64,000 nt of DNA from Thermoproteota archaeon (GTDB taxonomy: Archaea > Korarchaeota > Korarchaeia > Korarchaeales > Korarchaeaceae): positions 1 to 64,000 of the forward strand of contig JAOZFH010000025.1 in NCBI GenBank assembly GCA_027491415.1, in the 5' to 3' direction. The notes below the pieces were generated by a model. It was given only the letters and a program-made list of their open reading frames with translations, did no database searches and was not told where the DNA came from. The translations under genes were made by a program, and so were the position numbers. Positions 1 to 64,000 of this stretch are shown here, piece after piece (the first letter of the stretch is position 1; every line of letters starts with the position of its first letter).

Positions 1-1
1 G

Positions 2-847
2 TATCTGACGGGAGTCTTGAGCTCACTCGCGTCCAGCCTCCCGGAGATCGCCCTGACCCTGATGGCCGTGATGTCGGGCGACCCAGAGGTCGTGGAGGTG
101 GCGGTGCTCACCGTCATGATGAGCGTGGGCGCGGCGACCGTCATAGTCTCCGCGACGGCGGCCGTCGCCTCCATTAAGTCTGGTAGAGGCGTCGTTGAGG
201 TCCCCAAGGAGGCCATGAGCGATGAGCTGAACGCGATTGCCTTCACGCTGACTGCCTACCTGGCCCTCTCCATGGTCTCGATGGCCAGACTCTTCTCGGG
301 TCACTCCAACCAGCTCCCCAGAACCGTCGGCCCGATCCTGCTCCTGGCCTACTTCTCGTACATAGTCATGCTGGCATCTAGGGCGGGGGGCCGGAGGAGG
401 GGGGCGGGGGGCGCCGCCAGACATCTGCTCGTGGGGCTGGCCGCGATGATCCCCGTCTTCATATCCGCCGAGGTGCTAGTCTATCTAGTGGAGGAGCTGA
501 CGACCGCCGGGGGACTCGATGTGGTCCACGCCGCCGCGGCGCTGGCCATGGTTGGGACGGTCCCTGAAAACGGGGTCGCCATCGTCTCCGCGGCGAAGGG
601 GGACGTTGAGATTGGTCTCGGAAACGCGCTGAGCGGGGTCACGATACTGGCGCTGCTGGCCGTCGGGATCGTGGCGAGCGTCAGGCCGATACCCCTCGAC
701 GACTACGTTGTGGCCCAGATGGGGGTCACGACAGCCTCGGCGCTGATGCTGAAGTTCTCCGTGAGGGACGACGGCAAGATAGACCTGGGCGAGGCGATCC
801 TTATGGTCGCCCTGCAGGCCCTGGCGTTCGATCTACTGTTGACCTGA
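2..847 (+). CDS. Sodium/calcium exchanger (CaCA) family membrane protein, 5'-truncated by window edge
   Basis: Alpha-repeat motifs SSLPEI and GTVPEN...GNALSG, many TM helices; frame is open from position 2. Confidence 0.85.
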   Translation, partial: YLTGVLSSLASSLPEIALTLMAVMSGDPEVVEVAVLTVMMSVGAATVIVSATAAVASIKSGRGVVEVPKEAMSDELNAIAFTLTAYLALSMVSMARLFSGHSNQLPRTVGPILLLAYFSYIVMLASRAGGRRRGAGGAARHLLVGLAAMIPVFISAEVLVYLVEELTTAGGLDVVHAAAALAMVGTVPENGVAIVSAAKGDVEIGLGNALSGVTILALLAVGIVASVRPIPLDDYVVAQMGVTTASALMLKFSVRDDGKIDLGEAILMVALQALAFDLLLT

Positions 848-1579
848 CGCCCGCTCGTTGGGGCTCGCCGCCCCGACTCCCCTCTTCCCCTCTCGCTTGG
901 CCCCGCCGCCGAGGAGCAGCCTCAGTACGGTCTTCGAGAATCGCGCTATGTCCCGGGCGGCTCGGATCTTTGACTCCTCTCCGGCGTATATGGTGCTCAC
1001 GGGCACGTCCCTGAGGCGCATGCCCGCTCGAGCCAGCAGGACAAGGGACTCAGTCTCCCCCTCGTAGCCGCTCCCCTCGACCCCCAGCAGGAGTTCAGCC
1101 GCCTCCCTTCTGTAGGCGCGGAAACCGCACTGGGAGTCGCGGATCCGGACGCCAAATAGAACACGCAGGATGCCCGTGGTTATGAAGTTGGAGAGCCTCC
1201 TGACTGTGGGCATTTCCTCCCTGGACCTGAAGCCGGCTGCCACGTCCGCATCCTCCAAGGCGGAGATCAGCCTGGGGATCTCCTCTGGCAGGTGCTGGCC
1301 GTCGGCGTCGAGGGTTACCACGATGTCGGCGCCCTCGCTCAAGGCCACCTTCACTCCCGTCTTGAGGGCCGCCCATTTCCCCATATTGGCGGGATGCGCG
1401 ACGACGAGCGCGCCTGCATCACGCGCCTTCCTGGCGGTCCCGTCCGAGCTCCCGTCGTCGACCACTATCACTTGGTCTACGAACTTCCTCGTCCGCCTGA
1501 CGACATCCCCGATCCTTCTCTCCTCGTTGTACGCTGGGATGACCGCCACAACCTTACCCTCACCGCTCCGTGAGACCAA
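833..1579 (-). CDS. Glycosyltransferase family 2 (DPM1/polyprenol-phosphate glycosyltransferase-like)
   Basis: VIPAYNEE, VVDDGSSDGT, DADGQH, DSQCGFR motifs; TTG start chosen at 1579 because the longer ORF is antisense to the HAD gene. Confidence 0.9.
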   Translation of the reverse strand: MVSRSGEGKVVAVIPAYNEERRIGDVVRRTRKFVDQVIVVDDGSSDGTARKARDAGALVVAHPANMGKWAALKTGVKVALSEGADIVVTLDADGQHLPEEIPRLISALEDADVAAGFRSREEMPTVRRLSNFITTGILRVLFGVRIRDSQCGFRAYRREAAELLLGVEGSGYEGETESLVLLARAGMRLRDVPVSTIYAGEESKIRAARDIARFSKTVLRLLLGGGAKREGKRGVGAASPNERASGQQ

Positions 1580-1643
1580 TTCGGGCCCTCTGGGGGGCGG
1601 AGAAGGCGATCCGAAATATAATGTATGGCCGATCGTCCCCCCG

Positions 1644-2462
1644 ATGGCCGCACCTGTCGAGAGATATGACGGATACCTGATCGATTTGGACGGCGTCCTC
1701 TGGGCCGGTTCTAAGACGTTTCCTGAGGCCGTGCAGTCAGTGAACAGGCTCAGGTCGATGGGGAAGGCCGTAGTGTTCCTCACGAACAACTCTACGAGGA
1801 GCCGGTCGCAGTACGTGGAGAGGCTTAGGGCGATCGGGGTGGACTGGGTGGAGGAGGGGCAAGTGGTGAACAGCGGGTACGCCACCTCGAAGTACCTGGT
1901 CGAGCGTTTCGGTAGGCTCCACGTATTCCCCGTGGGGGACAGCGGGCTGCATATGGAGCTGGTCCTGCAGGGCCACGCCTTGGTCTCCCAGGCGGACTGC
2001 TGGACCGGCAGAGTGGACGCGGTAGTCGTGGGGATGGACCCCGGCGTAACGTACTGGAAGATAGGGGCAGCGGCGGCCGCCATAAGGAGGGGGGCCATGT
2101 TCGTCGCCACCAACCCCGACAAGACCTTTCCGACCGAGAGGGGACTCATGCCCGGCGCGGGGACCATCCTAGCGGCCCTGGAGGCCTCCTCGGATAGGAG
2201 CCCCGAGATCAACATAGGGAAGCCCCACAGGCCCATCTTCGAGGTGGCCCTCGAAGCCCTGGGCGTTGAGCCAGAGAGGGTGCTGGTGATCGGCGACAGG
2301 CTCGACACGGATGTGGTGGGCGCAAACGCCCTCGGACTGGACTCGGCCCTCGTTCTCACCGGGGTAGCTACCGAAGAGGACCTGAAGGGGGCGCGAGAGA
2401 GGCCCACTTACGTCCTGAGAACGCTGGAAGATCTCTTCGATGCTGGCTCGAAGGAGAAATGA
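1644..2462 (+). CDS. HAD-superfamily subfamily IIA hydrolase (NagD-like phosphatase)
   Basis: DLDGVLW, LTNN, GKP, IGDRLDTD, LVLTG motifs. Confidence 0.92.
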   Translation: MAAPVERYDGYLIDLDGVLWAGSKTFPEAVQSVNRLRSMGKAVVFLTNNSTRSRSQYVERLRAIGVDWVEEGQVVNSGYATSKYLVERFGRLHVFPVGDSGLHMELVLQGHALVSQADCWTGRVDAVVVGMDPGVTYWKIGAAAAAIRRGAMFVATNPDKTFPTERGLMPGAGTILAALEASSDRSPEINIGKPHRPIFEVALEALGVEPERVLVIGDRLDTDVVGANALGLDSALVLTGVATEEDLKGARERPTYVLRTLEDLFDAGSKEK

Positions 2463-2486
2463 GGGCGGTAGAGGGAGGGAGAGAAT

Positions 2487-3482
2487 TTAGGGGGCGTGAA
2501 ACGTCTCAACGATGGATATTTCCGAGAGCTGAACGGCCCCGTCCGAGTTGGCGTCCTCCCAGAGCAAGACGAAGCCCGTGTCCGGACTCAGCCTGTTCAT
2601 GTTGCTGCTGAGCCACACGAGGGCCGCCCACGTCCCATATCTGGTGCACCCCATCGCCCCAGCCACGTACCTCGTGCCCTCGCGGAATGTGAACACGACG
2701 GCGTAGTCTCTCTTGGCCCAGTCCGACCCAGACACGGAGTAGGTCGTCCCGATCGGTCGAACCTCCATTACGATGGAGCCGCCCGCCTTGGAGAAGTAGA
2801 CCCCCATGTGTGAAGCCGCGGACTTGGCTGGGTTGACCACGCCCTTCCCCTCGTGGGCGAACGGGCCCCCGACCACTATGTAGGAGGCCTCCTCAGGGAG
2901 AGATCTGACCACCGCTCCCCCCACCAGGGAAGAGAACTCTTGCGCGCGCTGCTCGTCCACATCAGATCCCACGAGTAGGTAGGGATACCTTCCGCTCCCG
3001 CCGAGGACGCCCCCAAGCATGGAGCAGAGGGTCTCGCCGCTGGGACTCCCCTCCTCAGCCAGCACCACCTTGGACGAGGAGTCGAGCACTATCCAGGTTG
3101 GAGTGGCCCTCAGCTGGAAGGCTGTAACGAGTTCGCCGGTTCCGTCGGCGTACTTCCAACCCTCTGCCTCAATGGAGAGGAAGAACTCGTAGTCCGCCTC
3201 GAGGTTCCTGCTGACCCCCACCGCGATCACGGTGTAGTTCAGGGGGGTCCTACAGGCCCTGAGGGCCTGAGCAAGCTCGGGCAGGTCCGTGCGGCAGTGG
3301 GGGCAGTTGTGCTGGAAGAACACGAGGACGACGGCGTCCCACCCGAGGTTCTCTGAGGATACGACCGTTCCGTCCTTTGTCGTGAGGGAGAATGTCACCC
3401 TTTGCCCCACGCTGGGCAGGGCGGCCAGGGTAAGCGCCTGTAGGAACATCAGCGTCGCGAGCGCGGCGGCCGGGGTTCGCAT
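2487..3482 (-). CDS. Exported TlpA-like thioredoxin-fold protein with a C-terminal S-layer-like domain
   Basis: Signal peptide, CPHC active site, ATPT cis-Pro loop, C-terminal VVGGP...GCTRYGT segment. Confidence 0.7.
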   Translation of the reverse strand: MRTPAAALATLMFLQALTLAALPSVGQRVTFSLTTKDGTVVSSENLGWDAVVLVFFQHNCPHCRTDLPELAQALRACRTPLNYTVIAVGVSRNLEADYEFFLSIEAEGWKYADGTGELVTAFQLRATPTWIVLDSSSKVVLAEEGSPSGETLCSMLGGVLGGSGRYPYLLVGSDVDEQRAQEFSSLVGGAVVRSLPEEASYIVVGGPFAHEGKGVVNPAKSAASHMGVYFSKAGGSIVMEVRPIGTTYSVSGSDWAKRDYAVVFTFREGTRYVAGAMGCTRYGTWAALVWLSSNMNRLSPDTGFVLLWEDANSDGAVQLSEISIVETFHAP

Positions 3483-3567
3483 CGGGGGCGTTGCATGCGA
3501 CCAATATTTAACGTGCCCCGAGATGTCAGCTGCTTGGGACGCTTGCGAAGGAGGTGCGCGTGGACAT

Positions 3568-4389
3568 TTGGGGCCTGAGCTGGCGGGCGCCGTTGTGAGG
3601 CCGACCTTCGCGAAATCGGCGCTGATTCGCAGCAAGATAGAGGGTATAGATTACGCCGTGAACCCCTACTACGGCTGCCTCCACGGCTGCCGGTACTGCT
3701 ACGCCGCGTGGATGACGAGGAGGCGATATCCGGATCACGTGTGGGGTCTTCACGTCCACCCTAAGGTCAACGTTCATCGGCTCCTGGACAGAGAACTCTC
3801 GTCGGCGAGGCCAGGGCTCTTGGGGATCGGCACGTCCACTGACCCCTACCAGCCGATCGAGTCTAGGTTCCAGCTGACCAGGCGCTGCCTCGAGGTAATC
3901 TCCCACCACCCAGGGTTCGACGTCTCCCTGCTGACCAAGTCTCCGCTGGTCCTGAGAGACCTGGAGGTCCTGAGGGCGATCGACGCGGAGGTCGGATTCT
4001 CTGTCAGCGGCCTGGGGGATGTCGTGAGGCTCCTAGAGCCGAGGGCGCCCCCCGGCGAGGCGAGGCTGGCGGCGCTCAGGAGGCTGTCCTCTGAGGGGTT
4101 GAGGACGTTCGCGTTCATATCTCCGTTGCTGCCCGGGGTCACCGACCGGCAGATCCGGACTCTCTTGAGGGCCGTCGCAGAGGCGAGGCCGAGCAGGGTC
4201 CTGGTGGACGCGCTGAGGTTCAGACCGGGCGTCCTCCAGTCGTTGAGGTCGGCGCTATCCAGCTCCCCCGACCTGCTGCGGGAGCTGGGATCCTACGCGT
4301 CCGATCAGGCGGGGTGGCTTCAACGGGTGAGGGCCGAGATGGAGGAAGCGGCCGCCGGGCTCGGCCTCGCTTTGGAGTTCCTGTTCTGA
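3568..4389 (+). CDS. Radical SAM protein (SplB/Rv2578c-like family)
   Basis: NPYYGCLHGCRYCYA CxxxCxxC motif, TDPYQPIE, TKS; TTG start follows GGAGGTG. Confidence 0.88.
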   Translation: MGPELAGAVVRPTFAKSALIRSKIEGIDYAVNPYYGCLHGCRYCYAAWMTRRRYPDHVWGLHVHPKVNVHRLLDRELSSARPGLLGIGTSTDPYQPIESRFQLTRRCLEVISHHPGFDVSLLTKSPLVLRDLEVLRAIDAEVGFSVSGLGDVVRLLEPRAPPGEARLAALRRLSSEGLRTFAFISPLLPGVTDRQIRTLLRAVAEARPSRVLVDALRFRPGVLQSLRSALSSSPDLLRELGSYASDQAGWLQRVRAEMEEAAAGLGLALEFLF

Positions 4390-4398
4390 GCGGCTAGC

Positions 4399-4626
4399 TT
4401 ACACCTTGGAGGCGTGCACGAGGTAGCTCTTCACGAGCTCTAAACCTGGCAATATCGTCCTGCCCGTAACGAGGGCTGGTGTGACGGCCGTGCCGATCGA
4501 CTGGACGAGGTAGGGGGCGACCCGCGGGTCGTCGGCGTAGACGACCTTCACATCCACTCCCAGAGACCTGGCCAACCTGAGGACCTCTTCGCTCTCGGGT
4601 TGCTCTCTCCTGACCAAAAGTATCAT
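4399..4626 (-). CDS. Small glutaredoxin-like-fold protein without CxxC
   Basis: TPAL cis-Pro loop and beta-alpha pattern; no cysteines. Confidence 0.45.
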   Translation of the reverse strand: MILLVRREQPESEEVLRLARSLGVDVKVVYADDPRVAPYLVQSIGTAVTPALVTGRTILPGLELVKSYLVHASKV

Positions 4627-4722
4627 TGCCACGTGTCCAGCCTGGTCCTCCGACAGTGATAAGGAGAACGGGGTGGGCTTCAGGTCCGATACCTTCTTTT
4701 TCTGTTGGAGGTCGGCGCGCAC

Positions 4723-5883
4723 GTGAAGGCGGAAGGACGGGTGGTCGTCTTCTCAGGCCCCGCGGGAAGCGGGACCTACGAGAGAATGTTAGAGGCGGCG
4801 AAGCTCGCGGAGGAGTGGGGATACGAGGTAAAGGTCGAGAGGCTCTTCGACAGAATGGCGAGGGTGGCCAGGGAGAGATACGGGCTTGAGATAACCGAGG
4901 AGAACGTGCTTAACCTCCTGAGAGAGAGGCTCATCTCCATCAGAAAGGAGGCCGTTGAGCAGATCCGAGAAGAGATCGAACGCAATCCGGGGTTCTACAT
5001 GGTGAGGTCTCCGGCGACCTTCTTCTGGGGAGGGACGCTGATCACGGGGCTCGACCTCGACGACGTCATGAAACTGCGCCCCGACGCCTTCATCGTGGTC
5101 GTAGACGACATCATGCCGGTGAAGGCGAGACTCGCGGCCGATCCTGAGTGGAAGACCCAGAGGTTCACCTTGAGAGATCTGGCCTCTTGGAGAGAGCAGG
5201 AGACCACTCTAGTCGAGGAGCTGGCGAGGTGGACCAAGGCGGAGTTCTACGTGGTCGCGAGGGCTCACCCGCCCCGAGTATTCGCGGACTTAGTCGTCCA
5301 CCCGGAGAAGCCAAAGGCCTACATCAGCTTTCCCATGACGCACGTGCCGCCCGACGTCTACAGGGAGTTTGAGTCAAAGAAGAACAGGTTCATTGACGAT
5401 TTGGACGAGCTGGGCATCGTGATTTTCGACCCGGCGACGATGGCCGAGGGGGTCATACTGTCCAAGCTGGAAGAGTATGAGAACAGGGCCAGGTCCGAGG
5501 GCAGGGAGCCCAACCCTGAGGAGGAGCTGGAGATCACGGTGAGCTACGGCGGGGAGGAGCAGGTCTACAGGTACACCTACCAGGAGCTGGCGGCCGTGGA
5601 CCCTCTAGTCGAGGGTCAGATCGTGAAGAGGGACTTTGCCATGATCGAGTCCGCCAACATGGTGATCGTCTACAACCCACTCGGCATACCCTCGCCGGGC
5701 GTGGCCTGCGAGATGATGTACGCCCACAAGGTCCTGGGGAGGGATGTCTACCTCATCTGGGGAAAGGAGGGTAGGCCGAGTCCGTTCTACACCGCGTTCT
5801 GCAACAAGAGGTTCTCGACGCCGGAGGAGTTCCTCGAATACGCAAGGACTCACGTTAGACCCAGGTGGGGGGGGCTGGGTTAA
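4723..5883 (+). CDS. Adenylate-kinase-like P-loop domain fused to a nucleoside 2-deoxyribosyltransferase-like domain
   Basis: N-terminal GPAGSGT and AdkA-like PDAFIVVVD; C-terminal AYISFPM...RDFAMIESA...SPGVACE; GGAGG upstream of GTG. Confidence 0.7.
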   Translation: MKAEGRVVVFSGPAGSGTYERMLEAAKLAEEWGYEVKVERLFDRMARVARERYGLEITEENVLNLLRERLISIRKEAVEQIREEIERNPGFYMVRSPATFFWGGTLITGLDLDDVMKLRPDAFIVVVDDIMPVKARLAADPEWKTQRFTLRDLASWREQETTLVEELARWTKAEFYVVARAHPPRVFADLVVHPEKPKAYISFPMTHVPPDVYREFESKKNRFIDDLDELGIVIFDPATMAEGVILSKLEEYENRARSEGREPNPEEELEITVSYGGEEQVYRYTYQELAAVDPLVEGQIVKRDFAMIESANMVIVYNPLGIPSPGVACEMMYAHKVLGRDVYLIWGKEGRPSPFYTAFCNKRFSTPEEFLEYARTHVRPRWGGLG

Positions 5884-5913
5884 CCCCACCCCCCTCACAG
5901 ACCCCGCCGAGGG

Positions 5914-6693
5914 TCAGGCCACGAGGGTCCGGCGCTCGCAGCCCCTGAAGGGGGACCTCTTGCTGGCCGCGTCGACAACCCCGGAGAGGAGCTTCGCCAA
6001 GACCAGCGGCGCGAGGAGAAGGCCAGGGATAAACGCCGCTAAGGCGGAGGTCGCCGAGACTAGCCAGTTCCAACCGCCGTGGAGGGCCGCCGCTAGGCCA
6101 TACCACTTCACAAGCTCCAGCGAACTCCCTCCACCGAATTTCAGCCTGCTGAGCCCCCAACCCATGACGCCCGAATCGGCGGCGTGCCCCACGGTCGACA
6201 TGAGCCCCCTGCCGGCCGCCGCTAGGGCCCACCCGCCGACCCCCATCTCCCCCAGGCCGCTGATCCCCGCTAGCAGGTTCTCGACCCACGCGAACCCCAT
6301 CGCGCTGGTGACCGCGTAGAACACTACGTCAAGCTCGTCGTTAACTTCGGCGCTCCTCCACAGTAGGTAGAGCCCCAGGGGCTTCACGAATTCCTCAACC
6401 AGCGGAGCCACGAGGACCGAGTTGACCAGCGGCCTCCCGGTATCCAGGAGGAGTTCCGCTAGGATGGCCGGGGCCGCGCTGGCGGCGCCCACCACAAAGG
6501 CCACCGCCACCAGCGCGTAGGGCTCCGGCTCCCGATAGTCCCAGCTCCGGACGTAAGACACCCACGCCAGCGCGGGCAGCAGAGAGCCGAGACAGACGGC
6601 GTAAGGCTCGCCGATCAGCCCGGCATAGCCGAGGGCGAGCGTCGCCAAGAAGCCGAGCATCACGGCAAGAGTCCACCCTCCGGTTCGGCCCAC
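5914..6693 (-). CDS. PrsW family intramembrane metalloprotease
   Basis: PEP, EEFVK, GFAWVEN, GH, LHGGWN motifs. Confidence 0.9.
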   Translation of the reverse strand: MGRTGGWTLAVMLGFLATLALGYAGLIGEPYAVCLGSLLPALAWVSYVRSWDYREPEPYALVAVAFVVGAASAAPAILAELLLDTGRPLVNSVLVAPLVEEFVKPLGLYLLWRSAEVNDELDVVFYAVTSAMGFAWVENLLAGISGLGEMGVGGWALAAAGRGLMSTVGHAADSGVMGWGLSRLKFGGGSSLELVKWYGLAAALHGGWNWLVSATSALAAFIPGLLLAPLVLAKLLSGVVDAASKRSPFRGCERRTLVA

Positions 6694-6771
6694 GTAGATT
6701 CCTCGAGGTGGCGTCGTAATTAACTGAGCCCGTGGTGGGCGACTAAATCCATCGCCTTATCAGCTGCCGAG

Positions 6772-7056
6772 ATGGCCGACGTCTGGGTGACCGTTCAGAG
6801 GGTCTTCGGGAGCTGCCCTGTTCACTCCGAGGGGGATCGGTTCGTCCTCCACGATGGCTTCGCTCTCGACAGTCTGGGTGGAAGCGTCTGCCTCCACGCC
6901 CTCTTGGGGATGGCTGCCCTTCTGTGGGCTCTTGGCCACGGGCACAGTCCCGAGGAGCTGTCACTCGGAGATCCCCCTCTGCTGGCTTGCCCCGACCCGG
7001 GTCCGCCCATCTCGTGCGGGGGGAGGGTCCTCTTCAGGCTGGAGGTTAGGGAGTAG
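6772..7056 (+). CDS. TIGR04076-like small Cys-rich protein
   Basis: GSCPVH-GD-F, VCLHA, CPDPG motifs. Confidence 0.75.
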   Translation: MADVWVTVQRVFGSCPVHSEGDRFVLHDGFALDSLGGSVCLHALLGMAALLWALGHGHSPEELSLGDPPLLACPDPGPPISCGGRVLFRLEVRE

Positions 7057-7120
7057 CCTACGGAAGTTTGACGGCGCGTCCCGGCGTTAGCCCTAGGCTC
7101 CTTGAACAACTGGGGAGACT

Positions 7121-8224
7121 ATGCGCAGAGAGGCGGTGGCCTCAGCTGCCCTCATGCTCCTCCTCACCCCCGCGGTATGGAGGACTGTGAACACCAGCCC
7201 GTCGTACTCGATATCCATCTTCGTGACTCCGGAGGGGGAATCAGTGGGCGACTCGTTCACCACGTCGGTCAGGGTGACTGTCGACGGCCTCCAGGCGGGG
7301 ACGGCCTATGCGGTCTCCACGACCACGGATCCTGACGGGAGGGAGAGGTACTACCGGCAATCTCCCCAGTGGACGTACGCGGACATGCCCGTGGACTACA
7401 GGACGACGTGGACTCTCACGGCTGACAAGGCGGGAACCTGGACTTCCTGCGTCTCCCTGGTATTTGACGGAGATGCTCCAAACGGCGGGGGGTACCAGAA
7501 GATCACCAAGTGTGCCTCGTTCACCGTAAGCGATCCGGGAGGCGGAGGAGGGGGCGGTGGTGGGGGTGGAGACAACCCTCCGCCGAGCAAGAGGCCCACC
7601 AAGCTGACCATGGCAGCAAATCCAAGTACTGTAGAGCCCGGCAAGACGTTCAGCGTCGGTGGAGGCCTGTTCGACGCAAGCCAGAGCGACTGGTGGAACT
7701 ACCCCATAGCCGGGGCCACGATAGCTGTGACATTCAACGGCCAGACGAAGACCGCCACGACTCGCTCTGACGGCGGCTGGAGCGTGGTGTTCACGGCTCC
7801 AAGCCAGGAGGGGATCTACGCGGCCAGGGCCAGCTTCGCGGGCAACTCCCAGTACGAGGGGAATTCGGCCAGCACCACCATCAGGGTCCAGAGACACTCC
7901 AAGAGGGACTGCATAGTCGAGCTCATCTACCCGGAGAAGGTCCACGTCGGCGATATAGTCAGCATCACCGTCGTGTTAAAGGATGCGGAGACGCATCAGG
8001 AGATCAAGGGGAAGGTGGTGACGCTCTACATCGAGGCGAACAGCCATCAGATAGAGTCAGGAGCTTCATTCACGATCCAGGCGGAGTATCCCGGGACCAT
8101 AGACGTCGGGGCCAGGTTTGAGGGAGACAGCGAGTACAACGGGGCCTATGACCCGGGAGGGCTGATAGAGGTCTGGACGAGGCCGAGGATCACAATTACA
8201 TACGTGGGGTGTGGGGAGGGATGA
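7121..8224 (+). CDS. Secreted three-Ig-domain protein with poly-Gly linker and an extra C-terminal strand (putative filament tip)
   Basis: Signal peptide; three Big-like domains (FAGNSQYEG, FEGDSEYNG); ends W-TRPRITITYVGCGEG. Confidence 0.8.
   Translation: MRREAVASAALMLLLTPAVWRTVNTSPSYSISIFVTPEGESVGDSFTTSVRVTVDGLQAGTAYAVSTTTDPDGRERYYRQSPQWTYADMPVDYRTTWTLTADKAGTWTSCVSLVFDGDAPNGGGYQKITKCASFTVSDPGGGGGGGGGGGDNPPPSKRPTKLTMAANPSTVEPGKTFSVGGGLFDASQSDWWNYPIAGATIAVTFNGQTKTATTRSDGGWSVVFTAPSQEGIYAARASFAGNSQYEGNSASTTIRVQRHSKRDCIVELIYPEKVHVGDIVSITVVLKDAETHQEIKGKVVTLYIEANSHQIESGASFTIQAEYPGTIDVGARFEGDSEYNGAYDPGGLIEVWTRPRITITYVGCGEG
7538..7570 (+). repeat. 11 consecutive Gly codons forming a flexible linker
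   Basis: GGN x11 with mixed third positions. Confidence 0.9.
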
Positions 8225-8868
8225 GGAAGAGGGATCTCCTGGCCTTGCTACTGCTCACGCTGGCCGTGGCCCCGGCCCTGGCCCAGACAAAGGTTTACAG
8301 GGGGGGCACGGTGACGGTGTCAGGCGTCGTCAGGGACGAGCTGGGCAACCCCGTCGCCGGAGCGGCCGTCCAGCTCCTGGACGGGGCCACGGTGTTGGAC
8401 TCCACAACCACCGGCTCGGACGGGTCATTCACGCTGATCTGGACGGTGCCAGCCGACCACACCCTCGGGCCGAAGACCCTGACGGTCTACGTGCCGGAGC
8501 AGCCTAGCCTCTACGTCGAGGCGTCCTCAACTTCTGTCTCCGTAGAGATCTGGGCCTTGGTCGTGGTGAGCGCCAGCGGGCCTCAGCGCATTCACAGGGG
8601 GGATGCTGTAACCGTGACGGGGACTGTCGAGGGGATGAACTCGGGGACTGTGGAGGTTCAGTGTGGAGCAAGCACCGTAGCGACCGGCTCCGTGAGCGGG
8701 GGCCAGTTCAGCGTGAGCTTCACCGTGCCCGACGACTGGGAGAAGGGACCCATCACGCTCACGGTCACCTCACCTGGAGGGAGCTACGTGGACGTCCATG
8801 GTAGCCAGGTGAACACGGAGCTCTGGGTCAGGCCGACGATAGAGGTCACAAAGGTCTCGGGCGGATGA
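8221..8868 (+). CDS. Secreted two-Ig-domain protein (putative polymerising shaft subunit)
   Basis: ATGA overlap with upstream stop; signal peptide APALA|QTKVYRG; ends W-VRPTIEVTKVSGG; no TM anchor. Confidence 0.8.
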   Translation: MRKRDLLALLLLTLAVAPALAQTKVYRGGTVTVSGVVRDELGNPVAGAAVQLLDGATVLDSTTTGSDGSFTLIWTVPADHTLGPKTLTVYVPEQPSLYVEASSTSVSVEIWALVVVSASGPQRIHRGDAVTVTGTVEGMNSGTVEVQCGASTVATGSVSGGQFSVSFTVPDDWEKGPITLTVTSPGGSYVDVHGSQVNTELWVRPTIEVTKVSGG

Positions 8869-8872
8869 CCGC

Positions 8873-10066
8873 ATGGTGAGAAAAAGCTCTGGGGTCATTC
8901 TGACCCTCTTAGTGCTCACGGCGACTCTAGCGCTAGCTCAGACCCAGGTCGTGCGGGGGCAGCTCGTGACCATCACGGTCAGGCTCACGGATGAGGAAGG
9001 CGCTCCGATAGCCGGTGTGAAGGTTCACTTCCTGGACGAGACGGACGGGGTTGAGATAGGGGTCGACGTGACCGACTCCAGCGGCTACGCTAGCGTGACC
9101 TGGGACACCTCAACCGCGAGCCCTGGTGCCCACTCGATCCTGATCTGGACGGAGGAGGCCGACTACGTGGAATCGGCTCAAACCGGGGTGGGAGTAGTGA
9201 TCTTGGCTCCAGCCGAGCTCAGGCTCAGCGTCTCGGCGCCGGCCGCCGTGAAGCCGAGACAGGGCTTCCGAATCAGGGTTACTGTCATGAACGCAGGCGA
9301 GGCAGCGGCCCTAGACGTCGCGGTCTCGTTGAACGGGTCGACCAAGAGTGTCGGTGACCTGCCGGCGGGAGTCAGCTCGACCTTGGAGTTCTCCGCGGTC
9401 GCCCCAGCCAGGCCCGGGGAGTACAGTCTATCGCTACTGGCGAGCGGGACGGAGTGGGGCACCCAAAGACCCCTTTCAACGTCGCTCGAGGTTAACTACA
9501 GCGTCGAGTTCGGGGGAATTGCGCTGGAGATAAGGGCCCCCCCGTCCGTCAGGGAGGGGGAGTCGTTCAACTTCTCTCTGGCGTTAACCAATCTCGGGGG
9601 GAGGCCAATACCCCTCTCAATTCAGATCAACCTCTCTGGAGCCCAGCCCGAACGCATCGAGGACGCCCTTACCCTCGACCCCATGTCCAGCGTCACACGC
9701 GCCTACGCCGCCACGGCGGGCCGGGCGGATCGGGTTCGGGTGACGGCCCTCGCCCAGGGAGGGGGCTTGAGAGCAAGGGACGAAGTCGTTATCGAGGTCA
9801 CTTCTGCAGGATCACCCCATCGGCCCCCTGCCAATGGAGCGAACGCGACCGCGTCCTCTCGGCCGCCGACAAGTCCGCCGCCTCTTAGACGCTCGTCCTC
9901 CGCTTCCGGGAAGAGTGAGGCGGCGCTTGAGGTAAACGTAGCGGCCGAAACGCGCGCCAAGGAAGCCGCGCCGCTGCTGACCGGAGAAATCCCGGCGGCT
10001 GGATCCGCCCTCGCACTGGTCGTTTTAGTCGTTCTCAGGGGGATTTGGAGGGTGGAAGACCCGTAG
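8873..10066 (+). CDS. Secreted Ig/CARDB-like multidomain protein with Pro/Ser linker and C-terminal TM anchor (putative base)
   Basis: Signal peptide LALA|QTQVVRG; VMNAG and LTNLG CARDB-like motifs; C-terminal hydrophobic helix followed by Arg residues. Confidence 0.8.
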   Translation: MVRKSSGVILTLLVLTATLALAQTQVVRGQLVTITVRLTDEEGAPIAGVKVHFLDETDGVEIGVDVTDSSGYASVTWDTSTASPGAHSILIWTEEADYVESAQTGVGVVILAPAELRLSVSAPAAVKPRQGFRIRVTVMNAGEAAALDVAVSLNGSTKSVGDLPAGVSSTLEFSAVAPARPGEYSLSLLASGTEWGTQRPLSTSLEVNYSVEFGGIALEIRAPPSVREGESFNFSLALTNLGGRPIPLSIQINLSGAQPERIEDALTLDPMSSVTRAYAATAGRADRVRVTALAQGGGLRARDEVVIEVTSAGSPHRPPANGANATASSRPPTSPPPLRRSSSASGKSEAALEVNVAAETRAKEAAPLLTGEIPAAGSALALVVLVVLRGIWRVEDP

Positions 10067-10086
10067 AGACCCTAATTAAAAAAGAC

Positions 10087-11520
10087 TCAAGATCGGCTCG
10101 CCACGGTTTCAACGCCGTGTGAGGCGGCCGACCGCGGCTCTCCGAGGAGGCCGGTGAGCATCACCGCCTCCACCCCCTCCACGGCGGCCTCGTCGTAATA
10201 CACCACGTACCCTCCGCTCTCAAGGGGAGCCACGTCTCGAACTACGTAATGAACGAATCCAGAGTGGGCGAGAAAGTTCCTGATGTGGTCGAACGTAAAC
10301 CTCGCCGAGACGGCGTCCTCGAGCAGCCTCGCTGGCTTTGAGTTCTGGCGAGAAGCCACGAGGCGCTCTAACCACGCTCCGAGTTCTCTCTCGGGGTTCC
10401 GACCGAGGGCGCCCGGCCTGAGGAAATCCAGGGATCCCCCGGCCAGAAACCACAGCCGAAATAGCGGCGCCCCCCGCGGGAGCCGCCCGACCCTGCACTC
10501 CACGGCCTTCCTCTCCAGGAGGAAGCTGGCGAGGGTGGAGGGATCTGCGCCTCTTCTCGCTGGCGGAGCCTCGTCCAAGGTACCAGAGACCTCCGAGAGG
10601 AGTAAGTGGTACTGCAGGGCCATCCCCTTCTGCCTGTAGAGCGAGATTAGCTTGCCTATAAGGCCAGAGGGGAGTTCTCCAACCTGGCAGCCGGGGCCCG
10701 GGTTGAGAAGGCCGGAGGCCCTCCGAGCGAACTCACTCACCAGCTGGGGGATGACCTGAGAAGGCAGCTCCTTGATGCCATGCGCCTCACCCTCGACCTC
10801 TGCCCACTCCAGTAGCCTGAGTAGCCTGCACAGGTGGAGGTGAACAATCAGGGGGGATCCCAATGAGATTCCAAGGGAGATAAGCGCGACCTCCCTCAGC
10901 AGGTCCGCGGGGAGGCCTGACTGAAGGTTCTTCGCAGCCTCGATCAGCCTCACCCACAGGGAGGTGAGTTGGGGGTCTTCCAGTACCCTCGCTAGAGTCT
11001 CGGCTATCCTAGCTGTCTCCAAGACGCTCAAAGGTGGCGTATACAACTTCAATGATGTTGGAAGGCCGGGTCTTCGAGCGACCACGGTCAGTCTGCGGCC
11101 GGTCGTCAGGGAGTGCGCCAGCGACCCCAGGAGGGCGGACGAGGTCACCGGATCGAGTCCCCCCCAGGGGACGAGAAAGGTCACGGTCTCCGCCCCCTCG
11201 AGGGATGAAAGAGCGGAGACCGTTGCGGCGAACGCCCGCTCGCCGAGTTCCTCCGGGGTCAACCTCTCGGCGCCCTCCAGGGGCACCTCGACTATCCGGA
11301 GAGCCGAGTTGGAGGTGGCCACTCGGCTAAAGACCTCCCGTTCCGGCCCCGTCGGAATAAGCACCACCAGGATCGTCTCACCCTCAACGCTGGCGAGATT
11401 ATCGAGCCCGGAGAGGGCCCACTCCAGCGCCTCCAAGACCGAAGCTAGTCCACCCACTTCATTCGGAGGCGCGCACACGGGCAGCAGGGCGGCGGAGGGC
11501 AAATCGAGATTCACCCCCAA
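10087..11520 (-). CDS. Divergent Csx1/Csm6-like CARF-HEPN putative ribonuclease
   Basis: C-terminal IRNFLAHSGF matches the Csx1-type HEPN RxxxxH motif (10258-10281); Rossmann-like N-terminus. Confidence 0.65.
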   Translation of the reverse strand: MGVNLDLPSAALLPVCAPPNEVGGLASVLEALEWALSGLDNLASVEGETILVVLIPTGPEREVFSRVATSNSALRIVEVPLEGAERLTPEELGERAFAATVSALSSLEGAETVTFLVPWGGLDPVTSSALLGSLAHSLTTGRRLTVVARRPGLPTSLKLYTPPLSVLETARIAETLARVLEDPQLTSLWVRLIEAAKNLQSGLPADLLREVALISLGISLGSPLIVHLHLCRLLRLLEWAEVEGEAHGIKELPSQVIPQLVSEFARRASGLLNPGPGCQVGELPSGLIGKLISLYRQKGMALQYHLLLSEVSGTLDEAPPARRGADPSTLASFLLERKAVECRVGRLPRGAPLFRLWFLAGGSLDFLRPGALGRNPERELGAWLERLVASRQNSKPARLLEDAVSARFTFDHIRNFLAHSGFVHYVVRDVAPLESGGYVVYYDEAAVEGVEAVMLTGLLGEPRSAASHGVETVASRS

Positions 11521-12248
11521 TTGAGGACGGGTTCCCCCTGGCTACTCACCCTCCTCAGGGCCAGTATCCCCTCGAGAATGGCCCTTCCGAGGCCGGTTGC
11601 CTTCACGTCTCTGGCGGGGCCGATGTCGACCAGGCCCGCCCTAATCAGCCAGGCGGCCAGCTCTCCATCGACTCGGTCATATCTCCCGGAGAGGACTCTC
11701 TCAACACTCTCGAGGATGGTCGGAGGCACAGGAAGGATGGGGAGCTTGTGGACCTCGTGGTCATCTCTCTCGGGCCAGAAGATCTCCCTAAGGATGGGGT
11801 CCTCCACCTTGTCCTGGGAGGAGAGTGCCTTCCTCCACCTTTCGAGACTCCTCCCTGAAGCCTTCATCGATACCGCGTAGACGCCCTCAAGCGGAACCAG
11901 CTGGGCTATCGACGTCAGCAGGGCTGCCAGCTCAGGAGTTGAGCAGGATACCAGCACGCTCACTAGGTCAGGGTTGACGGCCCCCAGGGCCTCACAGATG
12001 ATCTCCAGCCACAATTCCGTCGGACCGCGGAGTTCTACTCCCTCGACCTCCACCCACCTGTACTTCTGGCTGAATGACCTCTCCAAGACCTGCCGGACCC
12101 AGTCATACCCGGGCGGGACCGCAAGCAGCACCATCTCCGGGGTCGACTCGCTCCTAGAGAGGTGCTCGTAAACCCTGGTGACGATCCACGGCTCGCCGCA
12201 GGCGGGAGATAAAAGCACTCTGGTGGCCCCTTTGGCCCGGAAGGGCAT
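11511..12248 (-). CDS. Divergent CARF (Csx14/NE0113-like) plus C-terminal wHTH protein
   Basis: VLLSP..G.PWIVT start, AQL...VYAV, KLPILP, and wHTH tail LIRAGLV...ATGLGR. Confidence 0.55.
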   Translation of the reverse strand: MPFRAKGATRVLLSPACGEPWIVTRVYEHLSRSESTPEMVLLAVPPGYDWVRQVLERSFSQKYRWVEVEGVELRGPTELWLEIICEALGAVNPDLVSVLVSCSTPELAALLTSIAQLVPLEGVYAVSMKASGRSLERWRKALSSQDKVEDPILREIFWPERDDHEVHKLPILPVPPTILESVERVLSGRYDRVDGELAAWLIRAGLVDIGPARDVKATGLGRAILEGILALRRVSSQGEPVLNWG

Positions 12249-12442
12249 CGCCTAGGCCTTTCAGAGGCGGGTCTTAATGGTGATGGGGGGAAATTTCCAA
12301 ATAAAACGTAAAAACAGAAAATTCGTCTTGTAAGAGCATTCAAACTAGCCTACGCCAGCACAAGGCCAGCTTACGTCAGGGGAGCCCTCTCGCTCATCAG
12401 CTTATTAAGGAAGTTGACCAAAAACTCATCCAGGAGCGTCCG

Positions 12443-12631
12443 GTGGCACAGGAGTTGGGATTCCGGGACCCTGCATGGCGACCACCTGAGAGCCTAGTAT
12501 CTATTCTCGGGGAAAGAATGTCATTGGACAAATCAGCAAAGCTCGACAGGATCTACTACAAGACCTGGGGGTTTCTGTTTGGCGTGAATCCAATGACGGC
12601 TAGCCAAAATTTGGAGGGGCGTAACAGATGA
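12443..12631 (+). CDS. Small hypothetical protein
   Basis: GGAG upstream; stop overlaps next start (ATGA). Confidence 0.45.
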   Translation: MAQELGFRDPAWRPPESLVSILGERMSLDKSAKLDRIYYKTWGFLFGVNPMTASQNLEGRNR

Positions 12632-14214
12632 TCGAACTGAGTGATGCCGACAATCTTGAGAAAGCTTTCGCGTTAGCCATCGAGAAGGCTTCTAATGAGA
12701 TGGATCTCTCGCCTGTTCGGCCTATCCCTCAAAAGATTGTGTTAGAGGACTTTCCAATCCTCAACGGCTACAGGGCCGGGGTTCTCGCCTCTAAAGATAA
12801 GCTCATATTAAGTTCAAGACTTAACGTAAAGAGATTAAGATCAGTAATAGCAAGAGAGGCGTTTAATTTGCTTATACCAGAGAATCTCGATCGGCTTAGG
12901 GTGATTTATGACCTCGCTTGGGCCTATTCTGGGGCAGAGCTCAGCTGGTGGAAAGAGTGCAGCCAGGTAATCTGGGACCCTCGATTCCCTCTATACAACG
13001 CACCTGAAGTGCTCTCCCCTCTACCAAGGAAGAGGCTGGTTATGGTCCTCCGGCGGATGCTCCACCTCTTGCGGGGGTTAAATGATGTCGGCCGTAGAGT
13101 CACGCTCGAAGAATACCTTTCCATATTTAGCGAGGCAGCCGGGCTTCTTGAGCCAGTTAGACTTTCCAAGGTTCAGATCAAGGTGATCGAGGAACTCGCT
13201 AGGAGCCCGTATCTCACACAAGGAGAGTTGGCCAGAAAGCTTGGATTCTCAAAATCCGCAGTATCAAAAGCTCTATCCAAGCTCACCGCTCTCGGAATAC
13301 TGAGTGGCCCTGAGAACGTTGTACTCGAGCGAATCGGACTGGCCGGACTCTTAGCCATTGTCCCGGACAGCCCGATAATGGAGAAAGCATTCGCCAAATT
13401 TCCATTCACTTATCGGATCTTAAGGCCCATATCGCGGGCTCTGCCATCATTTATCATATTAATTTTTCCCAACGAGGGCCTGACCAGTCTTAGGTTAGTT
13501 CTGAATTCTGGCAGGACCAAGCTCGCTAGGATGCTTAGATTAACGTTCACTCACAAGACTACATCCTTCAACCCGGACTCTGATGTCGAGAAAGCTCTCA
13601 GGCTACTCAGCGAAGGGATTGAGTTCAAAATCCGCGGAGAAAGGGAGGTCGTCGTTCCTAAACTCAATAGACACGATCTGATGATCGTAAATCGCGTTCT
13701 ACGGAAGGGTCGAGTTAGTGTGTCCGTAGTCAGGGCAATGGGAATACCTTCGGCGGAATCAAGGCTCCGAAGGCTCAGGGAGTTGGGCGTCCTAAGAAAG
13801 TTCTACACAGTTGGCGGATATCGACTCGGGAGGCCAATTTCAGTTATGATAAATTCTAAACAGGAAGACTTTCCGAGAATTTCTGCCGCCCTAGGCGCCA
13901 TGTCAACATCTCTATCCGTTTACGTTGAAGGAGACTTCAGTGGAGTTTGGGGCCTACTCCTTACCTCAGATCGCGACGTTCTCAAGCTAATTCAGTCATT
14001 GAGGCTGATCTTTGGGAACCAGTTAGAGAACGCTGCGCCGCTACTAGACTTCTCTCCCTCCTACTGGAGCATTCCGATAGACCTCTGGGACGAACGGGAC
14101 AACCGCTTCAGGTACGAGGCCGCTCTCGAGGAACTCGCCTCACAAATCTTACCCTATCACCCTGGAGACGCTGGAAGACCACCCGGCGACCAGCGCCCTG
14201 ATGAGGTCGACTGA
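12628..14214 (+). CDS. Large tandem wHTH / Lrp-AsnC-like regulator with a degenerate peptidase-like N-terminus
   Basis: HTH TQGELARKLGFSKSAVSKAL; second wHTH LNRHDL...RLRRLRELGVL; AREAF segment; low-GC codons. Confidence 0.7.
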   Translation: MIELSDADNLEKAFALAIEKASNEMDLSPVRPIPQKIVLEDFPILNGYRAGVLASKDKLILSSRLNVKRLRSVIAREAFNLLIPENLDRLRVIYDLAWAYSGAELSWWKECSQVIWDPRFPLYNAPEVLSPLPRKRLVMVLRRMLHLLRGLNDVGRRVTLEEYLSIFSEAAGLLEPVRLSKVQIKVIEELARSPYLTQGELARKLGFSKSAVSKALSKLTALGILSGPENVVLERIGLAGLLAIVPDSPIMEKAFAKFPFTYRILRPISRALPSFIILIFPNEGLTSLRLVLNSGRTKLARMLRLTFTHKTTSFNPDSDVEKALRLLSEGIEFKIRGEREVVVPKLNRHDLMIVNRVLRKGRVSVSVVRAMGIPSAESRLRRLRELGVLRKFYTVGGYRLGRPISVMINSKQEDFPRISAALGAMSTSLSVYVEGDFSGVWGLLLTSDRDVLKLIQSLRLIFGNQLENAAPLLDFSPSYWSIPIDLWDERDNRFRYEAALEELASQILPYHPGDAGRPPGDQRPDEVD

Positions 14215-15543
14215 GGTGTTCACCTCGTATATTACAACTCTCCTCCTCCCCGCACCCCTCCTCGGCACGCTCCTCTGGAGTAGCCACCCTGGGGGGCACT
14301 CTCCGCCCAAGAGGGAGTAGAGCTTGCTCTGAGAGATCGACGGTATCAGCCTGGCCAGTTCAGTGGCTGCCAACCCTCTGTGATCCTCCCTGGAGCCAAC
14401 GCTCCTTTTTACCCACCTGATGGCCTCCTCCTGAACCTTCCAGGGAAGGAGCAGGGAGAGAACCTCCACCCCGCGCTCCGGGTCTAGGCCCATGGAGTCG
14501 ACGGCGTGCTTCAGGGCCAGCAGGTCTATGACCGCGAAGCAGTCATCTCCCACCAGTCTGATCGGCTCTGCCACCCCCAGCGGAAGCCCAAGCCTGTACG
14601 CTAGGCTCTTGGCCTTAACGAGTGCCCTCATCTGCTCAGATGTGAGCAGGGACCTCAGTCTCATTAGGAGGGACTTGTAGTGGTCGTCTATCTTCAGGAC
14701 CTCGGCGACCCTGGAATAGGAGGCCATCAGGGGTCGCTCCCTGATGAGGAGCCCCGACCTCCAGAGGTCGGGCGACAGGTGGATTAGCGCTCGAAGGAGG
14801 CCGTCTCCCCCCATGGTCGCAGATGGGTTGGTGAAGGCAACCTCCTGGGCCAGCGCCACGTCGATAGCCAGCTCTAGGTAGGCCCTCATTCTCTTCCGTG
14901 CTCCCTTCCCGGCCCTCCCCGATCTGCCCAGCTGGAAGGTAAGGCCCATCGGGGTGAGAAAGTAGAAGTCTCCCGGCCTAATTCCCCAATCCCTCTTGGA
15001 TCTGGACTCCGCAAACCTCCTGCTGACCTCTCCCTTCATGAGGGGGGCGGACATGGAGTAAAGCAGCTCGGCCGGCAGATCCTCCAGGGGATCGCCCTCT
15101 ATCACGTTGACGAGGGCGTAGGGTCTCGAGAGCATGCCTTGCTCCCGGAGTTCTTCGTTTACGAGTAACTCGATCGACCTAGCCGCGCTCCTCCACGCCC
15201 GCACAAGGTCCTCGGCCTCCATTCTGGGTCCGCCGACGAGCCTCACCCTGACGGAGGTGAATCCCGAGGCGTACCGCCTTATCTCAAGGGTCGGCTTGTC
15301 TTGGAGCCTGAGATCCCTGACCGCCTCCCCTAGGGACGCGCTCCTCCTCTCGACCGAGTAGCCGAGGCATATATCCTCCCCGGCGACCCTTGAGACGCGG
15401 GCAGAGATTCTCCGGAGGAACCGGGGCCCTCTTGGACAGTCTGCCGAACCGGACCAGTCGACTGCGACCCTGGAGAGTGAGAAAGTCGCCCTCTCGATCA
15501 AGCCGCGGCCCCCCAGGTGGGGGGCCGGGCGGGCGGCCGACAT
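14149..15543 (-). CDS. Hypothetical protein, possible C-terminal wHTH
   Basis: Long ORF with host-like codon usage; GLAATELARLIPSISQSKLYSLL. Confidence 0.6.
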   Translation of the reverse strand: MSAARPAPHLGGRGLIERATFSLSRVAVDWSGSADCPRGPRFLRRISARVSRVAGEDICLGYSVERRSASLGEAVRDLRLQDKPTLEIRRYASGFTSVRVRLVGGPRMEAEDLVRAWRSAARSIELLVNEELREQGMLSRPYALVNVIEGDPLEDLPAELLYSMSAPLMKGEVSRRFAESRSKRDWGIRPGDFYFLTPMGLTFQLGRSGRAGKGARKRMRAYLELAIDVALAQEVAFTNPSATMGGDGLLRALIHLSPDLWRSGLLIRERPLMASYSRVAEVLKIDDHYKSLLMRLRSLLTSEQMRALVKAKSLAYRLGLPLGVAEPIRLVGDDCFAVIDLLALKHAVDSMGLDPERGVEVLSLLLPWKVQEEAIRWVKRSVGSREDHRGLAATELARLIPSISQSKLYSLLGGECPPGWLLQRSVPRRGAGRRRVVIYEVNTSVDLIRALVAGWSSSVSRVIG

Positions 15544-15642
15544 CGCGGCCCGGGGGCCTGTCAACCCGCCACCCGTCCGCCCGGCCCCGACTTAGTCACC
15601 TAACCTGTATAATAAAACCATCTGGGCCGCGCGTCTTGACCC

Positions 15643-16503
15643 TCACATGAACTCCTCGTAAAATCTCTTGATGTCCACCTTGAGTTCACGCCTGACGAGG
15701 GGCTCTCCCATCAGGTGGGGCATCTCGTCGAGGAGCGTGGGCTCCTCGGACCTGTAGAAGATCCCGATCGGGATCCTCTCCCCGTCGGTGAGCTCCTCCT
15801 CTCTGGCCTTCGCTAACGCCGCCTCCCAATCGCTTGGATCATGCCCAGAATCCTCCAGCCTATAGACCCTCTCCCTGTAGTAGGGGTAGGTGTTGTAGAA
15901 GGTGACGCACGGTTGGAGGACGTCTATGAAGGCGAACCCCCTGTGCCTGACTCCCTCCTTGAACAGGTAGGTCAAGTGTTCCACGTCGCCCGCGAATCCC
16001 CTGGCGACGAATGTCGCTCCGAGCGACAGAGCGAACGTGAGCGGATTCATTGGCTTCTCCGGCACGCCGAACGGGGTGGACCTGGTCTTCATTCCCTTCG
16101 GCGTGGTGGGCGTGTACTGTCCCGTTGTGAGCCCGAACACCTTGTTGTTGTGGACCACGTAGAGCAGGTCGACGTTCCTCCTGATCGCGTGCGGCAGGTG
16201 ACCGATCCCGATTGCGTAGGCGTCGCCGTCTCCAGCGAACCCCATGACCTCAAGTTCCGGGTTCGCGATCTTGATCCCGGTGGCCAGGGGTAGGACGCGC
16301 CCGTGAATCGTGTGGAAGCTGTTGACCGCCACGTAGTCCCCCATCTTGCCGTGGCACCCTATCCCCGTCACGACCACCACCCTCTCGGGCTCCAGCCCGA
16401 GCTCCGCTATGGTCCTCTTGAGGGCCATCAGGATGGCGAAGTTTCCGCACCCCGGACACCAGGTGTTCTTCTTGGCCGTTCCGAGCTCAGCCACGCTGAC
16501 CAC
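15643..16503 (-). CDS. korB: 2-oxoacid:ferredoxin oxidoreductase beta subunit
   Basis: WCPGCG, GIGC, HGR, GDGD...NN TPP motif, QPC. Confidence 0.95.
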   Translation of the reverse strand: MVSVAELGTAKKNTWCPGCGNFAILMALKRTIAELGLEPERVVVVTGIGCHGKMGDYVAVNSFHTIHGRVLPLATGIKIANPELEVMGFAGDGDAYAIGIGHLPHAIRRNVDLLYVVHNNKVFGLTTGQYTPTTPKGMKTRSTPFGVPEKPMNPLTFALSLGATFVARGFAGDVEHLTYLFKEGVRHRGFAFIDVLQPCVTFYNTYPYYRERVYRLEDSGHDPSDWEAALAKAREEELTDGERIPIGIFYRSEEPTLLDEMPHLMGEPLVRRELKVDIKRFYEEFM

Positions 16504-18222
16504 TCACATCACCTCCCTAACGCCCTCCAGGATGTCCTCTGGCGTGAAAGGCCTCCCGTCGTAGCGGAGCACTCGGTGATCCACCTGAATTCCCGTCTCC
16601 ATCCTGAGGAGCTTGGCAAGCTGCCCGGTGGCGTTCTGCTCCACGGTGATTATCCTCTCTGCCCCCCTGAGTTCCGCCACGATCTCCTCGGACGGGAACG
16701 GCCAGAGGTAGATCACCCTGACGGCCCTCACCTCGAGCCCCTCCCCCGCCAGCCTCTCCGTCGCTTCGTACACGGCGCCCCTGGTCGATCCCCAGTGGAG
16801 GAGCACCGTGTCGGCCCCGGGGTCGCCCCAGACCTCTAGGCTCTTCCCCCGGATGGCCTCAGAGATCTCGATCAGCTTCCTCAACCTCTTGTCCTGCATA
16901 CTCCTGGCGTTGTCAGGGTCTTCGCTGGCCCACCCTAGCTCGTTGTGCTCGGAGCTGTTCTGCTTAACGATCGCCCCGCGCGTACCTGGAAGGGCTCTCG
17001 GAGAGATTCCGTCCTCCGTGAAGAGGTACCTCTTGTACTCGCCGGGGCCTCTCCACTCGCTCTCGATGATCTTTCCCCTGTCTATCGTGACGGCTCCCAG
17101 GTCGAACGGCTCCACATCCGTGAAGCTCTCAGTGATGTGCTTGTCGATCAGGAGGATCACCGGGACCTGAAATCTCTCCGCCAGGTTGAAGGCCTCCGCG
17201 GTCAGGTAGAAGGTCTCCTCAACGTCACCCGGCGCGCTCACGATCCTCGGGAACTCGCCCTGAGAGGCGTGGATGGCGAAGAGTAGGTCCGCCTGAGAGG
17301 TGTAGGTTGGGAGGCCTGTGCTCGGGCCAGGCCTCTGGGCGAGGACAACGACGATGGGGGTTTCGGTGGCGCCGGCCTGCCCGAGCGCCTCGACCATGAG
17401 GGAGAACCCTCCCCCCGAGGTCCCCGTCATGGACCTGACCCCTGCGTAGGCGGCCCCGATGACCATGTTTATGGCCGCTATCTCGCTCTCCGCCTGAATC
17501 ACGCCTATATCCGCGTCTCGCTGGATCCTAGCCAGGTAGTGCAGGATCGGGGAGGCCGGGGTCATCGGATACGCCGCATAGAACTTCATACCGGCGGCCA
17601 CCGCCCCGAGGGCGCACGCCTCGGAGCCGCTCACCACGAGCTTCCCCTCGTCTCCCCTGACCTTCAGCTGGACCCCCAGGGTCTCAAAGTTCTCCTTTGC
17701 GTACTCATACCCTCTCTTAGCCGCCTTCTCATTTATCTCGTAGACCTCCTGCTTGAACTGCCTCTTAAAGACCTCGAGAAGAACGTCAAGTTCGTATCCG
17801 AGGAGGTAGACCATGGCCCCCAAGGCGGCCGAGTTCCTGACGATTAGCGGGCCCCCCACCTCCCGCGCCATGGTCCTGAGGGGCATCGGAAGCGGCTTGG
17901 CCGGCCCTATGACCTCAAGATCTTTGACGGAGTCTGAGTCGTAGAGGAGGGCGGAGCCGGTAGTCAGCTCGCCTGCGTGCCTCTCGATCGTGTCTTCGTT
18001 GAGGGCTATGAGCAGGTCGACCCCCCGGCGGGGGGCCCGAACGGGGCGAACGGACACCCTGACCAAGTGGTAGTTGTGCCCGCCGCGGATGAGGGACTGG
18101 TAGTCGAAGACCGAGAAGACGTGAAAGCCCCCCCGGACGAACGTCTTGTCCATCAGGAGGCCTGCCTGCCGGATTCCGTCTCCGGCCTCTCCCCCGATCA
18201 TCACGGTTAGATCTGGGCCCAT
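16504..18222 (-). CDS. korA: 2-oxoacid:ferredoxin oxidoreductase alpha subunit (gamma-alpha fusion)
   Basis: IGGEAGDG, YPMTP, ESEIAA, TSGGG, RPGPSTGLPT. Confidence 0.95.
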   Translation of the reverse strand: MGPDLTVMIGGEAGDGIRQAGLLMDKTFVRGGFHVFSVFDYQSLIRGGHNYHLVRVSVRPVRAPRRGVDLLIALNEDTIERHAGELTTGSALLYDSDSVKDLEVIGPAKPLPMPLRTMAREVGGPLIVRNSAALGAMVYLLGYELDVLLEVFKRQFKQEVYEINEKAAKRGYEYAKENFETLGVQLKVRGDEGKLVVSGSEACALGAVAAGMKFYAAYPMTPASPILHYLARIQRDADIGVIQAESEIAAINMVIGAAYAGVRSMTGTSGGGFSLMVEALGQAGATETPIVVVLAQRPGPSTGLPTYTSQADLLFAIHASQGEFPRIVSAPGDVEETFYLTAEAFNLAERFQVPVILLIDKHITESFTDVEPFDLGAVTIDRGKIIESEWRGPGEYKRYLFTEDGISPRALPGTRGAIVKQNSSEHNELGWASEDPDNARSMQDKRLRKLIEISEAIRGKSLEVWGDPGADTVLLHWGSTRGAVYEATERLAGEGLEVRAVRVIYLWPFPSEEIVAELRGAERIITVEQNATGQLAKLLRMETGIQVDHRVLRYDGRPFTPEDILEGVREVM

Positions 18223-18414
18223 GAGCGCTCGGGGCCGCCCCTTCAAAAATGATAAAAAACATTTCCGGTATCAAAAACGGGACTCTGTGAGAGCCCAGGT
18301 TCCCTTATCCGGCAACATCGATGCCTACTTCGATCTAAGGGTTGACCGCAGTGGTCCAAATTTTGCAGGAGATCGCTTACACTCGCTGATGGGACTCGCG
18401 AGGAGCCGCCTCCC

Positions 18415-19341
18415 CTACGGGACCGGATACAGGATGTCCGCGACCCTCCGGAGCTGGTCCAGACCCTTCACCTCGAACTCGAATAGGGGCACCAGAGTTA
18501 CACCCGGCGACTCTCCGAATTCCGCCAAGATCTCCTCGAGGTGCGATGTCTGCATAGCCCGCCTTCTCTTCAGAAGATCGCAGCACGATTCACCCTCGGG
18601 AATCAGCTCGTTGACCACGACCCCCAGCACGTCCAGCCCGAAGGACTTGAGCTCCGCGTAAACCCTCCTAGTCTGGGCCACGGCAAGCGCCTCCGGGATG
18701 GTCACGAGCACAGCCCCGACGTCGGGGGCTCGGAGCATTGACAGAACATCCATGGCGAGGGCCCGCCACTCCTCGATTATCTCCAGCGGAGACCTCTCCC
18801 CCCTCCTTATTCGCTCGAGGGCCCCCCTTATCCTGAGGTAGAGCCTGGCCGCATCTCCCATGTGGGAGTAGACCTGTTCCTGAATCTTGATCAGCCTCAG
18901 GGTGCCGCCGGCCGGGGCGGTGTCCCAGACTATCACGTCGTACTCCTCGGACCTGTAGAAGTCGAGCACGTAGGCCAGGAGGAATTCCTCGGCAAGCCCG
19001 GGGGCACCCGCCACGTAGTCTATGATCTCCCTGCCCACTGGGAGGAACGAGCTGACGACCTGGTAGACCTCGTCTCCATATCTATGCCTCCACATCTTGA
19101 GGATCAGGTCTTCGTCCAGCTCTACCGCGTGAAGGGTCGGCAGTACCGACGTGGGTTTCCCCCTGACGTCGACCTCTAGGATGTCGCTCAGAGACGGCTG
19201 AAAGTCGCTGGATAGCAGGAGCACCCTCCTACCGGCGTCGGCCAGCCGCACGGCGGTGGCGGCGGAGCAGGTGGTCTTCCCCACTCCCCCCTTCCCAGTG
19301 AACATGATCAGCCTCCGCTCTAGCGCGTCGGCCAGCGGCAT
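18415..19341 (-). CDS. arsA: ArsA/GET3 family ATPase
   Basis: GKGGVGKTT, DTAPAG, PE...VVN. Confidence 0.9.
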   Translation of the reverse strand: MPLADALERRLIMFTGKGGVGKTTCSAATAVRLADAGRRVLLLSSDFQPSLSDILEVDVRGKPTSVLPTLHAVELDEDLILKMWRHRYGDEVYQVVSSFLPVGREIIDYVAGAPGLAEEFLLAYVLDFYRSEEYDVIVWDTAPAGGTLRLIKIQEQVYSHMGDAARLYLRIRGALERIRRGERSPLEIIEEWRALAMDVLSMLRAPDVGAVLVTIPEALAVAQTRRVYAELKSFGLDVLGVVVNELIPEGESCCDLLKRRRAMQTSHLEEILAEFGESPGVTLVPLFEFEVKGLDQLRRVADILYPVP

Positions 19342-19393
19342 CGCCCACCTTCGGTGAGTGACCGTAATAAAGGGTCTCCCGGTGCTGTGGACG

Positions 19394-20065
19394 ATGCCGC
19401 CCCTGTCGCCGGAAGAGGAGGAGGCCCTGGCGTCGGTCGCCAGGAAGTACTACGGCCGGGATCCCGCGCACGGCTGGGACCACATACTCGCGGTGGTCAA
19501 CGCGGCCAGGGTGATAGCTCGGGAACTCGGGGCCGACGAGGCCGTAGTAGTCGCGGCCGCCTACTTCCACGACGCCGCCCCCCGGTTCGAGGCGGGTCAC
19601 GAAGGTCACTCCGAGGCGTCGGCAGAGATAGCCAGACGGGAGCTGGCCAGGATCGGGTGGCCAGAGGAAATTGCGGGGAAGGTGGCTGAGACCATAGTAG
19701 GCGCCTCCTACGAGTCTCACTTGGCTGGAACCGAGGTGGATACTCCAGAGGCCCAGGCTCTTAGGGAGGCCGATCTGCTTGACGCGATGGGTGCTAGGGG
19801 CATTGCGAGGGCATTCGCGTTTGCGGCATTCTATGGATCCCCAGAGGGACTCGGAACCCTCGACTGGGATCCGGAGAACCCCCCAAACCTCGAGATGAAT
19901 TTGGATGGCCCAGATCCGTCGGCCATACACCACTTCGCCTCCAAGCTCCTGAACCTCCGAACCCGCTTCAGGAGCCGAACGGGGAGGCAGCTGGCAGAGG
20001 GCAGGCACAGGTTCATGGTCGAGTTCCTCAAGAGGTACGCGGCCGAGATGGATGGGCGCCTATAG
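19394..20065 (+). CDS. HD domain phosphohydrolase (YedJ/YpgQ-like)
   Basis: AHGWDH, YFHD, EADLLDAMGARGIAR, HFASKLL. Confidence 0.9.
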   Translation: MPPLSPEEEEALASVARKYYGRDPAHGWDHILAVVNAARVIARELGADEAVVVAAAYFHDAAPRFEAGHEGHSEASAEIARRELARIGWPEEIAGKVAETIVGASYESHLAGTEVDTPEAQALREADLLDAMGARGIARAFAFAAFYGSPEGLGTLDWDPENPPNLEMNLDGPDPSAIHHFASKLLNLRTRFRSRTGRQLAEGRHRFMVEFLKRYAAEMDGRL

Positions 20066-20107
20066 CTGGCGGAAACCTTTTCTCGGACGCTCCGCGTTTG
20101 AAAAGCC

Positions 20108-20662
20108 GTGCGCGACGAGATCGAGGAGGGCATAAGGAGAACGCTTGAACTCATGTCGAGACTTGGGATAGATGGCGAGATCCTCAGGCACGAGGAGGTC
20201 AGCGGGAGGACGTCCGAGGGGGCCGCCGAGGCGCTCGGGGTGCCGCTGGAGAGGGTGGTCAAGACCCTGATCTTCACAGCAGGTGGCAGGTTCGCCGCGG
20301 TCGTGACGCTCGGAGATAGGAGGGTGGATGTCAAGGCATTGAGGGACCTGGTGGGTTTGAAGAAGCCCAGGCTCGCGACCCCAGAGGAGGTCGAGCGCCT
20401 CTTGGGATTCAGCCCGGGTGGGATCCCGCCCTTCGCCCCCGCAAGACTGATGCCCTGCTTAGTAGAGCAGGCGGCGCTCGAGCTGGACTGGGTGGTGGGA
20501 GCCGCCGGGAGTGAGTTCGCCGGCGTCAGGTTCGACCCCAAGAGCCTCCTCTCCCTTGGGTTCAAGCCGGCAAACGTCTCGGGGTCCCGAGAAAAAAGGC
20601 GTTACGAGCCCTCAGAACCGTCTGAGGGCTACGATCTTGGTGAACGCCCAGACGAGACCTAG
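20108..20662 (+). CDS. YbaK/EbsC family aminoacyl-tRNA deacylase
   Basis: VVKTL, RLATPEEV, GGIPPF, GAAG. Confidence 0.88.
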   Translation: MRDEIEEGIRRTLELMSRLGIDGEILRHEEVSGRTSEGAAEALGVPLERVVKTLIFTAGGRFAAVVTLGDRRVDVKALRDLVGLKKPRLATPEEVERLLGFSPGGIPPFAPARLMPCLVEQAALELDWVVGAAGSEFAGVRFDPKSLLSLGFKPANVSGSREKRRYEPSEPSEGYDLGERPDET

Positions 20663-23032
20663 TGGTACGCTCACCAGTGTGGAGAGGACTAGGGCGGTGG
20701 ACCCAAGGGCCGCGAGTGCATGAGATGAGGACGCCACGCCCAAGGCCAGGATAAGGAGCCCTGCACCATCAGCCGCGAGCGCCGCCCTGACCCACCTGGG
20801 GTTGATCTCACCTGCCAAGAGGCGAAGCGCCAGGACAAGTGGGGCCAGCAGGTACATCACCCCCAGGAGGCCGGAGGCCACTACACCGGCAATGGTCACG
20901 GAGGTTTCAGAAGGTCCCATCACTTCCATGAGCATCTTAGATGCGGATAGGGACCACAGCAAGGGGGTGATGCCGAGCCTCACGGCCGCCATAAGACTAG
21001 GCCTGCCCGAGATAAACTCCGCTACCCCCGGGCTCCACGAGTAGTAGAACGCGTTGAACACCCTGAGGAACGCTGAGCCGGCGAACGTAGCAGCCACGTC
21101 CTCGTCCCTGAACTCCCTGAGCATCTGGACCTGGGGCGCCAGCTCCGATCCGTAGGCCGCGGTGGCTATGACGCACCTAGACGGGGCTGCCTGCGCCGGC
21201 TGGACGGTCAGCGTCGCTGTGGCGGTCTTGACGCTCCCCCCGCCCGAGGCGGTCACGGTCACCGAGAAGGTCCCCGTCGTTGCCCCCGTCCTCACCTCCA
21301 GCGTAGAGATCCCGTCTGGGGTGACCTGCTCCGGGGCGATGCTGTAGGCGTAATCGGAGGGCAGCCCGGAGACTCTGAGAGAGACGGGCTGAGGCGCCCC
21401 AGACAGCGTTCTGAGCGCGACGGTGAACGTCACCGTGTCCCCTGTCCTGGCCTCCGCCGCCGACGGTGAGACCTCAACTTCGAAGTCGAACTGGCTGGGC
21501 GCCGAGGTAGTGCTCGGGGGGCTCGAAGAGGTCGGGGGAGCCGTCGTCTGGGGAGGCTGGGTCGCCCTCGGGTTAACGACGAGCGTGACCATAGCCGAAT
21601 GGGTCTTCCCCCCGCCCGAGGCGGTCACGGTCAGCACAAAGCTCCCAACGGCCTCACCGGTCTGTATGGAGAGCGTCGCGGTGTAGGCCCCGGTCTGAGT
21701 CACGGAGAACGTTGAGTCCTGAGGCAGACCCTCCAGGCTTACTGTTACGGGGTCCGAAAATCCTCCAATCGGGATTATCTCGATCTCGAACTCAGCCACG
21801 TCTCCCTGAGTTACCGTCAAGGAAGCTGGAGACAGAGATATCGAGAAGTCCGGCTGCACGGATCTCTGAACGGTCAGCTGAGCGGTGACGGAGTGGCTCA
21901 GGGATCCGGCCGATCCGGAGACGGTGATCGCGCTCGACCCCTCCGGAGTCGACGTCTGGATGGAGACCGTCAGGGTCGTGGAGAAGGGAGGAACCCCGCT
22001 GGGCCTGGTGAAGGAGTACGTGGTATCCTCGGGGAGCCCTGACACGCTTAGGTGAACGGCCTGATCGAAGTCTCCCACTGGTGTCACCTCGACCGTGAAC
22101 ATTGCCTCGGACCCTGCTTCCACAGTCCTCTCCGTGGGTGAGATGGACAGGGCGAAGTCCCTTGGTGCCTCAACCACGTGCAGCGTCAGCTCCTCCTGTA
22201 CGGCCAAGCCTCCCCAGAAGGCATTGAATGTGGCCGTGACTCTCAGCGTGTAGTCTCCGGGGGTCGCGTCCTCCGAGGCCAATATGGAGAGGGTGATCTT
22301 CTTCCTCCCCCCGGCGGGAACGAAAGGTGTTGGGTCGTCGAAGCCCGTGGTTATCCCGGAGGCGGAGAGATCCGTGGTCCGGAGGCTTACCTCCCCCTCG
22401 AATCTGTGAACCGACGTCAGCAGTACCTGAACCTGCTTTGAACTCCCCTGTGTGAGAGTGACCTCGGTCTGATTCAAGCCTATACCGAGTGAGGGTTTAA
22501 TCCCCCTAGTCTTGAAGAGGTAGTCCTTAACGAAATTTCCCGTGGTCAAAGCGCCATCCCTTACCTTGTCCCCGTTTGGGCAGTCGTACCCCATAGTCTT
22601 CCATGAGACCGCGTAGGTGGAGAAGAGCTCGAGGAAGTAGGGCTCCCCGGGGTCCACCTCCACGGGTTCCGAGAAAGAGAACTCCTCCCACCTCGGCCCC
22701 CCGATGTCGATCTGCTTCGTCTTTTCGGCTATAACTGGCCCCGAGATCGACCCCCTGTGGATCCTGAGGGTAAGCGGGGCGGGCCCGCTTACAGAGGAAA
22801 ACTCCACATATACTAGGACCGAAGTTATGGTCCCGAGTCTCGGGCGGATGATCTCTCCGATGGGCGAGTGAAAACTCACGAAGTCCCCGCCGGAGACGGC
22901 GGCAGAGCAAACCAAGTCGTCGATGATCGTGACGGCGGCTTCGGCGGGCGCGTACCCCCCAGGTAAGGGGGCGGTCAAGAGGATGAGGGAGCCCAGCAGT
23001 ACGATGGCTGCTGGGCCGCGTGCGTTGCTCAT
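20612..23032 (-). CDS. Surface protein with tandem Ig-like repeats and CFI-box-CTERM domain
   Basis: Signal peptide; DFxxSxSP repeats; P/T/S linker; CVIATAAYGSELAPQVQMLREFRD; C-terminal TM helices. Confidence 0.9.
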   Translation of the reverse strand: MSNARGPAAIVLLGSLILLTAPLPGGYAPAEAAVTIIDDLVCSAAVSGGDFVSFHSPIGEIIRPRLGTITSVLVYVEFSSVSGPAPLTLRIHRGSISGPVIAEKTKQIDIGGPRWEEFSFSEPVEVDPGEPYFLELFSTYAVSWKTMGYDCPNGDKVRDGALTTGNFVKDYLFKTRGIKPSLGIGLNQTEVTLTQGSSKQVQVLLTSVHRFEGEVSLRTTDLSASGITTGFDDPTPFVPAGGRKKITLSILASEDATPGDYTLRVTATFNAFWGGLAVQEELTLHVVEAPRDFALSISPTERTVEAGSEAMFTVEVTPVGDFDQAVHLSVSGLPEDTTYSFTRPSGVPPFSTTLTVSIQTSTPEGSSAITVSGSAGSLSHSVTAQLTVQRSVQPDFSISLSPASLTVTQGDVAEFEIEIIPIGGFSDPVTVSLEGLPQDSTFSVTQTGAYTATLSIQTGEAVGSFVLTVTASGGGKTHSAMVTLVVNPRATQPPQTTAPPTSSSPPSTTSAPSQFDFEVEVSPSAAEARTGDTVTFTVALRTLSGAPQPVSLRVSGLPSDYAYSIAPEQVTPDGISTLEVRTGATTGTFSVTVTASGGGSVKTATATLTVQPAQAAPSRCVIATAAYGSELAPQVQMLREFRDEDVAATFAGSAFLRVFNAFYYSWSPGVAEFISGRPSLMAAVRLGITPLLWSLSASKMLMEVMGPSETSVTIAGVVASGLLGVMYLLAPLVLALRLLAGEINPRWVRAALAADGAGLLILALGVASSSHALAALGSTALVLSTLVSVPLGLVWAFTKIVALRRF

Positions 23033-23157
23033 AGCTGCGCCCAGCACGCCATCCTATTTAATCTAATGTCATGACCCGACTGCCCACCTGTTGGTGAAAT
23101 CGAGGAGTAAATCCCCGAAAATGCTAAAGAGATATGAAAGCTCTCCCCTGATCAAGT

Positions 23158-23388
23158 TCACGGTTCTCCCACGCCCTCGACCTCAAACACCTTCTCCCTC
23201 GACCTCTGTCCCTTGACGAGCCTGACCCTGCTCTTGCTCACTCCAAAGTACTCCGCGAGGATCTCCCTCGCTTCCTCGTTCGCCCTGCCCTTCTCTGGCG
23301 GCGATCGGACGTAGACCACCGTGAGGTCTCCCTCCACCTCGACCCCCCGCCTTCGCGCCCTGGGGTGGACCAGCACCTTAACGCGCGT
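23158..23388 (-). CDS. DUF167/YggU (UPF0235) family protein
   Basis: PPEKGRANEE, VKGQRSREK; start either ACG at 23388 or GTG at 23376. Confidence 0.88.
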   Translation of the reverse strand, partial: TRVKVLVHPRARRRGVEVEGDLTVVYVRSPPEKGRANEEAREILAEYFGVSKSRVRLVKGQRSREKVFEVEGVGEP

Positions 23389-23391
23389 TGG

Positions 23392-23850
23392 TCAGCACCT
23401 CGCCTTCAGGGTCTCCGTCACCACGGCCGGGCAGACCCTCGTGACCCCCTGCATCTGGCTGATCTCCCTGAGTATCCTATCCATTTCCTCCTCGTCTCTC
23501 GCCCATATCTCCAGCATTATCGCGTGGTCGCCTGCCGTTATCCAGGCTCCCTTGACGTACTTCTTGGACGCCAGCTCCCTGGCCAGCCTGATAAGATCTC
23601 CAGGCTCTACGTCCACCCCGGTCAGTGAGGTCACTCTGTAGCCCAGTGCCTTGGGGTCAACCACGGCGGTGTAGCCAAGGATGACTCCGCTCTTCTCCAG
23701 CCTGTTGAGCCTCTTTCTGACGGCGACGTCGCTTATCCCGAGAGCGTCGGCCAGCTCCCTGTAAGTCACCCTCCCGTTTTTCATTAGAATGCTAACTATG
23801 GTTAGGTCCTTATCGTCGAGCACGAGTCCAGCCTTGGTGGTCCTCACCAT
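23392..23850 (-). CDS. lrpA: Lrp/AsnC family transcriptional regulator (LrpA-like)
   Basis: LDDKD...YRELADALGISDVAVRKRLNRLEKSGVI, GDH, VCPAV. Confidence 0.85.
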   Translation of the reverse strand: MVRTTKAGLVLDDKDLTIVSILMKNGRVTYRELADALGISDVAVRKRLNRLEKSGVILGYTAVVDPKALGYRVTSLTGVDVEPGDLIRLARELASKKYVKGAWITAGDHAIMLEIWARDEEEMDRILREISQMQGVTRVCPAVVTETLKARC

Positions 23851-24038
23851 CAGTCGCTCGAACCTCTTGTTCCGAGGTCGCAATTAAACAATTCGAAAAA
23901 GAAACCTTTTTATTTTGGAATGAAAACTTCTAAAAGATCTGGCGTTAAAGGGCAAATAGATATGGGACTGTGGCAGCCAAGCGCCGGCATAATGCTGTCT
24001 GGGTGAACGTTTATCTCTGTCCCGAGGAGCTTTTTGGT

Positions 24039-24302
24039 ATGCCCTGCCGAAAGAAGAAGAGAGGCTCGAAAGGCGCAGGCGGGCGCGCCAAGGCCGAACT
24101 CGACGAGGAGGCCATCGCCATCCTCAAGGCCTTGGCGTCTCTCAAGGAGCCGGCAGGTTGCTCTAAGATAGCCGAGATCGCCGGTCTGCCGGCGAGGAAG
24201 GTCACGGGCAAGCTGAGGGGACTCCTCAACAGGGGGCTGGTGTCTAGGCCCAGCAGGGGGGTCTACGTCATAACCGACGAGGGGAGGAAGGCGGTTTCCT
24301 GA
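24039..24302 (+). CDS. Small winged-helix DNA-binding protein
   Basis: IAEIAGL...LRGLLNRGLVSRP..GVYVITDEG. Confidence 0.75.
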   Translation: MPCRKKKRGSKGAGGRAKAELDEEAIAILKALASLKEPAGCSKIAEIAGLPARKVTGKLRGLLNRGLVSRPSRGVYVITDEGRKAVS

Positions 24303-24371
24303 GGGCCTCTAACCGCACAGGGTGGCCCGGCAGAAGCGGCTCCCGAGAAAGAAGAAAAAGGGGACTGGCTC

Positions 24372-24533
24372 TCAGTCGATCCTCTCGAATAGATCCTTGG
24401 AGGCCCCGCATATCGGGCAGACCCAGTCCTCCGGCAGATCCTCGAACTTGGTGCCCGGGGCTATCCCGTGCGAGGGATCCCCCTTCTCCTCGTCTAGGAC
24501 GTACCCGCAGACCGTGCACCTCCACTTCACCAT
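24372..24533 (-). CDS. rub: Rubredoxin (not in the ORF track)
   Basis: Hand translation [53 protein letters not shown]. Confidence 0.97.
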
Positions 24534-24544
24534 AGAGATCCCCC

Positions 24545-24919
24545 TCACTCAACCTCAATCCTCTTGGAGTTCTCCCAGACCCCGTGGACATTGCAGTACT
24601 CCAAGGCGAAGAGGGTAGCCGACTTGACCAGCTTCATCTTGAAGGTCACCTTGGGCTCTGCGTACGCTGGGCCCAGATCGAAGGTGGCGATGTGGATGGG
24701 GTTGTACGGCCTGTCCTCTTCCCTGATGAAGACCTGAATCCACTTTATGTGGTGCTCCACGGTGTTTGGGTGGGGGACATCCTTGCCGACGATTATCGAG
24801 ACCTCAAACTCTTCGCCAGCCTTCACCCTGTCTGGGGCCTCGATGTGCGGGGTGTGCTTCTCCCCTCCCAGCTCGGCCTCCTTCTCACGGGTGTAGATCT
24901 GGTCTCCGAACCTCTCCAT
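24545..24919 (-). CDS. sor: Superoxide reductase (neelaredoxin type)
   Basis: [23 protein letters not shown]; co-oriented with rubredoxin. Confidence 0.93.
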
Positions 24920-24953
24920 GGGACTCGACACCCGAACAGCAGGGTGCCGGGGA

Positions 24954-24963
24954 GGTTATAACC
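24954..24963 (-). promoter_or_regulatory. Palindromic TATA-box candidate GGTTATAACC upstream of sor-rub
   Basis: Perfect 10-bp palindrome containing TTATAA about 35-45 nt upstream of the sor ATG. Confidence 0.45.
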
Positions 24964-25097
24964 GTTGTTTTCTGAATTTGAATGTCGGCAATTCTGAACT
25001 CCTGGCGTTCTCCCTCCAACCCGCCGCCCATGTGGAGGTGAGTATCGAGAGTGGATCTGCAAGGACTTAAATCGCCGGGTGGCGGACGGGGTCGGGC

Positions 25098-27287
25098 ATG
25101 GGGAAGGTCCTCGTAATCACCGAGAAGCCCAGGGTGGCCCAGAAGATAGCGCAGATCCTGGGTGAAGGGAGCGCCAAGTCGGAGAAGAGGGGCAGGGTGA
25201 CCCTGTATCGATTCGAGAGGGATGGCGAGGAGTGGGTCGTTGTCCCCGCATCTGGACACGTCTTGGAGCTTGACTTTCCCGACTCAAAGAAGGAGTGGAC
25301 CTTCCCCGTGATACACCCCCCGGAGGAGCTCGTGTTTCGACCCATCCGGTCAAAGTCCGCTTATCTGAGGGTTATCCGCGAGGAGGGCAGGGACGCTGAC
25401 CGGATCATCGTCGCCACCGACTTGGACACGGAGGGCTCTGCCATAGGACTGGAGATCGTTCGATACTTGGGCTGGGAGGGCGAGAAAGAGATACTGAGGG
25501 CCGAGTTCTCCGCCCTCACCCCAGAGGCGATAGAGAGGGCCTTCGCCGATCTGAGGCCCTTCGACTACCCTAGGGCGAACGCCGGATGGGCCAGGAGGGT
25601 TCTCGACCTCGAGTGGGGGGCCAACGTGACGCGCGCTCTCACGCTGTCTACGAGGGAGCACAGCTGGGTTAAGGTTCTCTCCGGTGGGAGAGTCCAGAGC
25701 CCGGCCTTGGCCCTGATAGTCAAGAGGGAGGAGGAGATAAGGAACTTCGTTCCACGCAAGTACTACGTAGTCACCGCCACCTTCGAGACGCCCAGGGGGG
25801 AGACTTTCGAGGCCGTCGCCCTACCCCCCAAAGGACAGGACAGGATCTGGGACAGGGAGCTGGCCGAGAAGATAAGGGAGGATGTCCTAAACGAGTTTGG
25901 CCTGGCCAAGGTCAGCGCAAGGGAGGTCAGCGTCCCTCCCCCGCCCCCGTTCAACGGCACCGACATGCAGGTGGAGGTCAGCAGGATCACCGGCCTGACG
26001 CCGAGACAGATAGCCGACAGGACAAGGGGGATCGCTCAGCAACTCTATGAGGCCGGCTTGATCAGCTACATCGGCACTGAGAGTCAGAAGTACCCAAAGG
26101 AGTGGGGCAGGAAGGAGTTCGAGGCGATGGTCAGGGTGATCCAGAGATGGGAGCCGCTCAGGGACGTGGCAGAGTGGGTGCTGAAGAACATGAGGCCCAG
26201 GCCTGTGGAGGGAAGGAAGGACGACCCAGCTCACCCCTGCATACATGTGGTCGGTGCCCCCAAGGGGCCCGACGACCTGCCCACCAAGAGGCACGCTAGG
26301 GTCTACGAGGTCATAGCCAGGAGGGTCCTCGCCACGCTCTCGCCAGACGGCAGGGACAGGAGGACCAGGGTAGACGTGGAGGTAAGGGGGCACCCCTTCA
26401 GGGCCGCGGGCAGGGTGATCCTCGAGCGGGGATGGAGGCGGGTCTACCCTTACGCGAAAGCCGAGGAGAGGGAGCTTCCGAGGGTCGAGAGCGGGGAGAG
26501 GCTGAGGTGCGTCGACGTCAGGATCGAGGAGAAGGAGACCCAACCTCCCCCCCGCTACACCCCCAGGAGCCTGATCAGGGAGATGGAGAGGCTGGGCCTG
26601 GGGACCAAGAACACGAGGGCTCAGATCCTCGACATACTCAGGGAGAGGGGGTACGTGGAGGGCAAGAGCTTTAAACCAACGCCCATCGGAGAGGCCGTGG
26701 TCAGAGCCCTGGAGAAGAGCGTTCCGGAGATAGTGAGCCCTGAGCTGACGGCTCAGCTTGACAGGGCCATGCAGGAGATAGAGCTGGGGAGAATGGACCA
26801 CCGGGAGTTCCTCCGGAGCACGCTGAAGAGGCTGGAGGAGATCGCGAGTGAGTTCGAGCAGCGAGGCCTCGAGCTGGGCCAGTCGCTGGCCGAGGCCCTG
26901 AGGGCCCACAGGCGCGCGTCGCGCGAGGTGGGTACGTGCCCCAGGTGTGGGTCCCCCCTGGTCATCCGCAGGTCCAGGTATGGCAGGTTCGTCTCCTGCT
27001 CGGCCTACCCGGAGTGTGACGTGAAGTACAACCTTTATCCCGGCGAGGAGGTCCTGACCGAAGCCTGCGTTTGCGGGCTGCCGCTCGTCAGGGGCAGGGT
27101 CCGCACCAAGTCAGGGAGGACTCTCCAGTACCTTCGGTGCCTTGGCAACTGCGACCAGACCCCTCTGCGGTGCAGGGAGTGTGGAGCCCCGGCGGTGCCC
27201 AGGAAGGGCAGGTACGGGGTCTTCATCGCATGCACCCAGTGCGAGAAGGTGAACTACTTCCTGGTCAGGAGGCGCAGGCCCAGCTGA
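25098..27287 (+). CDS. topA: DNA topoisomerase IA with C-terminal Zn ribbons
   Basis: ITEKP, GH, DLDTEG Toprim motif, SGGRVQ, LISY, AHPCI, GLGTKNTR, CxxC ribbons. Confidence 0.95.
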   Translation: MGKVLVITEKPRVAQKIAQILGEGSAKSEKRGRVTLYRFERDGEEWVVVPASGHVLELDFPDSKKEWTFPVIHPPEELVFRPIRSKSAYLRVIREEGRDADRIIVATDLDTEGSAIGLEIVRYLGWEGEKEILRAEFSALTPEAIERAFADLRPFDYPRANAGWARRVLDLEWGANVTRALTLSTREHSWVKVLSGGRVQSPALALIVKREEEIRNFVPRKYYVVTATFETPRGETFEAVALPPKGQDRIWDRELAEKIREDVLNEFGLAKVSAREVSVPPPPPFNGTDMQVEVSRITGLTPRQIADRTRGIAQQLYEAGLISYIGTESQKYPKEWGRKEFEAMVRVIQRWEPLRDVAEWVLKNMRPRPVEGRKDDPAHPCIHVVGAPKGPDDLPTKRHARVYEVIARRVLATLSPDGRDRRTRVDVEVRGHPFRAAGRVILERGWRRVYPYAKAEERELPRVESGERLRCVDVRIEEKETQPPPRYTPRSLIREMERLGLGTKNTRAQILDILRERGYVEGKSFKPTPIGEAVVRALEKSVPEIVSPELTAQLDRAMQEIELGRMDHREFLRSTLKRLEEIASEFEQRGLELGQSLAEALRAHRRASREVGTCPRCGSPLVIRRSRYGRFVSCSAYPECDVKYNLYPGEEVLTEACVCGLPLVRGRVRTKSGRTLQYLRCLGNCDQTPLRCRECGAPAVPRKGRYGVFIACTQCEKVNYFLVRRRRPS

Positions 27288-27335
27288 TCAGATGGATCCG
27301 CCGGGATTGGGGGGCAAAGGGGAGGGGAAGGGTGG

Positions 27336-28691
27336 TTAGACCCCCTTCATCCACGTCTGGACCTCGTTAAAGAGGGCCCTTTCCTCGGCGTACCACCTCT
27401 CGAACCCCTCTGGAGAATCTGGGAAGCTAGAGTACAGCTCGACGGCCCTGTCCATGTACTCCTTTACCTTCACCAGCTGCCTAAGCACGGAAGGCCTTCT
27501 GAGGAGCTTCAGGCCAGAAGAGACCCGCCGGACTGTGTCGGACGCCAGCCTGCCCCTCGATCCTATGTCGTAGATGTCCTCGCCTGACACCACGCCGGAG
27601 GATATGATGAAGTCGAGGTCGTCGTTGGTGAGCCTCTGCAGGTAGAGCCTGAGCACGTCAAGCCCGGCTTGCTTGGCCCCGTAGAGCTTGTGGTACCTCT
27701 TGTGGTAGCTCCAGAGGCCGGCCACGGTGAAGTCACCCCTCTCGCTCGCCTCCAGGACTGCCTCCGCCGCGGCCTTTGCGCCCAGCATGCTGGGCCCGAT
27801 ACCGCCGCCGTGGATTGGGTTGGCCGCGCAGATGGCATCCCCGACGGCCAAGAACCCGTTCCAGGCCATGCAGGGGACTGTTCTCCTGGTCGGGACGACG
27901 CCCCCGCCCACGTGCAGCCTCCGGCTCACCCTATACCGCGGCTCGAGGACCTCCTCGTACACCCTTCTGGGGTTCGGGTTGCCGGGTATGGCCTGGACCC
28001 CCAGCCCGAGGTTGATGTAATTCCCGCCCTTGTGGAAGGACCACCAGTACCCTCCAGGCGCTATCTCTACGTTGAGATAGATCACGGCGTAGCCCCTCTC
28101 CCTCTCCGGCACCTCCTCAACCTCTATCTCTCCCCTGTAGGCTGCGATGAGATCTTCCTTAGGCACCCTGTAGGAGACCCACCAGCCCTCTGGGAGCTTG
28201 CTCCTGAGGGTCGCCGTGGCGCCGGTGGCGTCGATCACCACGCTGGACCTAATCTCAAAGACCTTCCTTCCCCTGAGATCTCGCACCTTCACGCCGACCA
28301 CATTCGAGCCCTCGACGAGGGGCTCGAAGGCGTGGTGCTCGCCGAAGAACTCTGCGCCAGCCTGCTCAGCTATAGAGAGGAGCCTCTGTCCGAAGTGATA
28401 CCTGTTCAGGGCGTAGCCCTCTCCCTCCACGATGATGACATCCCTCTCGTTGGGCGCGAAGACCTTTACGCCCCGGAACTTCCCCTCGACCTCAGGTCCG
28501 GTGGGGTGGGGTATCCCGACCCTGTCAAAGTGCCGGACATCTATGGCGTCCCCGCAGACCTTGTCGCCCACACCCTCCCTGGGCTTCATGTCCAGCAGAG
28601 CCACCTTGAGCCCGCCCTTTGCCAAGAAGTAGGCGGCCGTGGCACCTGCGGACCCAGCCCCGGCCACCACCACGTCGTACCTCTCGGCCAT
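27336..28691 (-). CDS. Digeranylgeranylglycerophospholipid (geranylgeranyl) reductase
   Basis: GAGSAG, KVCGDA, PGGYWWSF, GDA...NPIHGGGI. Confidence 0.92.
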   Translation of the reverse strand: MAERYDVVVAGAGSAGATAAYFLAKGGLKVALLDMKPREGVGDKVCGDAIDVRHFDRVGIPHPTGPEVEGKFRGVKVFAPNERDVIIVEGEGYALNRYHFGQRLLSIAEQAGAEFFGEHHAFEPLVEGSNVVGVKVRDLRGRKVFEIRSSVVIDATGATATLRSKLPEGWWVSYRVPKEDLIAAYRGEIEVEEVPERERGYAVIYLNVEIAPGGYWWSFHKGGNYINLGLGVQAIPGNPNPRRVYEEVLEPRYRVSRRLHVGGGVVPTRRTVPCMAWNGFLAVGDAICAANPIHGGGIGPSMLGAKAAAEAVLEASERGDFTVAGLWSYHKRYHKLYGAKQAGLDVLRLYLQRLTNDDLDFIISSGVVSGEDIYDIGSRGRLASDTVRRVSSGLKLLRRPSVLRQLVKVKEYMDRAVELYSSFPDSPEGFERWYAEERALFNEVQTWMKGV

Positions 28692-28768
28692 GTCATCACC
28701 CGGTGCGCGTGGGGCACCAGGTGCGCCATCTTATAAGGGAGAGGTGAGGGCGGCGTCACCTGGTCCGG

Positions 28769-29215
28769 ATGACGGAACCTGGGTGGGCCGACTCGATCAT
28801 GGCCCTCGTAGAGGCCAAGATCGAGCACACGGTCAGGGGGATAGAGGAGACCCTCAGGCAGGTCTTGGAGAGGCGCGGGGTGAGCAGGGAGGAGCTCGTT
28901 TCCGCATTGGAGAGGCTTCAGGAGGGGTTCTCCCTGCTGTCCCAGCGCTGGGTGCTGCCGGTGATGATAGTCCTGCTCCTGGGGGGAGAGCAGAGGTTCA
29001 GCTCCCTCAAGAGGACCCTCGGCATTGGGTCTAGGGTGCTCACCGACAAGCTGAAGGCCCTGGAGCGCGCCGGCTTGGTGGTGAGGAGGGTCGAGCCCGG
29101 TCCCCCCATCTCGACATGGTACTCCCTGACGCCGCGCGGGAGGGAGATGGCCCTGCTGGCGATACCCCTCCTCTACCGGGCTGCGGCGACTCCGACCACG
29201 CCCGCGGACGGATAG
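28769..29215 (+). CDS. HxlR family winged-helix regulator
   Basis: RW...RFSSLKR...LTDKLKALE..GLV.R...YSLTPRG. Confidence 0.88.
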   Translation: MTEPGWADSIMALVEAKIEHTVRGIEETLRQVLERRGVSREELVSALERLQEGFSLLSQRWVLPVMIVLLLGGEQRFSSLKRTLGIGSRVLTDKLKALERAGLVVRRVEPGPPISTWYSLTPRGREMALLAIPLLYRAAATPTTPADG

Positions 29216-29262
29216 GAGGCCAAGAGGCGGAAAGTTTTATCTATGCCCCCCTCGGGAGGAGG

Positions 29263-30519
29263 GTGCCCCTCTACGACGTCATTGTCGTTGGCGCAGGTCC
29301 TTCTGGCTCTACGGCGGCCAGGCTGCTCTCAGAGAGTGGCTTTCGAGTCCTCCTGATTGAGAGGGCGCGCCACCCCAGGAGGAAGGTCTGCGGGGGAGCG
29401 CTGTCCCTGAGGGCGGTCCGGCGCTACGGCATTCCCATAGAAGAGGCCGCCGAGATAAGGGACGTCTTCCTGTGGGGACCAGGCGGAGCGGAAGTGGTTG
29501 TCCCCTCCGACAGGCCAGTCGGGTACCTCATGCCAAGGGAGAGGTTGGACGAGATTCTCTTCAGGAGGGCCCTCGAGTCCGGCGCGGAGGCCGCTCAGGG
29601 AGAGGCGGTCGTCAACGTGGATGTGTCCGGCGAGGGGGTGCTCGTGACGACGACGGGGGGCAGGTACTCGGCGAGGGCGGTGGTGGGCGCCGACGGCTTT
29701 GCCTCGAGGGTGAGAGAGTCTCTGGGCCTGACTCCGCGTGGGTGGTTCACCGATAACGCCTTCTGCCCCGTCTGCTACGTCCCCCTGGACTCAGCCGGGG
29801 AGCTGGCGGGAGACGCGGAATTCTACCTAGGCGTCTACGGCGAGGGATACGCGTGGATATTCAAGCACCGAGACCACCTGAACATCGGGATAGGGACCTT
29901 CTTGAGGAACTACAAGTCTCACCCGGCCACTCTCCTGGTCGAGTTCCTCCAACGGCACTCTGAGGCCTCCTCTAGGGTACTGGAGCCCCCCCAAGAGTCC
30001 AGGATCGTCGGCTCCTATATCCCATACAACGGCGCCATCCCAAAGACGTACTCGGAGAGGGCCCTCCTGGTCGGAGATTCAGCCGGTTTCGTCAGCACAC
30101 TGACCGGGGAGGGGATCTACCACGCCATGCTGTCCTCCGAGCTGGCCGTCGACGTCCTCTCAAGGTCCTTGGAGGAGGGGGATCTATCGGAAGAGCGGCT
30201 CTCCGAGTATCAGAGGAGGTGGCTGCAGGAGCCCGAGCTCGGTGAGATGCTCGCGTACGGGAAGCTCCTGAGAAACCTCCTTTTCAAAGATCCCAGGCTG
30301 CTCTCGAGAGTCCTCAAGGCCGCCTCCGAGGACGCGGAGCTGGCTAGACTGATAAGGGACATAGTGTTCGGCCTCAAGGGATACAAGGCAGGCGCCTGGG
30401 AGCTAGCGAGGAGGATACCGCTTCGTGTGGCAATGGACATGCTCCTGCTTGCTCCGGGGGACGTCTTCAGGCTTGCCGCCGGATCCTCCAGCCCATTCTT
30501 CGGGGGTGGTAAGGTCTGA
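29263..30519 (+). CDS. Geranylgeranyl reductase family FAD oxidoreductase (second paralog)
   Basis: YDVIVVGAGPSG, KVCGG, GADG, GYAWIF, GDSAG...TGEGI. Confidence 0.92.
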   Translation: MPLYDVIVVGAGPSGSTAARLLSESGFRVLLIERARHPRRKVCGGALSLRAVRRYGIPIEEAAEIRDVFLWGPGGAEVVVPSDRPVGYLMPRERLDEILFRRALESGAEAAQGEAVVNVDVSGEGVLVTTTGGRYSARAVVGADGFASRVRESLGLTPRGWFTDNAFCPVCYVPLDSAGELAGDAEFYLGVYGEGYAWIFKHRDHLNIGIGTFLRNYKSHPATLLVEFLQRHSEASSRVLEPPQESRIVGSYIPYNGAIPKTYSERALLVGDSAGFVSTLTGEGIYHAMLSSELAVDVLSRSLEEGDLSEERLSEYQRRWLQEPELGEMLAYGKLLRNLLFKDPRLLSRVLKAASEDAELARLIRDIVFGLKGYKAGAWELARRIPLRVAMDMLLLAPGDVFRLAAGSSSPFFGGGKV

Positions 30520-30941
30520 GGCTCAAGATCTCCTGTCCTAGGTGCGGAAGGGAGGAGGACCTCGGAGATCCCGAGAGGCTCGCGACCAAGGCGCTCGAGT
30601 CCCCAGCCAAAGTCGCGGTGGTGGCCCTGGATCACGGGAGTCACATCCTCTTGGTGATGGTGGACGAGAGGGGTCAGGTGGTGGGCACCGAGGTCTCAGA
30701 GAGGGCCTCGGCCGGCGGGGTTTTGGACCGGATCCGGATCAGGCCCCTCCCGTCCAAGAATCCCCCGAGCTTGGACGCCCTCTCCAGGGACGAGTGGAGG
30801 GTATTTGCCCTATGTGACGGGATCAGGACCACTCACGAGATATCGTCGATCCTCGGGATTCCCGAGGGGATGGTCCGCCTCATAGTGGAGTCCCTCAGGG
30901 CGAGGGGCTACCTGTCCGACGTGGTGGTGGAGGTGGGTTGA
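30516..30941 (+). CDS. Zn-binding (CPxC...H..H...VD..G.V) domain plus C-terminal wHTH
   Basis: Frame is open upstream of GTG 30618 and encodes LRLKISCPRCG...; CTG 30516 overlaps the previous TGA; C-terminal CDG.RT..EI. Confidence 0.7.
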   Translation: MRLKISCPRCGREEDLGDPERLATKALESPAKVAVVALDHGSHILLVMVDERGQVVGTEVSERASAGGVLDRIRIRPLPSKNPPSLDALSRDEWRVFALCDGIRTTHEISSILGIPEGMVRLIVESLRARGYLSDVVVEVG

Positions 30942-30942
30942 G

Positions 30943-31620
30943 TTGATCAGGTCGAGTCCTCTCGCGGTCCTGATAGCCAAGGCCAGGAAGAGGCTGGGAG
31001 GCAGCGTCGTGGACACCTTCACCCTCAACAGGGTCTACATGATGGCCGTGACCGAGATGTCCGAGTCGCACGGACCAGAGGAGAGCGCGAGGAGGCTGTT
31101 CGAGTGGGGCTACGCGATGGGCCACGCGTACCTCCTGAAGCTGGAGAAGGACCTGAAGGCCTACCCGCCCAACCTTCGAACCGTGAGGTTCATAGGAAGG
31201 CTGGCCTGGTACATGTTCTCGGGCAACGACCCGCAGGTTGAGGCCTGGGAGGAGCGGGGCCCGGGAGGCCTGTGGTTTCACCTGAGCATAAGGGACCCGA
31301 AGTCCCCCTGGGCCTCCGGGGTGAGCATGGGGAGGAGGATCTGCCACTACCCGGCCGGGGCCTACGAGGCCGCCGGGAGTACGTTCTTCGCCCTCGTGGA
31401 GGACATGGGACACTACGTCATCTCGAGGGAGACGAAGTGCATAGCCAGGGGGGACGAGCACTGCGAACTCACCTGGGTGGCCGTTCCCAAGTCCGTCCCG
31501 CTGGACGAGGCGATTAGGCGCCTGAGGCCGAGGTTCGGAGATTCGCTCGAGGAAATACCCCCTGAAGTGACCGCGGATCTATACAGGAGGGTGTTCGGTC
31601 GGGCCCCGGGTGGGGAGTGA
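30943..31620 (+). CDS. V4R domain protein
   Basis: LFEWGYAMG, ICHYPAGAYE, RETKCIARGDEHCE. Confidence 0.85.
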   Translation: MIRSSPLAVLIAKARKRLGGSVVDTFTLNRVYMMAVTEMSESHGPEESARRLFEWGYAMGHAYLLKLEKDLKAYPPNLRTVRFIGRLAWYMFSGNDPQVEAWEERGPGGLWFHLSIRDPKSPWASGVSMGRRICHYPAGAYEAAGSTFFALVEDMGHYVISRETKCIARGDEHCELTWVAVPKSVPLDEAIRRLRPRFGDSLEEIPPEVTADLYRRVFGRAPGGE

Positions 31621-31626
31621 GGCACG

Positions 31627-32151
31627 CTGAACCCGCTGGTGCCCTTCGGAGACCGCAGGCCCAGGGTTCACCACAGCTCCTTCGTGGATCCGGGCGCCAG
31701 GATCTCCGGGGACGTCGAGATAGGGCCGAGGTGCGCGATCCTCTTTGGCGCGGCGGTTCGAGGGGACGACGAGCCGGTGAGGATACTTGAGCGCTCTGTG
31801 GTCCTCGAGCACGCCCTGATCGAGGCTCCAAGTGGTCACCCGGTCGTGGTGGGCCCTGGAGCCCTGATCTCCCACGGCGCCATAGTCCACGGCGCGGAGG
31901 TTCGGAGGGGGGCTCTCGTCGGGATAGGCGCCATAGTGCTCGACGGCGCCGTCGTCGGGGAGGAGTCGATCGTGGCCGCCGGGGCGGTGGTCCCACCCGG
32001 GAGGGTGGTAGAGCCCGGGTGGCTCGTCGCGGGAATCCCGGCCAGGCCTGTCAGGGATGTCTCCGCTGACGAGAGATCTCGAACCGCCGAAGAGATTGAG
32101 AGGGTCCTGGCAAAGGCGGAGGTCTATAGGAGGCACTTGGAGTGCCCATGA
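31627..32151 (+). CDS. Gamma carbonic anhydrase family hexapeptide-repeat protein
   Basis: VRGD, HGAIVHG, GIPAR; start CTG 31627 or GTG 31639. Confidence 0.9.
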   Translation: MNPLVPFGDRRPRVHHSSFVDPGARISGDVEIGPRCAILFGAAVRGDDEPVRILERSVVLEHALIEAPSGHPVVVGPGALISHGAIVHGAEVRRGALVGIGAIVLDGAVVGEESIVAAGAVVPPGRVVEPGWLVAGIPARPVRDVSADERSRTAEEIERVLAKAEVYRRHLECP

Positions 32152-32157
32152 TGGGCC

Positions 32158-32751
32158 TCACTCCAGACTGGCGTGTCTGCGGGCTATGTCCTCCTCGGTC
32201 TTCCCGAGCCTGCTGGCGAGTTCGGAGACGAGCGCGTCGCAGAAGATCATGGTGGACAGCTCGAAGAGAGTGCCTAGGGGGGTGAGGGGCTCGTGGATTC
32301 CCATTATCTGTCTGGACTCGTAGTCGGTTGTGGTCTCCGGCTTGATTCTACCCCTTATCGTGACGACAACATCCGCGAGCCTTCCTATCGTGGAGTCGGG
32401 GTAGCTCGTGATCGCCGCTATGACGCCGCCCAGCTTCTTGGCCTCTCTGGCTATGGTGCTAGGATAGAGGGTCTCCCCTGAGCCGCTTATCACGATGAGC
32501 AGGTCTCCGGGGTCCATCCTGGGAGTGGTGGTTTCCCCGACCACGTGCACCGAGAAGCCCAGATGCATCAGCCTCATTGCGAACGCTCTGGCCACCAGGC
32601 CGGACCTGCCGGCGCCGACGACGAATATACTCCGGTCACCCAGCGTCCTGAGGATAGCCGCGGCCAGCCTGTCGACCGCCCCCTCGTCCAAGGTGGCGAG
32701 GTTCTCCCTCAGGGTGTCAATCAGCAGGAGCGCCCTCTCTCTGACTCCCAG
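32158..32751 (-). CDS. hxlB: 6-phospho-3-hexuloisomerase
   Basis: GAGRSG, FAMRLMHLG, SGSGET, PLGTLFE, RHASLE; probable CTG start. Confidence 0.93.
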   Translation of the reverse strand: MGVRERALLLIDTLRENLATLDEGAVDRLAAAILRTLGDRSIFVVGAGRSGLVARAFAMRLMHLGFSVHVVGETTTPRMDPGDLLIVISGSGETLYPSTIAREAKKLGGVIAAITSYPDSTIGRLADVVVTIRGRIKPETTTDYESRQIMGIHEPLTPLGTLFELSTMIFCDALVSELASRLGKTEEDIARRHASLE

Positions 32752-32811
32752 GGCGATCCCCTCTGCCCGTCCCGCTCACCAAATATATTGTTGCCCCGGC
32801 CGCATTCGGGT

Positions 32812-33438
32812 GTGGAGGTCTTCGTATCCCTGGACGTGGTTGAACTTGGGCGCGCCATAAGGATAGCCCTCGAGGCTTGGAGCGCCGGAATAAGGCACAT
32901 CGAGGTTGGGACCCCGCTCATAAAGTCCGAGGGGGTCCGCGCCATCAGGGCCCTCAGGGAGGCGCTGCCGGAGGCCGTGATATTCGCCGACACGAAAACG
33001 GCCGACGTGGGGTCTTTAGAGGCTCGAATGGCCCTAGAGGCGGGGGCGGACATAATGAGCGTGCTGGGGGCAGCTCCCGACGCCACCATAAGGTCCGCGG
33101 TGGCGGCAGCCCGCGAACTCGGCGGAACCGTTCTAGTGGACAGCTTGGGGCTGGGAGACAGGATCTTCGAGAGGGCAAGGGTCGCCTCGAGGCTGGGCGC
33201 TGAGATGATATGCCTCCACAAGGGCGTAGACGAGGGGGTCTTTTCAGATGAGGGCCTCCTAACCGAGCTCAGGGGTCTCGGCGTAAAGATAGGCGCGGCG
33301 GGCGGACTTGACCCCGAGGGCGTCTCCAAGCTGGTTGGGCTGGCGGACTTCGTCATGGTCGGGAGGTACGTTACCGGCAGTGAGGACCCCAGGGGGGCGG
33401 CCGCTCGGGTGCTGGAGGCGGCTCGCAACTCACGTTAG
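32812..33438 (+). CDS. hxlA: 3-hexulose-6-phosphate synthase (OMPDC-like barrel)
   Basis: SLD, IEVGTPLIKSEG, ADTKTADVG, HKGVD, AGGL, VGR; divergent from the isomerase gene. Confidence 0.88.
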   Translation: MEVFVSLDVVELGRAIRIALEAWSAGIRHIEVGTPLIKSEGVRAIRALREALPEAVIFADTKTADVGSLEARMALEAGADIMSVLGAAPDATIRSAVAAARELGGTVLVDSLGLGDRIFERARVASRLGAEMICLHKGVDEGVFSDEGLLTELRGLGVKIGAAGGLDPEGVSKLVGLADFVMVGRYVTGSEDPRGAAARVLEAARNSR

Positions 33439-33472
33439 CTCTCACCGCACACCTGACGAGAGATCTGCTCTC

Positions 33473-34828
33473 CTATCTTTTCCTGAGGAACCTGATTCTT
33501 CCCTCAGAGAGTTCCATCAAGTACCTGACGCCCTGGATCCCCAACCTCCTAGACTTTAGCACAGACGCCTCTCTTAGGAGGACGCCATCCCTCTCCGTCA
33601 CCCTGAGGAGGATCACGGTGTCCGCGTAGAGAGAAGCCGCCCTCGTGTCCTTCTCGAAGTGCCCGCTTCCAAGCTGCGTGCACAGGATCGTTATCCCTCT
33701 CTCCTTGGCCATCCACTGGAGGTACCTGGTGAAGTCTATGAGGCCTTCTCTCCCGACAGCGTGTTCGATCGCGGTAAGGCTGTCCACGAGCACGAATTCG
33801 GATTGGTTTTCGTCCACCAGTTCCTCTATCAGCTCGAACTGCTCCACCGGCCCGAGCGCCTGAGGAACCACAGACGCCACCTGCACCTCGTCCTCTTCGG
33901 CCATCCCGAAGGACTTGGCAAGCTTCACGACGGTTCCCTTGGAGGCCTCAAAGGACACGATGAGTGATCTCCGGCCCATCTTGGCCGCCGACACCGCCAG
34001 CGAGACTCCGAGGACTGTCTTGCCAGACCCAACCGGTCCCTCCAGTATGTTGAGCGAGGACCTCGGCAGCCCGCCGCCGAGCATCTCGTCGAGCCCGTCG
34101 ATCCCCGTGGAGACGAGGTCCAACGGTTCCTCCGTGTCCAAGGAGTGAGGTAGCGTGATCACCCGCGCGCCCCCGCGCCTGGCGGAGATGGAGAACATGA
34201 TGACAGGCTCCCGCGGGGAGGCCATCCTGACCTTCGCTATCTTGGCCTTTCTAACCAGTCCGCCCCTCTCCCCCTCCGACAGGTAGAGGTCCACCACGGC
34301 GTCGGCGAGGAACTCCACGCCGAGGAGCATGGGCCTCTTGAGAGCATCGGGAACAACCGTAGCCACAACGGTGGCCCCCGCCTGCTCCGCCGAGGTAATA
34401 AGCCTCTGAGAGAGTATCCTCTGCGCCGAGCTCACCCCCAGGACCGCGAGTACTTGGGAGAGCCCGTCGATAAACACCCGATCCGGTTTAAGCTGCTCGA
34501 TCTCGTCCGCCATGGAGAAGAGGGCCATCTCGGCCTCTACTGGGGAGCCGGGGATTCCGAGGGACTTCACCCTCAGGCGCTCATCCTCTAGGAAGATATC
34601 CAGATCCCTGTGGAGGGAGGACGCCTGGAGGATAAGCTTCCTCTCGGGGTACCCGACCGCCAGGGCCAGGCACCTCTCCCCCGCCCGGCAGCCTTCGTGC
34701 AGGAACTGGATCCCGAGAACGGTCTTCCCACTCCCCGGGTCTCCGGTTACCAGAATCAGAGAGCCCGGTCCGAGTCCCTCTAACGCCTCATCGAGCGGCT
34801 CTATTCCGAAGAAAGTCCTCACTACCAT
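33473..34828 (-). CDS. KaiC-like double-domain RecA-superfamily ATPase
   Basis: GDPGSGKT and GPVGSGKT Walker A motifs, STGIDGLDEMLGGG, K-R motifs. Confidence 0.9.
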   Translation of the reverse strand: MVVRTFFGIEPLDEALEGLGPGSLILVTGDPGSGKTVLGIQFLHEGCRAGERCLALAVGYPERKLILQASSLHRDLDIFLEDERLRVKSLGIPGSPVEAEMALFSMADEIEQLKPDRVFIDGLSQVLAVLGVSSAQRILSQRLITSAEQAGATVVATVVPDALKRPMLLGVEFLADAVVDLYLSEGERGGLVRKAKIAKVRMASPREPVIMFSISARRGGARVITLPHSLDTEEPLDLVSTGIDGLDEMLGGGLPRSSLNILEGPVGSGKTVLGVSLAVSAAKMGRRSLIVSFEASKGTVVKLAKSFGMAEEDEVQVASVVPQALGPVEQFELIEELVDENQSEFVLVDSLTAIEHAVGREGLIDFTRYLQWMAKERGITILCTQLGSGHFEKDTRAASLYADTVILLRVTERDGVLLREASVLKSRRLGIQGVRYLMELSEGRIRFLRKR

Positions 34829-35066
34829 TGTCGCAGACTGCTACATCCTTCTACAAAAAATTATATTAATTTATATTGATTCAGGGCCTTTACAGCGGTG
34901 AAAATTTGTTCAGATTCAAAGATCGACATGGGCTCTCGCAGGCTTTCAGGCTGGGCCCACGCGCCCAGTTCAGGTTGAGAGCAGCCGGAGGCTTTGAATA
35001 CTGGTCTTACTAAAGCTCGGACGTTTCATCCCAATGTTTAAATCCCGACATCATAGCAAACAAAAT

Positions 35067-35645
35067 TCATTTTACGAGGTCACCGCCCTCCCCCAGGCTC
35101 CTGATGAGCTCGGGAGGCACCCACTCCGTCAGATAGATGAGATCTGAGCCCCTCCACACCCTCATACCTCTCCGGACAAGACCCTGAGCATCCACCCCGA
35201 GGACAACTACGTCACTTCCGTGCCTCCTGCCGACCTCCACGGCCACCTCCGGGGTCGCAGAGAGGTGAACGAACCTGCGCCTCATGGGCTTGATCCCCTC
35301 CCTGAGGATCTTGCTGAGCGCTCTCCTGGTCGTGCCGTGGTACAGTACCGGTGGAGGGTCCTCAAGTGGATCCCCGGGTGGGAGGACCGGTACGCTGTGG
35401 CCGTAAGTCGCTCTTATTCTACCGCCCTTAATTTCGAACCTCCCGCGAGGATCGCGCATCACGACCATCTCGATGTCCCCCGCGGTGACCCACTCGAACC
35501 CGCGGAGGCGGGATATCCTTCTGGCTAGTTCGCCAACATCTACGTCGGAGAATCCGAACTCGTCCAGCCTAATCCCCATCAACTCCGGCCTGTGCCTGAG
35601 TACGAGGGTGAGCAGCTTGCTCAACCTCCTCATCCTCTCATCCAT
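35067..35645 (-). CDS. kptA: RNA 2'-phosphotransferase (Tpt1/KptA)
   Basis: LRHRP, RF, IRATYGHS, LYHGT, VHLS, RRH. Confidence 0.95.
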   Translation of the reverse strand: MDERMRRLSKLLTLVLRHRPELMGIRLDEFGFSDVDVGELARRISRLRGFEWVTAGDIEMVVMRDPRGRFEIKGGRIRATYGHSVPVLPPGDPLEDPPPVLYHGTTRRALSKILREGIKPMRRRFVHLSATPEVAVEVGRRHGSDVVVLGVDAQGLVRRGMRVWRGSDLIYLTEWVPPELIRSLGEGGDLVK

Positions 35646-35710
35646 CTACCTCATTTAGCGACCGCGGCGGGATCGTTTATACGATTTACCGCTCCCAATC
35701 GGAGCCTGAG

Positions 35711-36316
35711 ATGTCAGTGGCAGAGGTGGGGGGACTACTCGCTTCCCTGGGAATGCTCGCAGCGAGCGGCCTTATCTCAGCCGCCTACCTGATGCAGGGA
35801 CTCGCAAGCTCAGCGATCTCGAGGGCAATCCGCGCACCCATGGCCGAGCGAAGACCTCTAGACAGAGTCTACACGCTCACTTGGATTCTCGCGGCCGCCG
35901 TGGCAGCGTGGATCTCACGGAAGTCCGGCATATTCACGGTTCTCGCCGTGGCACCGGCCTTCAAGAGCGGCGCGGACTTGGGAAGCAGGGCAGTCTACTC
36001 AGTGCACGATCTCACTCTGCTCGGTCAGGCCAGAGGACTCCGCTCGGCCGTTTCGAGGGCGCTCGCCCTAGCCTCCCTACCCAGTCTCTTCTTCCTCCTC
36101 AGCTGGTGGCTCCTCCGGCAGGCAGCCTCGCTGGCCGTCAAGGTGGTCCTCGGCCTGCGGCTGGATCTCGTTGCTCTGACCTTCTGGCTGCTCGGGGTGG
36201 CGTTCGGACTGGCGTTTGGCGCGGCGAGATCGCGCGGCGAGTCCGGCTTACTCCTCAGGGGGGAGCTGGCGTTGGTGCTGGGATCTAAGGCGCGAGAGGC
36301 TTTCTCGCCTGGCTAG
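35711..36316 (+). CDS. Hypothetical membrane protein
   Basis: Four to five hydrophobic segments. Confidence 0.6.
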   Translation: MSVAEVGGLLASLGMLAASGLISAAYLMQGLASSAISRAIRAPMAERRPLDRVYTLTWILAAAVAAWISRKSGIFTVLAVAPAFKSGADLGSRAVYSVHDLTLLGQARGLRSAVSRALALASLPSLFFLLSWWLLRQAASLAVKVVLGLRLDLVALTFWLLGVAFGLAFGAARSRGESGLLLRGELALVLGSKAREAFSPG

Positions 36317-36371
36317 CGCTCACGGGTGAACGAGAAGGATAATTTCGTGAACCAGACGGTTAGGGAGTGGG

Positions 36372-37034
36372 ATGCCGAGATCGGTCAGGTCGGGCGAGGG
36401 CGGCGGCGTGGTGATTCGCGGCAGCGGCGTCTACAGGGAGGGGGAGGAACTCAGGGTCGCGGGCTCGGCCAGGGCCGGCGCCGATGTAGTGGCGAGGAGA
36501 GTCTCGGTGGCCGGGAGGCTCGCCGTTAAAGGGGTCCTCAAGTCTGAGACTGTCTCCATTGCGGGCACCCTGAGCGCCGGGGGAGTGGAGTGCAGGCGGC
36601 TCTCTGTGGCTGGCCTGGCCAGGATCGACGGCAGGCTTGTGGCGGAAGTCGTCAAAGTCGGCGGTCGGCTCGAGTCCAAAGAAATCCTCTCGAAGCTGGT
36701 GAAGATTGGTGGCTCCGTCCGAGCGGGTTCTATAGAGGCCGACGAGCTCGAGATAAATCTGGGGGGATCCTCAGAGGTCAGAAGGATCTCGGCCAAGACC
36801 GTGAGGATAAGTCCCAAGAGGGACCTGATGGGGCTCTTGATGCCCTCAAAGAGGAAGCTGAGGGCCGAGAGAATAGAGGGAAAGCAGGTGTACCTCTCTC
36901 GGGTCACGTGCGAGGAGGTCGTGGGAGAGCGTGTGCTCGTGGGGCCGGTGTGCCGGATCCGCAGGGTGGTCTACAGCGAGGTCGTGAAGGTTTCCGACCG
37001 GGCCAGGGTGCTGGAGCTGGTCAAGGCCAAGTAG
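36372..37034 (+). CDS. Bactofilin-like beta-helical protein (YhbE/YhbF-like)
   Basis: Repeating V/I-x-G-x-x turns; RIEG..VYL...VVGERV.VGP.CRI..V.YS tail. Confidence 0.75.
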   Translation: MPRSVRSGEGGGVVIRGSGVYREGEELRVAGSARAGADVVARRVSVAGRLAVKGVLKSETVSIAGTLSAGGVECRRLSVAGLARIDGRLVAEVVKVGGRLESKEILSKLVKIGGSVRAGSIEADELEINLGGSSEVRRISAKTVRISPKRDLMGLLMPSKRKLRAERIEGKQVYLSRVTCEEVVGERVLVGPVCRIRRVVYSEVVKVSDRARVLELVKAK

Positions 37035-37040
37035 GCGGGG

Positions 37041-37655
37041 CTACCTCCCTCCGAATCTGGCCCGCTCGCTCAGCATCCTCTCGTAGTCGGCCCTTGTCAC
37101 GACGACCTCGCGGCCGCAGTGCTCGCACGTGAACCTCACCGCCTCCTCTCCCTCGCGTGGCTCTCCGCGGAGGGGCCTCCCGCAGTAGCACACGAACCCG
37201 ATGAGCCGAGCCGGGTTTCCAACCACTAGGCCGTGGGGAGGGACATCCCTCGTGACCACCGATCCGGCGGCCACCATGGAGTACTCCCCTATGGTCACCC
37301 CGCAAACGACCGTGGCGTTGGCCCCTATGCTCGCGCCCCTCTTGACGCGGGTGGGCACCACCTCCCAGTCGACGTTGAATGACCTTGGGTACTTGTCGTT
37401 GGTGAAGGTGACGTGCGGCCCGATGAAGGCGTCGTCCTCGATGGTCACCCCCCTGAAGACCGAGACGCCGTTCTCTATCTTCACCCCGTCGCCTATCTCG
37501 ACCCCGGCGTCGACGTACACGTCCTTGCCGAGGACGCAGTTCCTTCCGATCTTTGCTCCGCTCCTCACGTGCGCGAAGTGCCACACCTTGGTGCCCTCCC
37601 CGATCCGGGCCCCTGGCTCCACGACCGCCTTCTCGTGAACGAAGGCCCTACCCAT
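37041..37655 (-). CDS. Hexapeptide-repeat sugar N-acetyltransferase (WbpD/WlbB-like) with C-terminal Zn ribbon
   Basis: VWHF, FTNDKYPR, GNPAR, CYCG...CEHC. Confidence 0.9.
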   Translation of the reverse strand: MGRAFVHEKAVVEPGARIGEGTKVWHFAHVRSGAKIGRNCVLGKDVYVDAGVEIGDGVKIENGVSVFRGVTIEDDAFIGPHVTFTNDKYPRSFNVDWEVVPTRVKRGASIGANATVVCGVTIGEYSMVAAGSVVTRDVPPHGLVVGNPARLIGFVCYCGRPLRGEPREGEEAVRFTCEHCGREVVVTRADYERMLSERARFGGR

Positions 37656-37715
37656 CACGACACCCCCGCGCACCGCCGCATCAAGTCATTAATCCACACG
37701 GTCAGATCCCTCCGG

Positions 37716-38534
37716 CTACCCAAATCCCCCGGCGGCGGGCGCGAACCTGAAGTTCAGGGGGTCTAGGAAGTACTTGGGCACGATCGGACTCAGAGGGTAC
37801 TTCAGGGCGAGCCACCCCTGGAAGATCATGATGGCGGCCGTCGCCCAGGCAGAGTTCTCCCTCTCCAGACCTACCGAGTACCTGAAGGCCCTGTAGATCA
37901 GGAACGCCTCCCAGACGAGGAAGGCCGCGCCAACGATGGCCGAAGTGGTGAGATCGAAGGAGTAGTATCTTTGAAGGTCGCTTAGAGTTTTGACTGAGAG
38001 TTCTTGGAGGAGCTTCGGCGAATAGGCCACGCTGAGATCGTATAGGATCACAAGGTTCCCGACCGTCAGGCGCTTCGCCGCGACTAGGGCGACCGCCCTG
38101 AGGGCCTCGGGCACCAAGACGGGGCTGGTGGCCATGACGGCCGCAGATAGGGGAAGATCTCGCCCCATTCTGCGCGCCACGTACGAGGCCAGGGCCCCCC
38201 TCACGACCATCAGGAGCCCCATCAGGGCCGGAATGATGAACGCGCTGGCGACCGCCTGGAGGGTCATGGCCCTGTCGCTGTAGAAGATCACGTCGATGTT
38301 CGCCACCCAAGGCGGGAGGTTCGCCACCTCGTAGCGTATGCCCGAGTCCAAGGCGAGCTTAGACGCGAGCACTACGACGGACTGCACGACCCACATCGAA
38401 ACAAGGATTTTCAGGCTGGACGCCCGCCCTAGCTTGACGTAGAGTTCCTTGCTTCCGATGAAGGCCCCTCTCAGATACTCGCTGAACGTGTAGAAGGCCT
38501 CGGCTCCCAGCAGCCTCTCGCCCTCGGCATCCAC
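37716..38534 (-). CDS. Multi-pass membrane protein, possibly Yip1-like
   Basis: About five TM segments in a Yip1-like arrangement. Confidence 0.55.
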   Translation of the reverse strand: MDAEGERLLGAEAFYTFSEYLRGAFIGSKELYVKLGRASSLKILVSMWVVQSVVVLASKLALDSGIRYEVANLPPWVANIDVIFYSDRAMTLQAVASAFIIPALMGLLMVVRGALASYVARRMGRDLPLSAAVMATSPVLVPEALRAVALVAAKRLTVGNLVILYDLSVAYSPKLLQELSVKTLSDLQRYYSFDLTTSAIVGAAFLVWEAFLIYRAFRYSVGLERENSAWATAAIMIFQGWLALKYPLSPIVPKYFLDPLNFRFAPAAGGFG

Positions 38535-38565
38535 ACGGTGCCCAGAGACGATCGCGGAAAAAAGG

Positions 38566-40137
38566 TTAACGATCAGTTCTGAACAGAATCCAAGCCCCCC
38601 TGAGGGGGTTGAAGTTCCAAATCAGGTCTTGCGAGCAGCTGAGGCACATCCACACTGGGTCGTACGAGTACCCCTCGTCCCTCAACACCGACTCCTTGAA
38701 GAAGGCCAGGGCCTCCAGAATGCCAGCCCTCCCGGCGCCGCCCGGGAGATAGTAGTCCGGGTAGGAGAGAGCAAAGGCGAGGAACTCGACTATTCGCGCG
38801 TACTCCCCGTCTATTAGCTGTCCCCTCGACGTGGTCGCTATGATCAGGGCCTGGCTGAGCCCCGATACCTCGCGCGCGAAGCCTTCGGCTTCGCAGCCGT
38901 TTACGAGGAGGACGAGCTTGCCGTAGCTCAGGTTGGCCAGCGCCCTCGATAGGTCCTCCGCAGTCAGGTTCCCAGGGGCGAGGTCGACCCAGTCCCACCC
39001 CGCGCCGTGGTGGGCGTCTATGACCACGAAGACGATGTCGTTCAGGTCCGACGGGAGGGAGGCGATGGCATGAAGGGCCCTCTCCACGTCCTCCTCGGTC
39101 TGAATTATGAGGTCCGGGTAGATCAACCCGGCCGAGGGGGCCTTCCTCCTCCTCCCCCAGGGGACGTCGGACATGTACATGCCGACTTGGAAGGGGCCAG
39201 CCCAGCCCCTGGAGAGGTGCGTCCAGTACAGGGCCGTGGCGTCGAGTCCCTCCTCGGTTCGGAGGGACGTCTGGCTGACGATGAGGAGTATGCTGTCCTC
39301 GCCGTAGCCGTGCCTCTTCGCGAGGTGGTAGAGCATGAGAGAGCCGCCGGCCCCTATCCTGCCTCCCTGAATTATCACGAGATACCTCTGGGACCTCCCG
39401 TAGAGCGCGTTAAGTCTAGGATTGTCCAGATCGTTCATGGGATCAGTTCCAGCCTCCAGCTCCTCAAGGTTGGAGAAGCCATCCGAGTCCGCATCTCCGC
39501 GCAGGACCTCACCTCCCAACAGGCCCGACTGGCACAGGTCCACGACGTAGTAGAAGGGGAGCGCCTCCAAGGAGAGTAGAGCGGATGTCTCTCCGTCGTC
39601 GACCACCCCGTCGCTCAACACGGCATCCACAAGCCTCGAAACGCAGCCGCGCGTCTCTTCCACCGTGAATAGTCTAGAGTATTCTGGAGGAGGTCCGCGC
39701 AGGATACCCTCCACGACCCTGACAAGGGCCCACTCTCCTTCCTCCATCCTCCCGTCTGCCTCGAGCCGAGACAGCATTCGATAGACCCACCTCTCCATCC
39801 CCGTGCGGATGGCGTAGGATAGGAGGGGGCTGGCCGACAGCGGGTTGCCACCCCAGCTGAACTCGTCCCCGTCGCAGATCCCATCTCCATCCGTGTCCCA
39901 GAGTACGGGAGAGGTTCCAATCTTCACTTCGAAGCCGTCCATCAGCCCGTCTAGGTCCGTGTCGAACTTTCCCACCTTTGTCTTGTAGACCAGCTCCTCC
40001 AGCGCGTCGGCGAGCATGTCGTCATCTCTGTCCACCAGACCGAACGTGAGTGTGGTCAGGCTTCCCAGCTGGCTCAGCAGGAGCGCAAATGACAGGAGAG
40101 CACTTAGTCTCTTGGCCCTCGTCCTCCAGCGGATCAA
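38566..40137 (-). CDS. Exported protein with DxDxDG Ca-binding repeats and a C-terminal clan-CD (C13/caspase-like) peptidase domain
   Basis: DTDLDGLMD, DTDGDGICD, DADSDG; FVVIDAHHG and LLVNGCEA His/Cys dyad; start uncertain. Confidence 0.65.
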   Translation of the reverse strand: MIRWRTRAKRLSALLSFALLLSQLGSLTTLTFGLVDRDDDMLADALEELVYKTKVGKFDTDLDGLMDGFEVKIGTSPVLWDTDGDGICDGDEFSWGGNPLSASPLLSYAIRTGMERWVYRMLSRLEADGRMEEGEWALVRVVEGILRGPPPEYSRLFTVEETRGCVSRLVDAVLSDGVVDDGETSALLSLEALPFYYVVDLCQSGLLGGEVLRGDADSDGFSNLEELEAGTDPMNDLDNPRLNALYGRSQRYLVIIQGGRIGAGGSLMLYHLAKRHGYGEDSILLIVSQTSLRTEEGLDATALYWTHLSRGWAGPFQVGMYMSDVPWGRRRKAPSAGLIYPDLIIQTEEDVERALHAIASLPSDLNDIVFVVIDAHHGAGWDWVDLAPGNLTAEDLSRALANLSYGKLVLLVNGCEAEGFAREVSGLSQALIIATTSRGQLIDGEYARIVEFLAFALSYPDYYLPGGAGRAGILEALAFFKESVLRDEGYSYDPVWMCLSCSQDLIWNFNPLRGAWILFRTDR

Positions 40138-40424
40138 CCTCAGCGCGCTCAGAAGGCATGGGGGTGAACATAACGGTTTGCCCCCGACCAAATCGGTCCT
40201 CCTGGCCTGATTCAACGAACTCGCGCGGGCCCCAGGGTGGGCGATCCCACAACCTGCCTCTAGGGCCCCCCGGGCGACGCCGTGGTCAGGTGCCAGTTGA
40301 AAGCCTCCTTTATACAGGAAGGGACGTCTCGAGGATGTAGGGTAGGTGTTGATTCCTGACTAAAATCTTTAATTAATTGATAAAGCAGAACGTTTGAAGT
40401 ACTCTCTTAGCTCTGGTGTGGTTC

Positions 40425-41027
40425 ATGTCGGGCTTGAGCTTGTTGGGGAGGGTGGTGGCTTGGGAGTTCCTAGTGGCAGCCGCCGCCTATCTGCTAATGG
40501 CCGTCACAACCGGTCTCTCACCTAAGAAGTCCCCGCAGGTGGGATTCTTTGCACTCGGCTTTGCCTTTCTGTCGCTGGCCATGGCCGCCAGGTTCGTCTC
40601 CCTGTTCCTCCCCCCCGCCGTCAGGTGGAAGCTGACAATACCCTCTGGGGCCCTGGTCTTCATGTCGGCTTCGGCCCTCCTCAGCGGGTTCACCAGGCCC
40701 TCGTCAAGGCCGATTGCCGAGGCTGGGGTGATCGTTGCCGGGGCCGCGGTACTTGCAGTGGTTGGCAACGATCCCTCCGGCTTGTCCCTGATTGAGTTCT
40801 GCTACGGCCTCGTATTCTTCATCCTGTTCGCCCTGTCGGCCCGGGTTTACTCAAAGTCCGGCTTGTCCACCCACCTCTTTCTAGCCCTGGGGCTTTTGCT
40901 GATTGGCCTGTCAGGCCTGTTGCCCGCGATCACCCTTCCGTTCCTGTCTCACGCTCGTCTCCTCTTGTCGGCCTCTCTTCACCTGGGCGCCGCCGTGTCA
41001 TTCGTGTGGGCGCTCGCGGGGGTCTGA
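40425..41027 (+). CDS. Seven-TM membrane protein (putative sensor)
   Basis: Seven hydrophobic helices counted by eye, no soluble domain; AT-rich upstream region. Confidence 0.7.
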   Translation: MSGLSLLGRVVAWEFLVAAAAYLLMAVTTGLSPKKSPQVGFFALGFAFLSLAMAARFVSLFLPPAVRWKLTIPSGALVFMSASALLSGFTRPSSRPIAEAGVIVAGAAVLAVVGNDPSGLSLIEFCYGLVFFILFALSARVYSKSGLSTHLFLALGLLLIGLSGLLPAITLPFLSHARLLLSASLHLGAAVSFVWALAGV

Positions 41028-41029
41028 GA

Positions 41030-41446
41030 ATGGGCCTGAGGGACGTCTACGTCTTCGAGGATCGCACGGGTAGGCTGGTGTTTGCCAAGTCGTACGGGAG
41101 TCTCAGGGGGGACGAGGATCTCATTTCAGGGTTCCTGTCCTCGATTCAAAACTTCCTCGCCGAGGTCGCGGAGGACGAGATAAAAGAAATCTCGGGAAGG
41201 AGGTTCAGGTTCCTGTTTAAGAGGGCGGGAGACTGCGTTGTTTGCGTCGTCGTTGACGGTAGCGAGGGCTCCGAGTCGTCCAAGAGGCTGCTGGACAGTG
41301 TTGCCAAGGCCTTCTTGAAGGCCAGCAGGGTGACCGGCCTCAGGCGGCTGGATCAGTTCGAGAAGAAGTGTGACGAGATAGCGGAGAGCTGGGGGAAGCT
41401 GGTCAGATGGAGTGAGGCCCTAGACCAGCTCGATGAATGGGGGTGA
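41030..41446 (+). CDS. Longin/roadblock-like domain protein
   Basis: VYVF...GRLVF...DEDLISGFLSSIQNF...IKEI. Confidence 0.8.
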   Translation: MGLRDVYVFEDRTGRLVFAKSYGSLRGDEDLISGFLSSIQNFLAEVAEDEIKEISGRRFRFLFKRAGDCVVCVVVDGSEGSESSKRLLDSVAKAFLKASRVTGLRRLDQFEKKCDEIAESWGKLVRWSEALDQLDEWG

Positions 41447-42150
41447 GACCCCTGGGCCTCAGCGCCATAGAACTCCTCGAGTCCCTCCCACCAGAGCTCG
41501 TCTCAGCGGTTACGGAGGCTCTCAAATCACTCGGCCTCTCCCCCGGGGATCCGCTGGACGACGATCACCTCACGAAGATTTTCAGGGAAGTCTCCCGGTC
41601 TCTCGGCAAGGCGAGAGCTTACCAGGCGTTCCGCGAGGCGGGCGTGGTGAGGGGGATCACCAGGGCGAAGGCCTTCGTGGTGGGAGACGCCGCGGTGGGG
41701 AAGACGACGTTCTGCGTCAAGCTGGCGACGGGAAGGTTCAAAGAGGAGTACAAGGTGACGGTCGGGGTCGACTTCTACACGCTCGACCTGATAAGCGGTG
41801 GCAGGCTTGTGAAGCTGGTGCTCTGGGATCTAGCAGGCCAGGAGAGGTTCGGCCTGGTGAGACCGAACTTCTACGCCGGATCCTGCGGGGGTTTCATTGC
41901 ATTCGCCTTGGACAGGCCCGAGACCCTTCGCAGCGTGCCGGGGTGGGTCAGGGAGATAGAGGAGAACGTGGGAAGGAAGGTTCCGGCCGTTCTGATCGGC
42001 ACCAAGCTGGACCTCTCCCCAAGTCTTCCCGAGGCCTCGAACATCGCCGAGGAACTGGACCTGGTGGGCTACGTGCCCGTGAGCTCGAAGACCGGGGAGA
42101 ACCTCATGAGAGCCGTCAGGACGCTCATTTCGGCCTGCGTCAACATCTAG
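41437..42150 (+). CDS. Rab-like small GTPase with a helical N-terminal extension
   Basis: GDAAVGKT, TVGVDF, WDLAGQERF, GTKLD, SSKTG. Confidence 0.92.
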   Translation: MGVRPLGLSAIELLESLPPELVSAVTEALKSLGLSPGDPLDDDHLTKIFREVSRSLGKARAYQAFREAGVVRGITRAKAFVVGDAAVGKTTFCVKLATGRFKEEYKVTVGVDFYTLDLISGGRLVKLVLWDLAGQERFGLVRPNFYAGSCGGFIAFALDRPETLRSVPGWVREIEENVGRKVPAVLIGTKLDLSPSLPEASNIAEELDLVGYVPVSSKTGENLMRAVRTLISACVNI

Positions 42151-42151
42151 A

Positions 42152-43450
42152 TTACTTTCTCCTCCTTTCCTCGACGAATAGTGCGAACACCGCCAGGGCG
42201 GCCATGCCTATAGCAGATCCTATCCAGAAGGAGACCGAGATGCCCGGCAGGACGGCCCCCAGGATGTGGATCTCCCTACCTTGGCAGGACCTGTAGAGGT
42301 ACCCGCCCAGTATCGGACCGATCACGGCTCCGACGTTGAAGGCAGCTTGCACGGTCCCGAATACCTTACCCCTCATGCTCTCGGGTACTAGGTCTGCCTG
42401 CAGAGCCCTCATGACCGGCTGAAAGGAGTTGAACGCCACGGACCTAGCGGTAGCCAGCGCGGTGAGATCCCTCACACTCTTGGCTATTGGGATCAGGGCC
42501 GTCATGACCCTAGAGGCGAAGCCCCCCGCTATCACTATGGCCTTCCTGCCCACGGCGTCCGAGAGCCTCCCAGCTGGGTATGCCGCGAGCATCCCCACCA
42601 GCCCAGAGATTGTGGTGATCGCGGCCAACGCGGCCGGGTCTGCGTCAACGTACTGGACAACGAACAGCCCCATCAGGGGCCCCGAGAACCCCATGGCTAT
42701 TCCGTTCGCCACGGCCATGAGGTAAATCGCGTTTATGCTCCTCCGGACGGAGGGATCGACCTCCCGATCCTCCGACTCCCCTCCCTGAGACGACGGAAGG
42801 ATCTCACTCCTTGGCTCGACGCGTGGTTCCTTGAGCAGGAGGGCTGCGGGGAGCCCGAGCAGGGAGAAAAGTGTCAAGAAGAGGAAGGGAAACTTGAGGG
42901 CCCTCTCGACGTCTCTGATTCCCAAGTAGAAGACTCCGAACTTGTAGGCCGTCACCCCGAGGGCCGGGCCGGTGATGAACGCCAGGTTGGTCGCGACCAT
43001 ATACACCGCCATGGCCCTCCCCCTCCTCTCGCTCCCCGTTGAGTCCATCAGGAGGGCCTCGGCCACCGGCCAGACCATGGCTGAGGCGACTCCCTGAAGG
43101 CCCCTGATGAGGTAGAGCTGGTTGAGGCTGTTCGCCAGCAAGTATCCGAGGGAGAGGAGGACGTACATGATCGAACCAGACGCTATGAGCCTCTTCCTCC
43201 CAACCTTGTCGCTCAGGGATCCAAAGTATCGGGCCAGGAACGCCCTGGTCAGCATGAAGGCCGATATGAGGGTGCCATACTCCACCGCGTAGCTCCCCGC
43301 CCCGCCGATCGTTCCAAGGGTCTCCGGAAGCTCTCTAAGCTCTCCGACGAGATACAGCATGTAGTACGGTATTATTCCCATGATGGCGCCGTAGCCTAGG
43401 CTGATGACGAACGCGAGCCAGGAGAGGAGTGTGAGATTTCGTCTGTACAA
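42152..43450 (-). CDS. MFS transporter
   Basis: GSLSDKVGRK and GRLSDAVGRK motif A; about 12 TM helices. Confidence 0.92.
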   Translation of the reverse strand: MYRRNLTLLSWLAFVISLGYGAIMGIIPYYMLYLVGELRELPETLGTIGGAGSYAVEYGTLISAFMLTRAFLARYFGSLSDKVGRKRLIASGSIMYVLLSLGYLLANSLNQLYLIRGLQGVASAMVWPVAEALLMDSTGSERRGRAMAVYMVATNLAFITGPALGVTAYKFGVFYLGIRDVERALKFPFLFLTLFSLLGLPAALLLKEPRVEPRSEILPSSQGGESEDREVDPSVRRSINAIYLMAVANGIAMGFSGPLMGLFVVQYVDADPAALAAITTISGLVGMLAAYPAGRLSDAVGRKAIVIAGGFASRVMTALIPIAKSVRDLTALATARSVAFNSFQPVMRALQADLVPESMRGKVFGTVQAAFNVGAVIGPILGGYLYRSCQGREIHILGAVLPGISVSFWIGSAIGMAALAVFALFVEERRRK

Positions 43451-43753
43451 GCTCGCGGGCCCTTCTGAACGGGAGTTAATATTTCTTACTGAACTTGACC
43501 CAGCGGACGGCCTGCGGACCCCGGGACGCGCTTTAACTGAGATGAATCCGCGACTATATGGAGTCATATCAGATCAATACTCTCCATTTTCGAATCGAGC
43601 GGTTCAGCACCCCCTGACTTTGGGTGAATTCCGGATCAAACCGGGGCGCCGGACCTAGGGGCACCTTCTGCCTATTTCAGGCGATTTGTTTAAGAAGTTT
43701 TTCTAGGGTAGTTTATATAGTGAAAAGAGGTAAGCACACGTGAAGTAATCGGA

Positions 43754-45091
43754 ATGAGTGAGGAAGGCGAGGTTGCGGGCGCGCCCCGCAGGTTGAGTCT
43801 CGGGGTAGACCCGCTTGACTTGTTGTTGGATGGGGTTCAGCCTGGATCGATCCTAACAATGTTAGGGCCGCCAGGATCTGGGGCGAGCACACTTGCTGTG
43901 GAATTTCTGCTAAAAGACGTCGCAAGGGGGGAGAGGGCCGCGGTTCTCCTGACCACGCGGAGAACCTGGGAGCTCCTGAGGATCGCCGAGGCCTACGGGC
44001 AGGAACTGAAGAAGGGGCTGGACGGCAGACTGATCAAGGTCGTGGAGATCGAAAACCCGTTCGCTCAGAGCGAGGTGAACGAGTCCCTGGTCGAGTTCTT
44101 CACGGCCCTCGAGGAGTTCAAGCCGAGCCGCGTCTACGTAGACGTGATAGACCCCCTCCTAGTGACCCTCGGACGAAGGGGTCTGATGTCGGGGCTCATA
44201 GGGCCACTGATCGAACTCTCCCGCAGAAAGAAGCTTCTGACGCTCATCAGATGTGCGACGCCTAGGACGTACTCTCTCCTCTCCCAGTTCTCGACGGGGG
44301 CCTTTAGACTGGAGTGGAGCCCCGAGACGAGGGAGGGGGGTAGCCTGAGGAAGCTTGTGCTGGACAACCTCCGCGACATCCCGCACCTAGAGTCCTCGAC
44401 CGAGTTTAAGTTAATTCCAGGAGACGGGATAAGGGCGATAAGGCCCGGAGAACTCCCTGAGTGGCTGGAGCGAATCCCCTCGGGACTCCCGGATCTGGAC
44501 TCCGCCATCGGAGGTGGATACCCCTCGGGCTCGATGGTGCTGATCTCCGGCGGCCCTGGCTCCGGGAAGACCCTCCTCGCCCTCAAGTCCTCCGCGATTC
44601 TATCCAGTCGAGAACTGCGGGCTCTCTTCGTCAGCTTCGCGGAAGGTTCAGAGGACATCCTCAGGAGGGTCCGATCCATTGGAAACGAGGTGACCGACTT
44701 CAGGGCCGTGGGAGCTGATCCCTCCATCGGATCCGTTGCGAGGCACATTCAGGAGCTGAAGGGGGCTCTCACTGAGCACAGCCCAGACGTCGTGGTCGTG
44801 GACGCCTTGGAACTCATGGTCTCCCTGCTGGACAGGTGGGAGGAGGGCCTGAGGTACCTGAGATTTCTGAGGGGGTGGGTCAGGGATTCAAAGGGACTGG
44901 CAGTCGTGTCGACGGGTAAGAATCCCTTGGTGGAGCTTGCCAGCCCATTGTTCGACGTCTCGCTGGAGCTGGAGGTCCTAGAGGTGGGCGACCGCCTAGT
45001 GAGGACGCTTAAGGTCCGGAAGGTGTCCTACGGTGGTGGGTCGGCGAGGAGGATACCCCTCTCCAGCTTAGACGGGTCAGGCTCGAGGTAG
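43754..45091 (+). CDS. KaiC-like double-domain ATPase with degenerate N-terminal Walker A
   Basis: GPPGSGAS (Lys lost) and GGPGSGKT; SGLPDLDSAIGGG. Confidence 0.85.
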   Translation: MSEEGEVAGAPRRLSLGVDPLDLLLDGVQPGSILTMLGPPGSGASTLAVEFLLKDVARGERAAVLLTTRRTWELLRIAEAYGQELKKGLDGRLIKVVEIENPFAQSEVNESLVEFFTALEEFKPSRVYVDVIDPLLVTLGRRGLMSGLIGPLIELSRRKKLLTLIRCATPRTYSLLSQFSTGAFRLEWSPETREGGSLRKLVLDNLRDIPHLESSTEFKLIPGDGIRAIRPGELPEWLERIPSGLPDLDSAIGGGYPSGSMVLISGGPGSGKTLLALKSSAILSSRELRALFVSFAEGSEDILRRVRSIGNEVTDFRAVGADPSIGSVARHIQELKGALTEHSPDVVVVDALELMVSLLDRWEEGLRYLRFLRGWVRDSKGLAVVSTGKNPLVELASPLFDVSLELEVLEVGDRLVRTLKVRKVSYGGGSARRIPLSSLDGSGSR

Positions 45092-45131
45092 CCGATCAAA
45101 CCTTTATCCTGATCCGGGCTAATGGCCGCAC

Positions 45132-45902
45132 GTGCTCGGAGATCGAATTCTAGGCGTGCTTGGTGGAATGGGGCCTGAGGCCACGGCGTACTTCATTTAC
45201 CTGATTACGGAACTCACCCCCGCCGAGAGGGACCAAGACCACATCCCCATGGTGGTGATCAGCGACCCCAAGATCCCAGACAGGAGCGAGGCCATCCTGA
45301 GCGGGGGTCCGAGCCCGGTGGGCAGGGCCCTCCAAGACCTCCGCATATTGGAGAGCCTGGGGGTGGAGCTGGTGGCGATCCCGTGCAACACGTTCTTCCA
45401 CTTCTACGAGGAGGTTGCCCGGGGCACCCCCTTGGAGATAGTTCACATGCCCCGCCTGACGGCCGAGCTCCTCGCGGACGCCGGAGTTCGGGCGGTCGGC
45501 CTCTTGGGAACGACTGGACTAGTCAAGTCGGGTCTCTACCAGAGGCTCCTGACGGACAGGGGGGTAGAGGTGGTCCTTCCTGACGAGCAGACGCAGGCCG
45601 AGGTGATGAGGGCGATATACGAGATCAAGGCTGGCCGAAAGTCGGGAGCGAGGCTGGCCCTGATCCGCGCGTCCCGTAGGCTCTTGGATCGTGGAGCCCA
45701 GCTGATCGTCGAGGGCTGCACCGAGATCCCCCTCGTGCTCAGGGGCGAGCCCCTCCCCCTGCTGGATCCGATGGAGGTGATGGGTAGGGCGTGCGTGGAC
45801 AGGTTCAAGGGCACGGCGCTGCTGACCGAGCTGAGGGCCCAGCTTGCGGAGGGAGACTCTCGATCGCCGACCAGAGGGCTCTCCGGTGCTCTTCCCCGAT
45901 GA
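45132..45902 (+). CDS. Aspartate/amino-acid racemase
   Basis: LGGMGPEAT, PDRS, PCNT, GCTE two-Cys motifs. Confidence 0.92.
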   Translation: MLGDRILGVLGGMGPEATAYFIYLITELTPAERDQDHIPMVVISDPKIPDRSEAILSGGPSPVGRALQDLRILESLGVELVAIPCNTFFHFYEEVARGTPLEIVHMPRLTAELLADAGVRAVGLLGTTGLVKSGLYQRLLTDRGVEVVLPDEQTQAEVMRAIYEIKAGRKSGARLALIRASRRLLDRGAQLIVEGCTEIPLVLRGEPLPLLDPMEVMGRACVDRFKGTALLTELRAQLAEGDSRSPTRGLSGALPR

Positions 45903-46344
45903 AGGTCACCCTCTGGAGCCTGTCGGAGTAAACCTCGGGCACCTCTCGGGACTTGCAGCCAGGCCCTAGGGATATCGGGATGGTCTCGGCGAGGCTCCCC
46001 AGCTCCCTGGCCCCCCTCTCGGAGTAGGCGTCGCAGGCCATACCCACAACCGCGTCGGGCCTCAAGAGTTCCACGATCTGAGCTACCTCGTCGTAGCTTA
46101 CAACTATCTTGACAAGGACGTCGATCCCCAGCTCTCTCGCGCGGAGAGCCAGTCTCACGACGTCCCGAACGCCGCAACCCTCTTCCGCGCACAACTCGCC
46201 TAGGCAGATGGAGTTGAGCCTCCTGATGCCCCCGCGGGGATCCACTGCGGGACACTTGGGGGACTTAGCGCAGGCGGGAACCAGCACAAGTACCTTGGGC
46301 AGCGGAACCACCGCCGAATATCGGATTGAGAAGCGAAACTCCAT
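45805..46344 (-). CDS. DUF116 family Cys-rich protein
   Basis: VPAC...CPA...C...C...C, VVGMAC, GC; start ATG 46344 or GTG 46311. Confidence 0.75.
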   Translation of the reverse strand: MEFRFSIRYSAVVPLPKVLVLVPACAKSPKCPAVDPRGGIRRLNSICLGELCAEEGCGVRDVVRLALRARELGIDVLVKIVVSYDEVAQIVELLRPDAVVGMACDAYSERGARELGSLAETIPISLGPGCKSREVPEVYSDRLQRVTFIGEEHRRALWSAIESLPPQAGPSARSAAPCP

Positions 46345-46452
46345 GCCGACAGACGATTCTTTTCGTAGGCGTCTCAGCGCGCAGACTCCTCCTAACTTCG
46401 CGTGCTGCGCGCGGCGGGCGCCATGGAGTAGCGCCACTGTCTGCCTTTTTTT
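46338..46452. ncRNA. Candidate structured (pseudoknotted) RNA element
   Basis: Three hairpins plus an 8-bp loop-to-flank pairing, followed by a T7 tract; no family recognised. Confidence 0.3.
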
Positions 46453-46515
46453 GGTTATGTGGGTCGGTGAGAGCAGCGACGCGGACGTCTCCAACCGCTC
46501 CAGGGGGCCCTTCCA

Positions 46516-47403
46516 ATGAGGTTTCGTGCAGCTGCGGCCGCGATCTTGATCGCGCTGTTGACGGCCACTTTGGGGCCGTTTGCGGTCCCGGTCCAGTCAG
46601 AGAACCCCCAGCTGTCAGTCAGGGTTCGGCTGTTTTCCGACGGCTGGGCCGACGTGGAACTCTCCGTCAACCTGACGAAGGCAGAGGCCTTCACAGTCGT
46701 CCCGCTGATGGGGGATCCCGAGGCTCTGCTGGCGGTGGACGAGGACATGTCTCCCCTCAACTACTCCCTGGAGGACGGCTCCATCCTAATCGCTACCATG
46801 GGATCTCAGAGGGTCACGGTCTTCTACCAGACTCCCTCGCTCACGGCGAAGTCAGGGGGCGTCTGGAACGTTACCGTATCACCCAACGTCGCCTCGTGGA
46901 TAGTGATCACCCTACCCAATGGGTCCACAGTCGTAGGTCTCTCCGACGTCCCCGAGAGGATTGAGTCGGAAGGGGGGAGGATAACTCTCGCGTTCGTCTC
47001 GGACTCTGCGTGGGTCTCCTACGTGATCCCACCCCCAGTCGAGTCGGGTCGAGGGACGGCCGGGTCGGGCCCGGGGGCAACCGAGGGTGCGGTTCAGCGG
47101 GCCTCTTGGTGGGTTCCCGCGGCGGGCCTGGCCGCGGCAGCGGGGGTTGGAGCTGCGATCGCGCTGTCAACTCGGAATCGCCGAAGACCCTCCCCCGCGG
47201 GCGAGATGGACTCCACCGACGCGGCCATACTCGAGGGCCTCGCCCGCATGGGGGGAGAGGCGTACCAGGCCGACCTGATAAAGTCCCTCGGGCTGCCGAG
47301 GTCCACCGTCTGGAGGCGAATTAGGAGGCTGGCCGAGGAGGGACACGTGGAGCTCAGGGACGGGGAGAGGGGGAAGATCGTGAGGCTCAGACGAGCGGAG
47401 TGA
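46516..47403 (+). CDS. Membrane-anchored protein with ectodomain and C-terminal HTH (COG2512-like)
   Basis: Signal peptide, beta-rich ectodomain, single TM, QADLIKSLGLPRSTVWRRIRRL. Confidence 0.85.
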   Translation: MRFRAAAAAILIALLTATLGPFAVPVQSENPQLSVRVRLFSDGWADVELSVNLTKAEAFTVVPLMGDPEALLAVDEDMSPLNYSLEDGSILIATMGSQRVTVFYQTPSLTAKSGGVWNVTVSPNVASWIVITLPNGSTVVGLSDVPERIESEGGRITLAFVSDSAWVSYVIPPPVESGRGTAGSGPGATEGAVQRASWWVPAAGLAAAAGVGAAIALSTRNRRRPSPAGEMDSTDAAILEGLARMGGEAYQADLIKSLGLPRSTVWRRIRRLAEEGHVELRDGERGKIVRLRRAE

Positions 47404-48196
47404 CGCTCAGAGCGGCCACTCCAAGCAGCCAGAGGGCCACAGGGAGGGTCAGCCCGGGCAAAATCCTCCTCTTGGAGTATAGGAGGTGAAGGGTCAAGAC
47501 CACGCCCGTGTTGAGCAGGAGGAGGGTGAAGAGGGCGCCGACCAATCCGAACATTCTCGAAGAAGAGGCTGAGGCAAGAGAGTACGCGAACAGGTCACCC
47601 AACCCCATCGACACCCTTCCGTGGGTGACCATCATGGGCTTCAGCGGATCGTCGCGCAGGTTCACGCCGTCTGACGCCCCCGCAGAGGAGAACATCTCCC
47701 CCAAGGGTCCCCTGAAGATGGCGTACGCATCGTAGAGGGCCAGGCTGCCCAAGAAGATGAACGTGAAAACTTCGGGGAATGTGCTGACGAAGAGGTATGC
47801 CACCGCGGATGAGAGCAGGGCCTTCGAGGCGTTCCCGACCAAACCAGATCTCAGCCCCAGCCAGGTGAAGGCCGCGCCGAGCGGGACGGAGAGGGTCCAC
47901 GAAAGGCCCAGGGACTCGAGCACCTCCGCCAGCGAGAGCGCGGCCGCGTAGAAGAGGGAGATTAGCAGGAGCGCCTTTAGGACTCTGAGCCTACCCGTCT
48001 TTAAGAGATAAACCATGAGCGACGCCGTGGCAAAGAGCAGCAGGACGTAGAATGCGGAGAGACCTCCCGCTTGGACGGCCGTGAGTTCCACCTCTGGCCT
48101 AGGTCTCGTGGCTGCCACCATGGCCAGCGCAATGAGCTGAGCCAGACAAGGCCAGATCAGAACGGAGTACGCCCTATCACCCTCCATCTCCCTCAC
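47387..48196 (-). CDS. Presenilin/SPP family intramembrane aspartyl protease
   Basis: YD, GLGD and PGL (PAL-equivalent) motifs; multi-TM. Confidence 0.88.
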   Translation of the reverse strand: MREMEGDRAYSVLIWPCLAQLIALAMVAATRPRPEVELTAVQAGGLSAFYVLLLFATASLMVYLLKTGRLRVLKALLLISLFYAAALSLAEVLESLGLSWTLSVPLGAAFTWLGLRSGLVGNASKALLSSAVAYLFVSTFPEVFTFIFLGSLALYDAYAIFRGPLGEMFSSAGASDGVNLRDDPLKPMMVTHGRVSMGLGDLFAYSLASASSSRMFGLVGALFTLLLLNTGVVLTLHLLYSKRRILPGLTLPVALWLLGVAALSVTPLV

Positions 48197-48674
48197 CCCG
48201 CCCCTTGAGGAGCTTTTCCTCCAGCTCGGGGTGCTTGGGGAGGACCTTAGAGAGAAACCGCTCGAGGGCGTTCAGCACGGCCCCATACTTGGACCAGAGC
48301 GTCTCCCCGGTCAGCTCGGATTTGGCAACCTCCGAGAACGCCACCGCGTAGCCGTCAGAAGTGGCCCCGCAGGCTGCCAGCCTGGCGTCGAGGGAGAGCC
48401 TCAGGAGGTCGGGGGCCACGGCGGACAAGTCCGTTGGGCTCAGCGGGAAGGGGAGGAGCGGCGCTGCGATGAGCACGGAGTCACCCTCGTCCAGGATCTG
48501 AACGGAGATCACGAGCCTTCTGACGCTTTTCTCCAGGCTCACCTCGATTAGCTCGGTCACCAGCACGCTCATGCTCTCCTCGTCGACGTAGATCCTTTCG
48601 GGCTCCACCCCGACATCCTCGAGGAGCCTGCTGAGACCCCTGAGGGTATCCCCGACGCCGTCAGTCTCCGACAA
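48177..48674 (-). CDS. Hypothetical protein, possible YbjN/CesT-like chaperone fold
   Basis: Alpha-beta3-alpha-beta2-alpha pattern; overlaps both neighbours in an operon. Confidence 0.5.
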   Translation of the reverse strand: MSETDGVGDTLRGLSRLLEDVGVEPERIYVDEESMSVLVTELIEVSLEKSVRRLVISVQILDEGDSVLIAAPLLPFPLSPTDLSAVAPDLLRLSLDARLAACGATSDGYAVAFSEVAKSELTGETLWSKYGAVLNALERFLSKVLPKHPELEEKLLKGRGEGDGG

Positions 48675-49209
48675 CGCGACCAGGCCTCCCCAGGCTGTGG
48701 AGGATACGCCGAGTGATCTCCCGGATCTCTTGAGGTTCAAATCTGGGCGCGCCCCCCTTGTCCCTCGCGGCCCGAACTCTCCATACCTCCCCCCCTGCCG
48801 ACTTGAGCATCTCCTCGATTCGGCGATCTCCCCCGATGACCACCTTCACGACGTCCTCCCTGGGGATCGCCTGGGACTTGAACCCCTCGATCAAGACCAC
48901 CCTCGCGCCCGGGTCGACGCACCTCACCACGCCGAGCGCGCCCTCCAGGTCCGTGGGGGCGGACCTGAAGACCGCGATCAGGTTTGGAGACGCGAGCACG
49001 ACCGTTGAGGCGCCGGCGGCAGCCATCCTCCAGCTGTCAGTGCCCGGCCTGTCGACCTCTGGGCTCGCCTCGTGCGTGTGCTTGATGGCGGCCGCCCTGA
49101 CCCCCGCCTCGGAGAGCGCCCTCAGGATGGCCTCCACGAGGGTCGTCTTTCCCGCCGCCTTCCCTCCCACGACGGCGACGAGCAGCGGCCCGCCGGGAGA
49201 CTCGCTCAT
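48661..49209 (-). CDS. mobB: Molybdopterin-guanine dinucleotide biosynthesis protein B
   Basis: GKTT, IKHTH, DRPGTDSWR, IEGFK. Confidence 0.92.
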   Translation of the reverse strand: MSESPGGPLLVAVVGGKAAGKTTLVEAILRALSEAGVRAAAIKHTHEASPEVDRPGTDSWRMAAAGASTVVLASPNLIAVFRSAPTDLEGALGVVRCVDPGARVVLIEGFKSQAIPREDVVKVVIGGDRRIEEMLKSAGGEVWRVRAARDKGGAPRFEPQEIREITRRILHSLGRPGRVVGD

Positions 49210-49310
49210 CCTGCCTCGCCCACCGACCTCTATTTTAAACGGCCTTCCCCCGACCCCGCGGATCACGAGGGTTAATAACTCCGGACCGACCTCCTATTTT
49301 GGCGCAGCCC

Positions 49311-50405
49311 ATGCCCGAACCCTGTCCAGACGGGGTCGGCTCTCGAGTCAGGGCCAGCCTCCAAGAGCCCCTACCAGACGGCCGAGTCAGGTGTCTCGCC
49401 TGCCCGCGCTATTGCGTCATCCCCCCGGGCCTCAGGGGCGCCTGCGGGACGAAGGTGAACGTTGGCGGGACCCTCTGTGAGGTCAACTACTCCAGGGTCA
49501 GCTCGGTAGCCATGGATCCGATAGAGAAGAAACCCCTCTTCCACTTCTACCCCGGCTCGTGGGCATACAGCATAGGGACGGTTGGGTGCAACCTGTTCTG
49601 CGACCACTGTCAGAACTGGCAGATCTCCCAGCCCGGGGTGAGGCCCGAGGACTTCCCGTGGCTCAGGACGCTGACGCCGGAGGACGCCGTTCGGCAGGCG
49701 AGCGAGCTCGGGGCCGCTAGCATAGCCTACACGTACAACGAGCCCACCATAGTGAGCCTGGAGTGGGTTCTGGAGACCGCCAGGCTCGCCAGGAAGGCCG
49801 GGCTGAAGAACGTCAGCGTGACGAACGGGTACTGGAGCAGGGAGGCTAGGGAACTCCTCGCGCCGCTGATGGACGCGGCCAACGTCGACGTGAAGGCCTT
49901 CTCCGACGATTTCTACAGGAGGGTCACCAAGGTGACGTCCCTGAGGCCGGTCCTGGAGACCGTGGAGCACCTCAAGAGGGAGGGGGTGCACGTCGAACTC
50001 ACCTACCTCGTCATCCCCGGCCTGAACGACTCGGAGGAGGAGATAAGGTCGTTCGCGGGGTGGGTCGTCGAGCGCGTGGGGGACGACACCCCCGTGCACT
50101 TCTCTAGGTTCCACCCGGACTTCCGAATGCTCGACAGGCCGGCGACGCCCCTCAAGACCCTCGAGATGGCCCACCGCGTCGCCAGGGACGAGGGGCTCAA
50201 GTTCGTCTACCTCGGCAACGTGCCGGGAGACCCAAGGGAGCACACATACTGTCCCAGGTGCGGGGCCAGGGTGATAGAGAGGTACGGGTTCGACGTCCAC
50301 GGCTGCAGGCTCACCGAGGACGGGAGGTGCGCCAGCTGTGGAGAGCCCATCCCGATCGTCGGCGAGTGCAGGCGGTCCTCGGGGAGCTTCTACCTCGGCA
50401 TCTGA
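49311..50405 (+). CDS. amrS: AmmeMemoRadiSam system radical SAM enzyme
   Basis: CLACPRYC, DPIEKKPLFHF, GCNLFCDHCQNW, YTYNEP, YLGN. Confidence 0.92.
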   Translation: MPEPCPDGVGSRVRASLQEPLPDGRVRCLACPRYCVIPPGLRGACGTKVNVGGTLCEVNYSRVSSVAMDPIEKKPLFHFYPGSWAYSIGTVGCNLFCDHCQNWQISQPGVRPEDFPWLRTLTPEDAVRQASELGAASIAYTYNEPTIVSLEWVLETARLARKAGLKNVSVTNGYWSREARELLAPLMDAANVDVKAFSDDFYRRVTKVTSLRPVLETVEHLKREGVHVELTYLVIPGLNDSEEEIRSFAGWVVERVGDDTPVHFSRFHPDFRMLDRPATPLKTLEMAHRVARDEGLKFVYLGNVPGDPREHTYCPRCGARVIERYGFDVHGCRLTEDGRCASCGEPIPIVGECRRSSGSFYLGI

Positions 50406-51170
50406 CCGAGGTGGCGGGGGCAGGCGGTCGGAGTGGGAGATCGGCGTTCCCACCCTGCTGGAGTCGCTGGGGGCGTTCCTCCTAGCAGCCCCCGCGGTCG
50501 TCTGGGTAGCCTCTAGGTTGATCCCGGGCCCGATAGCGGGAGGAGGTCCTTCCCTCGGATTCACGCTGGCCTCGGCGATGATATTTACCCTGGCGGCGCA
50601 CGAGGGGATTCTCGCGGCGCTCTACCGGCTGTCCGACTCTGGGGCGAAGTTCGGGGTCGGCACACACTACCTCTACGGGCCGCCACGCGGCCGGTCACCC
50701 GCGAGACCCTCCTGCTGGTCAGCTTGGCCCCGCTGGCGGCGATAAGCGCCGCCACGCTGGCCGTCGCACGGGCGTTTCCGAGCCACGCCGGGCTGCCCGC
50801 GGCGATCTTTGCCCTAAACGCCCTGGGATCGGTCGGGGACGTCGTGCTCGCGGTCAAGGCGCTCGGCTCTCCACCGGGGTCGCTGGTAGCGGACAGGGGA
50901 GACCGGTCCGTGGTCATCCCACCCGACGGTCAGTACGGGCCGCCGGGCTGGTGGGCATCTGTTGACGCCTTCCTAAGGATCTATCCGATCGCCCTCACCC
51001 TGTTGGGTGCTGCCCTGGCTCTGCTGGCCGGCGGCGCCACTCTGGAGTTTCGTAGGGACAGCGGGTTCCAGCTAGTCGTCGAGGTCGATCCCTCCGCGCT
51101 GGCGGTGGCAGTCATGATTTCCGTGGTGGCCGTCCCTGTGATCTCCACGCGGTCCGGCCAGGGCGGTTAA
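50402..51170 (+). pseudogene. Frameshifted DUF3267-like membrane zincin
   Basis: HEG...KFG..Y in one frame continues as LAPL...NALGSVGD in another (shift near 50677); HExxH reads HEGIL; probable second shift near 50416-50420. Confidence 0.6.
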
Positions 51171-51176
51171 AAATCT

Positions 51177-52481
51177 GTGAGGGCCCCGGCAAGACCGATC
51201 GCCGTGGGTCGGACCGGCAGGGAGAGGAACGTCGTGGTCATCGCGCTAAGCTGGACTATGATGCGCCCGTTCGGAGCGGCCACGAGGACCTACTTCGCCC
51301 TCTACTTCCTGGAGTTCGGCGCCGACCCGGCAAGGATAGGCCTCATCACGATGGCGGGGTCGCTCACCGTCGCGATCTCGAGGCTGATCGGGGGATACCT
51401 AGCCGACGCCGTCGGCAGGAAGAGGCTCATCGTCTCGATGACCGCGGTCTACGCCTTCGCCTCCCTCCTGTACGCCCTGGCGAGGGACTGGACCTGGATA
51501 CTCGCCGCGGAGGTGATCTCGTCCGCCACCCTCCTCTACCAGCCGGCCATAGCCGCGATACTGGCCGACAGCCTGCCCTCCGAGGTCAGGGGCAGGGGGA
51601 TCTCGGCGGCTCGGACGGCCGCGACCCTCTCGTCCCTGGCTGGCCCTCCCCTCGCGGCCTTTCTGGTTGGTAGGATGGATCTCGTCCCTGCGGTCCGCCT
51701 CCTGTACGCCGCGAGGTCGGCAGCGGTGCTCGCGGCGGCGGTCGTGAGAATGACCCTCACGGAGACACTGAGACTGGAGGAGAGGAGGCCAATCAGCCTT
51801 CGGTCGATCTTGGAGGATTACAGGAGAGCCGTGATCTGGCTTAAGGGTGATCTAGGGAGGTTGATCGCCGTGAACTCGGCCGCCATGGGATCCTACAGCC
51901 TGGCGGAGCCGTTCATACAGATCTTCGCGGTCAAGGAGATCGGAATAGATCCGGAACTCTGGGGGCTTATCTCAACGGTCGTGCGGGCCGAGATCCTCGC
52001 GAGCATCAACCTCTCAGGATACATCGCCGACAAGCTGGGAAGGAACATATCCCTGGCCCTCGGGTACGGCTCCGGCGCCGCCGGAATGCTAATGCTCCTG
52101 ATGTCCCCGCCGGGCTCCGGCGCTTGGGTCCTGGTGTCCCAGCTTGTGTACGCCGCCTTTGCCTCGTGGCCAGCTAGGTTCGCCCTGTTCGCGGATCTTA
52201 CGCCGGCGGAGACCAGGGGGAGGCTCACGGCGGTCAGGGGGCTCGTGGAGAACCTGTCCTCCAGCGCGGCCTCAGCGGCGGGCGGCGTGCTCTACTCTAT
52301 CTCCCCCATTGCAGACCTGGGGCTGGCTTCCGTGGGCCTCACTCTCACGGCGCTGGCCGCCCTTAGAATCCTCCCGAAGGTAGGCAGGCTTCCCGATCGG
52401 GCTACGGCCGAGATATCTGATTTAGAGCCAGCAGTTGTTCCTGGGTCAGCCTCCAACCTAGAGCCCCCGAGTTCTCCCTGA
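51177..52481 (+). CDS. MFS transporter (paralog A)
   Basis: GYLADAVGRK, GYIADKLGR. Confidence 0.92.
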   Translation: MRAPARPIAVGRTGRERNVVVIALSWTMMRPFGAATRTYFALYFLEFGADPARIGLITMAGSLTVAISRLIGGYLADAVGRKRLIVSMTAVYAFASLLYALARDWTWILAAEVISSATLLYQPAIAAILADSLPSEVRGRGISAARTAATLSSLAGPPLAAFLVGRMDLVPAVRLLYAARSAAVLAAAVVRMTLTETLRLEERRPISLRSILEDYRRAVIWLKGDLGRLIAVNSAAMGSYSLAEPFIQIFAVKEIGIDPELWGLISTVVRAEILASINLSGYIADKLGRNISLALGYGSGAAGMLMLLMSPPGSGAWVLVSQLVYAAFASWPARFALFADLTPAETRGRLTAVRGLVENLSSSAASAAGGVLYSISPIADLGLASVGLTLTALAALRILPKVGRLPDRATAEISDLEPAVVPGSASNLEPPSSP

Positions 52482-53211
52482 CGTGCTCCACCCTCGCGGC
52501 CTTGGGGATGGCCGCGACCTTGGGCTTGGATATCAGCCAGTTTAGGGCCACCTGAGCCGGGGTCCTCCCCACGGCGCGCGCCACCTCTGCCAGTGCCCTT
52601 GGGGGGTCCACCGCCAGGCGCCCCTTCTCGAGCGGCGTGTAGGCCAAGATCAGGACCCCCTCCCGCTGACAGAATGGGAGGAGGTCTCTCTCAATCCTCC
52701 TGTCGATCAGGCTGTATCGGACCTGGTTTGCGGCTATCTCAACCTCCCTGGTGGCCTCCATGGCCCGCTTAAGGAGTGGGAGGTCGAAGTTGCTCACCCC
52801 TATGTTCCTGACCTTCCCCTCCACCACCAGCTCCTCCATGGCCCGGATCGTCTCCTCTATCGGCACCTCAGGGTTAGGCCAGTGCACTAGGTACAGGTCG
52901 ATGTACCCGACCCCCAGCCTCTCGAGGCTCCCCTGGGCGGCCCTCAGCAGAGCTCGCCTGCTCAGGTTGGTGCTCCACACCTTGGTCACCACAAAGTACT
53001 CCTCCCTGTCGAAGGGCCTGAGCGCCTCGCCGACTATTCTCTCGACCCTCCCCCAGCCGTACATCTCGGCCGTGTCGATGAGCCCCATACCGAGGTCGAC
53101 AGCCAGTCTTATGGCCTCAATCGCCGCCTGCGGGTTCTCCTCCATGCGATAGGTACCGATCCCGAGCTTGGGGATTCTGTCCCCGGTGCCCTTGAGCCTC
53201 TCCCACTCCAT
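52402..53211 (-). CDS. Aldo/keto reductase
   Basis: GIGT, DTAEMYG, TKV, DLYLVHWP, IGVSNF, IPK. Confidence 0.95.
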   Translation of the reverse strand: MEWERLKGTGDRIPKLGIGTYRMEENPQAAIEAIRLAVDLGMGLIDTAEMYGWGRVERIVGEALRPFDREEYFVVTKVWSTNLSRRALLRAAQGSLERLGVGYIDLYLVHWPNPEVPIEETIRAMEELVVEGKVRNIGVSNFDLPLLKRAMEATREVEIAANQVRYSLIDRRIERDLLPFCQREGVLILAYTPLEKGRLAVDPPRALAEVARAVGRTPAQVALNWLISKPKVAAIPKAARVEHVRENSGALGWRLTQEQLLALNQISRP

Positions 53212-53305
53212 CACCCCACCCCTTCGGCCCCCCGCTAAAACCCCATCCCCCGGCCTCTGACGGACTTTCGTTTGAATTTTTAACTCGGCTCGCACGGCAC
53301 AGCCC

Positions 53306-54517
53306 GTGTCCCGGGAAGTGGCAAAGCGGAACATGACCATCATGGCGATCACGTGGGCCATGATGGGCCCCTTCTCCGCCGCCACTAGGGTTTACTCATC
53401 CCTATACTTCCTAGAACTCGGCGCAGGGGCGGCAGAGGTCGGCATCATATCCATGGCCGGCCTCGTGACTCTCGGCTTCTCGAGGCTCATCGGAGGATAC
53501 CTGGCTGACGCCGTCGGCAGAAAGAGGATAATCGTCCCCATGACCATGATCTACGGTGTGGCGTCGGTCCTATACGCCGTGGCGAGGGACTGGACCTGGA
53601 TACTCGCGGCCTCCGTGCTCTCCTCTCTGGCCCTCCTGTACCAGCCGGCTATCCAAGCGATACTGGCCGACACGCTGCCGCCCGAGGTGAGGGGGAGGGG
53701 CCTCTCCCTCGCTAACATGGTCTCCCAGCTAGCCAGTCTAGCTGGCCCCCCGCTCGCGACGCTCTTGGTGGCTCGGATGCCCCTCGCCAGGGCCATGAGG
53801 ATCCTCTACGCAGCCAACGCCGCCGCGATATTCGGGGCCGGGATAGTGAGGATGGCCTTCGTTGAGACGCTGAAGGAGAGGGTAAGGCCTAACTTCAGGG
53901 ACGCCCTTCGGGGGTACGTCAGCGCCATCAGGGAGCTGCGCGGCGACCTGGGCAAGCTCATCTTGGTCTCCTCGCTGGCCCCGGCGTTCTACCAGATGGC
54001 ATTTCCCTTCGTCCAGATATACGCCGTGAGGGAGCTCGGAGTGTCTGAGGAGTTCTGGGGGCTGATCTCCACGGTCGTGTCCGTCGAGTCCGTCGCGTCC
54101 ATGCTCGCGTCGGGCTACCTCACCGACAGGATCGGCAGGAATCTGACCCTAGCCCTGGGGTACGGCTCCGGCTCACTAGGCCTCGCCATTCTGGCCCTCT
54201 CCCCGCCGGGTGAGCCGTACCTAGTCCTGCTCTCGCAGGTGGTGGTCGCCGCCTTCGCCTCCTGGCCCGCGAGCTTTGCGCTCATGGCCGACCTAACGCC
54301 GATCAGGCTCAGGGGCAAGATAATGGCCATAAGGGGAATGATACAGGGCAACCTATCCGGTCTCGGCTCCGGCCTGGGGGGCGCCCTGTACGAGGTGAAC
54401 CCCGCCCTTCCGATCGCTGCCGCCGCGGCGGGCCTCTTGCCGCTGGTGGTGATCTCAGCCAAGTGGCTGCCGGCCGGCGCCATCGAGAATGGGAAAGTTC
54501 GTAACGTAAACCATTAA
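53306..54517 (+). CDS. MFS transporter (paralog B)
   Basis: GYLADAVGRK, GYLTDRIGR; colinear with paralog A. Confidence 0.92.
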   Translation: MSREVAKRNMTIMAITWAMMGPFSAATRVYSSLYFLELGAGAAEVGIISMAGLVTLGFSRLIGGYLADAVGRKRIIVPMTMIYGVASVLYAVARDWTWILAASVLSSLALLYQPAIQAILADTLPPEVRGRGLSLANMVSQLASLAGPPLATLLVARMPLARAMRILYAANAAAIFGAGIVRMAFVETLKERVRPNFRDALRGYVSAIRELRGDLGKLILVSSLAPAFYQMAFPFVQIYAVRELGVSEEFWGLISTVVSVESVASMLASGYLTDRIGRNLTLALGYGSGSLGLAILALSPPGEPYLVLLSQVVVAAFASWPASFALMADLTPIRLRGKIMAIRGMIQGNLSGLGSGLGGALYEVNPALPIAAAAAGLLPLVVISAKWLPAGAIENGKVRNVNH

Positions 54518-54552
54518 ACGGAAGCTCTCGCGGTCCCCTTTGGGAGTACGCT

Positions 54553-54891
54553 TTGAGCGCCCCGGGGGCAAGGGAGATCACCTGCCCGATATGCGGTCAG
54601 AGGCACAGGCCTCCCCTCACTAAGGGGTGGAACTTCGTCCCCTGCAGCCAGGACCACGGCATAGTGGTCTTCGTGGACTCTGGCGGAAGCGTCAGGGAGG
54701 TCCACGGGGCCTCCCTCTCGAAGGCCGCGAGCGACCTCGTGCTGGAGGAGGGAAAGCTCCACCTCGTCCCCAAGTGGATAAATGTGGACAGGATAAGGGC
54801 GGTCATCGAGGGCAAGGCGAGCCCCACCGAGGCAGACAGGGCTGGGATCTCCCTGCTCCTCAACCTGGGGATCTTGAAGAGGAGGGCGTAG
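54553..54891 (+). CDS. Small Zn-binding protein (CPIC...C..DH...FVD..G.VR)
   Basis: Same motif as 30516-30941. Confidence 0.7.
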   Translation: MSAPGAREITCPICGQRHRPPLTKGWNFVPCSQDHGIVVFVDSGGSVREVHGASLSKAASDLVLEEGKLHLVPKWINVDRIRAVIEGKASPTEADRAGISLLLNLGILKRRA

Positions 54892-54921
54892 GTCTTATGG
54901 TGATCTCGAGGGGGTGTTAGT

Positions 54922-55944
54922 TTGGCCCGCCACGCCCTTGCGAAGCTCCTGTCCAAGCTCTCCGGGACGGCCGGGGGGGCTAGAGTTCCCTCCCACGTCC
55001 AAAAGGCCGCCTCGGAGGTCCTGGAGATCTGCGAGTACAGGCTGGTCCTCACGCTGGACTCGATGGGGTTCTTTAGGGATGTGGAGGGAATCAGCCCGGC
55101 CGAGGCGTCCCTGAAGTTCGCCGACAGGTCCCTCTTCTTCTCAATCATGGAGATCCTATCGCAGCTGGGGTACGTCTCCGTGAGAAGGGGATTTGGCTTC
55201 ATGGACGGCAGGATTCGGCAGGTTCACGACCTTCCCCCCTCCCCAATGGCCACTACGCCCGAGGCCATCGAGTTCGACTCCGTCTTCGCGGAGATAATCT
55301 CCTCCCTGCCGGACGCTCTGAAGGAGGGGAAGAGGAGCCTCCACGTCGCTTCATCGGAGAACAAGGCCCTCCTGGCCAAGATGTACGACTCAGAGGTCTT
55401 CAAGACCCTCCTCACGCTGGAGGTCAAGTCCCTGGGGATCTCCGACGTCCCGCCGCACGGGTTCATAGTCTCCCTCGGCCCCGGCGTCGGGGCCGAGCTG
55501 CCAACCGTCCTCCTGGAGTCTGACGCCAGGGTGATATCGGTGTTGAGCAGCGAGGACGACGCGAGAATCGCCGAGCTGACGCTGTCCGGCCTGGGCCTCC
55601 TCAGCGATCAGGTCATGTTCGTGGTTGGTCAGCCGGAGAGGCTCCACAGGATAATAGAGGAGGCCAAGACCGGCCCCGTCGACGCGGTCGTGGTGGTCCA
55701 CTCGCTCCACTGGTCCAACGCGCCAGAGGCCTGCCTCAGAAACGCGTCGAAGGTGTCTCGGAGGGTTATGGTATCCCAGCCCGTCCTCAGCGAGGCGACC
55801 TGGCCTCTATCCATAGCGAGCTACCTGCTGGGATCGAACATCCTCCCGAAGCCCGACCAGATAGACTTCTGGGTGAACTCCGCCGGGCTGTCCGGGAGGA
55901 CCCTGATGACGAACCCGATTTACTTGGCCCAGCTCGTGAGGTGA
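54922..55944 (+). CDS. Class I SAM methyltransferase-like protein with N-terminal wHTH, degenerate
   Basis: SLGPGVG motif I lacking the acidic residue; VDAVVVVHSLHW. Confidence 0.6.
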   Translation: MARHALAKLLSKLSGTAGGARVPSHVQKAASEVLEICEYRLVLTLDSMGFFRDVEGISPAEASLKFADRSLFFSIMEILSQLGYVSVRRGFGFMDGRIRQVHDLPPSPMATTPEAIEFDSVFAEIISSLPDALKEGKRSLHVASSENKALLAKMYDSEVFKTLLTLEVKSLGISDVPPHGFIVSLGPGVGAELPTVLLESDARVISVLSSEDDARIAELTLSGLGLLSDQVMFVVGQPERLHRIIEEAKTGPVDAVVVVHSLHWSNAPEACLRNASKVSRRVMVSQPVLSEATWPLSIASYLLGSNILPKPDQIDFWVNSAGLSGRTLMTNPIYLAQLVR

Positions 55945-56073
55945 TGGGAGAGATTTCGGGACGCTTCAGCATCCAGATCCAGTCTTAACTCATCTCTCCG
56001 ACGGGTATACCGGAGTATGAAACTTGCGAGGGGCCAATTATATCTCGGCGGCCGCGCTTCGGCGGGGAGCGCG

Positions 56074-56544
56074 TTGAGGCGGCTCAAGGTCATCTTCGCG
56101 GGCGAGTCAGAGGTGGGTAAGACCAGCGTGGCCGCGGCCATCTCGGCTGCCGGCCTGGCCAGCGGCGGGCCAACGATAGGGGCCGACTTCTTCGTCTCGG
56201 GTCCAGACGGGGTCAGGGCCGTGATCTTCGACCTGGCCGGGCAGGACCGCTTCGCGCCGCTGGCCCCGCTGCTCTCGCGCGGCGCGAGGATCGTCGTCCT
56301 CATATTCGATGTCTCCAGGCCGGAGACCCTGTTGGCAATTCCGGATTGGGCCGAGAGGGTCCTCAGCGGGACGGAGGACGCGAAGGTGATCCTAGTGGGG
56401 AACAAGCTCGACGCGGGTCTCCGAGTGACGCCGGAGGACATCGCGTCCGTGGCGGCGGCGGTCGGCGCCCACAGGGTCATCCTGACGAGCGCTTCCACGG
56501 GATTCGGACTCAATGAACTCAGAAAGGAGCTCTTAGAGGCCTGA
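56074..56544 (+). CDS. Rab-like small GTPase
   Basis: GESEVGKT, PTIGADF, DLAGQDRF, GNKLD, SASTG. Confidence 0.9.
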   Translation: MRRLKVIFAGESEVGKTSVAAAISAAGLASGGPTIGADFFVSGPDGVRAVIFDLAGQDRFAPLAPLLSRGARIVVLIFDVSRPETLLAIPDWAERVLSGTEDAKVILVGNKLDAGLRVTPEDIASVAAAVGAHRVILTSASTGFGLNELRKELLEA

Positions 56545-56591
56545 CGAGATCTTGGGCTAAACCTATAATGCGGGCGGGGGAAGGTGGAGGG

Positions 56592-56897
56592 ATGAGGGGC
56601 ACCCTCGCCCTCATGACCCTTGGCGCCCTGCTCATCGCCGCCCTGGTGGTGGGCTTCTCACTGCTGAAGCTCTTGGCAATCTTGGCGGGGGTGGGGTTCC
56701 TCTCCGGGGCGGCGTTCGGCGCCGCCTCCTCATCGGGCGGCCTCTCCCGGAGGGTGAAGTGGGCCCTGAAGGGCGGCCTGATTCTGGGGATTCTGATACC
56801 GGCGGCCGCGGCCCTCGCTATTCCGCTGGCTGCCGCCGGGCTGGTCATCGCGGCCGCCGGCGAGATCCTGTCTGCCCTCGACGAAGGCGGAGCTTGA
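56592..56897 (+). CDS. Small membrane protein
   Basis: Hydrophobic; GGAGG upstream of ATG. Confidence 0.55.
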   Translation: MRGTLALMTLGALLIAALVVGFSLLKLLAILAGVGFLSGAAFGAASSSGGLSRRVKWALKGGLILGILIPAAAALAIPLAAAGLVIAAAGEILSALDEGGA

Positions 56898-57450
56898 CCT
56901 GACTCCAAAACTCCCGCAGCTTGGACGGCTCCCTTGGGGGGTTGAGGAACACCGAGAGCGGTATGTCGCCCGTCGCCGCGGCGAGGGAGAACGCCTCGAC
57001 GGTTCTGACGGCCTCTTCCTGATCCCAGCTCTCCACGGCGCCGGGACGAACCCTCCTTACCTTCTCTATAGCCGCGCTGGCCGTCATGCCCCTCGTGAAG
57101 ACGAGGTAGGCGGCCGCGAACATGCCCGACCTCCCCCTGCCAGCGAGGCAGTGGACCCCTAGCGGCCTCCCCATCGAGACGACCCTCCTCGCCCACAGGA
57201 GGGCGTTGATCAGCTCCTCGGGCTCCGGAGACCTCCTGGTCTCCGTCGGAAGGAAGTACGGCCAGACGTCGTTGTCGAGCATGGCCCTAGCGAATAGGAG
57301 CACGTTTCCCCAGTACGTGAGGATCTCCCTCCCAGTCGCTAGGGACACGACCGCCCTGACTCCCTGGAGCCTGAGCTTCCTGATGGCCTCCCTGTCCACC
57401 GGAAAGCCGCAGATGGCCAGTTCGCCCGGGATCACCCAGAGGACCCACAA
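56845..57450 (-). CDS. Dual-specificity/protein-tyrosine phosphatase (CX5R)
   Basis: VHCLAGRGRSG, VRRVRPGAVE..Q. Confidence 0.92.
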   Translation of the reverse strand: MWVLWVIPGELAICGFPVDREAIRKLRLQGVRAVVSLATGREILTYWGNVLLFARAMLDNDVWPYFLPTETRRSPEPEELINALLWARRVVSMGRPLGVHCLAGRGRSGMFAAAYLVFTRGMTASAAIEKVRRVRPGAVESWDQEEAVRTVEAFSLAAATGDIPLSVFLNPPREPSKLREFWSQVKLRLRRGQTGSRRRPR

Positions 57451-57464
57451 GGACCTCCACCCGC

Positions 57465-58352
57465 CTACCACCAGGGGGCGCTGGAGAGGACCTCCTCTAG
57501 GCTGGCCCTCACGAACACGTGGAAGCACCTGCGCCTCTTGCGGTCCTGAGCCAGATCCACGTCCAAGAACCCTAGCCCCATCAACTTCTCAAAGACCTCC
57601 GCCGTCGCGGCCCTCCACTCTCGGAGTAAATCCAGCCTTCCCTCCCTCCTGTACTCTGAGACGCTCCAGGGGATCTCGACGAGGGCCAGCTCGGCCTTCG
57701 ACCTCACTCCGAGCACCCTTGGCCTCCTCAGCCGGTCCCCCTCTGGCCGAGAGTCCAGGCAGACGACGGCCCCCCTGTCCAGGAGTTCGCCCGGCGTCGG
57801 CGGGGGTCTCTCGGCGGCCGTGATCGCCCTCACCCTCTCCGAGTCCAGGAACCACTCCGCCACGACCCTGTCGGAGGGGATTCCCCTGTTCACCTCGTCA
57901 AGCATCTCCCCGTAGTAGCTCCTCACGTACGTCCTTATGACGACGCCCAGCTTTCCCAGGTTGAGCCTCGAGTTTCCGCGCTGCAGGGGGTCGAAGGTCC
58001 ACTCTATGAGCCTCAGACCCCTAGAGAGGGCCGCCTCTCTCTGGGCCATCTTCAGCCTGAACCCGACCCCCCTCCCCTGCCACTCGGGCACGACCCCCAT
58101 CATGTGCGAGTAGTGATACGGGCCCTCCGGCCCTAGACCGGTGAACCCGAAGACGAATCCGATCAGCCTTCCAGAAGACGGCTCGAACGCCCCCAGCACC
58201 ACCCCCCCATTTTTGGCAGCGGCTATCAAAACGTGGGCGGGGACGCGCTCGATCTCGGGCATCCCCCAAGCGAGTTCTTGAACCTTCACCGCATCCTCAA
58301 ATTCCTCGTACCGCAGGAGCGGGCGAACGACCACCTCCTCGCGTTCGGCCAT
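57465..58352 (-). CDS. GNAT family N-acetyltransferase
   Basis: YSHMMGV..QGRGVG..LK..QR, WTFDPL..N..LN..KLG, SDR...EW. Confidence 0.9.
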   Translation of the reverse strand: MAEREEVVVRPLLRYEEFEDAVKVQELAWGMPEIERVPAHVLIAAAKNGGVVLGAFEPSSGRLIGFVFGFTGLGPEGPYHYSHMMGVVPEWQGRGVGFRLKMAQREAALSRGLRLIEWTFDPLQRGNSRLNLGKLGVVIRTYVRSYYGEMLDEVNRGIPSDRVVAEWFLDSERVRAITAAERPPPTPGELLDRGAVVCLDSRPEGDRLRRPRVLGVRSKAELALVEIPWSVSEYRREGRLDLLREWRAATAEVFEKLMGLGFLDVDLAQDRKRRRCFHVFVRASLEEVLSSAPWW

Positions 58353-58443
58353 CCGGCTCGTCCCTCCCAGAGATGGGAGTCCCGTGGGCAGCGCGTGGGT
58401 TCTGGTAGACGGCGGCCGGGTTTCCTCAAATCTTTCGGTGGAG

Positions 58444-58926
58444 TCACCCGCCACCCAGCCAGTCGGCGCCTCCCCGCTTCGGTCTCAAGTGTACCTTACA
58501 CGTCTCCCCAGGTGTCAACCTCGCTTGGGCGCTCATCTGCCTACCCAGAACCTCGCCTACCATGAATGCGAGCATTCCCCCCCAGGGGCAGGCCGTCCCC
58601 TCGAACTCGTACCCGCCCACCCTTTTCGGGCAGATGAGGCATCCGTCAATGGTGGCCACAACGGAGCCGTCACCCCCGACCTCGAACCTGAGGGACTCGG
58701 CGAGCCTGCTGGAGACCAGCGCCTCTGTTAGATCGCTCAGAGACTTCGGCTGACAGCCGCTCTCGGACATGTGCTTCAGGATCTCTCTCCCGACCGCGTA
58801 TCCCACCACGTTTATGACCGCCTGGGACGTCTTTCCCAGCACCCTCTCCATCCCAACCATGAAGCCTATGATCACGGCGTTGAGCAAATTCCCGGCGCAC
58901 TTCGCAGAGGGGTCCAACCGAGACAC
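58444..58926 (-). CDS. V4R-like / methanogen-output-domain-like Cys-containing protein
   Basis: GYAVG helix, GCLICP, ACPWGG, TCKV. Confidence 0.6.
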   Translation of the reverse strand: MSRLDPSAKCAGNLLNAVIIGFMVGMERVLGKTSQAVINVVGYAVGREILKHMSESGCQPKSLSDLTEALVSSRLAESLRFEVGGDGSVVATIDGCLICPKRVGGYEFEGTACPWGGMLAFMVGEVLGRQMSAQARLTPGETCKVHLRPKRGGADWLGGG

Positions 58927-58975
58927 CTCTTCCTGGGCTTTCAGCTCTCGGGGATAGTGGGTCCCGTTCAGCCTG

Positions 58976-59785
58976 CTACTTATTGAGATTACTCGAGGGG
59001 TGACTCACCCTGGCGGTCAGCGCCGCTGGAACGGCGCCGGCCGCGAGCCCGACTGTAGACGCGATCAGGGCCTCCACCCAACCCGCCTGGCTCGCTCGCC
59101 CAACTAGAACGGTGTCCACGAGCAGGTCCCAGGAGGAGTGCATAGCTACGGGCCCCCACAGGTTATCGGTCGCCTCGAGGTACAGGCACATCAGGAGTCC
59201 GAATCCGAACACGGTGTACAGGTGCCAGGCCGCCTCCAGCGGAGAGAGCCCGTGGACGAACACGTCGATCGGCAAGTGAGAGACCGAGAAGAGCGCAGCC
59301 GACACGACTGCCGCAATGACTGCACCCCTCCGGCCGGCTAAGTCCCTCTTCAGCTCTAGGTAGATGTACCCGCGGTCCATGGCCTCCTCGGAGAGGCCGA
59401 CGACGCCCAAGACGTAGGCGGCATAGGCAACCCACGCCCAGTCCAGCCCAACCAGGCTCAGTCCGGGCCATCCGGAAAAGGCTGAGGGGACGAGGACCTC
59501 TTCCACCACCCAGGAGGCCGCCGCTCCGATCACGCCGACCGCGGCCGCCCGAGAGGCCCCCCTGCGCGTGAGCCGCAGGTACGACAGTCCGCCTCCGTCG
59601 AAAGCCCTGGCGAATAGTACCGTCAGGCCGAATATACCCGCGAGCTTAACTGGAATGTCGAGCAGGTAGAGCCAGACTCCTGGACCCACGTAGACGCCCG
59701 TGAGGTAACGGTAGGGCGTCCACGTCGCCATGTGAGCGAGGTAGAGTCCGAGAGCGTGCCTCCAGTGCTTGGGTCGGCTTGCCAT
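58976..59785 (-). CDS. CPBP (CAAX/Abi) family intramembrane protease
   Basis: EEAMDRG, FSVSH, HSSWD. Confidence 0.9.
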   Translation of the reverse strand: MASRPKHWRHALGLYLAHMATWTPYRYLTGVYVGPGVWLYLLDIPVKLAGIFGLTVLFARAFDGGGLSYLRLTRRGASRAAAVGVIGAAASWVVEEVLVPSAFSGWPGLSLVGLDWAWVAYAAYVLGVVGLSEEAMDRGYIYLELKRDLAGRRGAVIAAVVSAALFSVSHLPIDVFVHGLSPLEAAWHLYTVFGFGLLMCLYLEATDNLWGPVAMHSSWDLLVDTVLVGRASQAGWVEALIASTVGLAAGAVPAALTARVSHPSSNLNK

Positions 59786-59839
59786 GCGACGCGGTCGACC
59801 CTCGCAACGGCCAAAAAATAAGGCCGGGGGGAGGCCCCG

Positions 59840-60370
59840 ATGAGGATCATCTACCGGGGCGTCGAGATCTCAGTGGTCGAGGGGGACATAACGGCCCAGG
59901 TTGTCGACGCGATCGTAAACCCGGCGAACCGGAGGCTGGTCATGGGTGGAGGGGTTGCAGGAGCCATAAGGAGGGCTGTAGGAGAGGAGATAGAGAGGGA
60001 GGCAGTGTCCAAGGGCCCCATCGAGATAGGTGAGGCCGTCGCCACCACCGCAGGGAGGCTGCCCGCCAGGTACGTGGTACACGCCCCGACCGTCAGGAGC
60101 CCGGGCGGGCGGGCGTCGCTCAGCTCCGCACGGGCGGCGACCCGGGCCGCCCTCCGACTCGCCGACGAGCTGAACCTGGAGTCGATCGCCTTCCCGGGCA
60201 TGGGCACGGGCGTCGGCGGGTTGAGGATCTCCGAGGCCGCGAGGGCCATGGCGGATGAGGTGAGGAGATTCATAGACGGGGGAACCGGGCTCAAGAGGAT
60301 CGTCTTCGTGGCCTACGGCGAGGGCGCCTTCAGGGAGTTCCGGGAGGCCGTCAGGAGGGTCTTTGGGTGA
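59840..60370 (+). CDS. Macro domain ADP-ribose-binding/hydrolase protein
   Basis: GDIT, IVNPAN, GGGVAGAI, VHAP, GTGVGG. Confidence 0.95.
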   Translation: MRIIYRGVEISVVEGDITAQVVDAIVNPANRRLVMGGGVAGAIRRAVGEEIEREAVSKGPIEIGEAVATTAGRLPARYVVHAPTVRSPGGRASLSSARAATRAALRLADELNLESIAFPGMGTGVGGLRISEAARAMADEVRRFIDGGTGLKRIVFVAYGEGAFREFREAVRRVFG

Positions 60371-60382
60371 CTTCCGGCCTCT

Positions 60383-60664
60383 TCAGAGCCTGAGGCCGAG
60401 GGAGTCGAACAGCCTCTTCATCCTCCTGAGCTCCACGAGCAGCCTGAATCCATCCTCTGTGAGTTCGTACCCCGTCCTGCTGCCCTCGACCTCCACCTCC
60501 CTGATGACGCCCCTCTCGAGCAGGTGGGAGAGGTACTCCCTCAGCCTAACGTGGGGGAGGTTGACCTCTTGGGTCAGCTTCGACGGCCCCAAAACCCCAT
60601 GTGCTGACAGAGCCTCAAGGAGATCTAGGATGATGGCGGCCTGCGAGCGGTAAGATCTCCGCAT
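60383..60664 (-). CDS. Archaeal winged-helix regulator (COG3432-like)
   Basis: RS...IILDLL, VNL...YL..L...G, YELTEDG. Confidence 0.85.
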   Translation of the reverse strand: MRRSYRSQAAIILDLLEALSAHGVLGPSKLTQEVNLPHVRLREYLSHLLERGVIREVEVEGSRTGYELTEDGFRLLVELRRMKRLFDSLGLRL

Positions 60665-60669
60665 TCAGC

Positions 60670-61257
60670 TCAGCCCCACCAGCTCCTTAGGAGTATGGCC
60701 AGCAGCGGTAGGAAGCCTGCCGCCTTGAGGGCCTCGCCCGCTAAGAAAAGCGCGGGTCTGCCGAGGATGCCGGAAAGGAGCAAGACTGTGTGCGCTGCGA
60801 GGAGGATGGAGTACCCGAATAGCGTGAGGGTGGAGCTCCTGGGCTCGTCCCTAGACGTGTAGACTAGTAGAAGCCCGAGGGGAATCACGGCCAGAGCGTC
60901 GAACGCCATTCGGAGCCGTTCGGCGACGAATACAGGGACGGCTGCTAACTTGGCCTCCACGCCCTTGTGCGAGAGCATCAGCAGGGAGTACCCGAGCGGA
61001 AATGCCATGCCGTGTAACGTCCACACGAGCGCCTGGGTCCCAGTTGGAGCTCTGAGCCACGGGGACCCCAATCCGACCCGGTGGTGGAGCCCCGCAGAGA
61101 GCGTGATGTAACTCCCAAGCGCGGCCCCGAGGGCCAGCACGGCGAATCCAAGGGCCGCCCACGCGAGGTGACGTGCCCCATACCTCCAGGCCCTGAGAGA
61201 CAGGAGTGCCAACGCTGAGAGCGTGATCAGAGAGATCAGTTCGAGCAGACCCACCAT
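60670..61257 (-). CDS. Multi-TM membrane protein upstream of the wHTH gene
   Basis: About six hydrophobic helices. Confidence 0.65.
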   Translation of the reverse strand: MVGLLELISLITLSALALLSLRAWRYGARHLAWAALGFAVLALGAALGSYITLSAGLHHRVGLGSPWLRAPTGTQALVWTLHGMAFPLGYSLLMLSHKGVEAKLAAVPVFVAERLRMAFDALAVIPLGLLLVYTSRDEPRSSTLTLFGYSILLAAHTVLLLSGILGRPALFLAGEALKAAGFLPLLAILLRSWWG

Positions 61258-61300
61258 GAGGGAAAAATGAGGAGGGAGCAAGGCAACACCTCTCCCTGCC

Positions 61301-61753
61301 TCATCCACCGAACCGGGAGGCCGTGAACCCGTCGTACCGCAATTCAGTGGCCATCCAAGCACCCCAAGTCTCGCTGTAGTGGCAGGTCACCTCCACGCTC
61401 GTTCCTGGCCTTAGCTCGTCCACCAGATCCTCCCAAGAGATCCTCTGGCCATCGGTGTACCACACGCCCCTGATCAGGACGTCGACGCTTTCGCCCGACG
61501 GGGTCCGAACGGTCAACCGCCCCACCGACTCTTCCATCTCGACTACGACTCCAATGACCGTTGAGGTCTCTTCGTAATATTCGTGCTCCTCTGCGTCGTG
61601 TCCATGATCCTCAGCGCCCTCTTCTGCCCACCACGGTCCATGGGACTCCTCGCCCCCACCGGTGACGCTCGCCACCCTGGGCCCCCACAGCGGCACCGTG
61701 GCGATGACGACGGCCGCCGTCAGCACCAGGGCGAACTTGACCGCGTCGCCCAC
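61301..61753 (-). CDS. Exported His/Glu-rich protein with OB-fold-like C-terminus
   Basis: N-terminal TM, EDHGHDAEEHE, GVVVE...LRPGTSVEV. Confidence 0.6.
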   Translation of the reverse strand: MGDAVKFALVLTAAVVIATVPLWGPRVASVTGGGEESHGPWWAEEGAEDHGHDAEEHEYYEETSTVIGVVVEMEESVGRLTVRTPSGESVDVLIRGVWYTDGQRISWEDLVDELRPGTSVEVTCHYSETWGAWMATELRYDGFTASRFGG

Positions 61754-61754
61754 C

Positions 61755-62030
61755 TCAAGACCCCCCGAACAGCCTCTTGACGAAGACCTTCAGGGGCCTG
61801 AAGTTGAGGTAGACGTGCAGAGTCACCAGCCCGCCCATGAGGAAGCCCGAGTAGTCGTGAATGGTCTCCCAGGCGTGCTTCCCCAGGCCGAGCAGGTAGA
61901 CCTCGCCGCTGCCGGGGCCGTGGGGAGCGAAGTACAGGATCACGCCCGAGAGCAGCAGTACGGCGCCGACGATCACCTGAGACAGGGACACGGCGGCGCG
62001 AACCTTCAGCATCTTTGAGTCAGACCCCAT
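61755..62030 (-). CDS. DUF4405 family membrane protein
   Basis: SGVIL, LGLGKHAWETIHDYSG, LHVYLN. Confidence 0.8.
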   Translation of the reverse strand: MGSDSKMLKVRAAVSLSQVIVGAVLLLSGVILYFAPHGPGSGEVYLLGLGKHAWETIHDYSGFLMGGLVTLHVYLNFRPLKVFVKRLFGGS

Positions 62031-62171
62031 TCGCATCACCCGGGTTTGAGTGGCGCGAGGTGGTATATCGAGAATCCGGACGATTCGTCCAGAGATCGGG
62101 CTTCAATTCAGGCGTCGACGGCGGGGAGAGTTATCATAATATACCCGCGCGCGTGGCCAACGACCCCACGT

Positions 62172-63497
62172 ATGCGGGAGAGGTCCCTCAAGTGGGTCCT
62201 ACTGGCCGAGATGGCGCTCAGCGCGCTCTACATGGCGCTGACTAGGAGCGTCTTCCTGATCTACTTGGCCGACTTAGGCCTCAACCTGTCGGGCGTGTCC
62301 TACGTGTCGATATGGGGAGGCGCCCTGACCCTCTCGGTAGGCGCCTACGCCTACAGGAGGCCGAGGGCCATCTCGAGGAGGGTGAGGCTGAAGCTCCTCG
62401 CGTCACACCTCCTGGAGAGGATCTGCTGGATTCCGATCGCTCTCGGCAAGACGGTGGTAGTGGTTGCCGCCGCCTACTCCGCCTACTCGGCCTTCCAAGC
62501 CCTGACCACTCTCGGGATGAACCTCGTGATCTTCGGCTCGTTCGACGAAGAGGGGGTTCAGGACGTCGTGGCTGGCAGGATCTCGAGCGGGGCGGCGGCG
62601 AGCATAGTGGGCATGATCCTTTCGACGGGCCTCCTGAGCCTGCTCAAGGGACCCGAGAAGTTTGAAGTGATCTTCTTCCTGGGCTCCGGGCTCGGGGTCC
62701 TCTCTACCGGTCTGCTGGCCACTCAGGATCTGTCTCACCTCGAGGGAATCAAGGTCCCGGAGAGGGTGAGGGAAGGGGAGAGGATCTTCGCCGCCTCCGC
62801 CTACCAACTAGCCTTGGCCTCCTCCGGGGCTCTGTTCTCCATGTCCTGGATCCCCTACCTCATCCGCGTCGTCAACTACCCGGACTACCTAGTGGCCGCC
62901 ATGACGCTCGTCGGTACGGCCACCAGCATGTTCGGCGCCCCGATATGGAGGCGGATTGACCCCAGGAGGTACAAGCTGGGCGTGCTCATTAACGCTATGA
63001 CGCCGGTGCTCGTGCCTCTGTCGCCGCTCCCCGTCGTTCAGTTCGGGCTCTACGCCGCGGCCGCGTTCTCATTCAACGCGGCCAGCCTCTTGGGGACCTA
63101 CCTGTTCGCGAAGTACAACAGGTGGCTGGGCTCCGTCAGGTCGAGCGCGCTCACGCTGGCGATCTCCGGGGCCGCCCAGCTCGGCGCCTCGGGGCTGGGG
63201 CTTTTCCTGGGATCCAGCTTTGAGCTGGCCTTCGCCCTCGCGGCGGCGCTCAAGTTCGCGGCCCTCGCGCTCTCCGCGCTGATCGTGCCGGAAGTGGCCG
63301 TCGTCCCGCCCCACCTGGCAAAGGCGTACGCCAACGCGGCCTACGGGGCGACGCTAATGGGCTACAGGGTGAGCGTCGCCATCACCAGGGAGACCCTCGT
63401 GGCCACGCTCAGGATGATCGCGCTGACACTCGCCCTCCTCACCCTATACATCATATACAGGATCGCCGCGCTGCTGCTCACTTCGGGGGTGAGCTGA
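62172..63497 (+). CDS. MFS-like multi-pass membrane protein
   Basis: At least 12 hydrophobic segments. Confidence 0.7.
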   Translation: MRERSLKWVLLAEMALSALYMALTRSVFLIYLADLGLNLSGVSYVSIWGGALTLSVGAYAYRRPRAISRRVRLKLLASHLLERICWIPIALGKTVVVVAAAYSAYSAFQALTTLGMNLVIFGSFDEEGVQDVVAGRISSGAAASIVGMILSTGLLSLLKGPEKFEVIFFLGSGLGVLSTGLLATQDLSHLEGIKVPERVREGERIFAASAYQLALASSGALFSMSWIPYLIRVVNYPDYLVAAMTLVGTATSMFGAPIWRRIDPRRYKLGVLINAMTPVLVPLSPLPVVQFGLYAAAAFSFNAASLLGTYLFAKYNRWLGSVRSSALTLAISGAAQLGASGLGLFLGSSFELAFALAAALKFAALALSALIVPEVAVVPPHLAKAYANAAYGATLMGYRVSVAITRETLVATLRMIALTLALLTLYIIYRIAALLLTSGVS

Positions 63498-63498
63498 T

Positions 63499-64000
63499 CT
63501 GCAGGCAGAGCACGTCGTGACGGTGATCGAGGATGTGCTGAGGCAGCTGGCGCAGGAACTCGCCGACCTGGCACCCAAGCTGTTCCTCGCGCTCACGGCG
63601 CTCATGGCCACGCTGGTGTCCGTCAAGGTGGTCAACATCTACCTCAGGAGACTCCTTAGGTTCTCGAAGGTCGACGAGGCCGTGGAGAGGTTCGTCGGTG
63701 GGAGGCCCCCAGTCCTACTCTCCAGCGTCATAGTCGGGGCCGCAGACCTGGGTCTGGGGTTCATAGGGATCTACCTCGTCCTAAGTCTCCTCCTCCCCCC
63801 GGACGTTATGGGGAGGGTCGACTCTGCCGCGCTTTACGCGGCCAGGGTACTCAGCGTTCTGGCCATGATCGGATTCGTTCTGCTGGCCTTCAACATGCTG
63901 ATGAGCAGGATAAGGCTCGAGACGAAGCTCAAGAGCTACATGACGTTCATCTCGTTCCTCCTCGCTACGGCTCTGCTCATCGACGTCGTGGCGCTGTCTG
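63499..64000 (+). CDS. Membrane protein, possibly MscS/CmpX TM-helix-like, 3'-truncated
   Basis: Open frame to window end: ...LAPKLFLALTALMATLVSVKVVN..LRRLLRFSKVDEAV; start CTG 63499 or GTG 63517. Confidence 0.6.
   Translation, partial: MQAEHVVTVIEDVLRQLAQELADLAPKLFLALTALMATLVSVKVVNIYLRRLLRFSKVDEAVERFVGGRPPVLLSSVIVGAADLGLGFIGIYLVLSLLLPPDVMGRVDSAALYAARVLSVLAMIGFVLLAFNMLMSRIRLETKLKSYMTFISFLLATALLIDVVALS

What the first reader, a model, noticed from the sequence alone, without database searches (positions are those of the whole stretch)
7121..10066. Candidate new archaeal filament: tip-shaft-anchor operon assembled by C-terminal donor-strand complementation
Seen in sequence: each internal Ig domain begins with strand A followed by a P-x-x-V/I-x-x-G turn (RPTKLTMAAN-PSTVEPG, RDCIVELIY-PEKVHVG, ALVVVSASG-PQRIHRG, APAELRLSVSA-PAAVKPR). 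After their signal peptides, proteins 2 and 3 begin directly at that turn (QTKVYRGGTVTV, QTQVVRGQLVTI), so their first domain lacks strand A. Proteins 1 and 2 each end in one surplus, mutually similar strand A (EVW-TRPRITITYVGCGEG, ELW-VRPTIEVTKVSGG). Protein 1 is therefore donor only, protein 2 is acceptor plus donor with no anchor, and protein 3 is acceptor plus C-terminal TM. The genes are tightly coupled (ATGA overlap, 4-nt gap). Inference: tip-(shaft)n-base filament. Established: chaperone-usher pili and archaeal bundling pili use N-terminal donor strands, and Bacteroidia type V pili use C-terminal ones after protease maturation. Here the groove looks genetically pre-opened, with no chaperone, usher or prepilin peptidase nearby. 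I do not recognise this arrangement from a described system.
Basis: partly seen in the sequence, partly recalled or inferred. Interest (0 to 1): 0.92.

Follow-up and report, generated by a model that had tools for sequence, protein, structure and literature searches.

The report
Archaeal surface fibre joined by strand-swapping
Three neighbouring genes of an uncultured hot-spring archaeon encode secreted immunoglobulin-like proteins that appear built to click together end to end, each lending its last beta-strand to the next protein's first domain, giving a membrane-anchored surface fibre of a kind not yet described in archaea.

Summary
Three coupled + strand genes encode P1 (7121-8224), P2 (8221-8868) and P3 (8873-10066). 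All are secreted Ig-domain proteins.

Profile alignment shows that P2's first domain equals its second domain minus strand A. P2's 13-residue C-terminal tail sits where a further strand A would follow.

AF2 monomer models leave the P1 and P2 tails unstructured and give P1's first domain its own strand A.

A two-copy P2 prediction puts the tail of one copy antiparallel to strand B of the other copy's first domain. The arrangement is open and head-to-tail (ipSAE 0.62, best control 0.00).

The gene order and the missing/extra strand pattern recur in every related locus found, across three genera of one small archaeal phylum. Two loci lack P2 and pair P1 directly with P3.

No chaperone, usher or nearby peptidase was found. 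All described archaeal donor-strand fibres I read about use N-terminal donors.

Best reading: a chaperone-free, C-terminal strand-donation chain, P3 anchor, P2 extender, P1 cap. Its polarity is opposite to known donor-strand pili. Chain length is unknown. All support is computational.

The parts
7121..8224 (+). P1 gene: donor-only cap/tip protein, 367 aa. It has a signal peptide, three beta-sandwich domains and a C-terminal tail.
   Evidence: ORF. AF2 model has pLDDT 82.5, with domains at 28-137, 160-256 and 264-352. Big_3_5 scores 31.3 bits, below its cut-off.
7202..7228 (+). P1 domain 1's own strand A (residues 28-36). P1 therefore has no open acceptor site.
   Evidence: Strand E28-36. The motif is conserved in 14 of 14 P1-like sequences with an intact N-terminus.
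7538..7570 (+). Poly-glycine linker between P1 domains 1 and 2.
   Evidence: pLDDT is below 50 for residues 140-154. Its length varies among orthologues.
8177..8221 (+). P1 C-terminal donor tail (residues 353-367).
   Evidence: No secondary structure in the monomer model. W352, T353 and P355 are invariant. Best match to the P2 tail, z 6.8.
8221..8868 (+). P2 gene: acceptor plus donor extender, 215 aa, two Ig domains.
   Evidence: AF2 pLDDT 93.9. CarboxypepD_reg 34.7 bits, over its cut-off.
8221..8283 (+). P2 signal peptide, with cleavage inferred after A-x-A.
   Evidence: Read from the sequence. A21 and Q22 are invariant in 14 sequences. No signal-peptide predictor was run.
8284..8553 (+). P2 domain 1, the acceptor. 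It has 7 strands and begins at A'.
   Evidence: It forms the interface in copy 2: residues 2-5, 8-21 and 76-87.
8554..8580 (+). Internal strand A of P2 domain 2, the in-chain equivalent of the tails.
8827..8865 (+). P2 C-terminal donor tail (mature residues 182-194).
   Evidence: Unstructured in the monomer. Pairs antiparallel with strand B residues 10-17 of the second copy. L, W, P and I are invariant in all 16 sequences; R is invariant in the 14 and is K in the two sister-genus sequences added.
8873..10066 (+). P3 gene: acceptor-only membrane anchor, 397 aa.
   Evidence: CARDB 26.3 bits, over its cut-off. Six database homologues.
8873..8938 (+). P3 signal peptide (inferred).
   Evidence: Read from the sequence. 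Aligns with the P2 signal peptide boundary.
8939..9205 (+). P3 domain 1, an acceptor homologous to P2 domain 1 from its first mature residue.
   Evidence: BLASTP aligns P2 Q22 with P3 Q23 at 32% identity, E 7e-9. No structure was predicted for P3.
9989..10036 (+). P3 C-terminal hydrophobic segment (membrane anchor), preceded by a Pro/Ser/Thr-rich stalk from about 9812.
   Evidence: Read from the sequence. Present in 15 of 15 P3-like sequences.
10037..10063 (+). Conserved C-terminal motif after the anchor, basic-x-[IFLV]-W-[RKG]-V-E.
   Evidence: Found in 14 of 15 P3-like sequences. Occurs only in P3 in this genome.

Best explanation
The three genes encode the parts of a non-covalent, membrane-anchored chain of Ig-like domains on the cell surface.

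Each protein is exported by the Sec route, and its signal peptide is cut by signal peptidase I (inferred). In P2 and P3, cleavage leaves a first Ig domain that starts at strand A' and so lacks strand A. P1 and P2 each end in one surplus strand after the last domain's closing tryptophan.

That tail inserts in trans as strand A, antiparallel to strand B of the next protein's first domain (predicted). In effect the repeat register of an ordinary tandem-Ig protein is shifted by one strand and the array is cut into separate gene products.

P3 accepts only and has a C-terminal transmembrane segment, so it is the base. P2 accepts and donates, so it extends the chain and can add to itself. P1 donates only and has a complete first domain, so it caps the distal end. 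No chaperone, usher or activating protease is needed.

The polarity is base = acceptor-only and tip = donor-only. This is the reverse of chaperone-usher, type V, WxL/Elr and CPR Pam pili. Subunits must therefore add at the distal end or pre-assemble before docking.

I think a short stalk with zero to a few P2 units is somewhat more likely than a long pilus. The function is probably adhesion or surface spacing, and the ligand is unknown.
For: Shown by sequence:
- Gene coupling.
- P2 domain 1 equals domain 2 minus strand A, with the tail in the strand A position (99.3%, E 1.6e-19).
- The P1 and P2 tails are mutually best matches.
- In giant covalent tandem-Ig homologues, the profile positions of the tail align in-chain and are followed directly by the next domain's A'-B segment. 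I examined 7 domain hits in 6 proteins, out of 4193 hits at E<=1e-3.

Predicted:
- Both tails are unstructured in the monomer models, and P1 domain 1 has its own strand A.
- P2 x 2 scored ipSAE 0.62, 0.62 and 0.63, with best control 0.00. That mark was reached by 20 of 30 proteins solved as pairs of one chain and by 1 of 23 solved as single chains. These counts hold only roughly here because my own alignment was used. The runs agree in at least 98% of contacts, and partner pLDDT is at least 93.
- The interface is asymmetric. Copy 1 uses residues 104-105, 150, 154-155 and 179-194. Copy 2 uses residues 2-5, 8-21, 24, 27, 29, 68, 70 and 76-87. Tail residues 186-192 run antiparallel to residues 10-17. 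One groove and one tail therefore stay free.

Conservation:
- A P1-like gene lies directly upstream of P2 in 12 of 12 loci. A P3-like gene lies directly downstream in 11 of 12; in the twelfth the contig ends.
- The same three roles occur in a different family at 33-38% identity (G030).
- Neighbouring genes are not conserved outside the genus.
- P1-P3 pairs without P2 show that a P1-type tail faces a P3-type acceptor directly.
- The tail and anchor motifs occur nowhere else in this genome.

Geometry (inference): the 13-residue tail leaves domain 2 at the pole opposite to where strand A of domain 1 begins, so it cannot complement its own chain.
Against: - There is no experiment, no expression data and no observed fibre.
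- The complex prediction may reflect the model's memory of in-chain tandem Ig arrays. Its controls were unrelated proteins only. No tail-deleted or scrambled control could be run.
- P2 domain 1 is predicted well folded without the strand (block pLDDT 90-98), so an obligate open groove is not shown.
- Conservation does not single out the interface. Domain 1 interface columns score 0.820 against 0.819 for the rest. The tail window ranks 74th of 182, although it is above the protein mean (0.77-0.80 against 0.745) and above domain 2 (0.67).
- By sequence alone the tail matches another strand slightly better than strand A.
- P3 was not modelled. Its acceptor status rests on homology to P2 domain 1.
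- Signal peptide cleavage sites are inferred, not predicted by a tool.
Confidence: 0.62

Rival explanations
1. A true long pilus. P2 homopolymerises into a shaft of many subunits by the same C-terminal strand donation, with P1 at the tip and P3 at the base.
For: The P2 x 2 prediction is open and head-to-tail, leaving a free groove and a free tail. The P1 and P2 tails are alike, and within G030 both carry the same unusual K-P-H-F start. This suggests that tails and grooves are interchangeable.
Against: Dyads lacking P2 exist in two genomes. The ATGA overlap suggests near-equal synthesis of P1 and P2. With the acceptor at the base, growth would have to occur at the distal tip by diffusion. No machinery is conserved nearby. 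Structure prediction cannot tell P2-P2 from P2-P3 specificity.
Confidence: 0.28
2. Three ordinary, independent secreted or anchored Ig-domain surface proteins. The N-terminal domains are complete 7-stranded sandwiches, and the conserved tails serve another purpose such as a linker remnant, a stability element or binding to an S-layer or glycan partner.
For: Domain 1 is confidently folded alone. Pfam sees only generic Ig families. Foldseek finds only generic tandem Ig/macroglobulin folds and no pilin. Interface columns are no more conserved than the rest.
Against: This does not explain why the strand shift is exact. It does not explain why donor-only, donor+acceptor and acceptor+anchor roles and the gene order persist to 33-38% identity. 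It does not explain why both tails are unstructured yet conserved, or why the prediction docks the tail in the canonical strand A position with controls at 0.00.
Confidence: 0.2
3. The tail is a processing or sorting signal, cleaved or covalently attached by an enzyme such as a sortase-like or archaeosortase-like transpeptidase. Alternatively, the juxtaposed donor C-terminal Gly-Gly and acceptor N-terminal Gln become covalently linked after docking.
For: Most P2 tails end in Gly-Gly (12 of the 14), and the mature N-terminal Gln is invariant in the 14 closest P2 sequences. A PrsW-family membrane protease lies next to the operon in this window.
Against: The tail has no hydrophobic segment and no LPXTG- or PGF-type motif (read from the sequence). 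PrsW is kept in only 1 of 3 same-genus loci and in neither sister-genus locus. The motif occurs in no other protein of the genome, which is unlike a general sorting signal.
Confidence: 0.06

Closest known systems
Type V pili of Bacteroidia (FimA/Mfa1)
   Same: They are the only natural system in my literature searches in which the donor strand is C-terminal and fills a groove left by a missing N-terminal strand. They also have tip, shaft and anchor subunits encoded together (PMC8512630, passages read; listing).
   Different: There the groove is opened by Arg-gingipain cleavage of a lipoprotein precursor, and the anchor keeps its N-terminus and is a donor at the base. Here signal peptidase cleavage alone would leave the site open. 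There is no lipobox and no FimA/Mfa Pfam hit at E<=0.1. The anchor is the acceptor and is held by a transmembrane segment. The organism is archaeal with a single membrane. The subunits are tandem Ig domains.
Archaeal thread filaments (Saci_0406) and other archaeal donor-strand fibres (bundling pili, AbpX, cannulae, Tafi)
   Same: They are archaeal, Sec- or Tat-exported, and thought to assemble without chaperone or usher by strand donation, with a cap protein encoded alongside. I read passages of PMC9715654, preprint 10.64898/2026.01.04.697558 and PMC12337348.
   Different: Threads and AbpX donate an N-terminal strand, and the AbpX preprint's general description of donor-strand complementation is N-terminal too. 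A C-terminal donor appears there only as an engineered self-complemented AbpX. For Tafi, cannulae and AbpA I saw no statement of which end donates: the Tafi passages do not say, and the cannulae paper was seen only in listings. Their folds are jelly-roll or pilin-like single domains, not tandem Big/CARDB Ig domains. No sequence or fold match to them appeared among the rows shown. Threads also have isopeptide bonds.
Chaperone-usher pili, WxL/Elr pili of Bacillota and Pam pili of CPR bacteria
   Same: They use non-covalent donor-strand linkage of Ig-like subunits and have distinct tip, shaft and terminator subunits. Elr and Pam operate in single-membrane cells with membrane-anchored components (10.64898/2026.10.17.759780, sections 7 and 9 read; PMC13278184, passages read).
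   Different: Those use an N-terminal or linker donor strand, need PapD-like chaperones, and have an acceptor-only tip and a donor-only base. Here PF00345 was not found in a 96% complete genome, the donor is C-terminal, and the polarity is reversed.
Giant covalent tandem-Ig surface proteins (Big_3_5 / CarboxypepD_reg / CARDB arrays)
   Same: They share the same domain family: the P2 profile hits 4193 proteins at E<=1e-3, and most of the top hits are 1000-6300 aa arrays. The tail is homologous to their in-chain inter-domain strand.
   Different: Here the array is divided among three signal-peptide-bearing gene products, cut exactly between strands A and A'.

Membership tests
Chaperone-usher pili | PapD-like periplasmic chaperone | tested here: not met
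   PF00345 gave 0 matches in G000 (96.28% complete). The same search fired in 2 of 14 control genomes.
Chaperone-usher pili | N-terminal extension as donor, with the C-terminal G strand missing in the acceptor | tested here: not met
   The missing strand is the N-terminal A strand, and the donor is the C-terminal tail.
Chaperone-usher pili | Outer-membrane usher | not tested
   No usher family search was run. None of the nine window ORFs scanned between 3289 and 14214 hit such a family.
Type V pili (FimA/Mfa1) | C-terminal donor strand filling a groove vacated by an N-terminal strand | tested here: met
   Met by prediction only: interface and register.
Type V pili (FimA/Mfa1) | Lipoprotein precursor (signal peptidase II, lipobox Cys) and protease removal of a pro-strand | tested here: not met
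   There is no Cys at the signal peptide boundary. The A-x-A|Q boundary is directly followed by strand A' (read from sequence). The feature definition comes from PMC8512630.
Type V pili (FimA/Mfa1) | FimA/Mfa-type pilin fold or family | tested here: not met
   No such Pfam family at E<=0.1. No pilin appears among the Foldseek rows shown, ranks 1-50.
Archaeal threads / TasA-like bundling pili / AbpX | N-terminal donor strand on a single-domain subunit | tested here: not met
   The mature N-termini of P2 and P3 begin inside the domain at A', and the donor is C-terminal.
Archaeal threads / TasA-like bundling pili / AbpX | Dedicated signal peptidase I gene in the locus | tested here: not met
   The only PF10502 match lies on contig C60, not in the window on C6.
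Type IV pilus-like archaeal filaments | Class III signal peptide and prepilin peptidase, with an assembly ATPase in the locus | tested here: not met
   PF01478 matches lie on contigs C20 and C51. The signal peptides are n-h-c type with A-x-A, read from sequence. A T2SSE ATPase flanks only the P2-less dyad loci of another genus.
Sortase-assembled pili | LPXTG-type sorting signal and covalent linkage | tested here: not met
   No LPXTG is visible in the termini listed. No sortase search was run.
Tandem bacterial/archaeal Ig-like surface proteins (CarboxypepD_reg, CARDB, Big_3_5) | Pfam domain over the gathering score | tested here: met
   P2 CarboxypepD_reg scores 34.7 against a cut-off of 32.3. 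P3 CARDB scores 26.3 against 22.7. P1 Big_3_5 scores 31.3 against 35.5, below the cut-off.

The most novel reading that the evidence does not exclude
This is a self-assembling archaeal pilus of a new class. A tandem-Ig array has its repeat register shifted by one strand and is split into separate secreted subunits, which zip together by donating a C-terminal strand A. It needs no chaperone, usher or activating protease. P2 homopolymerises into long filaments. Because the membrane anchor is the acceptor and the cap is the donor, the fibre grows at its distal end, which is the opposite polarity to every donor-strand pilus described so far.
Probability: 0.28. Interest if true: 0.88.

Novelty: new variant of a known kind. 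Interest (0 to 1): 0.72.

Why it matters
Donor-strand complementation has so far been seen as N-terminal donation (chaperone-usher pili, Elr, threads, AbpX), linker-strand donation (Pam) or protease-activated C-terminal donation (type V pili).

A system in which signal peptide removal alone leaves the acceptor site open, and the anchor rather than the tip is the acceptor, would have three consequences:
- It would add a third route to such fibres.
- It would show how a long adhesin can be broken into modular, exchangeable gene products: P1-P3 alone, or with P2 inserted.
- It would give a first candidate surface structure for a phylum known almost only from metagenomes.

The parts are small, Cys-poor and from a thermophile. 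The idea is therefore directly testable by recombinant expression. The tail/acceptor pair might also serve as a heat-stable protein-joining tag.

Tried and rejected
- PrsW protease as a maturation enzyme: rejected. It is kept in 1 of 3 same-genus loci and in neither of the two sister-genus loci.
- A general C-terminal sorting signal: rejected. The tail and anchor motifs occur only in P1/P2 and in P3 in the whole genome.
- Self-complementation in cis: not seen in either monomer model, and excluded by geometry (inference).
- Function of the P1 tip domain: nothing useful. The Atlas feature search peaked at 0.86, below the level that means anything. Foldseek gave generic macroglobulin/Ig folds. 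Pfam gave nothing for residues 25-140.
- PDB sequence search with the P2 profile: one weak hit, a SusC-homologue CarboxypepD_reg domain, E 8.9e-4.
- Fused P1-P2 or P2-P3 forms: none among 11 hits (lengths searched 201-643 aa) or 6 hits (218-695 aa). The 'longer' and 'shorter' length modes were not run.
- Conservation as a test of the interface: uninformative.
- Sequence-only identification of the tail as strand A: ambiguous, rank 2 of 167.
- Metagenome scan for more distant systems: only 5 of 15 loci were true relatives, all of the same family.
- Expression: the look-up of sequencing runs listed no run ('none was listed').
- Complex prediction could be run once, so P1+P2, P2+P3 and tail-deleted controls were not run.
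- Supplementary files of the papers were not opened. Supplementary figures of the thread, Elr and AbpX papers may show further subunit architectures that I did not see.
- Literature searches behind 'not described'.


Full report
**What is there.** Three + strand ORFs fill 7121-10066.
- P1 is 367 aa, P2 is 215 aa from the ATG at 8221, and P3 is 397 aa.
- The P1 stop overlaps the P2 start (ATGA), and 4 nt separate P2 from P3.
- Pfam and NCBIfam see only generic Ig-like families. CarboxypepD_reg scores 34.7 bits in P2 and CARDB 26.3 bits in P3, both over their cut-offs. Big_3_5 scores 31.3 bits in P1, below its cut-off.
- Each protein starts with a basic-hydrophobic signal segment.
- P3 ends in a Pro/Ser/Thr-rich stretch, a hydrophobic segment and a conserved basic-x-I-W-R-V-E motif.
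- Record titles and source names of close relatives call the organism an uncultured Thermoproteota, Nitrososphaerota or Korarchaeota archaeon. Its phylum holds only 43 genomes in the genome collection.

**The strand pattern.**
- AF2 of mature P2 (16-row alignment, pLDDT 93.9, pTM 0.72) gives two Ig domains. Domain 1 has seven strands and begins at A' (residues 2-5). Domain 2 has an additional strand A that continues straight out of domain 1's last strand (81-98). The last 13 residues have no secondary structure.
- AF2 of P1 (14 rows, pLDDT 82.5) gives three sandwiches. The first has its own strand A (28-36). A poly-Gly linker is disordered, and the last 15 residues are unstructured.
- hhalign of P2 domain 1 against domain 2 plus tail aligns residue 1 with residue 100 and W90 with W181 (99.3%, E 1.6e-19). 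Domain 1 therefore equals domain 2 without strand A, and the tail follows W181 exactly as strand A follows W90.
- P2 and P3 align from their first mature residues.
- The P1 and P2 tails are each other's best profile match (35.1; z 6.8 and 7.4).
- Against this, by sequence alone the P2 tail matches window 152-163 slightly better than strand A, which ranks 2 of 167.

**Relation to ordinary tandem arrays.** The P2 profile hits 4193 proteins at E<=1e-3 among 1.84 billion representatives. The top hits are mostly 1000-6300 aa multi-repeat proteins. I examined 7 domain hits in 6 of these. In each, the profile positions of the tail align in-chain, and the next residues look like the A'-B start of another domain, as in mature P2. 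The operon therefore looks like a tandem-Ig array cut between strands A and A', with a signal peptide added to each piece.

**Complex prediction.**
- ipSAE was 0.62, 0.62 and 0.63, and the best of 3 controls with unrelated partners scored 0.00.
- The tool's mark was reached by 20 of 30 proteins solved as pairs of one chain and by 1 of 23 solved as single chains. These counts hold only roughly here because my own alignment was used.
- The runs agree in at least 98% of contacts, and partner pLDDT is at least 93.
- The interface is one-sided. Copy 1 contributes residues 179-194 and a few domain 2 loop residues. Copy 2 contributes residues 2-5, 8-21 and 76-87 of domain 1. Tail residues 186-192 run antiparallel to strand B residues 10-17.
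- This is the canonical A-B pairing, and it leaves one tail and one acceptor free.
- The pass may reflect the model's knowledge of in-chain Ig arrays. It supports binding and does not show it.

**Conservation.**
- P2 has 15 database relatives, P1 has 11 and P3 has 6.
- With the P2 profile, 9 of 43 genomes of the phylum match at E<=1e-8, in 3 of 10 genera. The largest genus has 0 of 21.
- I inspected 12 loci with a P2-like gene: the window, five same-family genomes, one genome of another family, and five metagenome contigs. One metagenome contig appears to repeat a genome. A P1-like gene lies directly upstream in 12 of 12. A P3-like gene lies directly downstream in 11 of 12; the twelfth contig ends.
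- In the termini table, 18 of 18 P2-like and 17 of 17 P1-like sequences end in W-x-[RK]-P plus a strand. 14 of 14 N-terminally intact P1-like sequences carry their own strand A. 15 of 15 P3-like sequences begin at the A' turn after the signal segment and end in a hydrophobic anchor. The lists overlap, so these are not independent counts.
- The G030 triad belongs to another family and is 33-38% identical. It keeps all three roles, and both of its tails share an unusual K-P-H-F start.
- Outside the genus only the triad is syntenic, not its neighbours.
- Two loci, in G018 and on a second contig of G009, have P1 immediately followed by P3 with no P2.
- Column conservation is not decisive. The tail scores 0.77-0.80 against 0.745 overall. 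Domain 1 interface columns score 0.820 against 0.819 for non-interface columns.

**Machinery.**
- No PapD-like chaperone was found in the 96% complete genome.
- The two prepilin peptidase matches and the one signal peptidase I match lie on other contigs.
- The adjacent PrsW protease is not conserved with the triad.
- The tail and anchor motifs occur only in these genes.

**Mechanism proposed.** P3 is the membrane-anchored acceptor, P2 is an acceptor-donor extender, and P1 is a donor-only cap.
- Cis complementation is excluded by geometry, because the tail leaves the pole opposite to the start of domain 1's strand A site (inference).
- The polarity is anchor = acceptor and tip = donor. This is the reverse of what I read for type V pili (PMC8512630, passages), Elr pili (preprint 10.64898/2026.10.17.759780, sections 7 and 9), Pam pili (PMC13278184, passages) and the thread cap discussion (PMC9715654, passages). 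Subunits would have to add distally or pre-assemble.
- That polarity, the dyads and the translational coupling make me favour a short modular stalk over a long pilus. The P2-P2 prediction keeps polymerisation open.

**Comparison and novelty.**
- The archaeal donor-strand fibres whose donor end I could read, threads and AbpX, use N-terminal donors. The AbpX preprint describes donor-strand complementation generally as N-terminal. The Tafi passages I read do not say which end donates, and the cannulae paper was seen only in listings.
- A full-text search for 'C-terminal donor strand' returned 10 papers. Judged from the listing, and from passages read in two of them (PMC8512630 and the AbpX preprint), the natural C-terminal donors are those of type V pili. 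In AbpX the C-terminal donor is an engineered self-complemented construct. The rest I judged from titles and abstract starts only.
- Searches joining donor strand with Korarchaeota, or chaperone-free archaeal Ig-like systems, found nothing like this.
- It fails the defining tests of chaperone-usher, type V, thread/TasA-type, type IV and sortase pili (see the membership table).
- I rate it a new variant of a known kind: donor-strand assembly with a new donor/acceptor arrangement, a new fold context and a new polarity.

**Limits.**
- No sequencing run was listed.
- Paper supplements were not opened.
- P3 and the hetero-complexes were not modelled.

Noticed in passing
window 5914-6693 (- strand): A PrsW-family intramembrane protease (PF13367, 1.6e-28) lies just upstream of the operon on the other strand. 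It is kept in only 1 of 3 same-genus loci and in neither sister-genus locus, so it is probably unrelated to the triad.
   Followed up: yes
L042 (G009:C7) 3835-6488 and L043/L008 (G018:C17): These are P1-P3 dyads without P2. G009 carries both a triad and a dyad, and their tails and acceptor N-termini differ, which may indicate pair specificity. Both dyad loci are flanked by a polytopic membrane protein upstream and a type II/IV secretion-type ATPase downstream (PF00437, 2.8e-12). The triads lack these neighbours.
   Followed up: partly
window 10087-12248 (- strand): Two overlapping ORFs of 477 and 245 aa have no Pfam family. The only hint is a weak match to the C-terminal end of Csx1 (E 0.016). 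They are conserved in 2 of 3 same-genus loci.
   Followed up: no
window about 12000-14000: GC content drops to 0.50-0.52 against 0.61-0.66 around it. The dip covers a 528-aa protein with a winged-helix domain (PF13412, 4.4e-10). That gene is conserved at 69-73% identity in 2 of the 3 same-genus loci compared.
   Followed up: no
window 6772-7056 (+ strand): A small 94-aa ORF directly upstream of P1 is conserved in 3 of 3 same-genus loci (67-80% identity) but has no Pfam family. It is not seen next to the sister-genus triads.
   Followed up: partly
window 8284-8286 and 8860-8865: The mature N-terminal Gln of P2 is invariant in the 14 closest sequences, and most donor tails end in Gly-Gly. In the predicted complex these ends would lie next to each other at the A/A' turn. 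This raises the untested possibility of a salt bridge, pyroglutamate formation or a cross-link.
   Followed up: no
window 7538-7570: An 11-residue glycine run links P1 domains 1 and 2. Its length and composition vary among orthologues, and sister-genus P1 proteins carry two extra domains at this position.
   Followed up: partly
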